From: an uncultured Pseudomonadota bacterium
GTDB lineage: Bacteria; Oederibacteriota; Muellerivitia; Muellerivitales; Muellerivitaceae
Length of the DNA stretch: 64,000 nucleotides
Reading direction: 5' to 3'
Assembly (NCBI GenBank): GCA_963770835.1
Contig: CAVYRH010000011.1
Span: 128,001 to 192,000 of the forward strand
The notes under the pieces were generated by a model. That model ran no database searches and was not told where the DNA came from. It saw only the letters and a program-made list of their open reading frames with translations. Positions 1 through 64,000 of the stretch are shown in pieces (the stretch's first letter is position 1; each line of letters begins with the position of its first letter). The position numbers were made by a program, and so were the translations under genes.

Positions 1-616
1 AATTTTCAACTCAAAAGGTGAAATAGTCCGCCAGCGGTATTTTTCCGATCAAAATCCGGATCATTCGCCCGAAATGTTTAAACAGGTGGGCGATTGCGGA
101 GTGATCGGCGGTTTTTGCGAGCCGCGCGAGAACCGATACAATGAGGGCTACATAGCGGTCACACGCAATCAAGGTTGCGGCCAGCGGGGCGAACGGCAAA
201 GATTATTTAAAAACGAGCTGACATTACTGGATTTGGCGGGGGAACCTCTTTTTCAAAATCGAGCGCCCAATTCCATAACCGGAGTGCCTTTGAAAGTGTT
301 CGAGGATTTAAAAGTAACCGTGGTCGCAGCCGGGGAGGATAGTGAAGCGATAACTGCGGGGCAGTACTACGGCCTCGATTTTCAGGGGAAGAAATTATGG
401 GAGTACCATGGAGGTTTAATGATCGACCGTGGTGATTTAATGGTTGGCGGAATAAAAAAAGGATTTTTGAAACTCGTAAAACATGAAATTCATCCAATTT
501 CTGAAGGAATGAATCTTAAACTAGGTGCTCCGATCCCAATCGGTGAAATGGTGAAGGATGTATACACTGGTCAGGTCATAAACTTAAAAACCGGCGAGGT
601 GTCGTCGCCTGATTAA
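1..616 (+). CDS. Hypothetical protein, 5'-truncated by the window edge
   Basis: The frame of ORF 74..616 is open back to position 2 (IFNSKGEIVRQRYFSDQ...). No recognisable motif. Confidence 0.55.
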   Translation, partial: IFNSKGEIVRQRYFSDQNPDHSPEMFKQVGDCGVIGGFCEPRENRYNEGYIAVTRNQGCGQRGERQRLFKNELTLLDLAGEPLFQNRAPNSITGVPLKVFEDLKVTVVAAGEDSEAITAGQYYGLDFQGKKLWEYHGGLMIDRGDLMVGGIKKGFLKLVKHEIHPISEGMNLKLGAPIPIGEMVKDVYTGQVINLKTGEVSSPD

Positions 617-753
617 GACTTAGGATCGATTATTTGGAATTTCACGGTTCGCAGACATCTGAATCAAAAGCGAATAAGGTTCGTTGTTTTCGGCCAAAAA
701 AGCCCATAACTTCCTTATAATCTTGCTTCCTCAAACCAACCCAGGAAGGCCCT

Positions 754-3255
754 ATGGAAGCCTATAACTTCACCGACATCGAACAGCGCTGGAAAAAGCA
801 TTGGAAGGACAATGGCGTTTTTGCCTGCGACCTGTCCAAAACGGCCAACAAATACTACACGCTGGTCATGTTCCCTTACCCTTCCGGGGATTTCCTGCAC
901 GCCGGGCACGGCCGCAACTACATCATCGGCGACGCGGTGTTCCGCTATTACCGGGCGCTGGGCCACAACGTGCTGAACCCCATGGGCTTCGACGCCTTCG
1001 GCCTGCCGGCGGAGAACGCCGCCATCCACAAGGGCATCCACCCCGAGGACTGGACCCTGAAGAACATCGAGCGCATGAAGGGCCAGTTTTACGACTGGGG
1101 CATGGGCTATGACTGGGACAAGGAGGTGGTTTCCTGCCTGCCGGACTACTACCGCTGGACCCAGTGGCTATTCCTGAGGCTCTACGAGAAGGGCCTGGCC
1201 TATCGCAAGAAGGCCTACGTGAACTGGTGCCCCAAGGACCTGACCGTGCTGGCCAACGAGCAGGTGGTGGACGGCGCCTGTGAGCGCTGCGGCACGCCCG
1301 TGGAACAGAAGGACCTGGAACAATGGTTTTTTAAGATCACGGCCTACGCCGACCGCCTCTTGAAAGACCTCGAGGGCCTGGAAAACTGGCCCGAGCGGGT
1401 GAAGACCATGCAAAAAAACTGGATCGGGAGAAGCGAGGGCGCGGAGGTGCAATTTAAGGTGGCGGGGAGCGGCCAGACCATTACGGTTTTCACCACCCGG
1501 CCCGACACGCTCTTCGGGGCTACCTATATGGTGCTGGCGCCGGAGCATCCCCTGGTGGCGGAAATGGTGAAGGGAACGGAAAAAGAGGCCGAGGTGAAGG
1601 CCTTCGTGGAGACGGTGAAAAAGCAAAGCGCCATGGATCGGGTTGGGGAAAACGCCGAAAAGCTGGGCCTGGACACGGGCGTCAAAGCCGTCAACCCGGT
1701 AAATGGGAAATCCATCCCCGTCTACATCGCCAATTACGTTTTGATGGAATACGGGACGGGGGCCATCATGGCCGTTCCGGCCCACGACACCCGCGACTTC
1801 GACTTCGCCCAGAAATACCATATCCACATCGTGCAGGTCATCGACCCGACCGACGAGGTCAAGCACGCCTGGAAAACCTCGGGGCATATTTATGATCCCC
1901 AGCTGGAAGCCTATACGGACGATGGGAAGCTGGTGAATTCCGAGTTCCTCAACGGCCTGGACGTGGACGCCGCCAAGAAAAAAATGGCCGCCTGGCTCGA
2001 GGAAAAAAAGCTGGGCCGCGGCGCGGTGACCTACCGGCTTCGGGACTGGCTGATTTCCCGCCAGCGTTATTGGGGCGCCCCCATCCCCATGATCCACTGC
2101 GATAAATGCGGCTGGGTGCCGGTGCCGGAAAAGGACCTGCCGGTGAGGCTGCCGCGCGACGTGGAATTCAAACCCACCGGCGAATCGCCCTTGAAAACCG
2201 TGCCGTCCTTCGTGAAGGCCGCCTGCCCGAAATGCGGCGGGGAAGCGCGCCGCGAGACCGACACCATGGACACCTTCGTGGATTCCAGCTGGTATTACCT
2301 GCGCTACGTTTCGGCCAAGGACTCGAAACAGGCTTTCGACCCCTCGGTGGCCAACCAGTGGCTGCCGGTGGACCAATATATCGGCGGGGTCGAGCACGCC
2401 ATCCTTCACTTGCTTTACTCGCGGTTCATCACCAAGGTCCTCAAGGACCAGGGGTTCATCGGCTTCGACGAGCCTTTCCGCCGCCTTTTCACCCAGGGCA
2501 TGATCACCAAGGGCGGGGTGAAGATGTCCAAGAGCAAGGGGAACTCGGTGCAGCCCGACGACCTCATCCAAAAATACGGCTCGGACACCTTCCGGCTTTA
2601 TACGCTTTTCATCGGGCCCCCGGAGCGGGACGCCGAATGGGACGACCGGGCCGTGGAAGGCGCCTTCCGTTTCTTGAACCGCGTTTGGAAACTTTTCCAG
2701 GAACTCCTGGAGAGGCATGATTTTTACACCTGCGGCTCGCTTCGGGCGGAGTCGGAAATGGACAAGGAAGTCCGCCGCAAAACCCATTTTACGATCCACA
2801 AAGTCACGCAGGACATGAACGGCGGGTTCAAGTTTAATACGGCCACCAGTGCTATGATGGAGCTCATCAACCTCCTCTATGACTACAAGGAGAAGCCGGA
2901 AGCGAAAACGGCCATCCTTCGGGAAGCCGTGGAAGCCCTGGTGAAGCTGCTGGGCCCTTTTACGCCCCATATCGCGGCGGAAATGTGGAGCCGGTTCGGG
3001 AATGGGGAACTGCTGGACGCGGGCTGGCCGAAGCATGACCCGGCCTTGATGAAGGCCGATGTGGTGGAAATCGCCATCCAGGTGAACGGAAAGGTCAGGA
3101 CCCGGGTGAGCGTTCCCGCGGGGCTGGAGGAAGCGGCCATCCGGGAGCTTCCCAAAACCAACGAGAAAATCGGGAAGTTCGTGGCGCCGGAGAGCATCCT
3201 GAAAGTGGTCTGGGTCAAGGACAAACTGGCCAACTACATCGTTAAAGGCAGCTGA
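754..3255 (+). CDS. leuS: Leucine--tRNA ligase
   Basis: MFPYPSG..LHAGH (HIGH-like), KMSKS, TTRPDT and GTGAIMAVPAHD editing-domain motifs, DWLISRQRYWG. Confidence 0.99.
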   Translation: MEAYNFTDIEQRWKKHWKDNGVFACDLSKTANKYYTLVMFPYPSGDFLHAGHGRNYIIGDAVFRYYRALGHNVLNPMGFDAFGLPAENAAIHKGIHPEDWTLKNIERMKGQFYDWGMGYDWDKEVVSCLPDYYRWTQWLFLRLYEKGLAYRKKAYVNWCPKDLTVLANEQVVDGACERCGTPVEQKDLEQWFFKITAYADRLLKDLEGLENWPERVKTMQKNWIGRSEGAEVQFKVAGSGQTITVFTTRPDTLFGATYMVLAPEHPLVAEMVKGTEKEAEVKAFVETVKKQSAMDRVGENAEKLGLDTGVKAVNPVNGKSIPVYIANYVLMEYGTGAIMAVPAHDTRDFDFAQKYHIHIVQVIDPTDEVKHAWKTSGHIYDPQLEAYTDDGKLVNSEFLNGLDVDAAKKKMAAWLEEKKLGRGAVTYRLRDWLISRQRYWGAPIPMIHCDKCGWVPVPEKDLPVRLPRDVEFKPTGESPLKTVPSFVKAACPKCGGEARRETDTMDTFVDSSWYYLRYVSAKDSKQAFDPSVANQWLPVDQYIGGVEHAILHLLYSRFITKVLKDQGFIGFDEPFRRLFTQGMITKGGVKMSKSKGNSVQPDDLIQKYGSDTFRLYTLFIGPPERDAEWDDRAVEGAFRFLNRVWKLFQELLERHDFYTCGSLRAESEMDKEVRRKTHFTIHKVTQDMNGGFKFNTATSAMMELINLLYDYKEKPEAKTAILREAVEALVKLLGPFTPHIAAEMWSRFGNGELLDAGWPKHDPALMKADVVEIAIQVNGKVRTRVSVPAGLEEAAIRELPKTNEKIGKFVAPESILKVVWVKDKLANYIVKGS

Positions 3256-3360
3256 CAGCTCACACCAACAGTTTGTTCAACTGTTGGTACAACCAAATCT
3301 CGCCGTTCGGCTGGTGGTCTCACGGCAGGTGGCAGTTCGCGGTTCACAGGTAACAGCTGA
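3251..3360. repeat. Degenerate heptamer repeats downstream of leuS
   Basis: gctgacagctcac..., then cacggcag-gtggcag-ttcgcgg-ttcacag-gtaacag with 7-nt periodicity. Confidence 0.45.
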
Positions 3361-3434
3361 AAGAAAACGAAAAAATAAGAAAGTGTGAAAGGCTAAAAAA
3401 GGGATTAGGCACTTGACGTATTTTGCAGTAAAAA

Positions 3435-3525
3435 CCCTCGCCCCTTGGGGGAGAGGGTAGGGTGAGGGGTGTCGTTAGTCGTCAAATTCACCCTCATCCC
3501 GGCCTTCTCCCCTCAAGGGAGAAGG
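3435..3525. repeat. Inverted pair of REP-like GC-rich palindromes (CCCTCNCCC...GGGAGAGGG type)
   Basis: CCCTCGCCCCTTGGGGGAGAGGGTAGGGTGAGGG (from 3435) faces CCCTCATCCCGGCCTTCTCCCCTCAAGGGAGAAGG (3491-3525). Confidence 0.75.
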
Positions 3526-3611
3526 TGAAAAGAGAAGTCGACAGTCGGCAGCAAAACGAAAACCTCGCACGTCAAAAAGATGGGAAGTTTAGATGTGAAA
3601 AGGGGGAACTG

Positions 3612-4208
3612 ATGCTCTTTCAAATCATCTGCACCGGTATTTTCGGACTCTTCTTTTTGGCCATTTCCTCGAAGGGTTTTCTGACCCGGAAACCGGTTTT
3701 GCTTTCCAACCGTTGGTTTTTTGCCTTGTTCGTGACCCTGCTCTTTCCGCCCATCCTTTTCATCGGCTTTCATACCCATGGAATCCTCAGCCTGAATCTT
3801 ATGAACGGGGCGATGGGCGCCACCGTTTTGTTGGTCCTTTGGTATCTCTGGAAGTTTTATGTCAACGGATACTCGGTATTCGGGATTTCGGACAAGTCCT
3901 TCCGGAAAGCATTGCTTCAATCCCTCGGCCAAGTAAAATTGAAATACACCGAGGACATGATGGGTATCCATATTAAATCCTCCAATACAACCTTAAAGAC
4001 AAGCAACTTCATGGGAGTAGGACATATTCGGCCGGGGGGGAAGGGCGCCCCCGATTTGGTGAAAAGGCTGGGGCCGGTCCTCAAAAAAGAATTGGCGAAA
4101 ACGGGCGTTGAATTCGACATCAAGCCTTTTTTGTTTTATCTAGTCATCGGCTTGATGCTTTTACTGATAGCTTTTTTCCAGTGGTCTTTTCAACATAACT
4201 TAGGATGA
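3612..4208 (+). CDS. Hypothetical integral membrane protein (about 4 TM helices)
   Basis: Part of ORF 3462..4208. The likely start is ATG 3612 after AGGGGG, since the upstream part is REP sequence. Several hydrophobic segments. Confidence 0.7.
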   Translation: MLFQIICTGIFGLFFLAISSKGFLTRKPVLLSNRWFFALFVTLLFPPILFIGFHTHGILSLNLMNGAMGATVLLVLWYLWKFYVNGYSVFGISDKSFRKALLQSLGQVKLKYTEDMMGIHIKSSNTTLKTSNFMGVGHIRPGGKGAPDLVKRLGPVLKKELAKTGVEFDIKPFLFYLVIGLMLLLIAFFQWSFQHNLG

Positions 4209-4240
4209 ATATAAAGACCGCGCCGTTCGAGAGGGGCAAA

Positions 4241-4762
4241 ATGGAAAATAAACGCTTCAAAATTCTGCGATGGGTGCCGATCACCGGACTGCTCTTGAGC
4301 ATGCTGGGCTGCCATCCGGCGGCCATGATTGTGCCGTCCTACATCCAAAACGTCGGCGTGGCGCTTTTCGAGAACAAGACCAGTTATTACGGCCTGGACA
4401 CGATCTTCACCCAGGCCACGATAAAGGAGTTCCAGCAGGACGGCCGCCTTCCCTATGTGGATTCAGCCGGGGCGGATTTGGTGGTGAAGGCCACCATCCG
4501 CCAGTTCGTCCTGGAACCCCAGATGTACGACCCGAACACCAATTACGTCCTCCAATACCGGGTGTCCGTCGTTTACGACCTGGCCGCCATCGACACCCAG
4601 GAAAAGAAAACCTTCGTCGAGGATACGGGCAAGATCCATAGCGAGTACTATTACACGGCCCAATACACCGGTGCCCCCTCGCAAACGCAGGACCAGGCGG
4701 TTTCCCAGCTGGCCGACGATACGGCCTATACCATCGTCCGAAGGGTGCTGGAAGGGTTCTGA
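4241..4762 (+). CDS. lptE: LPS assembly lipoprotein LptE family
   Basis: Lipobox MLGC and a P..IQNVGVALFENKT motif. It sits in the leuS-lptE-holA position, with start ATG 4241 after GAGGGG. Confidence 0.8.
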   Translation: MENKRFKILRWVPITGLLLSMLGCHPAAMIVPSYIQNVGVALFENKTSYYGLDTIFTQATIKEFQQDGRLPYVDSAGADLVVKATIRQFVLEPQMYDPNTNYVLQYRVSVVYDLAAIDTQEKKTFVEDTGKIHSEYYYTAQYTGAPSQTQDQAVSQLADDTAYTIVRRVLEGF

Positions 4763-4764
4763 CC

Positions 4765-4920
4765 TTATTGGCTTCGCCAATAGGGAATTTTGAATTCTTA
4801 ATTTTTAATTTTAAATTAAAGGCTAGCGACCTTCAAAATGTTCAAATTCAAAATTCAAGCCTTGAAAGGCGCCGGATCCAAAATGTTCCAATTTAAAATT
4901 CAAAATTTAAAACTCAAAAT
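4765..4920. repeat. Hairpin plus AT-rich heptamer repeats (TTTTGAA/TTCAAAA) in opposed arrays
   Basis: TATTGGC-TTC-GCCAATA hairpin, a ttttgaa-ttcttaa-tttttaa-ttttaaa array, and an opposite-sense ttcaaaa array. A 25-nt direct repeat at 4834-4858 and 4879-4903 matches at 23/25. Confidence 0.7.
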
Positions 4921-5599
4921 TTCGGCTTTGGCCGTCGTTTTTTTCATTTCGACAGCGGTCAAAGCCGATTTGGAGTGGATCACGGGGGGATTGCCGAAGA
5001 ACGGCACGGGCGGTTCCACCACCACCGTGGTCAAGGACGCTCCCTCCGACCAGTCCGCCAACCCGGCCCCCAACCAGGACATCATCGTCAGCCACATGAT
5101 CACCACGACGCGCATCTTCAACGACTACCCGGTGGACCCCGCCAATTATTTCTACTTGGACAAGAACAACCAGGTCTGTTATTTCGCTTATTTCCTCATC
5201 AAACCCTCCAGCCGCATCCACACGGCTTCCGTGGAATGTTTTTCGCCTACCAACCTGCGCATCGCGAAATTCGACCAGGAGTTCCAGGTGGGGTTTACCG
5301 ACCGGCTTTTAACGGTGCAAAACGAAACCTACCAATGGTTCCTGGTGACGGCCGTCTTGGGGTTGGACCATTTGCACTCCGAATACGGGCAAACCGGCCT
5401 GCCGAGGGACGTAGGGCTTTACACGATCCATTTGACGGTGGACGGGCAGCTCGTGGGTATCACCTTCTTTTACGTCAAAAGCGAAGCACCGAAGGCCCCC
5501 CCATCGGCCATCGCGACGATCCCACCGGCAGAAAAAACCGCCCCCATGCCCATGGCGACGCCCTTCTCCAACGTGCCGATTCCACAGGGTATTCAATAA
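4838..5599 (+). CDS. Hypothetical exported protein with Pro-rich C-terminus
   Basis: Signal-peptide-like segment ISALAVVFFISTAVKA and high-GC3 coding pattern. Alternative start at 4883. Confidence 0.7.
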   Translation: MFKFKIQALKGAGSKMFQFKIQNLKLKISALAVVFFISTAVKADLEWITGGLPKNGTGGSTTTVVKDAPSDQSANPAPNQDIIVSHMITTTRIFNDYPVDPANYFYLDKNNQVCYFAYFLIKPSSRIHTASVECFSPTNLRIAKFDQEFQVGFTDRLLTVQNETYQWFLVTAVLGLDHLHSEYGQTGLPRDVGLYTIHLTVDGQLVGITFFYVKSEAPKAPPSAIATIPPAEKTAPMPMATPFSNVPIPQGIQ

Positions 5600-6622
5600 A
5601 TGTACTTTGACGATTTCCTGGGGCGCCTTAAGGGCGACCTTCCCGGTTTGGTACTGCTTTTCGGCGATTCCGACGGTGTCATTTCCGAGGGCGCTAGGGC
5701 CCTGAAAGACAAATTCCGGCGGAAGATGCCGGATGGGACCATCCAGACTTTTGACGGCAATCACGACGGCCTGGGGGAAGTCCTCGCCGCGGCCCAAACC
5801 ATTTCGCTTTTTGCCTCCCCCCAGTTGCTGGTGGTCCAGCACGGCGAAAAGATACTCGGCGGGCATTCGGAAGCGGCCCTTCAACAGCTCAAGGATTATT
5901 TCGCCAATCCCAATTCCTCTTCCCACCTGGTTTTCCTGGCACCGGGCCTCCGCAAGACCGCCAAAGCGGTGGCCGCGGCCGAGCGGATGGGCTGGGCGGT
6001 GCAATGTTCCGATATGCCGGAATGGAAGCTGGCGGGTTGGCTGAAACAGCAAGCGCAGGGAAGGGGCCTGGCCTTGCCGGAGGAGGCGGCCCAGCTCCTG
6101 GTCCAAAAAATCGGCCCGGACATCGCCTACCTCCAAAGGGCCCTGGAACAACTAGCCGATTACGTTTATCCCGAAAAAACGGTAACCATCGAAACCGTGC
6201 GGGGACTTCCGGTGCCGGGAATCGAATCGGAGATTTTTCCACTCTTGGATGCCGTTGGAATGCGGCAGGCCGAAAAAGCGTTGGGGATGATGGGGCGTTT
6301 ACAGGACGGGGTGGATACGGGAACCATCATGCTGCTTTACGGCCGCATCCGGGAATTGCTGATGATCGCGCTGGGCCGGGCAGGGGGTTTGAGCCAGGCG
6401 ACCGCCGCGGAAAAATTGGGACTCCATCCCTTCCGCTTGAAGACCCTTTGGGACCAATCCTCCCAATTTTCCGTGGAGGAATTGAAAGGGGCCTTGATGG
6501 ACCTCATCCACCTCCAGGCGGGAGTGGTGACGGGCCGTTTGAGCCGGGGCGTTCCGGCCGTTTATTTGGAAATGTGGGTCTTAAAATGGGGAAGGAAAAG
6601 GCAGTCGGCAGTCCGCAGTTGA
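5600..6622 (+). CDS. holA: DNA polymerase III subunit delta
   Basis: 340 aa with LVLLFGD N-terminus, TISLFASPQLLVV and IFPLLDAVG. Located in leuS-lptE-holA-rpsT synteny. Confidence 0.9.
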   Translation: MYFDDFLGRLKGDLPGLVLLFGDSDGVISEGARALKDKFRRKMPDGTIQTFDGNHDGLGEVLAAAQTISLFASPQLLVVQHGEKILGGHSEAALQQLKDYFANPNSSSHLVFLAPGLRKTAKAVAAAERMGWAVQCSDMPEWKLAGWLKQQAQGRGLALPEEAAQLLVQKIGPDIAYLQRALEQLADYVYPEKTVTIETVRGLPVPGIESEIFPLLDAVGMRQAEKALGMMGRLQDGVDTGTIMLLYGRIRELLMIALGRAGGLSQATAAEKLGLHPFRLKTLWDQSSQFSVEELKGALMDLIHLQAGVVTGRLSRGVPAVYLEMWVLKWGRKRQSAVRS

Positions 6623-6700
6623 CAGTCGACTGGAAAGACAAAAGCCCTCGTTGGCCCTTGCCCTCGCATGACCGCCGACTGTGGACTGTCGACCGTGGAC
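6601..6700. repeat. Inverted heptamer arrays forming a long hairpin between the convergent holA and rpsT genes
   Basis: gcagtcg-gcagtcc-gcagttg-acagtcg versus tgaccg-ccgactg-tggactg-tcgaccg-tggacta. The arms are about 20/27 complementary and all differences are transitions. Confidence 0.7.
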
Positions 6701-6960
6701 TATTTCTTAAATTTTTTATGAACGAACGAAGAGAGGCGGGAAATATGGCGGGAGGCGTTGTTGCGCTTGATAATCCCGTGGGCACAGGCCTTGTCCAAAA
6801 CCTGCATGACATCCTTCAGCTTTTTGGCCGCTTCCTCGGCGGTCTTGGCCGCGAGAACGGCTTTCATGGCCGTGCGAACCCTATTCTTTTCCGCGGAATT
6901 CCGGATAGTGCGGCTTTTGGTGCGGCGAACGTCCTTGATCGACGACTTGATGATCGGCAT
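6700..6960 (-). CDS. rpsT: 30S ribosomal protein S20
   Basis: MPIIKSSIKDVRR...RN...GIIKRNNASRHISRL; basic 86-aa protein convergent with holA. Confidence 0.96.
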   Translation of the reverse strand: MPIIKSSIKDVRRTKSRTIRNSAEKNRVRTAMKAVLAAKTAEEAAKKLKDVMQVLDKACAHGIIKRNNASRHISRLSSFVHKKFKK

Positions 6961-6983
6961 GAATCCTCCAATTTCAAAATAAG

Positions 6984-7044
6984 TTTTGAGTTCTCAGTTC
7001 TAAGTTTCGAGTTGAGGAAGTTTTTGAACCTGAGGTTCAAAAAC
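6984..7044. repeat. Heptamer array plus 25-bp palindrome GTTTTTGAACC-TGA-GGTTCAAAAAC
   Basis: ttttgag-ttctcag-ttctaag-tttcgag, then a palindrome with perfect 11-bp arms at 7020-7044. A second copy lies at 11280-11304. Confidence 0.8.
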
Positions 7045-7102
7045 ACTGTTTTTCCTGAAAAACGGAGGCTTATCGTAAACGAAGGGAAAGGCACTGTCAA
7101 TC

Positions 7103-8734
7103 ATGTCTGAACCGCCCCCGGCGCCCCCAACCTCGGAGAAGGAAGCCGGTCACCACCTGGGACGGCACTTCCGGCTTGTGACAGGGGCCACGGGCGTGAG
7201 CCGGGTGACCGGTTATGTCCGGGACACGCTCAACGCCGCCCTCTTCGGGGCGGGATGGATTTCGGACTCCTATTTCATGGCCATCCGCATCCCTAGCCTT
7301 TTGCGGGATTTATTCGCCGAAGGGGCCCTCTCGAACGCCTTTGTCCCCGCCTTCACCGCCCGTTTGGAAAAAGACGACCACCGGGACGCCTGGGAATTGA
7401 TGTCGCAGGTCTTCAGCCTCTTGCTGCTGGTGACCGGCGGGCTTGTCACCCTCGGCTTATGGTTCGCGCCCCAGGTCGTATGGGTCATCGCCCACGGTTA
7501 CGTGGGAAACGCCGATAAATTCGAACTGACCGTCCGGCTGACCCGCCTGCTCTTTCCGGTGCTCATGTTCGTGTCCTTCGCTGCGCTTTGGATGGGCGCC
7601 TTGAATTCGATGCACCGGTTTACGGCCCCCGCCTTCGCGCCGGTTTTCATGAATCTCACCCAAATCGCCTTGGGACTGGCGCTTTTGAAATTCTGGCCCA
7701 GCACCAATCCGGCGGAGGAAATCCGGAACGTGCAGCTTTGGTCCATCGCCATGACCTTGGGCATGTTGCTGCAATGGATCGTGCAGGTGCCCGAGTCCTG
7801 GAAAGCGGGCGTTCGGATCCGCTGGGCCTGGCCGCCCAACCATCCTGGCGTCAAGGAAATGCTGGCCCTCATGGCGCCGGCGGTCATCAGCTCGTCCGTC
7901 CTCCAGGTCAATCTTTTGGTGAACCAGTTTTTCGCCTCCTTCCTGACGGCCGGCTACGTCACTTACCTTTACTACGGAAACCGGTTGTTCCAGCTGCCCT
8001 TCGGCATCCTGGGGGTTTCCATCGCCACCGTCACTTTCCCGCTCTTATCCCGCCAATCCAACTCGGGGAAGATGGAGGAATTTTCCGACACTTTGAGCCG
8101 GGCATTGGCCGCCTGTTTGTTTTTTATGGTTCCTTGTACGGTTGGGATCTGGATCGTGGCCAAGCCGGCTTGCCATTTGGCATTCGAGTACGGGCGCTTC
8201 ACCCCCGAGGCGACCCAAGCCGCCGCGGAAGCCACGGCCCTTTACGCTTTGGGTTTGGTGGGCTACACGGGGGTTAAAATTCTTTTACCGGCTTATTACG
8301 CGCGCCGCGACGCAAGGAAGCCCTTGGTGACTTCCGTTATCGCCATGTCGGCCAACGTAGGGCTAAACCTCACGGCCTTTCTCTTCGTCAGCGATTCCCA
8401 CATGCGGTTCTGGGGTTTGGCCCTGGCTTCCAGCCTTGGATCCATCATCAACCTGGTTCTTCTTCTTTTGGGCCTTGAAAAACGGGGCGTCCACCTTCTT
8501 TGGGGTTTCCTGGCGAAGGAAGCGGGGAAGACCGTCTTGGCCAGCTTTGTCATGGGGCTGGCCAGTTGGGCGGCGTTGAAAGGATTGCAAACCCATCCAT
8601 TGCCCCTGGCCCGGCTTTTAAATTTTCTCCTTCCAGTTGCTATCGGCGCCCTGGTTTATCTTGGGGCGGCAAAGGCCATCAAGCTGACGGGGCTTCATTG
8701 GATTTTGGGCCGCGGTAAAAGAGCGGATATCTGA
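7103..8734 (+). CDS. murJ: Lipid II flippase MurJ (MviN)
   Basis: SRVTGYVRD, RIPSLLRDLFAEGALSNAFVP and YGNRLFQLPFG motifs; multi-TM. Confidence 0.97.
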   Translation: MSEPPPAPPTSEKEAGHHLGRHFRLVTGATGVSRVTGYVRDTLNAALFGAGWISDSYFMAIRIPSLLRDLFAEGALSNAFVPAFTARLEKDDHRDAWELMSQVFSLLLLVTGGLVTLGLWFAPQVVWVIAHGYVGNADKFELTVRLTRLLFPVLMFVSFAALWMGALNSMHRFTAPAFAPVFMNLTQIALGLALLKFWPSTNPAEEIRNVQLWSIAMTLGMLLQWIVQVPESWKAGVRIRWAWPPNHPGVKEMLALMAPAVISSSVLQVNLLVNQFFASFLTAGYVTYLYYGNRLFQLPFGILGVSIATVTFPLLSRQSNSGKMEEFSDTLSRALAACLFFMVPCTVGIWIVAKPACHLAFEYGRFTPEATQAAAEATALYALGLVGYTGVKILLPAYYARRDARKPLVTSVIAMSANVGLNLTAFLFVSDSHMRFWGLALASSLGSIINLVLLLLGLEKRGVHLLWGFLAKEAGKTVLASFVMGLASWAALKGLQTHPLPLARLLNFLLPVAIGALVYLGAAKAIKLTGLHWILGRGKRADI

Positions 8735-8743
8735 AAGATATTC

Positions 8744-9334
8744 ATGAAAAAATGGTTTCAGTTGGCTCATTTGGGCTTTTTTCGAGCGCAGGGAGGATGG
8801 TGCGCGGCGGCTTGGACACCTAACGGTCTTTCCGCCCTCGTTTTGCCCTGTTCAACCCACTCGGAAGCCCTCCGGGGATTGCATGAATACTTGCCCCCGC
8901 TGCCGGCCGAATTCTGGGAAAAGCCGCCGCTTCCGGTTCCCAAGGACATTCACATCGGGATTTTAAAAGCATTGCGGGGAAGGCCCTTTCAATTTTCCCG
9001 TTTTGATATTTCGTTCCTGACGCCTTTTCAACAAAGGGTATTAAACGCCACGTGCTGGATACCCTGGGGGCAAGTCCGGACCTACGGGTGGGTTGCGGCC
9101 AAGGCGGGGTCGCCCCGGGGCTTCCGAGCTGCGGGACAGGCGCTGAACCGGAATCCCATTCCCGTTTTCATTCCCTGCCACCGGGTGATCGCAGCCGGCT
9201 TCAAGCTGGGCGGTTATGGAGGTGGCTTAGAGTGGAAAATACGGCTGTTGAAAAACGAGGGTCTGGCGGTCCACCGGGGGGGCGTTAAGCCGCGCAATTC
9301 TTTCGGAAGTATTGGGACTTCACCCCAAACATAG
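8744..9334 (+). CDS. ogt: Methylated-DNA--protein-cysteine methyltransferase
   Basis: IPWGQVRTYG, RAAGQAL..NP, active-site PCHRV and GGYGGGLEWKIRLL. Confidence 0.95.
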   Translation: MKKWFQLAHLGFFRAQGGWCAAAWTPNGLSALVLPCSTHSEALRGLHEYLPPLPAEFWEKPPLPVPKDIHIGILKALRGRPFQFSRFDISFLTPFQQRVLNATCWIPWGQVRTYGWVAAKAGSPRGFRAAGQALNRNPIPVFIPCHRVIAAGFKLGGYGGGLEWKIRLLKNEGLAVHRGGVKPRNSFGSIGTSPQT

Positions 9335-9455
9335 GGAACTGTGTTACCCTCACTTCAAGAACCGGGCTCCGCCGGATGCCCGTTGGAAAATGAAGGTAGT
9401 TACAGCCTCGAAAACCTCTGATAAAATACGAATCTACGCCAATTGAGGGGGCCTG

Positions 9456-11264
9456 ATGCTTCAGGGGAACATCGATAAATACAAACTCCTCGAGATCAAG
9501 GGAAGCGGTACCTTTGGAACCGTTTGGCTGGCCGAAGACACTTGGATCGGCAAAAAGGTCGCCATTAAGATCCCTCATAACCAAAAAGAAGAATTCATCA
9601 ACCTCATCGCCGAACCCAAACTTTTAGCCTCCCTGGACCACCCGAATATCGTCCAGATCCTGACCGTTGATAAGGCTGAGAATATTTTTTTCATGGTCAT
9701 GGAGTATGTCGACGGCAAAAACCTGGCCCAACTCATCCAGGAAACCCCCCTCACTTACAAAGAAGCCGTCGATATCATCATTCAAATCCTTTCCGCGCTG
9801 CAATACGCCCACGAAAAGAATGTCATTCACCGGGATTTGAAGCCGGGCAATATCCTCCTTACCTCCGACCGCAAGGCCAAAATAACCGATTTCGGGACGG
9901 CGGTGATCCAAGCGGGGAAGAATGGCGCGGGCATTGGTGGAACCCTTTATTACATGGCCAAGGAACAAGTGTTGGGACATCCGGCCAAGGCCTCGGATGT
10001 TTACTCAGTGGGCGTTATCCTTTACGAGATGGTGACGGGCAAGCTTCCTTTTTACGATGAAGTTCCCATGGTGGTTTTAAATAAGATCTTAAAAGACGAC
10101 TTTACCGAACCCCACAAGATCAATTCCAGCGTACCCCAGGAATTGGAAGCGGTTATCCTTAAAGCCCTCCAAAAAGAGGTATCGAAACGTTATCAGACCG
10201 CTAACGACATGAAGGCCGACCTGGAGAAAATACCGGCAACCGTTTTGGCTTCGCCCATCGGTATCGGCAGCAAGACCCAGGAGGTTTTAACGCACACCAT
10301 CATCCAAGAGGAAGCCAAGAAGCAGATGGCTAAGGAAGTGGGGGATATCAACACCCTCCGTTATCAGGGGTATCATTACAAATTAATCAGAACGATCGGC
10401 ACGCGCGGCAAGGAAGAGGGTAATTTCATCTCGCCCTTGTCGGTTGCGGTGGACGCCCAAAAAAGGATTTATGTCTGCGATTCCCTTAAGTGCAATGTCC
10501 AGGTCTTCGATTTCGACGGCAAACTCCTTTATTCCGTGGGGAAGTTTGGCAAGGACGCCCACGATCCCAAGGAAGTTTCCTTCCTTATGCCCGTTTCCAT
10601 TGCCGTGGATCAGGGCGGGAATCTCGTGGCGTTGGATGCCAAAACCTGCAATGTCCAAATCATCGGTAAAATGGGACAACTTCTCGCGAAATTCGGCGAG
10701 CCGGCTTCGCCGACTACAGGTAAAATCGAGATCGGTGCCGGGGGTTTTTTTCACCCCCAATCCTTGACCCTGGACGACAAGGACAACATTTACGTTTCGG
10801 ACACCGGAAACCACCGGATCCGGGTTTTTAATCCGGCGGGAAAGGTTTTAAACAAGTTCGGCATCCAGGGGGCAAGATTAGGAGAATTCAACTCTCCGGC
10901 CGGCCTGACGCTCGACAACGCCCAAAATCTCCTGGTGGTGGATGAGAAAAACTTCCGGGTCCAGATATTCACTTATCGGGGGGTCTTCAAGAACAAGTTC
11001 GGGAAAAGGGGAACGGGGCGTGGTGAATTTTCGGCACCTATCGGCGTCGCAACCGATTCCAAGCGCAATATTTTCGTGACCGACCGGGATATGCGCATCC
11101 AGGTTTTCGACCCGGAAGGGTATTACTTGACCGAATTCGGGACTCCCACTGGCCAATACCGGACGGCCCCAAAATACTACGGCATCACCGTCGACGCGGA
11201 GAACAACCTCTATGTGACGGACATCGCCAACTGCAGTGTTTTGGTGTACGCGCTTAAAAAATAA
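9456..11264 (+). CDS. Hanks-type Ser/Thr protein kinase with C-terminal NHL-repeat beta-propeller
   Basis: GSGTFGTV, VAIK, HRDLKPGN, DFG and SDVYSVG kinase motifs. Repeated F..P..(V/L)AVD....IYV.D..N.R(V/I)QVFD NHL units. No TM segment. Confidence 0.93.
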   Translation: MLQGNIDKYKLLEIKGSGTFGTVWLAEDTWIGKKVAIKIPHNQKEEFINLIAEPKLLASLDHPNIVQILTVDKAENIFFMVMEYVDGKNLAQLIQETPLTYKEAVDIIIQILSALQYAHEKNVIHRDLKPGNILLTSDRKAKITDFGTAVIQAGKNGAGIGGTLYYMAKEQVLGHPAKASDVYSVGVILYEMVTGKLPFYDEVPMVVLNKILKDDFTEPHKINSSVPQELEAVILKALQKEVSKRYQTANDMKADLEKIPATVLASPIGIGSKTQEVLTHTIIQEEAKKQMAKEVGDINTLRYQGYHYKLIRTIGTRGKEEGNFISPLSVAVDAQKRIYVCDSLKCNVQVFDFDGKLLYSVGKFGKDAHDPKEVSFLMPVSIAVDQGGNLVALDAKTCNVQIIGKMGQLLAKFGEPASPTTGKIEIGAGGFFHPQSLTLDDKDNIYVSDTGNHRIRVFNPAGKVLNKFGIQGARLGEFNSPAGLTLDNAQNLLVVDEKNFRVQIFTYRGVFKNKFGKRGTGRGEFSAPIGVATDSKRNIFVTDRDMRIQVFDPEGYYLTEFGTPTGQYRTAPKYYGITVDAENNLYVTDIANCSVLVYALKK

Positions 11265-11275
11265 TTAGGAATTTT

Positions 11276-11304
11276 GGAAGTTTTTGAACCGAAGGTTCAA
11301 AAAC
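11276..11304. repeat. Second copy of GGAAGTTTTTGAACC-NNN-GGTTCAAAAAC, followed by heptamers
   Basis: Identical to 7016-7044 except for the 3-nt loop; followed by aactcaa-aactcaa-cactgag. Confidence 0.8.
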
Positions 11305-11339
11305 CAACATTAACTCAAAACTCAACACTGAGGTTAAAG

Positions 11340-12911
11340 ATGGCTTCTTCCCCAACATCCTCCGAACCGGCCATTCCCGGCCGTATTATTCTCACCCCGC
11401 CAAAGTCCACGGGCAAACCCCAGGTCACCATTTCGGTGTTGGCCGGCCCGGAACAGGGCCAGGTTTTCAAAATCGGCCGCCCCACCACCACGATGGGGCG
11501 TTCCAATACCTGTGAGGTGGTTATTACCGACCCCCTGGTTTCCCGCCAGCATTGCCAGATCATCCTGGGCATGGGGGGGATTTCCTTGCGGGATTTGGCC
11601 AGCACCAACGGCACCTTTCTCAACGGCACCCGGGTCACGGAAAGCCCCTTAAGAACCCAGGATGTTATTTCCATCGGTGGAACCCGGCTGCGGTTCGCGT
11701 TGGAAGTGACCAAGGACACCGAGGAATCCAAGACCCCCAAGATTGACGAGTTGGCCCACAAGAAGCTCCTGACCCTTTACGAAGTGGGAAACATTGTTAA
11801 CTCGGTGCTGGAGCTGAAAACCCTCCTTTCCATCATCATGGCCATGGCCATCAAGGTCATGCAGGCCAACCGGGGTTTCCTGTTGTTGAGGGACAAAGGG
11901 GGGGATTTGAAACCAGTGGCCACCCATGCCTTGACGCCAGCCGAGGCCCAGGCCCCCTATAGCCAGACCATCGTGGATACGGTTTTGAGGGAAAGGGTGC
12001 CGGTCCTGGTATTGGACGCCACCCACGACATTCGTTTCTCCAATCGCGACAGCTTGAAAGCCCTGCCCTTGTCCTCAGTTATTTGCGTGCCCATCTGGGA
12101 AAGGGAAAACATCGTAGGTGTGATTTACGTGGATAAGGCGGAAGGAACATCGACCTTTAACGAAGAAGATATGTACTTCCTGTCGGCTTTCGCCAACCAG
12201 GCGGCGGTAGCCATCACCAACGCCAAGCTTTTCGATGACGTGCGGCGGGAGGAACGGCTGAGGACGTCCCTTCAGAGATATCTTTCTCCGAATGTTGTCG
12301 ATGACATGATCCTAAAAACCGGTGAACTTCCCTTGGGCGGAGAAAAAAAGAAAGTTTCCATTCTTTTTTGCGATATCCGGGGCTTTACCACCCTCACCGA
12401 GAAGGAACCGGTGGAAACCATCGTCAGCCTGTTGAATGAATACTTCAGCGCCATGTCGGAGGTTATTTTCGCCAACAACGGCACCTTGGATAAGTTCATT
12501 GGGGACGCCATCATGGCGATTTACGGGGCACCGCTGGAATTGAAGGACGGCCCCTATAAAGCTGTTAAAACAGCCCTGGAAATGCGCGATAAGCTGGCCA
12601 AATTGAACGAAAAATGGAAAACGGAAAAGAAGCCCCAAATCCAAGTCGGTTATGGCATCAACACGGGCGAGGCCATCGTGGGCAACATCGGAAGCGAACG
12701 CCGTATGGAATACACCGCCATCGGCGATATGGTGAACACGGCCTCCCGCGTGGAAGGGGAAACCGAAGGCGGCCAAATTTTCATCACCGAGGAGACCTTC
12801 CAGGAGTTGGGAAACAAGGTCAAGGTCAACAAGTTGAAATCCGTATCCCTAAAGGGCAAATCAGCTAAAGTTCAAATCTACGAAGTCACGGGCCTCAATT
12901 CGGCTTCCTGA
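11340..12911 (+). CDS. FHA-GAF-class III adenylate cyclase
   Basis: FHA (GR...SRQH...STNGTFLNG), GAF (SVICVPI...GVIYVD...FNEED) and cyclase (FCDIRGFT, DKFIGDAIMA, YTAIGDMVNTASR) motifs. Start ATG 11340 is preferred because 11274-11339 is repeat DNA. Confidence 0.93.
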   Translation: MASSPTSSEPAIPGRIILTPPKSTGKPQVTISVLAGPEQGQVFKIGRPTTTMGRSNTCEVVITDPLVSRQHCQIILGMGGISLRDLASTNGTFLNGTRVTESPLRTQDVISIGGTRLRFALEVTKDTEESKTPKIDELAHKKLLTLYEVGNIVNSVLELKTLLSIIMAMAIKVMQANRGFLLLRDKGGDLKPVATHALTPAEAQAPYSQTIVDTVLRERVPVLVLDATHDIRFSNRDSLKALPLSSVICVPIWERENIVGVIYVDKAEGTSTFNEEDMYFLSAFANQAAVAITNAKLFDDVRREERLRTSLQRYLSPNVVDDMILKTGELPLGGEKKKVSILFCDIRGFTTLTEKEPVETIVSLLNEYFSAMSEVIFANNGTLDKFIGDAIMAIYGAPLELKDGPYKAVKTALEMRDKLAKLNEKWKTEKKPQIQVGYGINTGEAIVGNIGSERRMEYTAIGDMVNTASRVEGETEGGQIFITEETFQELGNKVKVNKLKSVSLKGKSAKVQIYEVTGLNSAS

Positions 12912-12989
12912 TAATCCGCCCCGCTTTTCTTTCGCCCAGACTTATCCTAAGATCCTGCATGGTTTTTGAGCTCAAAATTCGAGGATTTC

Positions 12990-14840
12990 GTGTCCAAGAT
13001 TAAACCCCTGTCAGAAAAGGTCATAAACCAAATCGCCGCAGGCGAAGTGGTGGAACGTCCATCTTCCGTTGTTAAAGAACTAATGGAAAATGCCTTGGAC
13101 GCGAAAGCCACCTGGGTCGAGGTCGAAATTCAGGAAGGCGGCCTCAAGCTCATCAAGGTGACCGACAATGGGGAGGGAATGACCCCGGAAGACGCCCAAT
13201 TAGCCGTCCAAAAGCACGCCACCAGCAAGATTTTCTCGGTAGAAGACCTGTCTCACCTGCGCACATTTGGCTTCCGTGGGGAAGCCCTCGCCAGCATCGC
13301 CTCCGTCTCCCACTTTGAGCTTTCCACGCGCACGGCCGATGCTCTCTCCGGTGTTTCCATCAAAATCAAGGGAGGGAGTGCTCCCAAACCCCTTGAAACG
13401 GGCCGGCCCGTGGGCACCACCCTGATCGTTTCCAATCTTTTTTTCAACACACCCGCCCGCTTGAAATTCATGAAAAAGAAATCCACCGAGGAAAACCACA
13501 TCACCATGGTGGTCACAACCTATGCCCTGGCATTTCCCGGGGTCGGATTCAAGCTCACCATCGACGGAAAGGAAGCCCTTCATGTGCCGCCCTCGGATTT
13601 TCCAGCCCGACTATCGGAGATTTTCGGCAGGGAAACGGCCCAATCCTTTTTACCCCTGGAATTCACGGGAGCGGGGGTCCATATCCACGGCGTCGTCAGC
13701 GCGCCCACTATTACCAAGCCGACCCGTGAAAACATGCTTTATTTCGTCAACCGCCGCTGGATCGCCAACATCTCCCTCGGCCACGCGGTCATGACGGCTT
13801 TTCACACCCTGCTTCCCACCCGCCGGTTTCCGGTGGCAGTGCTTTTTTTGGAAGTGCCCGAGGACCAGGTGGACGTGAATGTCCACCCCACCAAGAAAGA
13901 AGTAAAATTTGCCCAGGATCGGGCTATTTATGACACTGTAGTGAGGGCTATCCGGAGCGCCCTGCTTTCAGCACCGGGGGTTTTGCAGTCTGTCCAAGCT
14001 CAAGCTCTTTCCGAATTTACGCCCGCTCAAACCCATGGTCCCGTTTACCATTCCAACCCTGTCCAACCGGGTTTCCTGAATGAAGCCCCTGCGACCGTCT
14101 CAGCTGGAGGAATGCCGGCGGCGACACTTTATGAGCAGATCACCGAAAAATTTCCCTCCCGAGGAACGGAAACCGAAACCCATGGTACCCCTTTGGAATC
14201 CCTTGGATTCGGCAAAACCGCACTCCAGGCCCGTCGAATCGACCCTCAAGTATCACTTTACAATTTCAGCCAATTGTTCAATACCTTCATCGTTTTTCAG
14301 TCCGATAGCGAGATGTTCATCGCCGACCAACACACGGTTCACGAAAGACTGAATTACGAGCGGCTTATGAAGGGAGTCCGGGAAAAAGCCCTGGAAGTGC
14401 AACCACTCCTCATGCCGGTTACGGTGGAATTGAGCGCCAAGGAAGCACAGGTTTTGAAAAATAACCTGGAAACCCTGATGGAACTGGGGATGGAAGTAGC
14501 GCCCTTCGGCGGCAATACTTTTTTGGTTCGAAGCGTTCCGGCCGACCTGTCGGGGAAGAACCTGGTGACCCTCGTGAAAGACCTAGTAGATGACCTGGCA
14601 GCCCAGGATGCCTTGGGGGTAAAAAGCGCCAATCACCTGGATCAAGCCCGCGAAAGGGCGGCCACTTTCATGTCCTGCCGCAGCGCGGTCATGGCCGGGG
14701 ACCGATTGAACGAGGAACAGATGCGCCGACTTATCGACCAGATGCGGCAAGCCAACCTGCCTTTCACTTGCCCACATGGGAGGCCAACCATACTTTCCAT
14801 TCCACTTTCCGAACTTTATCGTCGTTTTGACCGGCACTGA
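12990..14840 (+). CDS. mutL: DNA mismatch repair endonuclease MutL
   Basis: NQIAAGEVVERP, GFRGEAL, DVNVHPTK, DQHTVHERLNYE and CPHGRP; GTG start after GAGG. Confidence 0.98.
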   Translation: MSKIKPLSEKVINQIAAGEVVERPSSVVKELMENALDAKATWVEVEIQEGGLKLIKVTDNGEGMTPEDAQLAVQKHATSKIFSVEDLSHLRTFGFRGEALASIASVSHFELSTRTADALSGVSIKIKGGSAPKPLETGRPVGTTLIVSNLFFNTPARLKFMKKKSTEENHITMVVTTYALAFPGVGFKLTIDGKEALHVPPSDFPARLSEIFGRETAQSFLPLEFTGAGVHIHGVVSAPTITKPTRENMLYFVNRRWIANISLGHAVMTAFHTLLPTRRFPVAVLFLEVPEDQVDVNVHPTKKEVKFAQDRAIYDTVVRAIRSALLSAPGVLQSVQAQALSEFTPAQTHGPVYHSNPVQPGFLNEAPATVSAGGMPAATLYEQITEKFPSRGTETETHGTPLESLGFGKTALQARRIDPQVSLYNFSQLFNTFIVFQSDSEMFIADQHTVHERLNYERLMKGVREKALEVQPLLMPVTVELSAKEAQVLKNNLETLMELGMEVAPFGGNTFLVRSVPADLSGKNLVTLVKDLVDDLAAQDALGVKSANHLDQARERAATFMSCRSAVMAGDRLNEEQMRRLIDQMRQANLPFTCPHGRPTILSIPLSELYRRFDRH

Positions 14841-14893
14841 AAAGCAGATATCAGCGGTCAGGTGTCAGCTTTCAACCAAAACAAAAGAAAACA

Positions 14894-15838
14894 ATGCCTG
14901 AAAATTCACAACTTAAAATTCACAACTTAAAATTGCCTATTTTGGTTGGGCCAACCGGGGTCGGTAAATCCGAGGTGGCTTTTCTTTTGGCTGGAAAGCT
15001 GAATGCCGAAATCCTTTCGGTGGATGCTTTCCAGGTTTATAAAGGATTAGAAGTTGGAACAGCCCAGCCGGCTAAAGAATGGCAAAAAGACGTGCCGCAC
15101 CATTTGGTTGGAATCCGGGATCCAAGACAAAGCTGGAATGCGGTGGAATTCGCCCGGGAAGCCAGACCGATTATCGAACAGGCTCACCGAAGTGGAAAAA
15201 AGCTAATTTTGGTCGGTGGAGCGGGTTTTTATATCAGGGCACTGGTCGAAGGGCCGCCGCCCGGAAAGGCTCCAAAACCAGAAATTCGTACCTGGGTTTT
15301 GGAAAGAGTAAGGGAGTTGGGCCCTGAAAAAGCCCACAATTGGCTGAAAGAACGGGACAGTGGGGCGGCTACCAGGCTTCATCCAAACGACACCCACCGA
15401 ATTTGCCGGGCACTGGAAAAAACCTTTGAAGAGGCGCCATCAGAGGCCGAAGGTAAACCCTTGGGGGTCTCTTCCGTCTTGTTCTTGGGTTTGGAAAGAT
15501 CCCGGGATAAACTGGATCAGATTTTGATGGCGAGAACCCAGGCCATTTGGGAAAAGGGGCTTTTGACCGAGGCGCGGGGCTTGTCGGAAATGAACCTGCC
15601 TCCAGACCATCCGATCTGGGGCGCTATTGGCTATGAAGAGGCGGTTGCTTTCCTCAAAATGGAGTTAAAGGAACCCGACGCTCTAGAGCGGATTTATCGT
15701 AGGACACGCCAATATGCCAAACGCCAATGGACCTGGTTTAAGCATCAGCATGAGGTCCAATGGTTCAACTTAGATATGTATCCAAATTTGGACGATGTTG
15801 TTGGAATATTAGCTAAAAAAATCACCGCTGAAAAGTGA
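14894..15838 (+). CDS. miaA: tRNA dimethylallyltransferase
   Basis: GPTGVGKS P-loop, SVDAFQVY, VGGAGFY and TRQYAKRQWTWF; follows mutL. Confidence 0.97.
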   Translation: MPENSQLKIHNLKLPILVGPTGVGKSEVAFLLAGKLNAEILSVDAFQVYKGLEVGTAQPAKEWQKDVPHHLVGIRDPRQSWNAVEFAREARPIIEQAHRSGKKLILVGGAGFYIRALVEGPPPGKAPKPEIRTWVLERVRELGPEKAHNWLKERDSGAATRLHPNDTHRICRALEKTFEEAPSEAEGKPLGVSSVLFLGLERSRDKLDQILMARTQAIWEKGLLTEARGLSEMNLPPDHPIWGAIGYEEAVAFLKMELKEPDALERIYRRTRQYAKRQWTWFKHQHEVQWFNLDMYPNLDDVVGILAKKITAEK

Positions 15839-15845
15839 GAAATAT

Positions 15846-16289
15846 TTGCAAAACATCCGGATTCGAGTAGCGGGCATCCTCGTCAAGGACGGCCAAATCC
15901 TTTTGGTTCGTCACGAAAAAAACGCAAAGAGCTATTGGCTAATACCGGGGGGCGGTGTTGACTTTGGGGAAAGCGTGGAAGAGGCCCTGATTCGCGAGTT
16001 CCGTGAGGAAGTGGGCCTTCCCATCAAGGTTGGCAACTTGGTCTTGGTGCATGATTCCATCCCCCCCAACCGTCACCGGCAGGTTTTAAACCTTTATTTC
16101 CTCGTTTCCGCCGAGCACTTTAACATTAAGGTGACGCCCGACGCCGTCTTGAGGGACGCCGCTTTTTACCCCCTGGAGGAATTTCCCAACATGACCGTCA
16201 ATCCGGATGTTAAAACGGAAATCCTGGAAGGCCTGAGAAACCAATGGCCGGAGGGCTGCCGATATCTTGGGAACCGCTGGAAAGACTAA
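15846..16289 (+). CDS. NUDIX hydrolase
   Basis: Nudix box GGVDFGESVEEALIREFREEVG. Confidence 0.93.
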   Translation: MQNIRIRVAGILVKDGQILLVRHEKNAKSYWLIPGGGVDFGESVEEALIREFREEVGLPIKVGNLVLVHDSIPPNRHRQVLNLYFLVSAEHFNIKVTPDAVLRDAAFYPLEEFPNMTVNPDVKTEILEGLRNQWPEGCRYLGNRWKD

Positions 16290-16369
16290 CGGTAATGAGG
16301 GTCTTATCTTATAATATTGATCCGCGAAACTGACAAACCACCCTTTAACGATTTTGGGAGGCTTGAGAC

Positions 16370-17251
16370 ATGAATAAAATGACAATCCTGTTGGCGATTT
16401 TGGCCTTGGCGATTCTTCCCGCCAGCTTGAAGGCCATTTCCGAAAGCGAAATTGAAGACCGCAGGGAAATGTCGCAAGTTTGGGTCGACCAACACAACGC
16501 CAAGTTGCTTTCGGAAGTCCAAAGCGCCGTCAAGGGAATCCGGGTCAAGGCGCATGTTTACTTCATCGGGTCCCGCCATTCCCGGTTGGTTCCCATGAAG
16601 AGGGCTCGCATGGAGACGGCCTCCAAATACGGGATTCCCCCCACGGTAAAAACATCCAGCGGTGCCGTGGTGCCTCTTTTTTCTCTTCGGTATTCCACCG
16701 CGGAAGGGCAATCCTTCTTGACCGCCGACTATGCCGACGAGTTGGATACCCGTCACTGTAGTTCGGATATCTATATCAAAATTGGGCTGGAATACCGGCT
16801 TCTTTTCCATGGTGAAGGCTATCCCGGATGTGCCCGATTGATCAGCCTGGGAGCAAGCTTACCGACTTTTTTTGAAGTCGGCGTCTACGGGGGAGGGAGC
16901 CGTTGTGATAAGACCTTCTACCGCCTGGATACGGATGCCCTTAAGGGTGTGAGCGATGAGCTTTATGACCACCCGGAACTGATTCAAGCCCAGAAGTATG
17001 TGAAAGAGGAATTGAAAGTAAATGTGTGGCTGGAGGGTTTTACCCTATACCGGGACGTCGACCATGACGGCACATTGGATATCATCAACACGACTCAGGT
17101 TCTGTACCCTCCCGATTTGAAGACCAAGGTTCAGGACCGGTACAAGCTGGTAGACAATGATTTTGCCGGTCCGTTTCGGCCTGTCACCTCGGTTTACAAA
17201 TGGGACACGACGAAGGCCCAGTTTGTGGACTTGGGTGACTACTATCACTGA
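16370..17251 (+). CDS. Hypothetical exported protein
   Basis: Signal peptide MNKMTILLAILALAILPASLKA and a DVDHDGTLDI Ca-binding-like loop. Confidence 0.8.
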   Translation: MNKMTILLAILALAILPASLKAISESEIEDRREMSQVWVDQHNAKLLSEVQSAVKGIRVKAHVYFIGSRHSRLVPMKRARMETASKYGIPPTVKTSSGAVVPLFSLRYSTAEGQSFLTADYADELDTRHCSSDIYIKIGLEYRLLFHGEGYPGCARLISLGASLPTFFEVGVYGGGSRCDKTFYRLDTDALKGVSDELYDHPELIQAQKYVKEELKVNVWLEGFTLYRDVDHDGTLDIINTTQVLYPPDLKTKVQDRYKLVDNDFAGPFRPVTSVYKWDTTKAQFVDLGDYYH

Positions 17252-17314
17252 AAACAGCTTCCGGAAACCGTCATCACTTGCTGTCGAGGGGCCTCAAAGC
17301 CGTATATAAAGTAA

Positions 17315-18709
17315 ATGGTTAAAAACAAACCTAGCTTATCCAGGTTTTTTCTTCTTCCTTCTTGTTTGATCACACTGATTTTTCTTTTTCCTTCCTTCTC
17401 CGCCGCCCACCAGATCCTTTTTTATTTCAACAGTGAGGACGGGACGGACGGAGCCCTGCTTCAGTGTGTGACCATTCTTCAAAATGCCGGCCACCAAGTG
17501 ACTACTATTGACGTGAATGGAAAAAATCGTAATTCCCAAAACGACAATTGGGGTGCTCCTTATGACCAGGTTTGGGACATGAGGTTTGTGGACCGGGATT
17601 CCACGCAGTGCGGCAGCGGCCGTCCGGAGGCCGGGGATTATTTCGACGAGCATTGGCGTTCCAAGGCGGTTTCTTTCCTCAATCATTGCGGAAAACTCTT
17701 CATTGCGGGGGAGTATTACCGCCTGCCCGATAGGGATGAAGGCCTTTATTCTTTCCTTAAGGAGGTCCAAGCGGTTAAAAAGGGTTTTGATAACTGCCCT
17801 CCCTCAGCCCGGGGGAACAGCAGCACAACGGGCGAGGCCTTTTACCCCGTTCGGCATCGGCTAGGACCCGTTTCTTTTTATGGAGCCTGGGTCGGGGGTA
17901 TTCCTCTCGCCTATTTAACGGGTACCAATTTTGTGGACACGTCCGACGATTGGGAAGGGGACGCGGTGGATCGCTCCATCGTTTCGGGCTGGGAAGGAAA
18001 CCAATTGGGTGGGGCCGTGACCAGTGGCTCTTGCGGTCGTGGAAAACTTTTCATGGTTTGGGACGCCACCATGTGGACCCTCTGGCAACCCGGAATGTAT
18101 GGGGAAGAAGAGAGCAGCCCGCCGGTTTGGGACGATTCCGCCTGGGTTCCCGGAAACATTCAATCCCCAGCCAGTTCTGTGATGCACATCAAGACGGCTA
18201 AAAAAGTCACAGCTTCTTTTTTCCCGGCTATCGTAAAATGGCTAGGTGGACGGGGGTGCCCCTGCACGGAAGCATCTTCACCGACGATTTTTCCAACACC
18301 CCACACCTTGCCGACAACAGTTGGTTATGGAGGTTATCAACTTCCGCCTTCGCCTTCTTTGCCTGCAACGGTGGGAAGTTTGTTGTCAGCGGCCAGCCAG
18401 TCTTCCGCCACGACGACCATGCTTACTTCCAATGTCCCCGCGACAATTATCTTTAGTGTTTTCCCCATCAACATTTACATGGGCTTCCGGGATGGAATGG
18501 GGGAGTATCAATTAAACATCTTGGACTCCCAAGGCCAATTGATTCAGACTGTTTTTGATAAAAATATAACAAATGAAAAAGAATCTTGGGCCGCTTGGGA
18601 TGGAAAAAATCTTGCCGGGACTGATTCACATATCGGTCTTTATTACGCCGTTCTGTGGAAAGATGGACGCTTTTTGAGAAAGATCGTCTTATCCCGCATA
18701 AGTCCCTAA
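17315..18709 (+). CDS. Secreted protein with Pro/Thr/Ser linker and FlgD-Ig-like C-terminal domain
   Basis: Signal peptide, Cys-containing N-domain, P/T/S-rich linker, and a C-terminal ILDSQGQLIQTV...WDGKNLAG....GLYY motif. Confidence 0.75.
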   Translation: MVKNKPSLSRFFLLPSCLITLIFLFPSFSAAHQILFYFNSEDGTDGALLQCVTILQNAGHQVTTIDVNGKNRNSQNDNWGAPYDQVWDMRFVDRDSTQCGSGRPEAGDYFDEHWRSKAVSFLNHCGKLFIAGEYYRLPDRDEGLYSFLKEVQAVKKGFDNCPPSARGNSSTTGEAFYPVRHRLGPVSFYGAWVGGIPLAYLTGTNFVDTSDDWEGDAVDRSIVSGWEGNQLGGAVTSGSCGRGKLFMVWDATMWTLWQPGMYGEEESSPPVWDDSAWVPGNIQSPASSVMHIKTAKKVTASFFPAIVKWLGGRGCPCTEASSPTIFPTPHTLPTTVGYGGYQLPPSPSLPATVGSLLSAASQSSATTTMLTSNVPATIIFSVFPINIYMGFRDGMGEYQLNILDSQGQLIQTVFDKNITNEKESWAAWDGKNLAGTDSHIGLYYAVLWKDGRFLRKIVLSRISP

Positions 18710-18810
18710 AACAGTGCCCGTTCAAGCCTTGCAGGCTTACTTCCGCCGACGCTCCTGGCAATTTTCTTGATATTGCATAGGTTTTAGGGGTCTGTTAACA
18801 TAGCCACCCT

Positions 18811-19794
18811 ATGGCAACCGCCCCTATCAGCCCTGCGCCAATTGTTCCTAAAAGCCACACTTTGCTTTACGCCATGCTGATTCTCGTTGGTCTCTTTTTC
18901 CTGAGCTTTATCTTCATTGTTTTCGCCATCCAGCATGTTCTTACCAGCAACACCGACACTTCCTTGATTTCCAGCGGGAGCGAAATCAGCCTTGTGGAAA
19001 TCCAAGGCCCCATTTATGAGAGTGACGATCTGGTCCGGCTTATTAAGCATTTCCGAAAGAGTTCAAAAAAAGCCCTTATCCTTAGAATTGACAGCCCCGG
19101 GGGAGTGGTGGCCCCTTCACAGGAAATTTATACAGAGATCTTAAGAGCACGGCAGGATAAGAAGATTATTGTAGCCAGCATGGCCAGCTTGGCTGCCTCG
19201 GGGGCTTATTATATTGCGTCAGCTTGCGATAAAATCGTGGCGAACCCAGGTACTTTGACGGGTTCCATCGGTGTTATCTTTGAAATTCCGGAGGCTTCTG
19301 GACTCCTCAAAAAAGTGGGAGTTGACTATCAGGTTATCAAGAGCGGCAAGTTTAAGGACACCGGTTCCATTAGCCGGCCGATGAACCCCCAGGAAAAAGA
19401 GTATATCCAGAGCACCATCAACGAGGTGTTCAACCAATTTTTGGACGCCGTCATCGATGGGCGGCGTAAAGTTTTTCAACAAAAGCTTGCGAAACGCCTG
19501 GGGAAGAAAGTTGAGGATGTTACGGATCAGGATATTAGAGCTTACTTGCTCCCTTACGCGGATGGAAGGGTTATAACCGGCCAAACCGCATATGAACTGG
19601 GTTTGGTGGACCAGATAGGGGATTATGAGGACGCTGTCCAGTTGACCGCCGATCTGGCGGGAATCAAAGGGGACCCAACGGTCCGGTTGGATAAGCCTTC
19701 CCGAATCGAAGATTTCTTGAAAAGCATGACGCCTTTTTCTTCGTTAACCTCGAGACTAGGAAATGGTTGTTTGATGGAGTACAGGGCGTTCTGA
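18811..19794 (+). CDS. sppA: Signal peptide peptidase SppA (S49, 36K type)
   Basis: LRIDSPGG, AASGAYYIA, TGSIGV, KSGKFKD and GLVDQIG; N-terminal TM. Confidence 0.96.
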   Translation: MATAPISPAPIVPKSHTLLYAMLILVGLFFLSFIFIVFAIQHVLTSNTDTSLISSGSEISLVEIQGPIYESDDLVRLIKHFRKSSKKALILRIDSPGGVVAPSQEIYTEILRARQDKKIIVASMASLAASGAYYIASACDKIVANPGTLTGSIGVIFEIPEASGLLKKVGVDYQVIKSGKFKDTGSISRPMNPQEKEYIQSTINEVFNQFLDAVIDGRRKVFQQKLAKRLGKKVEDVTDQDIRAYLLPYADGRVITGQTAYELGLVDQIGDYEDAVQLTADLAGIKGDPTVRLDKPSRIEDFLKSMTPFSSLTSRLGNGCLMEYRAF

Positions 19795-19849
19795 CCGAGT
19801 GGAATTAAAAGCGCCGAAATTTTAGTTTTGGAAGCTTCCGTATTTTTTT

Positions 19850-21781
19850 ATGGAGGACACTGTGGCTGAATCCGCAAATCCACCTAATACACCGGCTGTT
19901 CCACCTCCCGCCCCAGTAGCGATCGCACCGGTCCCGATAGCGGCTCCCCCAGCCCGGCGGCCCGGGACCCTCATGAAAAGTATTGCCAAACTGCTGACGA
20001 CCACGACCTGTTTGGTTTTGGGGTTGGGATTTATTATTATCGGGGTTGGAATTCGACGCTATCCCAGTCTAATCCCTGGATTTTTAAAACCGACTTTGGA
20101 TCAATTGTTTCCTCACTTGCCTTATTTCGTCGTTGGAATGGGGCTCTTTTTACTGGGATGGGCCCGCAGCATGGCTACCCAGCAGCTGATTTCCGAATAC
20201 CGCAAAAATCGCCAATCTCCCCACGCTTGGAAAATTCCACTTGTGTCGTTCCAGGTGTTTTTACTGGAAACGGCCTGTTTTATTTACGCCCTGCCTGTCG
20301 GGCTTGGGTGGTATCCACCGCTTCAAAACTTGCTGGCGCTTGTTTGGGTGGTCTTCTTTTTTCTCCTCTACGCCCTTTGGTACGTAACGGCTCATTCTCT
20401 CAACCGTTTCCCGGCCATTGCAGGATTGAGGATGGCAATCGTCACTATAGTTCTTTCGGTCGTTTCTTTCCTCCTTTGGTGGTGGTTTCAATTGCTATTT
20501 CCTGCCGTTTTATTGGGAATCCTTGGGATCATCTCGCTTTTAATCGCTATCCTGGTCCGAGTGAAGGGGGTGGAACAAACGGGTAGCTGGCCAAAGGTTA
20601 CTCTGTTAGCAGTATCCGTTTTTTTATTAGCCCATGTTACTTACAACTCGCTCCCCTTCGGTAATCCCACGGCCGATTTGGTCGGGTTGACCTTGGCCAC
20701 CCAGAGTTTGCCTGGGGAAGTGAATAACCTCAATTATTTCTCAGCAGCCGACCATTCCAAGGATGACATCGTCTATTTTCAGAAAACCAATGGGGATTTC
20801 AACTTGGGCGTCATTCGAGCGGTGTTTTCCCAACAAAATGCGTTTCAACCTGCGGTGCTTTCCCAAAAGGGCCCCGTCGAACCCTTTGTGTCCGTCTTTA
20901 AAGTTCCCGCTGGGGAGGAATCCAGTCTGTCCCTGATAATTAAAAATGGGACATTGATTTTGGTGGATATGTTGAAAAACGGTTCTAGGGGCCTTTGGAA
21001 GATAAATGCCGAAAATGGGAAGGCCACGTTATTACGCCGGGGAATTCAACCAATTGAGGATGGCGTTCCTTGGTCCGAAACCCGGGGACAATTCCTTTAT
21101 GTAACGCAGTCCGAAGGGCATTACCGCCTGAACGTTCTTACGTTGGCGAATGGTAAATCGAAGATTTTAATGACTTCTGAAAATCCGATTCACACGCCCT
21201 CCTGGGTTACGCCCTTGAATCCTCCGCACAATCCAAAGGGGCTTTATCCCGAGACGGAAGTCGCATATGCCGACGGTTCCCACGGACTGTTTTATGTTGT
21301 GGATAGTAAAACCGGTGAAAAAGAACCCCTAATATCGGAAGATGAAAGGTCATTAAAAAACAAGTTTTCTCCTGAAGGAAAGGCCGTGAAGGTCATTCCA
21401 GCTCCGGATGGGTTTCGATACCTCTATTTGGTTGAAAAAAATAAAAAAACCGAATTCTGGTTGGTTTTGGCGGATGGCACGAAGAGAGGAATGATTTACC
21501 AGACCAGTGCTTCCGTTACGCACTTAGCCTGGCATCCGGACGGACAGCAAATTGTCTTTGAGGAAATCCATCCTGGTTGGGACCATGGATTCTTAAAAAG
21601 CATTTCCAACGCGAAGCTTTTGGATGCCAACCTGGGGAATTGCGTCAATCTTCTTCCACCCCAAATTTCAACCATGTCGCCCGCTGTCGCGTCCGACGGA
21701 GTGAAGGTGGCTTTTATCGCAGGAGAAGGATTGTGGTGGCCTGCCGCCGACCAAGGGATTTGGGTGGCGGCTCTGCGCTAA
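19850..21781 (+). CDS. Multi-TM membrane protein with C-terminal TolB/PD40-like beta-propeller
   Basis: About 7 hydrophobic helices, then PSW, PAPDG, AWHPDGQQIVF and SPAVASDGVKVAF propeller repeats. Confidence 0.75.
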   Translation: MEDTVAESANPPNTPAVPPPAPVAIAPVPIAAPPARRPGTLMKSIAKLLTTTTCLVLGLGFIIIGVGIRRYPSLIPGFLKPTLDQLFPHLPYFVVGMGLFLLGWARSMATQQLISEYRKNRQSPHAWKIPLVSFQVFLLETACFIYALPVGLGWYPPLQNLLALVWVVFFFLLYALWYVTAHSLNRFPAIAGLRMAIVTIVLSVVSFLLWWWFQLLFPAVLLGILGIISLLIAILVRVKGVEQTGSWPKVTLLAVSVFLLAHVTYNSLPFGNPTADLVGLTLATQSLPGEVNNLNYFSAADHSKDDIVYFQKTNGDFNLGVIRAVFSQQNAFQPAVLSQKGPVEPFVSVFKVPAGEESSLSLIIKNGTLILVDMLKNGSRGLWKINAENGKATLLRRGIQPIEDGVPWSETRGQFLYVTQSEGHYRLNVLTLANGKSKILMTSENPIHTPSWVTPLNPPHNPKGLYPETEVAYADGSHGLFYVVDSKTGEKEPLISEDERSLKNKFSPEGKAVKVIPAPDGFRYLYLVEKNKKTEFWLVLADGTKRGMIYQTSASVTHLAWHPDGQQIVFEEIHPGWDHGFLKSISNAKLLDANLGNCVNLLPPQISTMSPAVASDGVKVAFIAGEGLWWPAADQGIWVAALR

Positions 21782-21853
21782 CAAGCTTTAGTGCTTTAAA
21801 TTGACGAACGAGGATGTTCCCACCTTTTCAATTTTAAAATCGGAGATAACGAT

Positions 21854-24800
21854 TTGTGGGATTGCACCGGTCTTTGTAACACTTTTTTTAGGAAAGACCG
21901 GCGCGACCAAATCACGCTCCCTTTCCTACTGCTATCAATCTTTTTTGGATTGTTTTCAACGTGCCATGCTCTGGATTTCGGTGAAAATAAGGTTCGCTAC
22001 CACACCGACCATCATTGGAAAATCATCGAAACCGAGCACTTTCAGGTTTATTATTACGAACCTTGCCAGGATTTGGCCCAAACCGCCGCCGACATGGCCG
22101 AAAAAGCCTTTGTCTCGACCTGCCAGGCTTTTGATTACGTTCCCAAAACTAAAATCCCGCTGTTTGTTTATTCCACACCCCTCGAATTTGAGGAAACCAA
22201 TATCACACCCGAAATCCTCTCGGAGGGTGTCGGCGGTTTTACCGAGGTTTTCAAAAATCGCATCGCGGTTCCCATGGATGGTTCTTACCATGAGTTTGAA
22301 AAAGTAATTCACCACGAACTAACCCATGCTTTCCAGTACGATCTCATTTATGGCGAAGGTTGGAGGTCGGTGAACCTTTTCAAGGCTGTTTTTGTGCCGA
22401 ATTGGATGATGGAGGGCATGGCGGAGTGGAATGCGCAACACCTTGACGCGCAGGGAGAGATGGTCTTACGGGACGCCATCTTAAACGACCAGGTTATGCC
22501 CCTTAGCCTTATGGAGTCCTTCGAACATTTTCCCCAGGTATACACGGCATATAAGGAATCCCAAAGCATCCTGGATTATGTCACTCAGGTGTATGGGAAG
22601 GGAAAAGTGGTGGAAATATTCAAACATATGGCCGCCAATCAACAACCCGACACGGCTATTAAAAACGTCTTAGGGGTTTCCTTGGATGAGCTTTACGCCA
22701 ATTGGCACTTTTACATGAAATCCCAGGCTTGGTCGCGGATAAATGGGCTTCCCGCACCGGAAAAATATGGGGAAGTCCTGGAAAAAGGCGGCCTGGGGGG
22801 CGCCATGAAAACCGCAATTTCTCCGGATGGTAAAAACCTAGCTCTCATCAAGGGAAGGGAACTATCCATGATCCACCTTGAGGATAAGAAGAAAAACGTT
22901 CTATTAAACAAACCGTTTCAAGTACAAGGATCAGGGATTGCATGGTCACCAGATGGTCGATTCTTGGCCTTCGCCGCCGCGGACGGTGGAGAGGATCGAC
23001 TTTACATTTACGATTTGGAGCGGTCGTCGTTACGGAAATGCACCATTCAAGGAATACCGATTGTTTCCTCACCTTCCTGGTCCCCCGACCAAAAATTCAT
23101 CATTTTCAGTGGATTCAACTATACAAATACCGATCTTTACCGATATGAGGTTTCCACGGAAAAGGTCGATCGCCTGACGAACGATAACGACTTTAAAACT
23201 TGGGCTCAGTACGGTCCTGAGGGCAGATATATTTATTTCATTAATGAAAGCGGTGGCCGGCAGGAAATCAGAAAAATATCCCTAAATGAAAAAGGAATTC
23301 CAGTGGGTGTTCCCACGTCCGTCGAAAAGAATTTAGGAACGATCGCCTCCCTTGTGGTTTGGCCTGGTCATCTTTACTTCACCTCGGACTTGAGTCGCAG
23401 AATCTTCAATGTTTTTCAAACGGATGAGGAGGGCGGCCATTTAACCCAGCTGACCAACACCTTTGCGGATGTTTTGAGCGTTTCTCCGGCTCCCGACACT
23501 CAAAAACTATATGCCATTAGTTACCAAAAAGGGATGGAGACAATCTTTGCCTTCGCCATGACGAATGTCGAAAAAATGGAATGGCCACCCTCCGCGTTCG
23601 GAACGATGACTAGTGAATTTTCCTATATTTCCAATTCATTTGAAAACGCCTCTAAGATTATCGGAGTCAATCCAATTAAAGACGTGCCAAAAGAAGCCGA
23701 TTTTCCATCCAATACAGATCGGGATGAACCTGAAATCGTTCAGCAGAAAAAAATACCTGTTCGGCCCCCATCCGCTGTAACGCACCTTGAAATAACCGAG
23801 GCTTCTAATATTGTCCAGCTTCAGTGGCCGGTTTCCGGTGTGGAAGATGATGGAGTTGAAAGCTATCGCGTCTACCGGTCTACCTCCGCCGGAACAACCT
23901 TTTCTTACATTGGAACCAGCACCAACATGCGACAAGGACAATATGTGGATTATGATGTGCAGAACAACGGAACCTATTTTTATTATGTCACTGCTGTCAA
24001 TAAAATCGGGGAAAGCGATCCATCGCCCCTCGTGGAAGTTCATCCCTCATTCAAAGTGGCTTACGAAGATTACCGGTTTAGTTTAACGCCCGATGTCCTG
24101 CTTTTCTTGGCCGGTTACGACAGTTCCTTCGGTTTTGTTGGCGGTGGCGTGGCCCAAATGAGCGATTATCTGGGGGATCATCGAATTGGGATTTTGGGGG
24201 ACACCATCCCTGGTGTGAGGACCGGCGTCGAAGCCAATTATGAGTTCTCCGAATGGCGAACAACGGTTGACCTGGACTACTTTTACTACCAAAACTATTT
24301 TAACATTTACGACCTTCAGAGTGGCAACATCGTCAACCAGTACCGGAACAACGAAAATGGGTTTACTCTGAATTTCAGCTATCCCATCGACACGGCGACC
24401 CGGGTCGAGTACGGGTTTGGCACCCAGCGGTTTTTGGGAAGTCCCATTTACCTTCAATTTTCCGAGGGAATTTCCAATTACAACCTCAACACCGATGAGT
24501 GGAACGTAGCCAATTTTTACCGTCTTTCCTTCGTCCAAGACAAACGTAGAGGGACTCAATTTTGGCCCAGTAGCGGATATGGGCTTAATTTCACCTTGCT
24601 ACATGCCATCCCTGTTTTGGATTCAAATGTATCTTTCGCAAACTTGCTTTTTGAAACGGACGTTTTTGCCGATTTCAGTTTTTTGAATCACCTCGTCTGG
24701 GCCAACCGATTCATCGCCATGACTTCGCAGGGACCCAATCCTCAAACCTTTTTTATTGGCGACGATGCTCCTTTTGAGGATTATTTCACGACGATTCGGG

Positions 24801-25135
24801 GATACGGCGGCAGTACCTTTTTCGGGAGCAATCTTGGACTTTGGAATACTGAACTGCGCTATCCCATCGCTACAAACATGAATTTCATTCCACAACCGTT
24901 ATCTTTTTTGCTTATCAAAGATGTCGAGTTGGCGGGTTTTATGGATACTGGGGTTGTTTCAAATCAATTGGAGGACATTCCCAATTCGCCGGTCCTGAGT
25001 AGTATTGGCACTGGCATTCGGTTTTACACATTTCTCTATCAAAGAGCTCTTGTGATGTTTCGTTTTGACGTGGCCTGGAGATTGGATCAACCAGCTCCAC
25101 CAACTTTTCACTTCAACCTTGGACCGATGTTCTAA
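21854..25135 (+). CDS. Omp85/BamA-family outer-membrane protein with N-terminal gluzincin (peptidase MA-like), PD40 propeller and FN3 domains
   Basis: FGENKVRY, HELTH plus WMMEGMAEW, WSPDG repeats, FN3 (LQW..YRVYRS..YYVTAVN..GES), and barrel motifs IRGY, ELRYPI and GTGIR with terminal Phe. Start codon uncertain. Confidence 0.88.
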   Translation: MWDCTGLCNTFFRKDRRDQITLPFLLLSIFFGLFSTCHALDFGENKVRYHTDHHWKIIETEHFQVYYYEPCQDLAQTAADMAEKAFVSTCQAFDYVPKTKIPLFVYSTPLEFEETNITPEILSEGVGGFTEVFKNRIAVPMDGSYHEFEKVIHHELTHAFQYDLIYGEGWRSVNLFKAVFVPNWMMEGMAEWNAQHLDAQGEMVLRDAILNDQVMPLSLMESFEHFPQVYTAYKESQSILDYVTQVYGKGKVVEIFKHMAANQQPDTAIKNVLGVSLDELYANWHFYMKSQAWSRINGLPAPEKYGEVLEKGGLGGAMKTAISPDGKNLALIKGRELSMIHLEDKKKNVLLNKPFQVQGSGIAWSPDGRFLAFAAADGGEDRLYIYDLERSSLRKCTIQGIPIVSSPSWSPDQKFIIFSGFNYTNTDLYRYEVSTEKVDRLTNDNDFKTWAQYGPEGRYIYFINESGGRQEIRKISLNEKGIPVGVPTSVEKNLGTIASLVVWPGHLYFTSDLSRRIFNVFQTDEEGGHLTQLTNTFADVLSVSPAPDTQKLYAISYQKGMETIFAFAMTNVEKMEWPPSAFGTMTSEFSYISNSFENASKIIGVNPIKDVPKEADFPSNTDRDEPEIVQQKKIPVRPPSAVTHLEITEASNIVQLQWPVSGVEDDGVESYRVYRSTSAGTTFSYIGTSTNMRQGQYVDYDVQNNGTYFYYVTAVNKIGESDPSPLVEVHPSFKVAYEDYRFSLTPDVLLFLAGYDSSFGFVGGGVAQMSDYLGDHRIGILGDTIPGVRTGVEANYEFSEWRTTVDLDYFYYQNYFNIYDLQSGNIVNQYRNNENGFTLNFSYPIDTATRVEYGFGTQRFLGSPIYLQFSEGISNYNLNTDEWNVANFYRLSFVQDKRRGTQFWPSSGYGLNFTLLHAIPVLDSNVSFANLLFETDVFADFSFLNHLVWANRFIAMTSQGPNPQTFFIGDDAPFEDYFTTIRGYGGSTFFGSNLGLWNTELRYPIATNMNFIPQPLSFLLIKDVELAGFMDTGVVSNQLEDIPNSPVLSSIGTGIRFYTFLYQRALVMFRFDVAWRLDQPAPPTFHFNLGPMF

Positions 25136-25293
25136 AAAGCAGGTTTAAATATATTCAAAATCTCCATCCTTCGGTCAAATCAAAAGTCGGAAAATCAAAA
25201 AAGATATGTTCCTAAAAAGCAGTTGGTGGGGCAGGGAGTAGGGGCTATAATGAGCCCGCTTTCAACACTTGTCATCCCACAAGGAGCCGGTTC

Positions 25294-25956
25294 GTGAAAA
25301 AAGCCGCTCTTTCAACAGCCTTAGTGACTCTGTTACTGGCCGGTAGTCTAATCGCTCAATCGGCACCGCGAGATTTTATTTCAAATTACGAAACAATAGA
25401 TCTGGATTTTTTGCGATCCCACTACACCGAAATTAATAACGGCCGGCCAATTAAAATTGAAGGAATTTTTTCATCCTACAAATGGTTACAACCTTATGAA
25501 TATAAGACCCGTCTTAGCCGGATTGGTTTGGATTCCCGGAATTACAATTTTGCGCAAATGTCCTTAAAAGAAAACGACAGCTTTCACTACTCTTTTCCCA
25601 TTCTGCTTTTTCACACCGGTGCCGGAGATTTGCACGAATTAAACGAACTCTACCAGGATCTCCCGGTTGCCCTTTACGGAAGATTTTATAATTTGAAAGA
25701 GTCAGAATACGCCATAGAAGTGGACCTATTGGAAATTTCCAATGTTTCAACGCGCGTGGACCCGGTTGGCACTCCTGTATTTAAAATGGGGGGGCATGAC
25801 CGAGTACTCCTGCTTGATGCCCGCGTCTCACCATCTCCAACGCCAACCCCCACGGTGACGCCAACACCCCAACCAAACCTCTGGCAGAAGATTAGCAATC
25901 TCGTAAACCCAAAGGAAACGATCACTCCGACAGGAACCACCACTCCCGGAACCTGA
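25294..25956 (+). CDS. Hypothetical exported protein with (PT)n tail
   Basis: GTG start after AAGGAG, signal peptide, and SPSPTPTPTVTPTP. Confidence 0.8.
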   Translation: MKKAALSTALVTLLLAGSLIAQSAPRDFISNYETIDLDFLRSHYTEINNGRPIKIEGIFSSYKWLQPYEYKTRLSRIGLDSRNYNFAQMSLKENDSFHYSFPILLFHTGAGDLHELNELYQDLPVALYGRFYNLKESEYAIEVDLLEISNVSTRVDPVGTPVFKMGGHDRVLLLDARVSPSPTPTPTVTPTPQPNLWQKISNLVNPKETITPTGTTTPGT

Positions 25957-26025
25957 AGTCGTCTTCTTGATCTTATTTTCTATAATGTCTCCCTTTTATA
26001 TTTGTCTTTCCAGCAGAGGTTTTCG

Positions 26026-27009
26026 TTGAAAAAACAGGTTCTCATCACCAACGAATTACCGGATGCCGCCTACCTTTTCTTGTGCCGAAAATACAACGTC
26101 ACCTGGCACAAGCGTCAATTAACGGAACGACAGTTAATTTCTAAAATCAGGCCCTTTCATTCAATCTTGACTACCCTAGCTGATCCTATAACTGAAAAGG
26201 TAATTGTGGCGGCTCCCCAATTGGAATGTATTGCCAATCTCGCCGTTGGCTATAACAACATTGACCTAAAAACCGCCAAAGCCAGGGGTATCTGGGTGAC
26301 CAACACCCCAGAGGTCCTTACAGAAGCCACAGCTGATATTGCTTGGGCGCTTCTTTTGTCTTGTGCCAGGAGGGTTCCTGAAGGCGACCGGATGGTACGT
26401 TCGGGTAAATTCAAGGGAGCACACCCCCTAACCTTACTAGGTGTTGATTTGTTTGGAAAAACTTTGGGTATCTACGGTTTTGGGAGGATCGGCAAGGCGG
26501 TGGCCCGGCGGGGAAGGGGATGGAATATGAATGTACTCTATCACCAACGCCACCGTGAATCCAAAAGGGTAGAAAAGGGTCTAAATGCCCGGTATGTTCC
26601 TTTTAAAACCCTTCTGGAGCAATCGGACTTCCTGAGTGTAAACAGTCCATTGACCTCAGAAACTCTTCAACGCTTCACGAGAAGGGAATTCAAAAAAATG
26701 AAAAGAACCGCTATTTTCATTAATACGGGCCGAGGACTTATCCATCTTGAACAAGATCTTGTCGAGGCCCTAAAAAAAGGGTGGATCTATTCAGCGGGTT
26801 TGGACGTATATGAATCAGAGCCTCGGATTGAAAAACAGATTTTGAGACTGCAAAATTGTACTTTGCTTCCGCATATTGGAAGTGCCACAGTTGGAACCCG
26901 CGATGCCATGGCATTGTTGGCGGCCAAAAATATCGACTTGGTACTTTCCGGACACCTTCCAGAAACACCGGTTTTTTATTTGTCGAAAAAGGATAGATTA
27001 AAAACTTAA
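26026..27009 (+). CDS. D-isomer-specific 2-hydroxyacid dehydrogenase (glyoxylate/hydroxypyruvate reductase-like)
   Basis: AVGYNNID, TNTPEVL, GFGRIG, INTGRG, LDVYESEP and PHIGSAT. TTG 26026 follows GAGG. Confidence 0.95.
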   Translation: MKKQVLITNELPDAAYLFLCRKYNVTWHKRQLTERQLISKIRPFHSILTTLADPITEKVIVAAPQLECIANLAVGYNNIDLKTAKARGIWVTNTPEVLTEATADIAWALLLSCARRVPEGDRMVRSGKFKGAHPLTLLGVDLFGKTLGIYGFGRIGKAVARRGRGWNMNVLYHQRHRESKRVEKGLNARYVPFKTLLEQSDFLSVNSPLTSETLQRFTRREFKKMKRTAIFINTGRGLIHLEQDLVEALKKGWIYSAGLDVYESEPRIEKQILRLQNCTLLPHIGSATVGTRDAMALLAAKNIDLVLSGHLPETPVFYLSKKDRLKT

Positions 27010-27059
27010 AGTAAAACTTCAGAGTCAATAGCATTAAATCTGATTTAAAAGGACTTTAA

Positions 27060-27827
27060 ATGTCGGCTCCTGTTATCCAATCCGTTGCCACGGGGACCGG
27101 AAAAGCGATTGTTCTTTTGCACGCCTTTCCGCTTTCGCATTCGATTTGGAAGGCCATTAAACCTCCTTTGGGACATTCTTTGATTCTGCCCGATTTTCCA
27201 GGGTTCGGCGAATCACCTTTTGCACCTTCAGGCTTGACGCTCTCAGATGTGGCGGAAGGGCTCGAAAATCATTTAAATCAAAGGGGAATTACGGACCAAG
27301 TTATTTTGGGCGGTATTTCCATGGGCGGTTACTGGGCAATGGAATACCTAAGACGTTTTCCGGGGCGGATTGCCAAGGTGATCTTTATCTCCACACGACC
27401 CGGGTTGGACAAATCCGAGACCCGTCAAAGCAGGTTGAATATGGCTGAAAAGGTGCTCAAAGAAGGCACAGAATTCTTGATTAAGGACATGGTCCCCGGT
27501 CTCTTGGGAAAATCGACTTTGTCGGATAAACCTGGAGTTGTGGACCAAGTCAGTCGATGGATTCGGACAACAAAACCAGGCGCCGTGGCCTTGGCTCAGC
27601 GCGCTATGGCAGAGCGAAGGGATCAAACCGACCTAATGCCGACTTTAAGGGTGCCTGCACTTATCGTGGCCGGCCGCGAGGATGCCTTGATCCCGGTATC
27701 GGAGGCTGAAGCCATGGCTAAAGCCATCCCTGGTAGTCGAATAAAAATCTTGGAACATGTTGGCCACTTGGTACCGATCGAAGACCCAACCCGATTTCAA
27801 AAAATTATTAACGAGTTCCTGACTTAG
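27060..27827 (+). CDS. Alpha/beta fold hydrolase
   Basis: LLHAFP, DFPGFGES, nucleophile elbow GISMGG, GREDALIP and GHL. Confidence 0.93.
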   Translation: MSAPVIQSVATGTGKAIVLLHAFPLSHSIWKAIKPPLGHSLILPDFPGFGESPFAPSGLTLSDVAEGLENHLNQRGITDQVILGGISMGGYWAMEYLRRFPGRIAKVIFISTRPGLDKSETRQSRLNMAEKVLKEGTEFLIKDMVPGLLGKSTLSDKPGVVDQVSRWIRTTKPGAVALAQRAMAERRDQTDLMPTLRVPALIVAGREDALIPVSEAEAMAKAIPGSRIKILEHVGHLVPIEDPTRFQKIINEFLT

Positions 27828-28012
27828 TCGCCCCAAATAGCTTAAGACAAGATGCCGCTCCCGTTTGCTTTGATGTCGTAGAATCGCTCAAAAAAATGGC
27901 CTTCAAATGCAAAATCCAGGAGTTTCATTGCCTCAGCTCCAAACGTTCTAGGATCTTTCTGGAACTGGCATTTCTCCCGAAACTCAAAATTCTTCTTTTC
28001 AAAACTCAACTT

Positions 28013-28040
28013 TTTCGGTATATCTACAATTATACCGAGA
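28013..28040. other. Candidate dif-like recombination site (11-6-11 dyad) or operator of the recombinase gene
   Basis: TTTCGGTATAT-CTACAA-TTATACCGAGA, arms 9/11 complementary with a perfect TCGGTATA/TATACCGA core. It ends 12 bp before the recombinase start and contains a TACAAT -10-like hexamer. Confidence 0.6.
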
Positions 28041-28052
28041 CAGGAAAGCTCT

Positions 28053-29117
28053 TTGAACCAAAAATCCAAATCCAATTCCCAAAGAACCCCACCAAACCTG
28101 CTGGAGCTAACGCCATACGACGGATTCCTGGCCCTTTGCAAATCTTCCCACACCAAAGAAAACTACCACCAGGACCTGCGAGTTCTTAAACAATTTCTAG
28201 ATCGTTCCAATATTCATGTTCCGGCGGACGCAAGGCCAGAACAGATGGTCCACTTTGCTGGTGCCTTGACCAAACCAGGTTTTACGCCAAGTGGCAAGCC
28301 CCGGGTTGCTTATTCCACCCGTTCTATGAAGCGCATCTTGGCGACGACACGGTCTTTCTACCGCTATTTGGCTTCCATCCAACATATTGCCACTGATCCT
28401 ACGGCCGTTTTCCACAACCTGGCCATTCGCAGTCCCCAACGCAATCCCCGCCCCTTACCGCCCAAGGACCGCGAAGCCCTGGTAAAAGGTCTCCAAACGG
28501 TCGATTTGGAGGGTCAAAAAGTCAGCTTGGTGGTCTTACTTGGTTATCATTGCGGCCTCCGGGTCTCTGAGATTGCCCATCTCAAAGTTCGGGATTTGGA
28601 CCCAGACCAAGGCCTCGTTACCGTCATCGGCAAAGGCGACAAGGAGCGAACGGTACCCATGACCGAGGCGTTGAAAGAAGTCCTAAAACATTACCTGGGC
28701 AATCGACCGGAAAATTCGGGAGTCCATCTTTTTCCAAGCCCCAGCACCACCAGTAAACCCATTCATGTGGATTATCTGGAAACATGGGTCAAAAAAGCCG
28801 CCCAATGGGCAAATCTTGAAAATCCAACCGAGCTGACCGTACACGTCCTTCGACATTCCTTTGGCACCCAATTGGCCGAATCAGGCGCCAGTGTGTATGA
28901 AATCCGGGATTTGATGGGTCATTCCAGCATCATGGTTAGCGAAAATTACGTAAAGCTGGCCTCCACCAAGGCCCGTTCGGCTCACAGGAAGGCCTTTGAG
29001 GATGGAACCAAGGTTCATGCCTTGAACCTGGGCAGTTTGTTTGGGATCGAATCGGTCTTAAAACGCTTCCGGGCCATAAACCGGAAAACTTTGCCCAATA
29101 ATTCTGATGGAGCTTAA
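28053..29117 (+). CDS. Tyrosine recombinase (Xer family, divergent)
   Basis: Complete catalytic set: GLRVSE (R), GKGDKER (K), HVLRH (H-x-x-R), MGH (H) and ENY (Y). N-terminal SAM-like domain; TTG start after AGGAAAG. Confidence 0.93.
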   Translation: MNQKSKSNSQRTPPNLLELTPYDGFLALCKSSHTKENYHQDLRVLKQFLDRSNIHVPADARPEQMVHFAGALTKPGFTPSGKPRVAYSTRSMKRILATTRSFYRYLASIQHIATDPTAVFHNLAIRSPQRNPRPLPPKDREALVKGLQTVDLEGQKVSLVVLLGYHCGLRVSEIAHLKVRDLDPDQGLVTVIGKGDKERTVPMTEALKEVLKHYLGNRPENSGVHLFPSPSTTSKPIHVDYLETWVKKAAQWANLENPTELTVHVLRHSFGTQLAESGASVYEIRDLMGHSSIMVSENYVKLASTKARSAHRKAFEDGTKVHALNLGSLFGIESVLKRFRAINRKTLPNNSDGA

Positions 29118-29582
29118 AAATTCTCAAAAGGCCCTTTTAAATTAGTTAAGAGTTTATAAGTTGCGGTTTATGAAGTGGATTTTGAACCAAGAGAAGCTGT
29201 TCGGCAGGCTTCATGGTTTGTTTAAATTTAAGGCGGCCAAAATACGCTGATTTTGCATTTAAATGGCATTCTTTTAGACGATTTTTCACTATCTGCAACT
29301 TTGTACTTGGTATCCCAACGCCTAAAATTGGCTGAAAGCGCCGCTGGAAAACAAACGTTAAGGCCGATTCAAAAGACCAAAATTTTGGTGTCATCGACGT
29401 TAGGATCGACAAACCCCGGAATTTGGTGGATTAATCGGGTTTATGTCATATCGACATTGCATGGTTCATTTCAGGTCCTTTCCAAATTTTGCATTGCTTA
29501 GAGATGGAGTGGATTTCGTTCTGTTTCAAAGGCAAAATCAGGGCTTCTGAAATTTATTAAAGTTTTACTTTAGGGGGTTATC

Positions 29583-30740
29583 CTGTACTTTTCTGACCGT
29601 ACACCCAGGGATCTTTCACCTAATCGAATCGCCCGAGCCATTGAGCAAATAGTTAGACGAGGTATCCTAGATTTAACCGAGTCTAATCCCACTCGTTGCG
29701 GGGTTGACTATCCACCAGACCTCCTTCAGGCCTTAAGCCGGCCAGCTGGATTTACCTATGAACCTCACCCTTTTGGTCTGCCCGAGGCCCGCCATGCGGT
29801 GGCCGACTATCTCAACACCAAGGGCCAATTGGTAGACCCGGCCAAGGTCGTTTTGACTGCTAGTACCAGTGAGGCGTATTCGTTTCTCTTCAAGCTCCTG
29901 GGAGATTCCGGTAGTTCTTTCTTGGTTCCTGCACCAGGTTATCCCCTTCTGGACCATTTGCTGCGCCTGGAAGGCATGGAACTAATTCCCTATCCCCTTC
30001 GAATGGCCGTGGATTGGCCAGTGGACTTAAGACGAACGGAAAAGACTGTAAATTCTGCCTGCCGAGGGCTGGTTGTTGTTAATCCTCACAACCCGACCGG
30101 TACCTTTTTAAGCTGCAAGGATCAAGAAGCCTTAGGAAATATCTGTGACAAAAAACAAATAGCCTACATTGCAGACGAGGTTTTCGCGGATTATGGCTAC
30201 CTTGGTGAGTTTTTTAAGCCTTGGGTACCAAATAATACCCTTTCTTTCCGTCTTGGCGGCCTTTCCAAGAGTGTGGGGCTTCCCCAGCTAAAACTTTCTT
30301 GGATCATCTTGGACGGCCCATCAAGCCTCCTAGATGAATGCCAGAACAGATTGGAACTGGTCGCCGATACCTATTTATCCGTTAATACTCCAGTTCAACT
30401 GGCCCTTAAAGATCTACTGGCATTCGCCCCTTTGTTTCAAAAACAATTAATCGACAGGGTCATGAACAACCGACGTTTTCTTGCCCAAGAGCTCCAAAGC
30501 TTAGATAAAGCCAAACTTTGGCCTGCTCAAGGAGGATGGTATGCGTTGGTAGAAATAACCGAAAAAGATGCCCGGGAGGAACAAATAGTGCTCGACCTAT
30601 TAGAAAAGTACCAGGTTCTTGTCCAGCCTGGGGCTTTTTATGATTTTCCGGTGGGATGTTTCCTGGTTTTAAGTCTTTTGCCCATTCCGACGGTTTTTCA
30701 GGAAGGTGTTGCTAGATTTAAAAAATACATTAAAGGTTAA
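29583..30740 (+). CDS. PLP-dependent aminotransferase class I/II
   Basis: LTASTSEAYS, NPHNPTG, DEVF and GLSKSVGLPQLKLSW. The family-like N-terminus (YFSDRTP.DL.PN..LDLTESNPT) extends to CTG 29583, just after an in-frame TAG at 29571. Confidence 0.9.
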   Translation: MYFSDRTPRDLSPNRIARAIEQIVRRGILDLTESNPTRCGVDYPPDLLQALSRPAGFTYEPHPFGLPEARHAVADYLNTKGQLVDPAKVVLTASTSEAYSFLFKLLGDSGSSFLVPAPGYPLLDHLLRLEGMELIPYPLRMAVDWPVDLRRTEKTVNSACRGLVVVNPHNPTGTFLSCKDQEALGNICDKKQIAYIADEVFADYGYLGEFFKPWVPNNTLSFRLGGLSKSVGLPQLKLSWIILDGPSSLLDECQNRLELVADTYLSVNTPVQLALKDLLAFAPLFQKQLIDRVMNNRRFLAQELQSLDKAKLWPAQGGWYALVEITEKDAREEQIVLDLLEKYQVLVQPGAFYDFPVGCFLVLSLLPIPTVFQEGVARFKKYIKG

Positions 30741-30765
30741 AAACAAAACCCGGAAGTCAGTCTTT

Positions 30766-31464
30766 TTAGGACTGGAGGTTTTTCAAGCGGCGGCCAGCTT
30801 CCAGTCCCCAACTGCTATCGGCATCAGTTTGAGAAAGGGTTTTCAACTGTTCAATTGACTTAGCCTTATCCTTGTTTCTAAGGTAGATATCCGAGAGTTC
30901 TAAGCGAAGTTCACTCCCGATGAAACTGGTGGAATGATCACGTAAAAAAGCTTCAGCTATAGTAGCGGCTTGTGGAAACTGGTTTTGGGATTCCAAGCAA
31001 AGGATCTTTCCCAAGTAGGCCTCATCTCCCAGGGGAATATCCTTTAATTCCTGAGTGGCTGTATCAAAGCTAGCGTAAGCCTGGGTATATTGACCCAGGG
31101 AGTACTCGCATTTGGCCGCATAATAGCGGGCCAATTTGGCGGTCTGGGTCCCGGAATAATCGGTAAGGATACGTTGAAAAGTTTGAAGAGACTGTTTGTA
31201 TTTTTCAACGTCGCTTTTAAAAGGACCGTTTTGGGGATCAACGGGCGAGTGAAGATAGTATTGACCCCGATTCAACACCTCCTGGGCATCTTTTTCACTT
31301 TGTTCCCGGCTATGGAGTATATATGGAACTCCAATTCCCACCAGCAACAGGACAATACCGGCCACAGCGATGAATTCTTGATGGGCCTTGGCCCAGTCCA
31401 GCCATTTTTCCGTTTCGGACTTTTCGTGCGGGATCGGGTTTAAACCACTCCAATGGGTCGCCAT
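30766..31464 (-). CDS. Membrane-anchored TPR protein (YfgM/CpoB-like)
   Basis: Single N-terminal TM followed by TPR helices (AKLARYYAAKCEYSLGQY..A). Confidence 0.8.
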   Translation of the reverse strand: MATHWSGLNPIPHEKSETEKWLDWAKAHQEFIAVAGIVLLLVGIGVPYILHSREQSEKDAQEVLNRGQYYLHSPVDPQNGPFKSDVEKYKQSLQTFQRILTDYSGTQTAKLARYYAAKCEYSLGQYTQAYASFDTATQELKDIPLGDEAYLGKILCLESQNQFPQAATIAEAFLRDHSTSFIGSELRLELSDIYLRNKDKAKSIEQLKTLSQTDADSSWGLEAGRRLKNLQS

Positions 31465-31512
31465 TCCAACCACCTTTTAAAATCAAGTTTGAGACAAAAT
31501 CTACCGTTTTTC

Positions 31513-31541
31513 AAAAAAGAAGCCTTCCCTTCGGGGAAGGC
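31513..31541 (-). terminator. Rho-independent terminator downstream of tRNA-Arg
   Basis: GCCTTCCC-TTCG-GGGAAGGC hairpin with an adjacent A-tract (U-tract on the - strand). Confidence 0.8.
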
Positions 31542-31550
31542 CTCATCCAA

Positions 31551-31627
31551 TGGTACCCTCGACGCGAATCGAACGCGTGACCTACCCTTTAGGAAAGGGT
31601 CGCTCTATCCAACTGAGCTACGAGGGC
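31551..31627 (-). tRNA. tRNA-Arg (anticodon CCU)
   Basis: GCCCTCGTAGCTCAGTTGGATAGAGCG...CCCTTT-CCT-AAAGGG...GTTCGATTC...GAGGGTACCA; 77 nt with encoded CCA. Confidence 0.96.
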
Positions 31628-31667
31628 CTTTTCCTGCAACCCTCAGGTAAAAGGAAGTCCGGTGAAA

Positions 31668-32180
31668 TCAGAACTGAAGTATAGAGAAAACAGGGGTGCT
31701 TTTCAATTTTTCGTGGCCGTTAAGGAACCTTAAATGAATAAGAAAACAGGCCCCTACCACATCTCCTCCGGCCCTTTCCACTAGCCGAATGGTCGCAGCG
31801 GCGGTGCCACCAGTTGCCAAGACGTCGTCCAAGATTAAAATTTTATCCCCTTTGGAAATGGAATCTTCATGAATTTCAAGGGTGTCTGTCCCATATTCCA
31901 GTTCATAAGTTTCCCGAAGGGTCTTCCATGGTAACTTTCCAGGTTTTCGCACCGGGATGAAAGAGATGCCCATAAAGGTGGACAATGCGCCACCCAGGAT
32001 AAAGCCACGGGATTCCATGGCCACGATGGAATTTATTTTTTGACCCTTGTACTGATCCGCCATTCGGTGGATGACTTCCTGAAAAGCCTTCGGGTCTTTC
32101 AGAAGTGGGGTGATGTCTTTAAAGATAATTCCCTTCTTGGGAAAATCTGGCACATCGCGGATCAGAGTTTTGAAGTCCAC
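31668..32180 (-). CDS. apt: Adenine phosphoribosyltransferase
   Basis: [31 protein letters not shown] and DDVLATGGT. Confidence 0.98.
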
Positions 32181-32302
32181 ACTTTATCCTTCGTAAATGA
32201 AATACACGATCGGATGGGCCTCGGTAAAAAAAAACGCCAAATTTATCAGGTAACTTGCAATGATAATGAATAGGTTTTAAGAGGTTTTAGTCGGGAGGGA
32301 GT

Positions 32303-33286
32303 TTACACAAATTCGTTCAAAAGTTCACGATATTCTTCGTTACAGGCCTTCATTAAGAAACGAATTTTTTGCAATGCCTTTTCTTCAATCTGACGAATCC
32401 GCTCACGGGTAACACCTAAAAGGGTCCCGGTTTGTTCTAGGGTTTTGGGTTGGTCCTGCTCGAAGCCGAAACGCATCAGAATTACCTTTTGCTCTTTGTC
32501 ATTCAGTGTGCTGATAAGCTTCTTGAGTTTTTCAGATCGAAGTTGATCGAAAACGTTTTGAGCCGGACTCATTACCGATTTATCCTCTATGAAATCGCCG
32601 ATAGATTTGGAGTTGGACTCGTCCCCCACCGGGACTTCCAAGGAAATGTTTTTTTGGGCCAAACGTTGAAGTTTGTGGATCTTTTCGAATTTCAATTTGC
32701 CAGCCTTGGAAATTTCCATAAGGCTGGGATCGCGTCCCAACTTGCGGGTAAGATCCCGGGAGATGCGTTCAAAACGGTTGATGTCCTCGGAAACGTGGAC
32801 GGGCACGCGGACGGTGCGGGACTGGTTGGAAAGGGCTCGCGTGATGGCTTGGCGTATCCACCAAGTTGCGTAAGTGCTGAACTTAAAGCCACGACGCCAG
32901 GAGAACTTTTCGCTGGCCTTGATAAGCCCTAAGTTCCCTTCCTCTATCAAATCCTGGAAGGAAAGACCCTGGTTCATGTATTTCTTGGCCACCTTAATCA
33001 CCAGCCTCAGATTGGCGGCGATCAAGGCCTGTTTGGCTTTCAAATCATTTTTTTCAATACGCTTCGCCAGCATCACTTCCTCTTCAGCGGTCAGCAGTTT
33101 AACGCGGGAAATTTCACGGAAGTATAGTTTGAGACTGTCGGTAGTAATACGCTCAAGGCTTTTAGACTCGGGGGAAGTGTTCGCTTTTTTCTCGATAATG
33201 GGAATTAACGGAGCAATAATTCGGCTGGTGGAGCTAGTTTTGGCCTTTAATCGTTTTTTTAGCCCCATAGATTCGCCTTTACCCAT
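32303..33286 (-). CDS. Sigma-70 family RNA polymerase sigma factor, group 2 (RpoS-like; no region 1.1)
   Basis: [47 protein letters not shown] and [10 protein letters not shown]. Confidence 0.93.
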
Positions 33287-33561
33287 CAACCTTGGATTTT
33301 GAACTCTTCAAACTTCTCGGGCGTTTCGAACCATTGAAACCGTGTACTCGAAACCCGGCTTCCAATGGGACCCACCTTTAAGCTTTGCATAAACTGTTCC
33401 AAGGCTGGCCTTGAGCCTGAGGCAAAAACCTCCACGGATCCATCAGGCAAATTGCGCACCCAACCCGTTAAACCCAAGTTATCGGCGGTCTCTTTTGTAA
33501 AATAACGAAAACCTACCCCTTGTACCCTTCCAAGGACGGTTCCTGTGAAAGCGTTAAACAT
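33286..33561 (-). CDS. acyP: Acylphosphatase
   Basis: [10 protein letters not shown] and [15 protein letters not shown] 33561 after GGAGG. Confidence 0.96.
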
Positions 33562-33715
33562 AAGAAACCTCCGTAAATTCAAAGCAGAGAATTTGTCAGA
33601 TTTCTGAATAATTAGGGCTTTTTTTTGACTTTTTTAAGAAATGTGGTAGGGCCTAAAACTTCGGGAAAAACAGGTGGGCTTTTTGATTCGCGAACCGGGA
33701 AACGACCTTGAAAAA

Positions 33716-33792
33716 TGGTCGGGGCGGCAGGATTTGAACCTGCGACCTTTTGCACCCCATGCAACTGCGCTACCGGGCTGCGCCACGCCCCG
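33716..33792 (-). tRNA. tRNA-Pro (anticodon GGG)
   Basis: CGGGGCGTGGCGCAGCCCGGTAGCGCA...AT-GGG-GT...GGTTCAAATCC...CCCCGACCA. Confidence 0.95.
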
Positions 33793-33855
33793 ACGAATCA
33801 ATTAAATTTAAGTCGACTCAATAATGGACGGAGAAGACCATCCAGAATAGTTTTC

Positions 33856-33931
<76 letters not shown>

Positions 33932-34062
33932 TCCAGAAAACCTTTCCCCAAAGGGAGGCATACTATAGGTGAAATTATAGTTCTGTTCAAGAAAAGAAGG
34001 GCCAGAAAACGCTCTAATTATTGGTTCTTCCGGGGCATCTAGGATTCGAGGAACAAAAGAGC

Positions 34063-34512
34063 TTAATTTAAACCGTACTTCCGCAAAATCGCTTTTGTAG
34101 CGATAATCAAGTTTTTCATTTCCCCTACCTTTTCACGAGAGATTGGGGGGAAGTTCCCCTCCTCGGGGTTGGAGAGGGGTGAAGGCGTAGAAGAACTCAA
34201 CTGTTTTCCGGAAGAAGCCTGGACTGACGATTCGGAGACAACTATTTCCATCGAATCCAGGAAATCCTTCTCATCCAATTCTTCCAGTTTTTTAATCGCT
34301 CCCGCGATAGTATATTTCTCAACGTACAGGAGTCTTTTAATGGTAAGGGCCACGCGGACGTCCCTTTTACGGTAGGTTCGCTGCCCGGTCACAGATTTTT
34401 GGGGATTTAGTTTTCGGAACTCCGTTTCCCAGTAGCGAAGCACGTAGGGTTTCACGCCGACCAACTGGGCCGTTTCGCCAATGGTATAAAAGAGTTTTTC
34501 TTCCTCTGCCAT
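34063..34512 (-). CDS. MerR-family HTH regulator (type found next to ihfA)
   Basis: [28 protein letters not shown]...QRTY; lies between HU/IHF and tRNA-Pro. Confidence 0.92.
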
Positions 34513-34529
34513 TCACCCCTCCGCTAGCG

Positions 34530-34805
34530 TTAACCCTTCAACTTTTGTCGCAACCGGGGCGCCGGCTTAAAGAAAAGAACTTCCCGGGATCCCACCGCAA
34601 ACCGCTTGCCCGTCTTTGGGTTGCGGGCTAACCGAGCCGGTCTTTTTCTCCATTCCCACGAACCGAGACCCACTATAGAAATCTTTTTTCCGCCCCGCAA
34701 GGCGGAGGTGATGGAGCCAAAAAAGGAATCTACCGCTAATCGGGATTGCCGCTTCGTTAAGCCGAGTCGCAAGAGGCTTTTGACGAGGTCTTTACGGGTC
34801 AACAT
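34530..34805 (-). CDS. HU/IHF-family DNA-binding protein (IhfA-like by context)
   Basis: LTRKDLV, ISIVGLGSW, ARNPKTG and FKPA. Confidence 0.93.
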   Translation of the reverse strand: MLTRKDLVKSLLRLGLTKRQSRLAVDSFFGSITSALRGGKKISIVGLGSWEWRKRPARLARNPKTGKRFAVGSREVLFFKPAPRLRQKLKG

Positions 34806-34847
34806 TCACCTCAACGAAAGATTTAATCGCTCGGAAAATCAAGAAAG

Positions 34848-35855
34848 TCACCAGACGTTCGGGTCTTGCTCAGCCCGAGCCGCGCGGGCCAAGAGTGACT
34901 TCACAGCTTCTTTGGCGCTTTTGCGCTCAAAAAGTACTTTGTAAACTTCTTCGTTGATGGGAACTTCCACCTTGGCCCTATGGGCAAGATCCATGGCTGC
35001 ATGGGAGGTCTTGACGCCCTCCGCCACCATGACCATTTCGCCAAGGGCTTGTTCCAGACTCGCGCCCTTTCCTATTTTTTCGCCCAAGAGCCGGTTACGG
35101 CTATGGCGGCTGCAACAGGTGACGATCAAATCCCCCATACCGGCAAGACCCGCGAAGGTGGCGGCCTGAGCCCCCAGGGCCACCCCCAAGCGTGTCATTT
35201 CATGAAGTCCCCGAGTCATCAGAGCCGCCTTGGCGTTGTCTCCCAGCCCCAGGCCGTCGGAGATGCCAGCAGCGATAGCGATGACGTTCTTGAGCGCGCC
35301 TCCCAACTCCACGCCCACAACATCAGTGGAGGTATAAACCCTGAAATAGTCCGAATGGAAAACTCCTTGCACCGTTGTGGAAAGAGCGGGATTGGAGGAA
35401 GCGGCCACAACGGTGGTCGGCATTTTTCGAGATACTTCTTCGGCATGGCTTGGACCTGATACAACGGAAATGAGCATATCATTCTTAATGTGTTCCTTTA
35501 ATAATTCGCTCATCCTCAGGTGGCTTTGTTCTTCCAGACCCTTGGTGGCACAGGTGACCCAAGCGCCCTTGGGCCAGAACGAAATAGCCTTTTGAATGGT
35601 GGACCGTGCTACATGGGAAGGAACGACCAAGACAACCCCTTCCCCACCCTCCAATGCCTCCTCCATCCGGGAGGTAATGAGGATCTCCGGGGGCAGCAGA
35701 ATGCCAGGAAGGATAATTTTGTTCTCGCGCGTTTGTTTAAGCTCTTGGGCCTTAGCGAAGTCATACTCCCAAAGTTGAATATGATGTCCGGCGCGATGAA
35801 GATGGACACTTAAAGCAATTCCCCAGCTTCCAGCGCCTAAAACACACAATTTCAT
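34848..35855 (-). CDS. gpsA: NAD(P)H-dependent glycerol-3-phosphate dehydrogenase
   Basis: GAGSWG, SGPSHAEEV, GGALKNVIAIAAG and GDLIVTC.S.HSRNR. Confidence 0.98.
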   Translation of the reverse strand: MKLCVLGAGSWGIALSVHLHRAGHHIQLWEYDFAKAQELKQTRENKIILPGILLPPEILITSRMEEALEGGEGVVLVVPSHVARSTIQKAISFWPKGAWVTCATKGLEEQSHLRMSELLKEHIKNDMLISVVSGPSHAEEVSRKMPTTVVAASSNPALSTTVQGVFHSDYFRVYTSTDVVGVELGGALKNVIAIAAGISDGLGLGDNAKAALMTRGLHEMTRLGVALGAQAATFAGLAGMGDLIVTCCSRHSRNRLLGEKIGKGASLEQALGEMVMVAEGVKTSHAAMDLAHRAKVEVPINEEVYKVLFERKSAKEAVKSLLARAARAEQDPNVW

Positions 35856-35903
35856 GTTAAATCCTTGAGCGTATGTCCGTGTGAATATTTGACGAAATTG
35901 GCT

Positions 35904-36509
35904 TTACTGTTTGTTTTTCTTTTTTCCGATCTTGTTTTCGGTCCCATCTAAGATACGTCTAATGTTCTGACGGTGGGTCCACCAGACCAAGGCGGTCGCC
36001 AATAAAGCCAACCCCGAGAACCAGGTAAGCCCTTTTTGATGGTACAAGGTCATGACAGCCATGGCGCTCACTCCCAGTAGGCTCCCTACGGATATCATTC
36101 GGGAACTCAAGACAGCCACGATGAAAAAAATAAGTCCAACGCTGCTTTCGGGGGGTAGAAGAAAGAAAAAGATACCGATGGAAACACCGATGCCCTTCCC
36201 GCCCTTGAACTTCAGGAAAACTGAGAAGATATTCCCTAAAAGCGCCATTAATCCGCAAAGCACTTCCATAAGGTCGTCCATGGGGTCAAAGTGCTGAGCC
36301 AACCAAACTGCCAACACACCTTTGGAGATATCCAGAACTAAAGTGGTAATTCCCCACCCCGGTCCGGCTACCCTCCAAACATTAGTCATCCCGATATTTC
36401 CACTTCCCTGAGTGCGAACATCCACTCCCTTCACCCATTTCACCAATAAATAGCCAAATGGAATGGACCCCAAAAGATAGGCACATAGCAACAACAGTAC
36501 GTCAGTCAT
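35904..36509 (-). CDS. plsY: Glycerol-3-phosphate acyltransferase PlsY
   Basis: YLLGSIPFG, GSGNIGMTN, FKGGKG and HRQNIRR..GTE. Confidence 0.97.
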   Translation of the reverse strand: MTDVLLLLCAYLLGSIPFGYLLVKWVKGVDVRTQGSGNIGMTNVWRVAGPGWGITTLVLDISKGVLAVWLAQHFDPMDDLMEVLCGLMALLGNIFSVFLKFKGGKGIGVSIGIFFFLLPPESSVGLIFFIVAVLSSRMISVGSLLGVSAMAVMTLYHQKGLTWFSGLALLATALVWWTHRQNIRRILDGTENKIGKKKNKQ

Positions 36510-37945
36510 GGTTTAGCCTTTTTTCGACGGGGTTTTTCAGTTCGTTTTTTGTTGTGCCGAGCGGCATTGGGATCAAAGTTTCGCTTGTAAGATTGCTTTT
36601 TAAACCCATGTTTATCAGCTTTTTCCTTCATGACAATTTGCATCGGTGTTGATCCCAAATCTAGCGCCTTTCGAAGTTCGGCTTCGAGGTAACGCATGTA
36701 TGCGGGTGTTGCACTGTCCGCTTGATTCACAAAAACCTCAAAGGCTGGGGGATGCCCAACCCTTTGATATCCGTAAAGTATTTTAATCTGGTGCCCTCCC
36801 CGAAAGGGTGGGGATTGCTTGGAAACTGCTTCTTGCAGGGCCAAATTCACTTTACGTGTGGGGGCTTGGCGACAACTTTCCTCATATACAGCGTGAACCA
36901 TGGGCAGAATTCGCTCTAAATTTAGGCCGGTTTTGGCCGAAGCGAATAAAACGGGGGCATAGTGGATTTGGCGCAGTTCCCGGCGGGTAATCCGCTCAGC
37001 ACGGGCCTGTTCGGCCCCATGGGGGTGGATGTCCCATTTATTAATCACCACGACAACAGGTCGAAAAGCCTCCCCGATAATACGGCTGATGGTGACGTCC
37101 TGGTGGGTAATCCCCTTCTCGCCGTCCACTACCATAAGGACCACTTGGCAGGTTTGTAGTTCGTAGAGGGCTTGTTCCACACTAAGATGTTCGATGCGGC
37201 TGTCCTGTTTTTGCTGGGCTCGGATACCAGCAGTATCCACCATGACGAGAGGATTATCGCCGGTCTCAATGATGACGGGTACCGCGTCATGGGTGGTGCC
37301 CGGCAGATCGTCCACAATCATCCGTTTTTCGCCCAAAATGGCGTTCACCAGGGAGGATTTGCCAACATTGGGCTTTCCCAACACGGCTAGCCGCAAGGGT
37401 CGTTTTTCCTCTTCTTCAGGCAGGTTTTTTGGGGGCACCTTTTGAAGGCCAGCCACGAGCGAATCTAATAGGTCGTCCAGGCCGATGCCGTGCATGGCGG
37501 ATATGGGAATAAAGTTTTCAAATCCCAATTTCCCGAAATCGGCCGCCACTTCCCTTCCCTTGTCGGGCTGGTCAGCTTTATTGACGGCGACCCAGGTGGG
37601 CAGCCCATATTTGCGGATAGCCCTGGTAAGGATCTCGTCCGCCGGGGTTACACCTTCCTGGCCATCCACCACGAGCACCAGTGCCGTAGTTTGAAGGATC
37701 TTTTTTTCCAGCATTTCGCCGATTTTTAGGGCAATTGATTCCTTTTCTCCGGGCACCCAGCCACCGGAATCAGTGACAATGAAAACAGTGCCATTCCATT
37801 CCGCTTCGAAACTCTTCAGGTCCCGGGTGGAACCTGGTTGGTTGTCCACCAAGGCCAGGGATTTCCCCGCTAGGCGGTTAAAGAGGGTGGATTTGCCCAC
37901 GTTGGGGCGACCTACGATGAGTACTTCGGGCAAGGCGGAAGGCAT
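36506..37945 (-). CDS. der: Ribosome biogenesis GTPase Der (EngA)
   Basis: Two G domains (GRPNVGKSTLFN; GKPNVGKSS, DTAG, NKWD) plus a KH-like C-domain; der-plsY-gpsA synteny. Confidence 0.97.
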   Translation of the reverse strand: MPSALPEVLIVGRPNVGKSTLFNRLAGKSLALVDNQPGSTRDLKSFEAEWNGTVFIVTDSGGWVPGEKESIALKIGEMLEKKILQTTALVLVVDGQEGVTPADEILTRAIRKYGLPTWVAVNKADQPDKGREVAADFGKLGFENFIPISAMHGIGLDDLLDSLVAGLQKVPPKNLPEEEEKRPLRLAVLGKPNVGKSSLVNAILGEKRMIVDDLPGTTHDAVPVIIETGDNPLVMVDTAGIRAQQKQDSRIEHLSVEQALYELQTCQVVLMVVDGEKGITHQDVTISRIIGEAFRPVVVVINKWDIHPHGAEQARAERITRRELRQIHYAPVLFASAKTGLNLERILPMVHAVYEESCRQAPTRKVNLALQEAVSKQSPPFRGGHQIKILYGYQRVGHPPAFEVFVNQADSATPAYMRYLEAELRKALDLGSTPMQIVMKEKADKHGFKKQSYKRNFDPNAARHNKKRTEKPRRKKAKP

Positions 37946-38049
37946 TCGAATCTCCAATGGGATTAGTTGCGGTTGGATTTTACTTTAAATCCCTATTTTT
38001 TTAACTATTTAAGGGAAAAAGGTTTTGGACACTCTGTTTGCTTGGTGGT

Positions 38050-38748
38050 TTAATTATTCGAAGCGGGAGGTTCTTCGTCCTTCATCACCGCGAAACTTTG
38101 CATGTGAAGTATCTGGCTTTCGCCGGTACCGCTGTTGGTCACCTGAACTTGATAATAATAAATACCTTCGGGAACCTTTGTAAGGCCCCATAAAATGTCG
38201 AAAAGTCGGTCTCCGGCCCCCTGAAGCTCCGTAACCTTGCTAAAAAATCGGTCATAAACCACGATACGGGCAGTAGCCGGACTTTGGGTCATCACCCGAA
38301 AAATTACTTTGTCCCCATAAGCCGGGTTCGGAATGGTCGTAACCCGCACCGGTTGAAAGGCTGGCGTAACGGTTCCATTGGGTATGGTTGTTTTCTTGAG
38401 GTGTTTGTCCGGGGTGGGAGTAAAGGTTGGAGTTTTAACGGATGTAGGTGTCGGGGTACTGGTGAAAGTAGGACGCGAGACGTTTTGGCTTACCGAAGGC
38501 GTAACCATAGGCGCAAATTCGCCATTTTGTTCCACAACATCGGCTGGTTCCGATTCCGTAACTGGATTATCTGGAGAAGATGCTCGGGGAAGGATCAATT
38601 TGGGCTGTGTGTTCGTCTGAGGAACCGATAAAGCATCTTCTTGCGCCCAAGCCGCTGAGGGTAAGATACGCCACGGTTCCAAAGAGCAGGCCTCGATTAA
38701 TAAGATCAGGATAAAAAAAATATTTTTGGGATTTTTATTTAAAAACAT
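38050..38748 (-). CDS. Secreted protein with Thr/Pro linker and C-terminal T9SS-CTD/FlgD-like Ig domain
   Basis: Hydrophobic N-terminus, TPTPT linker, and a C-terminal IPNPAY...IVVYD...W....PEGIYYY motif. Confidence 0.7.
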   Translation of the reverse strand: MFLNKNPKNIFFILILLIEACSLEPWRILPSAAWAQEDALSVPQTNTQPKLILPRASSPDNPVTESEPADVVEQNGEFAPMVTPSVSQNVSRPTFTSTPTPTSVKTPTFTPTPDKHLKKTTIPNGTVTPAFQPVRVTTIPNPAYGDKVIFRVMTQSPATARIVVYDRFFSKVTELQGAGDRLFDILWGLTKVPEGIYYYQVQVTNSGTGESQILHMQSFAVMKDEEPPASNN

Positions 38749-38756
38749 ACCCTCAT

Positions 38757-39695
38757 CTATCCAGTGACTTTAACGGTAGTCGACAAACTCTTAAGGTCCT
38801 CAACGTTGGAGATTCGGTTGTTCGTATCCACCTTCCTCACCAATGTGCTGTAGGTCTTTCCTGGCCCTATTTCCACCCAGGTGCGGAACCCTCTGAGGTT
38901 GACGGCTTGGACGGTTTTCACCCAATCCACGGGTTTTGAATACTGTTTGGTGAGGACATCCCTTACCGCTTCGATGGTCCCCACATATTCTCCATCGCTG
39001 GAGCGATGGAGGGCGATTTTAGGGTTCTTGAGTGGTTTCCCTTCGAGGCATTTGGTCAACAACCGGTCCAAATCATCTTCCAATTCAGTGGCTTTCCCTG
39101 AAAAAAGAGGTCCCCGTGATGGTTGGAGGTTGCTTTTTATCTGGCGGATTCCTTGGACTTCAGTCTGTAAGGAGAAAATTGCTTCCTTGGGCCCCCAAAC
39201 CATGAAGGTGTCGGGCGCCAGATATTGAGTGATGGTGAGTTCTCCTTCCTCGCGGGTGAGAATAGGTTTCAGTTGTTCCAGGGGCACACCGGTTAGAAAC
39301 AGAGCTTCACCGTCGTGTTTTTGAGCAAATTTCTCCAAAATTTCAGTGCGTTTTACCACGTATTGCAGGGCGTTGGGATAAGGCAGGCATTCGGCGGCTA
39401 CCAGGGCGGCCACTTCTCCCACGCCAATTCCAGTGAGCGCCTCCGGTTTGCGGCGGTTTTGAACCAGGGGGTCGAAAAAGGCCACATCGCAGAGAAAAGT
39501 AATAAGGTGCGCGTTTAAAAGCTGGTCCAATTCTTCCTGGGGGCCCAGGAAGCAGACCTTGGCGATCTTACGCTCCAACAGTTTTTCGGCTTTGTCAAAG
39601 GTGTCCCGGACGGTCAGGGACTTAGCATAAAATTCCTTTCCCATTCCCACATACTGGGAACCTTCGTTGGGAAAAATGGCGGCAATGCGGGCCAT
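38757..39695 (-). CDS. FabD/malonyl-CoA:ACP transacylase-like protein with degenerate active site
   Basis: FPNEGSQYVGMGK, Q..PVDW and EIGPGK motifs are present, but GHS(L/V)GE is replaced by GIGVGE. Confidence 0.85.
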   Translation of the reverse strand: MARIAAIFPNEGSQYVGMGKEFYAKSLTVRDTFDKAEKLLERKIAKVCFLGPQEELDQLLNAHLITFLCDVAFFDPLVQNRRKPEALTGIGVGEVAALVAAECLPYPNALQYVVKRTEILEKFAQKHDGEALFLTGVPLEQLKPILTREEGELTITQYLAPDTFMVWGPKEAIFSLQTEVQGIRQIKSNLQPSRGPLFSGKATELEDDLDRLLTKCLEGKPLKNPKIALHRSSDGEYVGTIEAVRDVLTKQYSKPVDWVKTVQAVNLRGFRTWVEIGPGKTYSTLVRKVDTNNRISNVEDLKSLSTTVKVTG

Positions 39696-39763
39696 GGTGA
39701 CCTGTCCTCGAAATTAAAAATGAGGGCGTAGTTTAGCAGGTTCTTTGAAAGGAATGGCGGACT

Positions 39764-40436
39764 TTAAGGTTTAGCCTGGGAGAGAAAACTCATCACTTGA
39801 TCCTCGCCGCCAAAGCCCACCATCTGCCGGGAGACCCCGTTATCGGGATATTGGACGACCAAGGTTGGAAAGCCTCTGACTTGATACTTCGATTGTAGTT
39901 CGGCCACGTCGCCTGGGTTCTTTCCTTCTTCTCGCCGTAGGTCCATCACCACAACGGGTACGAAGAGACCGTTAATTTTGGCGGCGTCCCGGGGATTCTC
40001 GAAAACCTTGGCATCCAAAATCTTGCACCAGCCGCACCAGTGAGCGGTGAAATCGTAAAGGATGGGCTTCCCGGTTGCCTGGGACATCTTCAGCCCTTCA
40101 GTTAGGTTGAAGCCATACGATAGAACCGGCCTCCGCTGTCGATCCCGTTGCGGCTCTAGAAGCCGTAGAAGAACCGACCTCGACCGGGGCTGGGAAGATT
40201 TGATCCCAATAAACGGCGCTCAAACCAGCGGTCAGGCAAAACCCCATCGCCGCCAAAACTAAAAGGCTCCAACCACCTTTTTTCTCGATCTTCACGATAC
40301 CCAACACCACCGAAACACCGGCAAATAGAAGTCCCAAAAAAGGAATAAGTGAGCCAATGCCGACCATGTAACACCAACCTTCCAAGCGTGGCTTGGGCTC
40401 GTCGATGCCTTCGAAATGGACAGATAAAGGTGACAT
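39764..40436 (-). pseudogene. Membrane-anchored thioredoxin-family protein split by a +1 frameshift at about 40109 (probably an assembly error)
   Basis: The upstream ORF (2 TM) ends ...IVWLQPN*. Removing 1 nt gives ...IVWLNLTEGLKMSQATGKPILYDFTAHWCGWC...VRGFPT. Confidence 0.75.
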
Positions 40437-40469
40437 GGGAAGATTGTAAGCTTTAAGAAGGCAATTGTC

Positions 40470-41177
40470 CTAGGCTGTTTCAGCTTGCTCCATGGCATTT
40501 TTGGCTGCCAACATCATGTCGCGGGTCATGTCGGCAATGGCGGGAAAACTGCGGATTTCCTTACTGGTCAAGGCACGGCCGTAATAGTTTCGGGCCTCCT
40601 TGTATTGGCCCAGGCGGCGATAAAGCTCCCCGATCAGGTAAAGGACGCCTGGTTCCCCCAGCTTTTCCGGCAAGTCACCTCCCTTTTCATGAAAATCCTG
40701 ATAAGCCTTGGCGGCTTCAGTCATAGCCGCCCTCTCTTTTTCGCGGTTTTGGGCCAGTCGGTAAATCCAGACCAAATGCATATAAAGACCCGCCAAGGTG
40801 CCCAGTTCCGAATAAGTACGCATTTTGGTGAAGGCAACGGCCAACTCATGCCGTTTAGCGGCGACTTCTGGAGTCAAGGAACCCAGGGAGAAAATGTCCG
40901 GTTTTTTCACGTTGGCCTGCCGGATCTTCTTGGTGGCCTCAATAACCTTGGGTTCGTAATCGGCACGGATGGAGTCGAAATCCTTGTTTAAGGCCGCAAA
41001 GGTGCATTGAGGACAGGCGGTGACGGCATAGAAATAAGCGCATTCACCGTCGTAAATATTCCCAAAGTCGGTCATCTTTTCTTTGATCTTGATGACGGAG
41101 GAGCGCATACGGGTGGTCTCGAACTCGAACTGGCAGAAGGGGCATTTTACTTTTTTGTTCCAAAGCGGGGTGCTCAT
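40470..41177 (-). CDS. DUF2225-like protein (two CxxC motifs plus TPR)
   Basis: KKVKCPFC..EF, CPQC.FA and YLIGELYRRLG; ATG 41177 after GGAG. Confidence 0.85.
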   Translation of the reverse strand: MSTPLWNKKVKCPFCQFEFETTRMRSSVIKIKEKMTDFGNIYDGECAYFYAVTACPQCTFAALNKDFDSIRADYEPKVIEATKKIRQANVKKPDIFSLGSLTPEVAAKRHELAVAFTKMRTYSELGTLAGLYMHLVWIYRLAQNREKERAAMTEAAKAYQDFHEKGGDLPEKLGEPGVLYLIGELYRRLGQYKEARNYYGRALTSKEIRSFPAIADMTRDMMLAAKNAMEQAETA

Positions 41178-41202
41178 TGTTTTTCTCCGGAAAAAGGTGA
41201 CC

Positions 41203-41355
41203 AAGTATAACCTAGGGAAAGGAGTTGCGGAAGGCCGTCTGGATGATCCGTCAGGGGGAAGAGTCCTGCCGAGGAGGTCTGGGAAGGTTATCATAGATCC
41301 CAAAAAGATAGGAAACTGAACCACCAAAGGCCAGAAGGCAAACCTAAGTTGACTT
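41203..41355 (-). ncRNA. Candidate rod-shaped structured RNA (unassigned; possibly 6S-like)
   Basis: Nested helices on the - strand: AACUUAGG/CCUAGGUU, UUGC/GCAA, GGCC/GGCC, UUUGG/CCAGA, UGGUUC/GGAUCA, UCCU/AGGA, UUUGGGA/UCCCAGA. Non-Watson-Crick positions are G-U on the - strand. Confidence 0.4.
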
Positions 41356-41400
41356 TTTTACCATGGAGTTGTTTTACTCCGAAATAGACGAAGATCGGGA

Positions 41401-42681
41401 CTAACCTCCGAAGAGGGTCATAAGCCGTCCTATGTTTTTAAGATAAGTGGGCACCACGTCCGCGCAAAGGATAAGAGAAGTTCCAGTGCGGTCCGTAAAA
41501 CGGGTGGCAATAGTCAGGCAAAATAGGCCCGTAGCAGGGGAAATATAGGGGTCGCTCGTGTAGGTATTACGGTCGTAACGGGCTTCCATGAGATTATAGT
41601 AATAATCCCGCATCGAATAATTGGTTCCCTTGGGGGGCAAGCGGAAAACGCCCTTCCGTGTCTTTTGAACCGTCTTGCAGGACATCAAGGTGACTTGAAT
41701 TCCCCTCTGGTCCAGGACGTAAATGGCCTCCGCAATAGGATGGCTTAAATGGATACTGCACAATTTCCCATCCATCTCCTCCAGGGTTAGAGTGGAAAGT
41801 TCGCTGATGAAAGCTTCCATCATTAGGCTGTAGCGCTCGTGCTGCATCTTGCGGATATTGAATTTGTCCACCATGCGTTGGCGGAATTTGTCGGCCACGG
41901 GGTCCATAATATTGGTGATGGCTCCCACGAAATCGACACTGGGCTCCTGGGGTTCGGAAATGTAATACCCTTGGAGAAGGTCAGCACCCAATTCCATAGT
42001 CTCCAGGGTCTCCTCCTCAGTCTCTACGCCTTCCGCCAGGACCAAAGCCCCGATCTTTTGGGACAAGCTCACCAAGGATTTAAAGACTTCCTGGCGATAA
42101 TAATCCTCCTGCAGGTTCATAACCAGGGAACGGTCAATCTTGAGAATGTCAGGTTGGATGATTGGAATTCGGTCCAAATTGGAATGCCCTTTACCGACAT
42201 CATCCAAGGCCACCAGAAAGCCGTTCTCGCGGTGGATTTGTACAAAACGTGCCAGGGCATCCACATTTTTAACTTTCGACTCCAGGATCTCAATCACGAT
42301 AACAGTCGGGTCCATATTCAACTGACGGCAAAGGTGTAGCAGGTTTAATGTACCCACTTCTTTGTCGATAACTGAGGTTTCGAAATTCAAGCTTAAAAGA
42401 AGTTCTTGCGGCCCGGGACAGCACTGTTTGAACGTTTCCAAGACTTTTTTGCGGAATAGGCGATCCAACTCAAGGGTCAGCCCAGCTTCCTTAGCGGTCT
42501 TAAGAAGCGCCAAGGGGGATATCAGTTTTCCTGAAAGTGGATGGATGCCCCTCGAAAGGCCTTCAAACCCGATAACCTTTTTTTCACGGATGGAAAGGAT
42601 TGGCTGGAAATGGACCTCGACCATTTCACGGTCAAGGATCGTTTTGAGGTCCAGTTCGCTGAAGTCGGCGGTGGAAAGCAA
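41401..42681 (-). CDS. EAL-domain c-di-GMP phosphodiesterase with C-terminal Cache/PAS-like domain
   Basis: FQPI, EGLSR, SLN, IEILE, ALDDVGKG, KIDR, AEGVE and QGY; C-terminal DPYIS.ATG..CLTIA. Confidence 0.93.
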   Translation of the reverse strand: MLSTADFSELDLKTILDREMVEVHFQPILSIREKKVIGFEGLSRGIHPLSGKLISPLALLKTAKEAGLTLELDRLFRKKVLETFKQCCPGPQELLLSLNFETSVIDKEVGTLNLLHLCRQLNMDPTVIVIEILESKVKNVDALARFVQIHRENGFLVALDDVGKGHSNLDRIPIIQPDILKIDRSLVMNLQEDYYRQEVFKSLVSLSQKIGALVLAEGVETEEETLETMELGADLLQGYYISEPQEPSVDFVGAITNIMDPVADKFRQRMVDKFNIRKMQHERYSLMMEAFISELSTLTLEEMDGKLCSIHLSHPIAEAIYVLDQRGIQVTLMSCKTVQKTRKGVFRLPPKGTNYSMRDYYYNLMEARYDRNTYTSDPYISPATGLFCLTIATRFTDRTGTSLILCADVVPTYLKNIGRLMTLFGG

Positions 42682-42920
42682 AATTCAGGCTCCTTAAGGA
42701 AAAATAGTAGGAAGAAATCGATAATAAAAAATTGTACCGTAAACTAGCGGTTAAGAGGTTACGGATTCGTATCAAGGCTTTCTTTTCCAAGTACTTTTTA
42801 TATAGCGAGGTTTAAGGGTCGGCCGGAACCCAATTTTCTCAGTGATTTAGACTTTTTTGCCTATATTTTTTCTGATTTTTGGTTTAGGACTACCCTTAAA
42901 AGAACAGCCAGCGGTCAGGG

Positions 42921-43688
42921 TTACTGGTTTTTGAGATTGAACGAAAAGGTGATGACCCCCGATTGGTCCTCTTGCGGTATGTTCGGGTCGAGGGGCTCGA
43001 ATTCCCATTGAACCATGGCGTCATAGACTGCCCGATCCAATTCACGGTAGCCGGAGGTTTGATCCAATTGAAGGTCGTCCTCACGCAAAAGACCGTTGGG
43101 TAGTACGGTTAAGCGGAACTTGACTGTAGCCTCGATACCTTGCTTTTTAGCCCAATCGGGATAGGCTGGATTCACTTGGTGTTTGATGGCGCGGGATGCC
43201 AATTCCCCCTCGATCGTGGGGCTTCCCTCGGGTGAACCCGCCACACCCGCATGACCCAGCCCGTTGGTGGTTTTAATCTGGGCCGTTACATCTTTTTTAT
43301 TCTCAAGGCCAATCGGGGCTTCATTGGTTAGATTTTCCAAATATTGCTCGGTGGGCGCGTTGCCGGAGTGGGTTTTGGGTTTGAGTGGTTGTTTCATAGC
43401 TACTTCCGACCGTTCCACGTTCGGAGGAGGCGGGTTCGTTCGGGTTTGACTCGTTGAACCGAACTCGCCATTGGTGGCGGCCAAGGGAAGCTGGTTGGGG
43501 GCTTCCCCGCTTTGAGCCGAAGGTGAACCCATGCCATAACCCTTGGACATCTGGCCGATGAGGGTCAATTGCATCATCAAGGGCGTGTTTACCACCAAAA
43601 AGGACCGGTAAATAAGAAAAAGGGCAAGCAATAGCAACCCATGAAAAAGGGTGGAATAAAGGATTGATTTTTGAAATTCCCGGTCCAT
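42921..43688 (-). CDS. tonB: TonB-family energy transducer
   Basis: N-terminal TM with S...H, Pro-rich linker, and C-terminal P.YP..A...GIE..V and SG...LD.A......W.FEP. Confidence 0.9.
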   Translation of the reverse strand: MDREFQKSILYSTLFHGLLLLALFLIYRSFLVVNTPLMMQLTLIGQMSKGYGMGSPSAQSGEAPNQLPLAATNGEFGSTSQTRTNPPPPNVERSEVAMKQPLKPKTHSGNAPTEQYLENLTNEAPIGLENKKDVTAQIKTTNGLGHAGVAGSPEGSPTIEGELASRAIKHQVNPAYPDWAKKQGIEATVKFRLTVLPNGLLREDDLQLDQTSGYRELDRAVYDAMVQWEFEPLDPNIPQEDQSGVITFSFNLKNQ

Positions 43689-43721
43689 GCGCGAAACCTT
43701 TATCAACAACAGAATCTTCGG

Positions 43722-44150
43722 CTAATTGGGCTTGGCTTGACTTCCGTTATCAAGTTCCACGGCAATTCCTACCTTGGTTACTCCCGCCAGGTAAGCCTTG
43801 GACATGACATCCGTCACCGTGCCATGGGAAACGTTCTTGTCCGCGTTAATCATAACGAGGGCCTGGGGTTTGACGCGCATGATCGCAGTCAATTGGGCAG
43901 TGAGGTCTTCCAAAGGCGTTTCCTTGTCGTTCAAGTAAACCTTCCCCCCTTGGGTCACTGTCAAGGTGACGGTCTCCGGCAGATTCGGTGACGGCGCGGC
44001 CACCTTAGGCAGTTTCACCTGGAAATCGCCTTGGAAAAGAAAGGGCGTTGTCACCATAAAGATAACCAACAACACCAGCACCACGTCGGTAAATGGAACC
44101 ATGTTGATTTCGGCCATGAGCTTTGTCGCGGGCCGCAAACGGCTTTGCAT
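43722..44150 (-). CDS. exbD: ExbD/TolR biopolymer transport protein
   Basis: EINMVPFTDVVLVLLVIFMVT and INADKNV.HG. Confidence 0.93.
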   Translation of the reverse strand: MQSRLRPATKLMAEINMVPFTDVVLVLLVIFMVTTPFLFQGDFQVKLPKVAAPSPNLPETVTLTVTQGGKVYLNDKETPLEDLTAQLTAIMRVKPQALVMINADKNVSHGTVTDVMSKAYLAGVTKVGIAVELDNGSQAKPN

Positions 44151-44179
44151 AAGTCAGCCTCCAGTGAAAATGTGGAACT

Positions 44180-44794
44180 TTAACTTCCGATGCGCTCGGA
44201 CATTTCCGAAATGACGATTTCCGCTTCCTGGGACATGGCGTTTAGCCGGGCTTGAAACCAGTTGTAAATAAAGACCGCCGTAATGGCCACGAAAAGTCCC
44301 GTGGCGGTCGCCACCAGGGCTTCAGCGATGCCTTGGGACACCACCGCCGCGCCCCCGGCATTCGCCAGGGCGAGATCCCGGAAGGCGTGAATTATGCCCA
44401 AAACGGTGCCAAAAAGGCCCACAAATGGGGCGATGGAGCCAATGGTCGCCAGGAAGGGCAGGCGCTGTTCCAGCTTCAAAAGCTGAATCTTGGCTTCCCG
44501 TTCCATGCTTTCAGGAATATCCATCTTGTCGGACTTGGCCTTTAATCCGGCCCGGATGATTTTGGCCAGGAAAGAGCCGTTTCGGTCGCAGGCCTCTATG
44601 CATTCCTGGTAGTTGCGCTTGTTAAGGAAGGGTTCCAGGCCGGCCATGACCTCTTCCCGGCTTTTAAAATGGGCCTTGAAGTAGTTCCAACGCTCCCAGA
44701 GGACGGCGAAGACCACGATGGACATTAGCACTAAAAACCCAATGGTCCAGCCCCCTTTCAACATGACGGCGATCAACGAAAAATCTTGAGACAT
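44180..44794 (-). CDS. exbB: MotA/TolQ/ExbB proton channel
   Basis: LATIGSIAPFVGLFGTVLGII and GIAEALVATATGL. Confidence 0.94.
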   Translation of the reverse strand: MSQDFSLIAVMLKGGWTIGFLVLMSIVVFAVLWERWNYFKAHFKSREEVMAGLEPFLNKRNYQECIEACDRNGSFLAKIIRAGLKAKSDKMDIPESMEREAKIQLLKLEQRLPFLATIGSIAPFVGLFGTVLGIIHAFRDLALANAGGAAVVSQGIAEALVATATGLFVAITAVFIYNWFQARLNAMSQEAEIVISEMSERIGS

Positions 44795-44808
44795 TGAAAA
44801 CCTCCAGT

Positions 44809-46661
44809 TTAAAAAATAAGATCCACGCCCGCGCGAACATGGTATACGGGTTCCAGATAGCCAGGTTGAATATCAAAGGCTTGTCCCCAAAGATTATCCC
44901 CATTCAACCATAGGGAAAAAGTCTTGCTCAAATGGTAGGTGGCGTCAAGCCCCAAGGTGGCATAGGCCGGTAATGTGCCCGGTAATGACTCAAAAGCTTG
45001 CCGCTCCGAAACCATCTGAAGCTCCAACCGCGTTTCAAGTATTTCATCCCCCCGATAAACTGAGAGGATTCCGCGGTTCACGGGAAGGTTGGTCAGATTT
45101 TTTCCATCGCCGGTTTGGTTCAGCCCCTGCGTCCACTGGTAGGTGGCCGCGGCCTGCCAATCTTTCATGAAATTCCATTGCAAGTTGGCGGCAGCCTTGT
45201 TCAACATCACATGGGCAAGCGTGGAATAATTCTGGATGTAAACGGGATTGGAGGCGTTGATGTCCGTCCATTGGTGGTAACCTTGGATTTGAGCCGTGGA
45301 GGCAGAAAGGGATAAAAGGATAGCTTCCGTCAGTTTTTGTGTAAACCGGCCACCCCATTCATAGGTTACCTCGGTGGGAGAAGGAAAGCCGGTTTCCGGA
45401 CTGACGTGTTCCGCGCCCATGAAGGTCTTGTTGAAGCTTTCCACATAGCGGTCGGATTTCCAGTAAAGATTCAATTGGGTATTGCCGAAGACCCGCCACA
45501 GGAAATCTGCTTCCGGGTAGAGCTTCAAGGGTAAATTCAGGCCATCCCCTGCTTGGGCCTGCAGTTTAAGGGTAAGCCCCAAGTTTTCCCCGTCCTTGAA
45601 ATAGCCCTGCATCCCCAACCAACCCCAGTCATATCCCGTGGCCGCGGGTAAGACAAAATCCGAGGTCGAATGATTGACTCCCGAGTCCATTGAAAACCTG
45701 TTGAGGAAATCCCCCAAGTCGTCGGCGGTCAATCTTAAACCGTCCTTCCCATTCTTGGGTTTGATTGCCCATGGCCGATTGGTCCCAATAATGAAGGTAG
45801 GTGTCCTGGTTTGTGACGTTCAATTGGGACTGGACCAAGTCGGAGAATTTCCAATGCCCTTCCAAGTTCAAGTTGATTCCGTCGTGGGTCTCCCGAATGG
45901 AGTTTTGATAAGGCAGTTCGGCGTCCAGTCGCTTGAAATCGCCCGACAAAAGAAGGTTTTGGGGGGCCAATGGAAAAAGATTGATCTGCCCGCCGAAGCC
46001 GAACCGCTTGTCCCCGTCAAATCCTGAGGAAGTGGACTCCCCGCCCCAATTGGAATCAAAGCCTGACAGAAGGTATTGGAAATCCTTAAATTCCTGCCCA
46101 AAAAGTCCCCAACCACCATAGGTATCGGGCACTCCACCGCCCAAATGCAAAACCAAGGCCGTATCCTGGGAAGGGCCAGCTTCCTCAGTGGCGAGTGCCG
46201 TGAAAGTCTTACTCAGACCCGGAAGATCGTTGATATCCCTTTCCACACCCGTCAAATCGTGGCTGCCCATGGTGATGTCATTAGCCTTCTGGTCCAGTCT
46301 TTGCGCGCTGATGGTGAGTTCGTTTTCACCGGTGATGACCACTTCGGGCAGCGAGAATTCGGGTACGGCTGTTGGGCGGTTGGTAACCGGGGCTTTTTCC
46401 CCTTCTCCTTGGGAAGGCTTCACCCCAGCCGAAGGGACTTGGTTGGATTCAGTCGGCACGGCCTCAGGTTTTGAAAGGGTGACCGGGGCCTCGGAAACAG
46501 CCTGGTTAGGAGCGGATTCAGTCGAAAGATCCGTTCCCTGTAAGGCTGGCGCCGTCGAGGGAGTAGGTTGATCCTGGGCGAACGTAAAAGCAGGTAACGG
46601 CAAAGGTCAAAATGAGCAATCCACTTTCAATTCGGTGAAAGGTTTTGTATTTGGGAATCAC
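44809..46661 (-). pseudogene. TonB-dependent-receptor-like outer-membrane beta-barrel, interrupted by two +1 frameshifts (about 46598 and 45733; probably assembly errors)
   Basis: GTG 46661 overlaps the TPR stop. The repaired signal peptide reads ...LLILTFA-LPAFTFA/QDQ. TonB-box-like LPEVVITG, and a C-terminus LPAY..LGL...Y......L.L..DNL...VRAGVDLIF. Confidence 0.75.
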
Positions 46662-49603
46662 GGGTCTTCCTCGGCAGCGGGTTTTGTGGTTTTCTTTTTA
46701 AGAAAAGGTTGAAGGGCCTTCAAACGCTTGTAAGTAGCCTCGCGATAGACCTTCACCTTGGTATATTTTAAAATTCGATGATATTCCTCCGCCGCTTTGG
46801 GATATTCCTTTTGTTCCTCGTAAGTCTCGGCGATCTTGGCGTAAGCTGTTACCACCCATTGATCCTCGGAAGGAAAAGCCGTAATGAGATGGTTGAATTC
46901 CTCCCGGGATTCTTCGTATTTTTTTTCTTTTTTCAACAGATCCGCGTGGTAATAGGAAGCCTCAACAGCCAAGTCCTTCTCAGTCGATTTCATAGTGATC
47001 TCATAGGCCGTCAAAGCCTCATCGTTTTTCCCTTCCTTTTCCAATAAGAGCCCGGCCTGCAGGCCGGCTTCCTGGGCCAGTGGATCGTTTCCATAATCCT
47101 TGAGAAGCTTTTGATAATATTCCAGCGCCTTATCAAGGTGTTTCAGCTGTTTTTCGCATACCGCGCTGTTGAAAAGGGCGTGGGTGGCCAATCGGTGGTC
47201 GGGATAGCGGGTGAAAATGCCGGTGTAGGCATCCAAGGCTTTCTGGTATTGTTCCGCTTCAAAATAAACCGAACCCAGGCTGAATTCCCCCTCTAGGGCC
47301 AACGGGTCACTGGAGTATTTGTCCACCAGCTCCTGGAAAACCGGCTCGGCCGCTTCCCCCTTGTCTTGCTTAACCAATGCCGTACCCATCCAGAAAAGGG
47401 CCCTGGGGGCTTCCGAACTGTCGGGGTATTTGGCCAGTAGATCCTTGTAGGCCCCAATGGCATCGTCATATTTTCCGTCGTGGAACAACCCTTCCGCCAT
47501 GCGGTATTGGACGGTGGAAGCAAAGGGACTAGTAGGGAATTTTTGAAGGAACTCCTTGGCCACATCGACGGAGGTGCCCTTTTCCCCCAATTTTTCCGCC
47601 GACCACTGGAGGCCGTAAAGGGCATCCGGCAAAAGTGGGCTTTGAGGGTAGGTGTCCAGGAAGCTTTGATAAGCTTTTTTGGAATCCTGGAACTTTTGGA
47701 GGTTGAAAAGACAATCGGCTTTCCGCAGGTGGGATTCGGGAGCCAAAGGGTCCTGGGGAAATTGGGCCTCTACTTTTTTAAACTCATCCGCCGCATCGTC
47801 GAAGTCCTTCTGACGGAAATAAGCCCAGGCCGTCCAGTAAAGCAGGCGGGATTGGCGGTCTTCCGTGCCCGGTTTTGGGATCAAGACGCCCCAAGTTTTA
47901 ACCGCTTCCGGAAATTTCTCTTGGCGGTAGGCGCACCAGCCCATTTGCTCCTGAGCATCCAGGTCACAGGGGGAAGGCGCGTGTTTTTCCACCAGGGGCC
48001 GGTAAGCGGCGTCGGCCTCGGCATATCTGTGGAGATTGTAATAGCAGTCGCCTACCCGTAGTTGGGCTTCAGCGCCAAGGGGCGAGGACACTCCTGCCTT
48101 GGCGGCCTTTTGGAAGGCGGGGAGCGCGTCCTCGTATTTTTCCTGTTGAAAATAGCTCCAGCCCAAACCTGAATTGCAGTTCACCGACATGGACTCGGAA
48201 GGATTGCTCCCCAGGGCTTTTTGGTAATAATCGACTGCGGTCGGGTAATCCTTTATTGCATAAGCCGCTTCGGCGACGGCCCAAAAGCTCCGGGTTTTCA
48301 GGTCGCCTTCCGCCGAGATCCCCGTTTCCTTGAATTCACCCAGGGCCAGTTCATAATGCCCTAGCGCGTAGTCACACCAACCCCGCCAGTAAGCCGAGTC
48401 CTGGCCCAATTCGCCTGGGGCCGCCTGGGCCAATTGGCCATACTGGGCCTTGGCATCCTCGTACTTCCCCGCCAGGTAATCACAGCCAGCCAACAAGTAA
48501 CCGGCGTCCCAGCGCAGTTCACTGTCTGGTGTGAAGCTCGACACTTTTGTGAAATGGCCAGCCGCGTCGTCATATTTTTGATTCGAGTAATCTAACCAGC
48601 CCAAGCCGTATTCAAGGAAGTCGGCGGGGGTTTTATTTTTAGCCAGGTCCAACCCTTTGCCATAATCCGTCCTGGCCGCATCGTAGTTTCCCGCGGCGTA
48701 GTCCTCGGTACCCCGCCTCACCGCCGCCCAGGGAGCGAGCGGATGATTCGGAAAATCCACAACGATTCGTCCAAAGTCCTTCAGGGCTTCCGCGTTGTTT
48801 TTTCGCTTTTCTTCCGTCCAACCCAGCCCATAAAGGGCAGGCACTTCCAGAAAATCTTTGGGATAGTTTTTAAGGAATTCCTCGTATCGCTCCTTGGCGT
48901 CGTCGTAATTCCCTAGACGAAATTGGGTTTCGGCCACCTGGAAGAGGGTAAGTTTCCTTAAGGTTTCGTCCTTGGAACCCGCCAATACCACGCCAAAACT
49001 TTCCAAGGCGCCCGAGTAGTCTTTTTGCTGATAAAAACACCAAGCCTGAAGGTACCGCACCAAGTCGGCGTAGCGATAGTGGGGGTCAAGCCCGGTAATT
49101 TTTCCATATTCACTTGCGGCGTCTTCGTATTGTTCCATTTGAAAATAGCATTCGGCTTCCCAGAAATAGAGGTCGCAAAGAGTATCAGATTCATACGCCC
49201 TTTTTTCCAATGCCTGAAACTTTCCGATGGACGACTTATAGTCCTTGAGGTAGACCAGGGCCACGGCGGACTTAAACTCCAGCCCTAAAGCGCCTGTGGA
49301 AAGGGGATTCAAACGGAGGGTCTGTTGGTAAGCTTGGTACGCGGCGGCATAATCCTTTTCGTGAAACTGAGTTTCACCGATAAGCCGCAAGGCCATGGCC
49401 TGTTCGGCCACGTTTTCGCTTTTTTCCTGGACCAAAAGGAAGCTTTCCATGGCCAAGTGGTAGGCACGGGCCTTCAAAAGTGCCCGCCCTTCGTCGGTTG
49501 GCGATGGCGGGCTGATGCCGGCAGAACGGGCAATCAAAGGGATGGCCGCGAGACAAAGAGCGGAAAAAAACCTTTGGAAGAAACGCCAAGGGTTAAAGTT
49601 CAT
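46658..49603 (-). CDS. Large exported tetratricopeptide-repeat protein
   Basis: Signal peptide followed by more than 20 TPR units of BamD/CpoB-like character (e.g. ALYGLGW, F..YP.SP.A). Confidence 0.92.
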   Translation of the reverse strand: MNFNPWRFFQRFFSALCLAAIPLIARSAGISPPSPTDEGRALLKARAYHLAMESFLLVQEKSENVAEQAMALRLIGETQFHEKDYAAAYQAYQQTLRLNPLSTGALGLEFKSAVALVYLKDYKSSIGKFQALEKRAYESDTLCDLYFWEAECYFQMEQYEDAASEYGKITGLDPHYRYADLVRYLQAWCFYQQKDYSGALESFGVVLAGSKDETLRKLTLFQVAETQFRLGNYDDAKERYEEFLKNYPKDFLEVPALYGLGWTEEKRKNNAEALKDFGRIVVDFPNHPLAPWAAVRRGTEDYAAGNYDAARTDYGKGLDLAKNKTPADFLEYGLGWLDYSNQKYDDAAGHFTKVSSFTPDSELRWDAGYLLAGCDYLAGKYEDAKAQYGQLAQAAPGELGQDSAYWRGWCDYALGHYELALGEFKETGISAEGDLKTRSFWAVAEAAYAIKDYPTAVDYYQKALGSNPSESMSVNCNSGLGWSYFQQEKYEDALPAFQKAAKAGVSSPLGAEAQLRVGDCYYNLHRYAEADAAYRPLVEKHAPSPCDLDAQEQMGWCAYRQEKFPEAVKTWGVLIPKPGTEDRQSRLLYWTAWAYFRQKDFDDAADEFKKVEAQFPQDPLAPESHLRKADCLFNLQKFQDSKKAYQSFLDTYPQSPLLPDALYGLQWSAEKLGEKGTSVDVAKEFLQKFPTSPFASTVQYRMAEGLFHDGKYDDAIGAYKDLLAKYPDSSEAPRALFWMGTALVKQDKGEAAEPVFQELVDKYSSDPLALEGEFSLGSVYFEAEQYQKALDAYTGIFTRYPDHRLATHALFNSAVCEKQLKHLDKALEYYQKLLKDYGNDPLAQEAGLQAGLLLEKEGKNDEALTAYEITMKSTEKDLAVEASYYHADLLKKEKKYEESREEFNHLITAFPSEDQWVVTAYAKIAETYEEQKEYPKAAEEYHRILKYTKVKVYREATYKRLKALQPFLKKKTTKPAAEEDP

Positions 49604-49788
49604 GGATGGGCATTTCCATTTTCTGAGGATTTCAATCTTGTGAGTTTAAAGAAGAACGAACCTCATCGCAAGACCACCTTTCGTCCAAAAGGCGGAATTC
49701 ACCACTGATATGACGGATTCGACCCGGCGGGAGCTTTTAAACCTGGGTCGTTCTTTCTAACGCGTTATAAGTTCAATGGATGTTCCAC

Positions 49789-49823
49789 AAAAAAAACCTT
49801 TCATCCAGGATGAAAGGCTTTTT
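49789..49823 (-). terminator. Rho-independent terminator after rpsA
   Basis: CCTTTCATC-CAG-GATGAAAGG stem flanked by A8 and T tracts. Confidence 0.8.
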
Positions 49824-49849
49824 AAATAGAGCGTTGATAAAATAGGCGA

Positions 49850-51578
49850 CTAGTAAAGATCCTCCTCTTCTTCCTCTCTCCCCCTCGGTTTTCGCCTTTT
49901 TCAGAAATTTTTTCAGCATCTTTTGGAAGGCGCTGGTCTTGCGGTGGATGGTATGCTCATCGTTCTCGCCTTCGGCCCCTTTTTCTTCCCCCTTCTGGAT
50001 GAGGGCTTTGATGCTTAAGGCGATGCGGCGTTTGGCTGTATCCACTGAAAGAACCTTGACCGTCACTTCTTGTCCTACTTTAAGTGCCTCTTCCACTGTT
50101 TTGGGCGGGGGAGAGGAGATTTCGGTTTTGTGGATGAGTCCTTCGATGTTTTTTTCCAATTCCACGAAGGCGCCGAACTCCACCATGCGTTGGACCTTGC
50201 CGGTCAAAACCTGGCCTGGCTTGTATTTTTCCTCGGCTTTATCCCAAGGATCGCCCTCCACTTGCTTAAGCCCGAGGGATATGCGTTTTTTCTCCGTGTC
50301 GATGGCCAACATCTTGACCGTCAGGGCCTGTCCGATCTTGAAGTCCTTCTGGGGGGCCTTCACGCGTTTGTCCCAGGTAATATCGGATTGGTGCAAAAGG
50401 CCTTCCATACCCTCCTCGATTTCCATGAAGAGGCCGAAATCCGCCACATTAGTCACGGTCGCTTGCACGTTCGAACCAATGGGATGGCGTTGGGCCACAT
50501 TGTCCCAAGGACTTTTTTCCAAACGCTTGAAGCTAAAGCTGATTTTGCGCTTCTCAAAGTCGATTTCAATGAGTTGGGCCTGCTTTTTGTCGCCGACCTT
50601 GAGGATTTCCGATGGCTTTTTGAGCTTTTTAGACCAGGAAATCTCGGTGATATGGCAGAAGCCCTCCAAGTTATCTTGGGTCTTCAGGAAAACTCCATAG
50701 TCGGCAAAATGAGTGGCTTCCACGTCAACGATCTGGCCCACGCGGTAGCGTTTTTCGGCCTGGGTCCAGGGATCGGTGGTCATCTGTTTCATGCCAAGGG
50801 AAATCTTTCCCTTTTCCTTATCGACCTGAAGAACCATAACTTTGATCGGGTTGTCGGGCTTCACGAATTCCTCAACCTTATTGACCCGTCCCCAGTCGAT
50901 GTCGGCGATATGCAAAAGGCCGTCCACTCCACCCACGTCGACGAAAGCACCATAGCTGACAATGCTCTTGACCCGGCCTTCCACGATGTCGCCGGGGTTC
51001 AATTCCCCCAGGCGCTTGTGGCGGTTTTCGTCCCTTTCCGACTCCAAGACCGGTCGGCGGGAAACCACAACGTTCGAACGCCCACGATCCAACTTGATGA
51101 TCTTGAAATCGTAAATTTTTTCCAGGTGGTCTTCGCCCCCCTCTAGGTTCTTTTGGAGGGTGACCTGGCTGGCGGGCAAAAAGGCCTCGACGACTCCCAG
51201 ATCTACCCGGTAGCCACCGTTGACCTTTTTCGTGACCCGGCCCTTAATGAGGCCGCCAGAGTGGTGCAATTCCTCAAGGTTCTGCCAAACCCGGCTTTTG
51301 TCCACGTTTCGCTTGGAAAGCCGCAGGCGGCCATTCGAGTCGGACATGCGTTCCACCGACACCTCAACCTTGTCGCCGATTTTTACCGTCAGCTGGCCGG
51401 CGATGTCCTGGAACTCCGTGCGATGGATGACTCCTTCGGTTTTGTACCCGACGTCGACGACGATTTCATCGTCGCCGATTTTGAGGATTTCGCCCGTGAC
51501 TACTTGGCCCCGTGCGACGCGCTGTTCCTCGTTTAAAAGCTCTTCCATTGTCATTTCTTGGATGGGTGATTCCGCCAT
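49850..51578 (-). CDS. rpsA: 30S ribosomal protein S1 (C-terminal +1 frameshift at about 49876)
   Basis: Six S1 domains (YGAFVDVGGVDGLLHI, RISLGLKQ etc.). Removing 1 nt gives an acidic tail EGEEEEEEDLY* ending at 49850, just before the terminator. Confidence 0.95.
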
Positions 51579-51770
51579 AATGGACCTCATATTTTCTTTT
51601 GCTCCGCTGGGGGAGGAAAGTTGATTAAGCTGTAAGGGGATTATTCTACAACAGGGAAAAGGTGTCTGGAAACCCTTTCCAGTAAAAGGGGCGGTTCGAG
51701 CCGGCTCAAAAGGATCAGTTATAAAAGGGGATTTCGAGGGATAAATCCAGTTTGATTGTCACAGCCATAG

Positions 51771-52406
51771 TTATGTGGGATTTCGTTGGTTCTTTTGAAC
51801 TTTCAATTGGGAAATGTGCTCTATGACTCGTCTGGCAATTTTCACATAGGTGTTTTTTTCAGGATTTTCAGCGTAAAGATCATCCAAAGGCACGGGAGGC
51901 CCATATGTCACGGAAGTATGCCCCGGCCTGGGTAACAGTTTACCTTTGGGCCAACATTGGAAGGTTCCATCGATATAAGAAGGAATAACGGGGACCCTCG
52001 CGTTGTAAAGGAGCATACCCGACCCCTTTTTTGCCGGTTGTAATTCACCGGTCAAAGTCCTCGTCCCTTCCACGAAGACCACCAACGGCTTTCCCGAGTT
52101 CAAAAAATCGTGAAATTGCTGGACCGCTTCCATATCCCGGCTTCCCCTTTTCACCGGGAAAGCCCCGCAGCGCCGGATGAAAGTGCCGAAGAGTGGAACC
52201 CGGAAAAGTTCTTCCTTGGCCATGAATCCCACTTCCCTTTTGAGGCTGGTATAGCCGATCAGATAGGGATCCAAAAAGCTAGCGTGATTTGCCACAACAA
52301 CAAAAGGGCCTTTTGCGGGAATGTTTTCCGCACCATGGACCCGGGTATGAAAATAAAGTTCGACGAACCATGTAGTGAAAAAACGAAGCTTGGGGAAAGA
52401 GGCCAA
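51771..52406 (-). CDS. plsC: 1-acyl-sn-glycerol-3-phosphate acyltransferase
   Basis: NHASFLD, FMAKEELF and FVEGTRT. Confidence 0.93.
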   Translation of the reverse strand: MASFPKLRFFTTWFVELYFHTRVHGAENIPAKGPFVVVANHASFLDPYLIGYTSLKREVGFMAKEELFRVPLFGTFIRRCGAFPVKRGSRDMEAVQQFHDFLNSGKPLVVFVEGTRTLTGELQPAKKGSGMLLYNARVPVIPSYIDGTFQCWPKGKLLPRPGHTSVTYGPPVPLDDLYAENPEKNTYVKIARRVIEHISQLKVQKNQRNPT

Positions 52407-52478
52407 TTCAATCCCTCCGGGATTGATACTTCGATCGACGCATAAGGGTTCTTTCGGGTAGCCGAACTTTAGCAGACT

Positions 52479-53591
52479 TTAACGGTTCCAAAGTTTCTTC
52501 AAGCGCTGGTGGGCGGAAAGTAGAAGTTCTTCAGTGGTGACCCAATTAATACAGGCATCGGTAATGGAAACGCCGTATTTCAGCTTAGAACGGTCTTTCT
52601 GTAATGGTTGATTCCCTTCATTCAAGTTGCTTTCCAGCATAAACCCGACAACAGATTGGTTCCCAGCCTCAATCTGATCCAGAACGGCGTTGAAAGCCAC
52701 CGGTTGGAGTTTGTAATCCTTGTTCGAATTACCGTGACTGCAGTCCACCACGATGTTTTGGGGCAGGCCTGAGGCGGTCAGGGCTTTTTCACAAGCTTCG
52801 ATGGAAGCGGCATCATAGTTGGGTTTGGCGCCCCCCCGAAGGACAATGTGGGCATAGGGGTTGCCGGTGGTCCGGAAAACGGCCGTCTGGCCGTTCTGGT
52901 TGATGCCCAGAAAATGGTGTGAGGTTCGGGCCGACTTGAGACCGTTTAGGGCCACCTGGATGGTTCCATCGGTGGCATTCTTGAAACCCACGGGCATCGA
53001 AAGACCGCTTGCCATTTCCCGGTGCGTCTGGGATTCGGTGGTGCGGGCGCCGATGGCGGACCAGCTGATGAGATCCGCGAGGTATTGGGGGATGATGGGG
53101 TCCAATGCCTCCGTGGACGTGGGAAGACCTATCTCGGTGAACTTCAAAAGAAGCCGTCGCGCCAGCAGGATTCCCTTTTCGATATGGAAGGAATCGTTCA
53201 TGTCGGGGTCGTTAATGAGGCCTTTCCATCCGGTGGTCGTCCGCGGTTTTTCAAAATAAACCCGCATGATGAGGACCAAAGTGGATTGCACCAGTCCCGC
53301 CAGGCGCTTCAACTTGACGGCATACTCATAGGCCGCCTGGGGATCGTGAATGGAACAAGGTCCCACCACCACGAAAAGACGGTGGTCTTTGTGGTCCAAG
53401 ATGGCTTCTAAATCCCTGCGTCCTTTGAGGACCGTCTCGAAGGATTTCTTATTGCCCGGCAGTTGGGCCTTGACCTTTTTAGGTGTAATAAGGACTTCGG
53501 CGCCGGCCACATGGGTGTCTTGCGCCTTGGCGCGAAGGGATACCTTGCCGATTTGAGTGATTTTTCTTTTGGGTTCAGTCTTGGTGGCCAC
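52479..53591 (-). CDS. 3-deoxy-7-phosphoheptulonate (DAHP) synthase, class I-alpha (AroF/G/H type)
   Basis: GPCSIHD, RVYFEKPRTTTGWKG, GARTTESQ.HR, DCSHGNS and YGVSITDAC. Confidence 0.97.
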   Translation of the reverse strand: MATKTEPKRKITQIGKVSLRAKAQDTHVAGAEVLITPKKVKAQLPGNKKSFETVLKGRRDLEAILDHKDHRLFVVVGPCSIHDPQAAYEYAVKLKRLAGLVQSTLVLIMRVYFEKPRTTTGWKGLINDPDMNDSFHIEKGILLARRLLLKFTEIGLPTSTEALDPIIPQYLADLISWSAIGARTTESQTHREMASGLSMPVGFKNATDGTIQVALNGLKSARTSHHFLGINQNGQTAVFRTTGNPYAHIVLRGGAKPNYDAASIEACEKALTASGLPQNIVVDCSHGNSNKDYKLQPVAFNAVLDQIEAGNQSVVGFMLESNLNEGNQPLQKDRSKLKYGVSITDACINWVTTEELLLSAHQRLKKLWNR

Positions 53592-53706
53592 GGCAATCCT
53601 TCCGGAACTGGTTTAAACTCTAAAATTAAGACTCGACTTGAGGTGGGAATTATAGGGAGTTCAAGTGGTGCTTCCAAGCGGCTTTTTCCAGTGAAATCTC
53701 GGTGGC

Positions 53707-54324
53707 TTACTGGGGATGGGAATCCGAGGCGCGGCGGGAGTGGGAGAGGGCGGGTTGAATCACTGCTTCCACTTTGGGCTGAAGGAAGTTCATAAATTTC
53801 CTGGGTTTGGGGCAGTTCAACAAAACGAGAGGACCTGCGGGGCTACCGGTATCGATTTCGATGTGACCGTAATTAAAAAGAAGGCCGACTATACTTTGCT
53901 GAAAACCGACCCGTCTAACGGAACCATAGGGAGCAGAAACGACTCGGTGCAAGGGGAACCAACTTTCGATGGTGACGTCATGCGAGGTAAGTCGGTAGCA
54001 GGTTCCAATCTGCCAAAGGTTGTGGTAGACCGCCGCGGCAATGGCGATCCAAACCAGTCCCCGCTCCGCCCAAAATAGCCCGAGGTCGGCCCAAGCGACT
54101 GGCAATCCCTTTAAATTAAGAAAGACCTCCTTCAGGTAGGGCGGAAACCAAAGGAAAAACCGATGGGCCAAATACCAAAAAATGCCCGCCAGGGCATAAG
54201 CCAGGAAGACCACCCACCAGGAAGGCGTGGCCTTCAGGACGAGGTCGGCTGAGGAAGGGGCCTGTGCGTGAACGCCCCCCGGTTTAGAGTGAAGGGAATG
54301 GTCAGGAGCTGTCGTTTTTGTCAT
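53707..54324 (-). CDS. Membrane protein with bacterial PH (bPH_2) domain
   Basis: 2 TM, Y.LT, QSIVGLLFNYGHIEIDTG and P.P. Confidence 0.8.
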   Translation of the reverse strand: MTKTTAPDHSLHSKPGGVHAQAPSSADLVLKATPSWWVVFLAYALAGIFWYLAHRFFLWFPPYLKEVFLNLKGLPVAWADLGLFWAERGLVWIAIAAAVYHNLWQIGTCYRLTSHDVTIESWFPLHRVVSAPYGSVRRVGFQQSIVGLLFNYGHIEIDTGSPAGPLVLLNCPKPRKFMNFLQPKVEAVIQPALSHSRRASDSHPQ

Positions 54325-54456
54325 TTCAGGCTGTTTTTTTTGAAGATGTTAATAACCGGTGTCTTCATGATAATCCTTTGAACAGACAGGTTAATTTACC
54401 AAAAAAGTGAGAGCTTTTCACCCACGGCGCTTCCCTATTCTCCAAGATTCCCGGCC

Positions 54457-57400
54457 TCAGGAGCCTGGCCAGGAATCCGCCAGGGCATCCATGGTTTCAG
54501 GTTTCAGCAGCGACCTAAACAGTCCCACGGAGTCTTCCAATGCCAACTCGCTTCGAATGAGATAGCCCTTCCCAATTTTTTGGATGAGAAGGCCCGCCTG
54601 TTCCGGATGTTGAGATAAAAGGAGCGGGCTTTGCCATTGGGTCCCCTTCGGCAAAAGGCCGTGGGCGACTTCCCCCATCTGCTGGTCGGACGCGAAACCC
54701 AGTATTTGGGCGATTGGCTGGGTGGACCCGCCCTCCAGTTTGTACATCCAAAGGTGGTAAAGGTTCACTTCGTCCTCCGTCTTGGAAACGAAGCGGAACA
54801 CCGTCTGGTTTGACGTGATGTCCTTTTGGGGAATATCGAAATAAAGTGCGAGGAAATGCCGCGTGGTGCCGTCGCTTTGGGTGCGGACCCCCACCTGCTT
54901 CCAATCGTTGCTGTCCTGGACCTGCAAGGTCATGCCCTTGATGTTGTGGCCGGTATTGACCCTCAGCCAAAGGCGGTGGTTGAAGCCCGGTTCGGTCTTC
55001 ATCGTGAACTGATAATAACCGGTGAAACCCCTGCCCTGGTCCTGGATCATCTTCTTCTCGTTTTGGCTGTCGGGGAGGTTCTGGGTGTCCTCGAAAGTCT
55101 CACCCGCGAAGGTCACGGCGTGGCCCGATTCGGATCCAGGATTCGAAACCTTCACTTCGTCCAGGTATTTTTGGTTGGCCTGCATTTTGGCCGGCTCGCT
55201 CACGATCACCTCATCCTTCAGGGTTCCCTCTTCCCAACCTCCGCCCGTCAGGTTCACGAACCAATCGGGCAGATCCTCGCGATTGGGAAAGGAAGGTCCC
55301 AGGTAAAGGCAGCCACCCTCCTCCAAATATTTTTTTATGGCTTGTCCCACTTTCGGATCGGCCCAGTAACTATCGGGTTTGAAGTGGTGGTTACCCGAGG
55401 AAAAAACGCCCCTCCCAAACACCGTCAACCTGTGTTTGGGCCTTCCCTTGTCATCCAACAGCGCATTCGCGATGTCTTCCGTTGATATGGGCAAGTCCAT
55501 ATCTAGGAACTCCTTCGAACGGGTGACTTTATCCATAAGCTTCAATTCGCTATTCCCCGCTGAAATGAAGTTTTCAGGATCGACATATCTATACCGGTGC
55601 CGGTTCAAAATCGCCGTGGGGGAGGTCAAAAGCAAAAGCTCCCCCCCGTTGACGTCGTAAGGTTCGGGTTCGAAAATCTGGGGTTTAGGCGGATTGGCTT
55701 CATCATTGGGAAGCCTGGGACCCTCGGAAACCGTGAAGGAAAAATCTTTGTCCGCCTCCAAGGTGAACCGACAAAGCCCTTCCCTGCCGTTGGTATCGGA
55801 GATGGCTTTGTCCCAAGACACTTCTTCCGACGGTTCTAGATCCGAAAGGACTCGGCGAGTAGGCCAAAAATCGGTAGTCACGTCCAATTGTTCCCCCCGG
55901 TCCAAATGAAGGGTGAAAGTCCATTCCTTAGAATCCAGCCGTTTCATGCTCAGGGACACCCGGGCGGGGCCCACCCAGAGACGGGTGGCGTTAAATTCTT
56001 TCATGGTCTCCGGCAGGTGGGGGGAAAAGGTCACCCGACCATTGCCCGCATCGGGAGAGAACCCCGTGAGGTACTCCAACAAAGCCTCGGTGTTCAAGCC
56101 GCCTTCCCAGGGGCGCACTCTCCCGCTGGTGCCCACGCCGAGGGAGGGTGGGTTCCAGGGATGATAGTTGGCATCGTACATTTCCGTGAAATCACCCGAA
56201 GGGGTGGCGGCTTTCAAGGTGGATTGGTAAGCCGCGTCGGCCCAGGGTAAATGGGCTTTGCAGAGGTCATACAACAATTGACCGGGATTCATTCCCACAA
56301 AAAAATCAACAGTCGGGGTCGTTTTCCAAAATCCATCGTCCCGACCCAGCCAGGGGTAGGCGTTTAGGATCGCACTCACCGCCCGTTTTGTGCTGACCGG
56401 TGTCTCGCCAATGGGGTTGAGGTCGTTGCGAGCATAACCGCACCAAAAGGGATTCAACAGAATATTGGCGAAAGGTGCGTTATAAAGCGGACCCAACAGG
56501 GATTGGGCTGGTGCCCAATAACCGCTTTTTTCAATCCAGTAGTTTTCCTCTGTTTTGGAGCGGACTTCTTCAGCGAATTTTTTGAGGGCGGCTACATCCT
56601 TGTCCATTTCCAAGTACTTCCCTAGGTAGGCCAGGTGGTCAGCGGCGGAAACCAGCTCAAAACTCGAATCAGTGGAGAAGCCAAAGGTGGAAAGGTAATA
56701 ATTCGGAAAAGGAACAAAATCGAAAATTCTGGATTCCAGGCACCAAAGGTAGGTTTCGTCCCTTTGGAAAAAATACTTATCGTCAATATTAAGCTGGCCG
56801 AAAATGCATCGTTTCAAATAACTCCATCGGGCGCGGATCAATTCAATATCGCCCGTCGTCAGGTAATACCACCAGTATTGCAAAACGATCCAATTGGGCG
56901 TCTCCGCGAACTCAACACGAATATGGGAAAGATCTTTTAAATGATAATCGAGGGGGTAATCCACCCTAATGCTGTTTGGCAAGGAACCGGCTGTGGAGGC
57001 CACGCCATAAAAAAAGTCCATGGCGCGTTTGGCTTCCTCCAGATGGCCGGTCTTCAAAAACCAGCGGATGGGTCCGTTGTTGTCCCGGATCCAAGTGTAG
57101 GAATAGCCGACCAGGGGCGAGAAGCCTCCCGAATAGGACTGTTGGGATTTAAAGATAAGGGATTCGATCTCGAAAAGATCAGCGATCTTGGGATCCCCCG
57201 AAAAAGTCGTGCCCTTGTCGAACCATGCGGCGTAGTAATCGCGGGTCCCATCCAAAAGGCGGGAAGGACCCTTCTTTTTGATTTCTTCGGTTTGAGAATC
57301 ATTGTCCCCTTTGGAATTGGCCGAAACTAAATAAAAGGCAACCCAGGTTTCCTCACCAGCCTTAAGGTTGGGCACGCCGTAATGGAGATTATGGTCCCAA

Positions 57401-58170
57401 ACCCGTGTTTTTTTCGAATTGAAGCAGCCTAATCGCCAATAGGTTTTTTTCTTCGGTTTTTTGGGCAGTTGTTCCCACAGTACTTCATGTTCCTCGTCCT
57501 TAACGGTGTACTTGAGGTTCCATTCAGGCTGGACTTTGAGTTCGATATCCAGGTCGTTTTCATCCTGGCCGCCGACGTTCACCAGATGCACCAAACGGAC
57601 CAGGACGGCCGGGTTATCCCAAGCATTGTCGTCCGAGGGCGAGACGGGGGCGAAATCGTAACTTTCCACAGCCAACGTCGGGCCCTCCGCGCGGACTTTG
57701 ACGATACCGGAACGCCTCACCCATCCAATCTGTTGCTTAGGGTAGGCCACCTCCAAGCCGGCCCGGGTAATGCTCATGTGCATCCCCCCTAAGTCCGGTT
57801 CCTGGTAGGAAGCGCCGTAAAGGTTGGACCAGTTCCACAGGGGTCCGGAAAGGCCGATGAGGGCGAAGACCCGACCGTTTCCGACGCAATAAGCGCCAGT
57901 TTTATTAGCTTCCACCTGTTGGTGGTCGAGGTCAAAAGTCTCGTTCCACGAATAAAGATCGTTAAGCCAGGGCCGTTCCTTTATAAAATCAGCGCCCGCT
58001 TTTTCCAGGGATTGGGTGGACGGCGTAGGCGAAACAACTGGAACGGCCGTTGTTGGGGGACCTGGGGGCATTATCACCAAAGGTGTTGACGGGTCTCCCG
58101 AAATCGGGGTGTCCGCCATGAGAAAGCCAGTAGTTCCAAGGAAAATCAGCCAAAATATTTTCTTAATCAT
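54457..58170 (-). CDS. Large exported six-hairpin glycosidase-like protein (GH15-like fold) with C-terminal accessory domains
   Basis: Signal peptide, YSYTWIRD (GH15-like Y-x-x-x-W-x-R-D), WSYLKR, ENYW, GDFTEMYD and PWEGG; beta-rich C-terminus. Confidence 0.6.
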   Translation of the reverse strand: MIKKIFWLIFLGTTGFLMADTPISGDPSTPLVIMPPGPPTTAVPVVSPTPSTQSLEKAGADFIKERPWLNDLYSWNETFDLDHQQVEANKTGAYCVGNGRVFALIGLSGPLWNWSNLYGASYQEPDLGGMHMSITRAGLEVAYPKQQIGWVRRSGIVKVRAEGPTLAVESYDFAPVSPSDDNAWDNPAVLVRLVHLVNVGGQDENDLDIELKVQPEWNLKYTVKDEEHEVLWEQLPKKPKKKTYWRLGCFNSKKTRVWDHNLHYGVPNLKAGEETWVAFYLVSANSKGDNDSQTEEIKKKGPSRLLDGTRDYYAAWFDKGTTFSGDPKIADLFEIESLIFKSQQSYSGGFSPLVGYSYTWIRDNNGPIRWFLKTGHLEEAKRAMDFFYGVASTAGSLPNSIRVDYPLDYHLKDLSHIRVEFAETPNWIVLQYWWYYLTTGDIELIRARWSYLKRCIFGQLNIDDKYFFQRDETYLWCLESRIFDFVPFPNYYLSTFGFSTDSSFELVSAADHLAYLGKYLEMDKDVAALKKFAEEVRSKTEENYWIEKSGYWAPAQSLLGPLYNAPFANILLNPFWCGYARNDLNPIGETPVSTKRAVSAILNAYPWLGRDDGFWKTTPTVDFFVGMNPGQLLYDLCKAHLPWADAAYQSTLKAATPSGDFTEMYDANYHPWNPPSLGVGTSGRVRPWEGGLNTEALLEYLTGFSPDAGNGRVTFSPHLPETMKEFNATRLWVGPARVSLSMKRLDSKEWTFTLHLDRGEQLDVTTDFWPTRRVLSDLEPSEEVSWDKAISDTNGREGLCRFTLEADKDFSFTVSEGPRLPNDEANPPKPQIFEPEPYDVNGGELLLLTSPTAILNRHRYRYVDPENFISAGNSELKLMDKVTRSKEFLDMDLPISTEDIANALLDDKGRPKHRLTVFGRGVFSSGNHHFKPDSYWADPKVGQAIKKYLEEGGCLYLGPSFPNREDLPDWFVNLTGGGWEEGTLKDEVIVSEPAKMQANQKYLDEVKVSNPGSESGHAVTFAGETFEDTQNLPDSQNEKKMIQDQGRGFTGYYQFTMKTEPGFNHRLWLRVNTGHNIKGMTLQVQDSNDWKQVGVRTQSDGTTRHFLALYFDIPQKDITSNQTVFRFVSKTEDEVNLYHLWMYKLEGGSTQPIAQILGFASDQQMGEVAHGLLPKGTQWQSPLLLSQHPEQAGLLIQKIGKGYLIRSELALEDSVGLFRSLLKPETMDALADSWPGS

Positions 58171-59915
58171 GGCGTCCCGCTTCGTTTTTCAGCTGGGTTC
58201 GCGGTCGCCGGGGTATCGGGGGCGGTCGGGTTCGCCTTCGTTGACGGGGCTGGCTTGAGTACTTCATAAAAATAAACCTTCTTATGGTAAACCACCGGTT
58301 TTAATTTGTAGGTGGTGAAGAATTCCCGTACGCGGCCCTCGGGTAGTTTCAAAGTTTCCTCCAACAGCTGGCGTCCCCCGTCGATATCGTCGACGGTTTC
58401 CGTCAAAGCCCAAACCTGGCGGTGACGTTTCCATGTGTCTTGAAACACACCTGAAAGGTCGGACCAGGGATCGGGTTCGACCGACGTTTTTGCTTTCTTT
58501 TCTTTTTCTGGATTCTTGCCGATTTCCTTGTCCCCAATAGTTTTGTAAGTCCGCAAAAAGGTATAAAGGCTCAGGTATTTCCGTTTCTGGAATCGGTCCA
58601 GGTAATAATGAACGTTGTTGATACCGTCCACGACGAGAACGTCATCGGATCGGACCTTCCAATCCAGGGCCCCTAACAGTTCCTTGAAGTCGTAGTGGTT
58701 GGCCACCAGCTTGGTGCCGCTGCCCTGGGCGTTGTGGAGGAAAAGAAGCGTAATGAGGAAAGCCCAAACGCACGCCATCACGGACCGGTTGGCGAGGTGG
58801 AGGACCCGGTTTTTAAAGAACTGGGACAGGTCCGACCCTACCAGCCCCATCAGGATCCAGCAAGGCACGGTGGAGGAAACCCAGAATTCGATGTTCCAGG
58901 GTTCCCACCAGACAAAAAAAGGCACGAAAGCCGCCACCCATAGGACGGAAACCCAGAGGGCTTGACGGTGATAATCACAAAGGTGCTTGAGCCTTAAAAA
59001 GAAAACGACCAGAAGGAAAAAAACGGCGTATTGAAGGATGGTTTCTGCCGTGCCGAAGGTGAAAGGCTCCGCCATGCTATTGAATGGGCGCACATGGGGC
59101 AGGAAGGCCCGCACCATGGCGGACTGGCCGTGCCCGAAACCGGTTTTATCGAAATGTCCTCCCCAATTTTGAGGTGAATGAAAATATGAAAAAACCCACC
59201 ACAGCCAGTCATGAAATGTCCTGCGGTAGTAAATATAACGCCCGATAATGGCATAGGCGGCCAGGACGATCACTGTCAGGGCTGTCAGGTAATAAAGGCT
59301 TGCTTTCAAACGCTCCCACCATGTTTTCTCCTTGAGCAGTAGGATGCCCCCTAAAAAAGCGGGAAGAAGGAGGAGGTTGGTTTGATGCCCCAGTACGGCC
59401 AGGGCATGACCAGACCCAACTACCCATCCGAAGGCAGCCGGCATTTTTCTTTGGTATGTCAGCAAATACCAGGCGAAAAGGGGCGTCACAGTTGCGAATA
59501 TCCGGACACCTGGAATCGTGGAGAAATACCAATAACTATGGGAGAAGGCCATTCCCGCTGCCGCTAAAATGGCCACTAACCGGTCGTTGGTTTCACGGAC
59601 CAGAAGATGGAAAGCCAACAAGACTCCGGCTACACCGGTTATCAAGTCGAAAAACTGAAGAGCTACCAAACCATCCCAAGCGGCACCATGATCCCTTCCC
59701 CAAAGGAAAACCATTCTGCCCAAAAAAGTATAAAGCAAATGGTGGGGATGGAAAAAAAGCCATAGTGGCGTGGTGTCTTTCTCCACTTGTGAGGACATCG
59801 CCAGACCGTCAAAGGTATAGTTGAAAGAAAGATGGGAAAGGTAGAGGTAAAGGCAAAGCACCCAAAGACCAAACCCTAATAAAAGGGTACTGGCAGGCTT
59901 GTTCCACTCACGCAT
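58167..59915 (-). CDS. GT-C fold membrane glycosyltransferase-like protein (DUF2723/ArnT-like)
   Basis: About 11 TM, N-terminal TFDG, HPHHLLY, FS..YW.FS and HQTN; the stop overlaps the downstream ATG. Confidence 0.65.
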   Translation of the reverse strand: MREWNKPASTLLLGFGLWVLCLYLYLSHLSFNYTFDGLAMSSQVEKDTTPLWLFFHPHHLLYTFLGRMVFLWGRDHGAAWDGLVALQFFDLITGVAGVLLAFHLLVRETNDRLVAILAAAGMAFSHSYWYFSTIPGVRIFATVTPLFAWYLLTYQRKMPAAFGWVVGSGHALAVLGHQTNLLLLPAFLGGILLLKEKTWWERLKASLYYLTALTVIVLAAYAIIGRYIYYRRTFHDWLWWVFSYFHSPQNWGGHFDKTGFGHGQSAMVRAFLPHVRPFNSMAEPFTFGTAETILQYAVFFLLVVFFLRLKHLCDYHRQALWVSVLWVAAFVPFFVWWEPWNIEFWVSSTVPCWILMGLVGSDLSQFFKNRVLHLANRSVMACVWAFLITLLFLHNAQGSGTKLVANHYDFKELLGALDWKVRSDDVLVVDGINNVHYYLDRFQKRKYLSLYTFLRTYKTIGDKEIGKNPEKEKKAKTSVEPDPWSDLSGVFQDTWKRHRQVWALTETVDDIDGGRQLLEETLKLPEGRVREFFTTYKLKPVVYHKKVYFYEVLKPAPSTKANPTAPDTPATANPAEKRSGTP

Positions 59916-60051
59916 TCGAGGATCCTTTAAATCCGGTTCAACCGACCGTTCAGGGAAATTCCAGATGGCGGTTTAGAAACTCGTATTTAAAGGCAAAAAG
60001 CCACGTTAGGCAAGGCTCTCCATTTAGGCGTATGTTTCTAACAATGAACTA

Positions 60052-60561
60052 TCATTGTTTTTTATCCGGGACAAACTTTAATGCCACGCCATTCATGCAG
60101 TACCTAAGGCCTGTGGGCTGGGGACCGTCCTCGAAAACGTGGCCTAAATGTCCTCCGCAACGGGGGCAATTGACCTCCGTTCGATGCATAAACCAGGAAT
60201 TGTCCACCTTCGTGGCGACATTTTCCGGGTAAATGGGTTTGTAAAAACTTGGCCAACCCGTGCCGGATTCAAACTTCGTATCCGAACTGAAGAGTTCCAG
60301 CCCACAAGCCGCACAGACATAGACACCCTTTTCATGGTTTTCCCACAGACCGCCTTGGACGAACGGTTTTTCGGTTCCATGCTTACGCAGGACTTGGTAT
60401 TGTTCTGGTGTCAATTGAGCCTTCCATTCGGCGTCGGTCTTCTCAATCTTGTCCCCCATATATCTCCCCTTTTCTTTGGATGCGACAGCTTTGTCGCCAG
60501 CTTGCAACAAACCAATGGTCGCAAAAAAAATGGTCCAGCTGAAGATCAGAAACCTTCTCAT
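60052..60561 (-). CDS. msrB: Peptide-methionine (R)-S-oxide reductase with signal peptide
   Basis: [44 protein letters not shown]. Confidence 0.97.
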
Positions 60562-60643
60562 TTTTACCCCTTTCCCCCCAAAAACATGAATCTGTCCTGG
60601 AATACGAAGCAGTGCGTTCGGAAAGTTACACGGGGAATTAATC

Positions 60644-61678
60644 TTAAGCTAAACCAGGTTGGAGTCTTTCCCCCGTGACCGAGTAGGGCCGGTGGGTTCC
60701 GCTTTTTCCCTTAATTCTTACAGGCTCCAGGGCCTCCATCCGAAACATGTCACCGGCGATATGGGCCAAATCCTGGTTGATAAGGATTTGACCGTCCTCG
60801 GCGATGGAACAAAGCCGGGAGGCGAAGTTGACGGTATCGCCGATCAATGTGAATTCCATTCGCCTGGCCGAGCCTAAGTTTCCGATAACCACTTCCCCAC
60901 AGGCCATCCCAACCCCAAGGCCGGTCGAAACGCTTTCGCTGTAATCCCCCCGGAAGGTGGCCTGGACTTGATGGAAACTGTCTTGCATTCTCAAGGCTCC
61001 AAGAATCGCTTTTTTTGCCGAATTTTCAGTGCTTTCAATGGAAAAAGGGAAAAAAGCCATGATGGCGTCGCCGATGTATTTGTTGATCTCGCCGCCGGAG
61101 AAGGCGATGATTTCCTCGAACTCCGTGAACATTCGGTTTAGATAGCGCACCGTTTCCTGGGGTTTTAATTTCTCCGTCATCGACGTAAAACCCCGGACGT
61201 CAGAAAAAAGGACGATGGCCCGCGTCAACTCGCCTTCCCAAACGGCTTGCCGCCCTTTTTGAGTGGCGAATTGCGAACCCTTGGTTCCTACAAACTTATC
61301 CAACACATGACGGGTTTCCGTCAGTTTTTTCTCCTGTTGCTGGAACTGCTGGGAAGCCAGGTCCATGAGTTCCTGCTTCTTTTTCTCCAAGCTTCCCAAA
61401 GTTGGATTCCGGATAACCTTGTAATCTTCCGGCAGAAGGCGGCAACGCATTAAAAAAAATTGAAGCTCCACAAAAAGTCCCTTTTGGGCCTTTCGAAAAA
61501 AATCGATCCAGGAAAGGATGAGGATGAAAAAGCCGGCCAGGCTGGCGCCAAGGCAGACCATCCAATTTCGAGTGAAATACCAGCAAATGCCAGTGATAAA
61601 ACCGCAGAGAAGAAAGCACCAAAAAAGAATCGCGGAACCTTCGAGGTGGAAAAGGGATTTATTTTCAGGGGAAGTCAT
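60644..61678 (-). CDS. Membrane-anchored class III adenylate/guanylate cyclase
   Basis: 2 TM, coiled coil, [18 protein letters not shown] and [14 protein letters not shown]. Confidence 0.93.
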
Positions 61679-61788
61679 TTGTCATTCTCCGGAGAATTTC
61701 TAAACAATTCCCATGATAACTGATTTTTATCTATCGGCCTCTAATCGTTATGAATCCGAAAAATTTTGTTAATCAGGTTATGGAGGCC

Positions 61789-62478
61789 TTACTTCGGATG
61801 TTGTTGAATATACCGATACAATTCTTCGGCGGATTCTTCGACCGTCAAGGCCGAGTGGTCCATCACGATGGACTCGGGAGTCTTACGAAGGCCTCCCACA
61901 GGCCGGTTAATGTCCCTTTCATCCCTGGCCTTTACATCCTCCATGACTTTTTCCAAGGTGATTGCGATCCCGGCCCTCTCTAAATCCCGCAGGCGCCGCT
62001 TAGCGCGCATTTCAACCGAAGCATCCAGGTAAAACTTGTATTGAGCGTCCGGAAAAACGTCGGTACCGATGTCACGGCCCTCCAAAACGGCGCCGCCATA
62101 AGGAGCACTGTCCTTCCGGCCCATTCGCTGCTGGCGGGCCACCAGGATTTTTCGGACCAGAACCGAATTGGCGATATAGGCCGAAGCTTGGGTCACTTCG
62201 GGAACCCGGATTTCCCGCGTTACATCTTCCCCATTTAGGAAGACCTTATTTTCCGGTTCCCCCGGCCTGAGTTCGATTTGGGATCCTTGGGCTATTTCCT
62301 CCAAAACTTCATTATTCTTCAGGTCGGCTTTTTTGCGAAGGGCGGCCAGGGTAACCGCCCGGTACATGGCCCCCGTGTCGATATGGAGGAAGCCGAGTTT
62401 GCGGGCGAGTGTTTTAGCAACGGTACTTTTTCCGGCTCCTGCCGGTCCGTCAATGGCGACAATGGTCACTTGGTTCAT
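61789..62478 (-). CDS. cmk: Cytidylate kinase
   Basis: AIDGPAGAGKST, DTGAMYR and EGRDIGT.VFPDA. Confidence 0.98.
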   Translation of the reverse strand: MNQVTIVAIDGPAGAGKSTVAKTLARKLGFLHIDTGAMYRAVTLAALRKKADLKNNEVLEEIAQGSQIELRPGEPENKVFLNGEDVTREIRVPEVTQASAYIANSVLVRKILVARQQRMGRKDSAPYGGAVLEGRDIGTDVFPDAQYKFYLDASVEMRAKRRLRDLERAGIAITLEKVMEDVKARDERDINRPVGGLRKTPESIVMDHSALTVEESAEELYRYIQQHPK

Positions 62479-63770
62479 TAAGCCGAAACCTTTTGGAGGA
62501 GTTTTTCAAATCCAGGGAAAGAAGTGTTTATATTTTCCGTGTCCAGGATGGTCGTCGTCCCTTTGGCGATTAAAGCCGCCACGGCCAAGGCCATCGCCAC
62601 GCGATGGTCCCCCCCAGAGGAAACCCGGCAGCCCTTCAAAGGTGTGGGCCCGTGGATGACCCATCCATCCACCGTGGGCTGGATATTGGCCCCCATTTTT
62701 TTTAAGGTCATGGCCATCATTAAGATACGGTCCGATTCTTTCACCTTTAAATCCCCGGCATTTTTGACGACGGTGGTTCCATGAGCTTGAGTGGCCGCCA
62801 CGGCGAAAACGGGAAACTCGTCGATCATTCGAGGAACGATCTCACCGCCCACCTCGGCTGCCTTGAGGCGGGAGGAAATCACCGTCAAATCCCCCATCGG
62901 TTCCCCAACACTCTGCGTCTTATGGCGTAAAACATCGACCTTGGCTCCCATTTTTTGGAGGATTTCCAGAATCCCTATTCGGGTGGGGTTGAGGCCGACG
63001 TTTTTTAAAATAATCCTGGAGTCTGGAACGATTAATCCAGCCACAATGAAAAACGCAGCGGAGGATATATCCCCCGGAACCCTAATTTTTTGGCCTTTGA
63101 AAGGCAACACTGGTCCTTTTATCGAGACAACACCGCCTCGTTGCTTAAAAGGGATGGAAAAAGCGCCGAACATTCTTTCAGTGTGGTCGCGGGTTGGTAT
63201 TGGTTGCAAAACTTTTGTCTCGCCCTCCGCGAAAAGACCGGCCAAAAGGAGCGCACTTTTGACTTGGGCACTCGCCACAGGCAGTTTGTAGGTAATGCCC
63301 TTCAGCTTGCGGGTTTCAATTTTCAGGGGCAGGAGGTTTCCATTCTCGGGTCCAGTGATCCGGGCGCCCATTTGGATTAGTGGGTCCACCACACGTCGCA
63401 TTGGCCGCCGACAGAGGTACTTATCCCCCGTGAGGCGGCTGGTAAAAGGCTGGCCCGCCAAAATCCCCAAGAGAATGCGGGCGGTGGTGCCGGAATTCCC
63501 AGCGTCCAGGATTTTTCGTGATGGTTTCAAGGAATTCAGTCCTTTACCGACAATGGTGACTCGGTCTCCCGACTTTTGGATTTTAACACCCATGTTTTTG
63601 AAAATTCCGATTGTTGAAAGACAATCGGCCGAATTGAGGAAATGACTCACATGGGTTGTTCCGTAGGCCAACGATCCCAGCATTACTGCCCGGTGGGAAA
63701 TGGACTTGTCTCCCGGAACGCTGATCGTCCCTCGGAGGTGTTGGGATGTGTGAACGACGAGTTGTTTCAT
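62478..63770 (-). CDS. aroA: 3-phosphoshikimate 1-carboxyvinyltransferase (EPSP synthase)
   Basis: PGDKSISHR, GNSGTT, RPM.R, SAQVKSA, RDHTE, KESDR and DHR.AM. Confidence 0.98.
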   Translation of the reverse strand: MKQLVVHTSQHLRGTISVPGDKSISHRAVMLGSLAYGTTHVSHFLNSADCLSTIGIFKNMGVKIQKSGDRVTIVGKGLNSLKPSRKILDAGNSGTTARILLGILAGQPFTSRLTGDKYLCRRPMRRVVDPLIQMGARITGPENGNLLPLKIETRKLKGITYKLPVASAQVKSALLLAGLFAEGETKVLQPIPTRDHTERMFGAFSIPFKQRGGVVSIKGPVLPFKGQKIRVPGDISSAAFFIVAGLIVPDSRIILKNVGLNPTRIGILEILQKMGAKVDVLRHKTQSVGEPMGDLTVISSRLKAAEVGGEIVPRMIDEFPVFAVAATQAHGTTVVKNAGDLKVKESDRILMMAMTLKKMGANIQPTVDGWVIHGPTPLKGCRVSSGGDHRVAMALAVAALIAKGTTTILDTENINTSFPGFEKLLQKVSA

Positions 63771-64000
63771 GGAAGTTTTTCTCGAAAATTCCGAGCCGTT
63801 TCAAAAAAGGAGAGCCAATAACGGCCGTTTTTCTTTTTTAAGTTTTTTTCAAGGACTTCCAAATTCCGGCGGTATTGGGAAAGGAAGGACTTTATTTCCG
63901 CCGCGTTCATTTCCACTATATCCTTCCACATGGCGGGATTCCCCGCCGAAATACGGGTGAAGTCCCGAAAACCGGAGCCGACGGCCTTTTGAAAAACTAG
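63767..64000 (-). CDS. tyrA: Prephenate dehydrogenase, C-terminal part (truncated by the window edge)
   Basis: Manual translation LVFQKAVGSGFRDFTRISAGNPAMWKDIVEMN...; the stop overlaps the aroA ATG (ATGA). Confidence 0.88.
   Translation of the reverse strand, partial: LVFQKAVGSGFRDFTRISAGNPAMWKDIVEMNAAEIKSFLSQYRRNLEVLEKNLKKKNGRYWLSFFETARNFREKLP

What the first reader, a model, noticed from the sequence alone, without database searches (positions are those of the whole stretch)
28013..29117. Candidate single-recombinase chromosome-dimer resolution module: divergent Xer-type gene with an unfamiliar dif-like site directly upstream
Seen: a 28-bp 11-6-11 dyad, TTTCGGTATAT-CTACAA-TTATACCGAGA (9/11 complementary arms, perfect TCGGTATA/TATACCGA core), ends 12 bp before the TTG of a 354-aa tyrosine recombinase. 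The protein has all catalytic residues but an atypical LMGHSSIMVSENY box and a C-terminal extension. The gene is alone, with no phage or ICE cargo and no adjacent att-tRNA, flanked by about 225 and 465 bp of non-coding DNA, and about 1.6 kb from where all genes converge. Established: dif sites are 11-6-11 and lie at the terminus. XerC/XerD act on asymmetric arms, while single-recombinase systems (streptococcal XerS with dif immediately upstream of the gene, epsilonproteobacterial XerH, archaeal XerA with TATAA-N6-TTATA cores) use one protein. Inference: this lineage may use an undescribed single-Xer/dif system. The arms do not match E. coli (TTATGTTAAAT) or B. subtilis dif. The site also overlaps a TACAAT -10-like hexamer, so binding could autoregulate the gene.
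Basis: partly seen in the sequence, partly recalled or inferred. Interest (0 to 1): 0.85.

Follow-up and report, generated by a model that had tools for sequence, protein, structure and literature searches.

The report
One-enzyme Xer/dif module with co-varying keys
An order of uncultured bacteria (FCPU426) has no XerC/XerD pair in the genomes searched and instead keeps one recombinase gene beside a conserved 28-bp palindrome where the two chromosome arms converge, most likely to unlink fused sister chromosomes; the palindrome's outer arms change across species in step with a few residues of the enzyme's predicted DNA-reading helix.

Summary
Confirmed and extended; unproven at the bench. The 11-6-11 dyad (28013-28040) and the 354-aa recombinase are real. 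The gene occurs in 31 of 32 genomes of the order, in conserved synteny, and none of the 32 has XerC or XerD above family cut-off. The dyad sits directly upstream in 30 of 30 orthologue loci with upstream DNA, with compensatory arm changes. Gene orientation and KOPS-like octamers (trained on other contigs) switch around the site here and in 4 of 4 relatives; raw GC skew is too weak to help. FtsK-gamma is present. The -10 box is the left arm, not the TACAAT proposed, and is degenerate in this genome.

This scan reported the module and its flanking sites before on other DNA (e1-983264, e1-966482). Added here: residues 238-241 track four arm classes in 28 of 28 genomes with both, with about seven switches; and plasmid-like contigs carry up to three dyads of different classes with other spacers. 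Nearest relatives with context include a prophage integrase. Verdict: a new variant of single-recombinase chromosome dimer resolution, not XerS, XerH or XerA.

The parts
28013..28040 (.). dif-like 11-6-11 site (left arm 28013-28023, spacer 28024-28029, right arm 28030-28040), 'CGG' arm class
   Evidence: orthologous dyad in 30 of 30 loci with upstream DNA
27996..28024 (+). predicted sigma-70 promoter of the recombinase gene, -10 inside the left arm; degenerate in this genome (8 of 12 matches)
   Evidence: gene-strand match beats reverse strand in 27 of 30 loci; this genome is an exception; for coordinates
28053..29117 (+). single Xer-type tyrosine recombinase, 354 aa, core single-copy gene of the order
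28764..28775 (+). codons 238-241 (HVDY), start of the predicted outer-arm recognition helix; co-varies with arm class
28560..28949 (+). catalytic residues R170 to Y299 (R-K-H-R-H-Y)
   Evidence: invariant in 31 sequences
27880..27925 (+). upstream copy of a conserved 46-bp non-palindromic element, pointing at the site; function unknown
29240..29285 (-). downstream, inverted copy of the same element, pointing at the site
26681..26688 (+). last leftward-replichore polar octamer (KOPS-like candidate) before the site
29942..29949 (-). first oppositely oriented polar octamer after the site (15-octamer set)
27060..27827 (+). alpha/beta hydrolase gene, conserved upstream neighbour
29583..30740 (+). 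class I/II aminotransferase gene, conserved downstream neighbour (start approximate); ends at the gene-orientation switch

Best explanation
This is a conserved one-gene module at the point where the chromosome arms converge, in an FCPU426 order with no XerC/XerD pair found, and it most likely resolves chromosome dimers: one recombinase would bind both arms of the 28-bp site and recombine two sister sites, likely after FtsK is guided there by polar purine-rich octamers. Shown: core single-copy gene, conserved co-varying dyad, no XerCD above cut-off, position at the polarity switch, FtsK with gamma domain. Inferred: (1) the invariant inner TATAW is the cleavage core and the W....S spacer asymmetry sets orientation; (2) residues 238-241 read the outer arm, giving at least four specificity classes; (3) because the left arm is also the -10 box, bound protein would repress its own gene; (4) plasmid-like elements would borrow the enzyme through dyads with the same arms and different spacers; (5) with a single GyrA/ParC gene, the enzyme may also help decatenation; (6) the gene may descend from a phage integrase that replaced XerCD.
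For: Orthologue (54-83% identity) in 31 of 32 genomes of the order; the miss is 63% complete. XerD over cut-off in 54 of 99 and XerC in 28 of 99 phylum genomes, none among the 32 of the order. Dyad in 30 of 30 loci; 25 of 30 with at least 10 of 11 pairs; outer seven positions 189 of 210 paired against 119 +/- 9, maximum 152, in 10,000 arm shuffles (kin not independent). Spacer ends T..G 21, C..A 8, T..A 1. Only large convergent gene-orientation switch of the assembly is 2.7 kb from the site (amplitude 103,662 coding bp, next best 22,641); dnaA is on another contig. Octamers trained on 9 other contigs switch on the held-out contig between 154,681 and 157,942, site at 156,013; 291 point toward the site, 100 away. 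In 4 of 4 relatives the orientation peak is 2.3-4.1 kb from the site and the 15-octamer 95% interval contains it. FtsK-gamma in 29 of 32 genomes, 18 of 18 high-quality ones. Helix residues match arm class in 28 of 28 genomes with both; column 240 has the top association of all columns. 15 dyads with chromosomal-type arms on 8 non-terminus contigs, 6 of them with parA-parB-coupling-protein genes.
Against: No binding, cleavage or recombination data. GC skew does not pinpoint the site: raw maxima 20, 27, 30 and 97 kb away in four relatives, third-position maximum 28 kb away here. The two-octamer change point missed by about 50 kb in G004 and G025, with wide intervals. All assemblies are fragmented. 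A sister protein, P0138, is a prophage integrase and deep branches have only 81-91 support. Independent-pair tests of helix against arm give only 2, 3 and 3 pairs, too few for significance, and N-terminal columns 36, 63 and 71 also co-vary. Co-variation of protein and site shows binding at most; an operator would do the same. The gene-facing promoter is weak in this very genome.
Confidence: 0.87

Rival explanations
1. The dyad is only an autoregulatory operator of a domesticated integrase that has some other terminus function; dimers are resolved otherwise or at an unseen site.
For: The site overlaps the gene's predicted promoter in 27 of 30 loci; the plasmid-like dyads also abut TTGACA hexamers; helix-arm co-variation fits any binding site.
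Against: All catalytic residues invariant; fixed 6-bp spacer with W/S end asymmetry in 29 of 30; no second site with chromosomal spacer in the genome; no XerCD; position at the polarity switch in 5 of 5 genomes examined.
Confidence: 0.06
2. The gene and site are the integrase and attachment site of an old integrated element that happens to lie near the terminus.
For: Sister clade holds a prophage integrase beside a RecE-like exonuclease and an endolysin; HNH-like and IS-like insertions occur beside the site in some relatives.
Against: Present and intact in 31 of 32 genomes at one syntenic place; no cargo; no second degenerate att copy around the gene; no close member in viral contigs (best 34% among 80 kept).
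Confidence: 0.04
3. The recombinase acts on the two inverted 46-bp flanking elements, inverting or moving the cassette, and the dyad is secondary.
For: The two elements bracket site plus gene in inverted orientation; congeners differ in arm class, as if cassettes were exchanged.
Against: Cassette orientation is the same relative to both neighbours wherever they were recovered; G006 and G022 lack both near copies yet keep gene and site; the elements have no 11-6-11 form; AU tests do not reject genus monophyly of the recombinase (p 0.19 and 0.33).
Confidence: 0.03

Closest known systems
XerS/difSL (streptococci, lactococci) and XerH/difH (Helicobacter, Campylobacter)
   Same: One recombinase of about 355 aa, site next to the gene as a module, terminus position, FtsK present (PMC5357621 sections 12-13; PMC2731167 passages). 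Like H. pylori, only one GyrA/ParC gene in 5 of 5 genomes (PMC3325230 abstract).
   Different: Not homologous at family level (XerS model 79.6 bits against cut-off 267; XerH chain 36 bits against 86-87 for XerD and XerA). Arms are near-perfect 11-bp repeats with a TATAW core, unlike the arm sequences quoted for difSL and difH; the site holds the gene's -10 box; several arm classes exist within one family.
Archaeal XerA/dif
   Same: Single enzyme, 11-6-11 site, sometimes a xerA/dif module (PMC5357621 section 14); best-scoring named Xer chain in the PDB search together with XerD.
   Different: Below the XerA model cut-off (131.9 against 220); bacterial host with FtsK-gamma and octamer polarity, whereas XerA is described as FtsK-independent.
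XerL/dif of Legionellales
   Same: Order-wide single recombinase with long uninterrupted inverted arms, exploited by mobile elements (PMC9765430 abstract and discussion).
   Different: In L. pneumophila gene and site are over 400 kb apart; here 0-31 bp. Sequence relation to XerL was not tested.
XerC/XerD-dif, with cer/psi and Acinetobacter pdif sites on plasmids
   Same: 28-bp 11-6-11 site, FtsK/KOPS-type polarity, plasmids that carry host-type sites.
   Different: One enzyme and symmetric arms; the plasmid-like elements carry sites of different arm classes side by side, not XerC/XerD-type sites of one class (pdif seen only in search listings).
Tus-Ter and RTP-Ter fork traps (for the 46-bp flanking element only)
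   Same: Few non-palindromic copies, mostly oriented about dif (52 toward, 2 away).
   Different: No Tus or RTP match in 5 of 5 genomes; no binding protein identified; one G006 copy points away; blocking untested.

Membership tests
Chromosomal Xer/dif dimer-resolution system (any kind) | tyrosine recombinase with intact R-K-H-R-H-Y and no arm-binding domain | tested here: met
Chromosomal Xer/dif dimer-resolution system (any kind) | single-copy, non-coding, low-GC 28-bp dyad conserved across the lineage | tested here: met
   one chromosomal copy, other dyads only on a plasmid-like contig
Chromosomal Xer/dif dimer-resolution system (any kind) | site at the convergence of polar FtsK-orienting motifs / replichores | tested here: met
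   (octamers and gene orientation)
Chromosomal Xer/dif dimer-resolution system (any kind) | site near the cumulative GC-skew inflection | tested here: inconclusive
   right polarity but broad plateau; maxima 20-97 kb away
Chromosomal Xer/dif dimer-resolution system (any kind) | recombination between sister sites; filamentation on deletion | not testable with these tools
   needs experiments
XerC/XerD | two paralogues scoring above TIGR02224 and TIGR02225 cut-offs | tested here: not met
   161.6 of 335 and 147.8 of 329.6 bits; 0 of 32 genomes; outside both groups in the tree
XerS/difSL | protein in the XerS family; difSL-type 31-bp site | tested here: not met
   79.6 of 267 bits; site differs from the arms quoted in PMC5357621 section 12
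XerS/difSL | site immediately adjacent to the gene | tested here: met
XerH/difH | protein closest to XerH; difH-type arms | tested here: not met
   36.3 bits to the XerH chain, far below XerD and XerA; arms differ from those quoted in PMC5357621 section 13
XerA (archaea) | score above NF040815 cut-off; archaeal host | tested here: not met
   131.9 of 220 bits; relatives titled FCPU426 bacteria
XerL (Legionellales) | homology to XerL | not tested
   no reference sequence was fetched
'Cand' subgroup of simple tyrosine recombinases (PMC8138268) | clusters with that subgroup's members | not tested
   subgroup seen in a passage only; its datasets were not opened
Mobile-element integrase | patchy distribution, cargo genes, paired att sites | tested here: not met
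   31 of 32 genomes, fixed synteny, no second att copy
Replication fork trap (46-bp element) | known terminator protein; polar fork arrest | tested here: inconclusive
   no Tus or RTP in 5 of 5 genomes; orientation 52 toward, 2 away; arrest not testable

The most novel reading that the evidence does not exclude
This family repeatedly re-keys its essential dif/Xer lock: one to three residues at the start of a recognition helix (238-241) switch with both outer arms among at least four classes, several times within genera, and its plasmids carry 'key rings' of two or three dif mimics of different classes with private spacers, so that they can resolve their multimers in whichever host class they enter. 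That would be a natural, compact specificity code for a symmetric one-enzyme recombinase and a host-versus-mobile-element arms race at dif.
Probability: 0.4. Interest if true: 0.82.

Novelty: new variant of a known kind. Interest (0 to 1): 0.64.

Why it matters
It adds an independent one-enzyme solution to chromosome dimer resolution, apparently replacing XerCD in one order of a phylum that otherwise mostly keeps it, with a hint of phage-integrase ancestry. More useful: 28 natural enzyme-site pairs fall into four classes tied to residues 238-241, so how a tyrosine recombinase and a symmetric site change specificity without losing an essential function becomes directly testable by cross-class assays. 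If the classes are orthogonal they are a ready-made set of compact Cre-like tools. The multi-class sites on plasmid-like contigs suggest how mobile elements keep a broad host range against such drift.

Tried and rejected
GC skew as terminus marker: too flat near the site. E. coli/Bacillus/Lactococcus-type KOPS motifs (recalled) are only weakly skewed here (787:555, 119:106, 1233:904); a different purine-rich set is. Horizontal swap of the whole module between genera: suggested by the full-length tree, weakened when the helix columns were dropped and not supported by AU tests. Flanking element as structured RNA: no Rfam match, no consensus fold on either strand. Flanking element in phages (claimed by e1-966482): 0 hits; the 9 and 2 hits score 0.6-25 against 39-65 for true copies and lie in unrelated low-GC phages; only its core half was found, in integrase-bearing elements inside the genomes. 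Four viral contigs with CGG-type dyads beside integrases (ORFs read for 2 of 4) belong to unrelated phages and were not counted. Metagenome scan for distant clade members returned 1 in-clade locus among 80 kept. Small plasmid protein behind one dyad: no Pfam or PHROG family, Atlas hits under 0.9. No RNA holder listed. No structure or complex model could be obtained, so the helix assignment rests on sequence alignment. Rows left out: G008 (no upstream DNA), G016 (no orthologue), G010 and G019 (gene split over two contigs, excluded from the 28), G011, G074 and G008 excluded from the 26-row test. Paper searches listed no paper on Xer/dif in FCPU426, on helix-arm classes of a single Xer, or on multi-class plasmid sites; one search was badly formed, only 20 of 100 hits were listed, and the library lacks most subscription papers.

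Full report
Observation. The site (28013-28040, 9 of 11 arm pairs) and the 354-aa gene (28053-29117) are as described. The catalytic set R170, K194, H264, R267, H290, Y299 is invariant in 31 aligned homologues. A 9/11 dyad alone is not unusual: 7 in the window, 10.8 +/- 3.6 in resampled sequence; with the TATAW core only 2 exist in the genome. The window is G000:C11:128001-192000 of a 96.4%-complete, 26-contig assembly; family-level relatives are titled candidate division FCPU426.

The gene is core, and XerCD is not found. An orthologue of 54-83% identity was found in 25 of 26 order genomes, 5 of 5 and G072: 31 of 32, the miss being 63% complete. It lies between an alpha/beta hydrolase and an aminotransferase wherever those were recovered, with occasional insertions. 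Across 99 phylum genomes, XerD passes its cut-off in 54 and XerC in 28, none among the 32 of this order. The best in-order XerC hits (at most 262 bits, 7 of 32 genomes) are adjacent gene pairs, repeated within G017 and G074, that form their own clade. The 11 other integrase-domain hits in G000 score far lower against the protein; two that I read are phage-type integrases. The protein is below the XerC, XerD, XerA and XerS cut-offs and scores 36 bits against XerH, 86-87 against XerD and XerA. In an 84-row tree it lies outside the phylum's XerC and XerD groups among unnamed proteins, with weak deep support. One of those neighbours, P0138, is the integrase of a prophage in G011, beside a RecE-like exonuclease and an endolysin. 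A phage-integrase origin is therefore plausible, but unrooted and untested.

The site is conserved by symmetry, not by sequence. All 30 orthologue loci with upstream DNA have an 11-6-11 dyad within about 30 bp of the start; 25 of 30 pair at 10 or 11 positions. The inner TATAW is nearly fixed, while the outer arms change on both sides together: 189 of 210 pairs at the outer seven positions against 119 +/- 9 (maximum 152) when arms are shuffled among genomes (relatives are not independent). The spacer keeps one A/T end and one G/C end in 29 of 30, in either orientation to the gene (21 and 8).

Position. C11 holds the only large convergent switch of gene orientation in the assembly, 2.7 kb from the site (amplitude 103,662 coding bp; next 22,641); dnaA is on C4. 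Octamers chosen on 9 other contigs for strand bias independent of gene direction (GAAGGGAA 322:83) reverse on held-out C11 between 154,681 and 157,942, 95% interval 150,854-157,942, with the site at 156,013; 291 point toward it and 100 away. In four relatives (170-200 kb each) the orientation peak is 2.3-4.1 kb from the site and the 15-octamer interval contains it in 4 of 4. Against: GC-skew maxima are 20-97 kb away there and 28 kb away here, and the two-octamer estimate missed by about 50 kb in two relatives. FtsK-gamma is present in 29 of 32 genomes with QR and GN motifs kept, which PMC5357621 (section 12) names as XerD-contacting. One GyrA/ParC gene per genome in 5 of 5 recalls H. pylori, where XerH was proposed to help decatenation and both loss and overexpression disturbed segregation (PMC3325230, abstract).

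Promoter. A -35 box lies 16-18 bp before a -10 inside the site, usually the left arm; the gene-facing match beats the reverse in 27 of 30 loci. This genome is one of the three exceptions (8 of 12 against 10 of 12).

A candidate specificity code. Residues 238-241 align with the T-R-Q-T stretch of E. coli XerD, six residues before the histidine that I count as H225. PMC5241119 (passages) places the corresponding XerH helix in the major groove of the outer arm and names XerD H225 as a contact; that R220/Q221 set XerD specificity is recalled, not from a call. Among 28 genomes with both helix and site on one contig: 13 DY enzymes all have a TCGG or TTGG arm (both arms in 12); 3 RY enzymes have TTCA on both arms; 9 H-P-H/N-F enzymes have CTTC on at least one arm (both in 7); 3 enzymes with N238 have at least one TAG arm. 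I noted the rule on the first 23 loci; of 7 loci added later, 5 fitted it and 2 showed the new TAG class. Column 240 has the highest association with arm class of all columns (0.82), then 241 and 36. Congeners that group at 98-99 support by the neighbouring aminotransferase differ in class in three genera; the tree without helix columns needs 7 changes of each trait. Limits: only 2, 3 and 3 independent pairs, nearly all concordant but too few for a p-value; N-terminal columns co-vary too; AU tests do not reject vertical descent. No structure model was available.

Sites on plasmid-like contigs. Class-based searches found 15 further dyads on 8 contigs of 7 genomes. Six contigs carry parA, parB, a type IV coupling protein and a gene I take for a relaxase without a family match; two are short fragments. 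Six of the 8 carry two or three dyads of different classes; G014:C14 and G024:C55 are near-identical and count once. Spacers never match the chromosomal type, so they would not integrate at the chromosomal site or delete each other. A site of the host's own class is present in G000, G017, G018, G021 (both contigs) and G073; in G014 and G024 only one arm matches. The related elements of G000 (CGG host) and G021 (TTC host; ParA 89% identical) differ in that only the latter has a TTC site. Caveats: the searches were built from the classes, so they are not blind; G000:C12 is not shown to be circular and ends in chromosomal-looking genes; G014:C14 has its own integrases, though G000:C12 has none; most dyads abut a TTGACA hexamer and could be regulatory.

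Flanking elements. A 46-bp non-palindromic element brackets site and gene in inverted orientation (27880-27925, 29240-29285). A model built from 47 copies hits 31 of 31 family genomes strongly (near copies by construction), G025 and 11 of 67 other phylum genomes only weakly. By hand count, 52 copies on recombinase-bearing contigs point toward the site and 2 away; G006 and G022 lack the near pair but have distant copies. No Tus or RTP was found in 5 of 5 genomes. Its role is unexplained and it is dispensable next to the site.

Comparison and verdict. It works like XerS/difSL, XerH/difH, XerA and XerL but fails the family tests that could be run; XerL and the 'Cand' subgroup of PMC8138268 were not tested, and that paper's datasets, which I did not open, may already list these proteins. 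Papers seen: PMC5357621 (abstract, sections 12-14), PMC9765430 (abstract, discussion), PMC3325230 (abstract), PMC5241119, PMC8138268, PMC2731167, PMC3025954, PMC6549158, PMC10331603 (passages); pdif papers as listings only. Nine searches listed no description of this system. Two earlier notes of this scan reached the same core reading on other genomes; they are not independent support. I class it as a new variant of a known kind, 0.87 for dimer resolution, with the class code and the multi-class plasmid sites as the part worth testing first.

Noticed in passing
G000:C12 (L033:7198-7256): Two adjacent dif-like dyads, 3 bp apart, on a parA-parB-coupling-protein contig, followed by a conserved 114-aa gene of no known family; could be a Xer activation factor or cassette cargo.
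   Followed up: partly
window 54303-54352 (-): Weak third copy of the 46-bp element (score 14) about 730 bp before a DAHP-synthase-like gene; stronger copies sit at the matching place in G012, G023 and G074.
   Followed up: partly
G000:C5:243020-243039 (L034) and L280, L282, L285-L289: The core half of the 46-bp element lies in the control region of a family of integrase-bearing elements, between a small excisionase-like gene and a relaxase-like gene.
   Followed up: partly
L279, L281, L509-L519: Distant copies of the element belong to a longer, roughly 200-bp non-coding repeat ending in an AATAA-N3-CTTA motif that resembles an IHF site (resemblance recalled, untested).
   Followed up: partly
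L002, L008, L015, upstream of the site: An HNH-like ORF is inserted between the upstream element and the dyad in three genera; other genes or IS-like ORFs are inserted nearby in G004, G020 and G024.
   Followed up: no
L434:1315-1342 (G069, family f14); families f3, f9, f14: Other families of the phylum show mostly one Xer hit of 270-305 bits; in G069 a 10/11 dyad lies right at the start of that gene. Possibly a second, separate single-Xer system.
   Followed up: partly
whole genome G000: GAAGGGAA / AAGGGAAG are strongly strand-biased regardless of gene direction (322:83, 311:97): candidate FtsK-orienting sequence of this lineage.
   Followed up: partly
P0126-P0128 and about 50 other 600-870 aa hits: Many proteins with two tandem recombinase domains; the one scanned (P0126) scores as a fused XerC-XerD-like pair.
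   Followed up: no
L523:4419-10263 (G011:C20): Prophage-like region beside the his genes whose integrase (P0138) is in a sister clade of the single Xer.
   Followed up: partly
L275-L278 (viral contigs): Perfect CGG-type 11-6-11 dyads beside tyrosine integrase genes in unrelated phages (2 of 4 read); probably convergent att or operator sites.
   Followed up: partly
window 24000-34000: GC content falls to 0.456-0.48 around the site against 0.50-0.58 elsewhere in the window, as is usual near termini.
   Followed up: no
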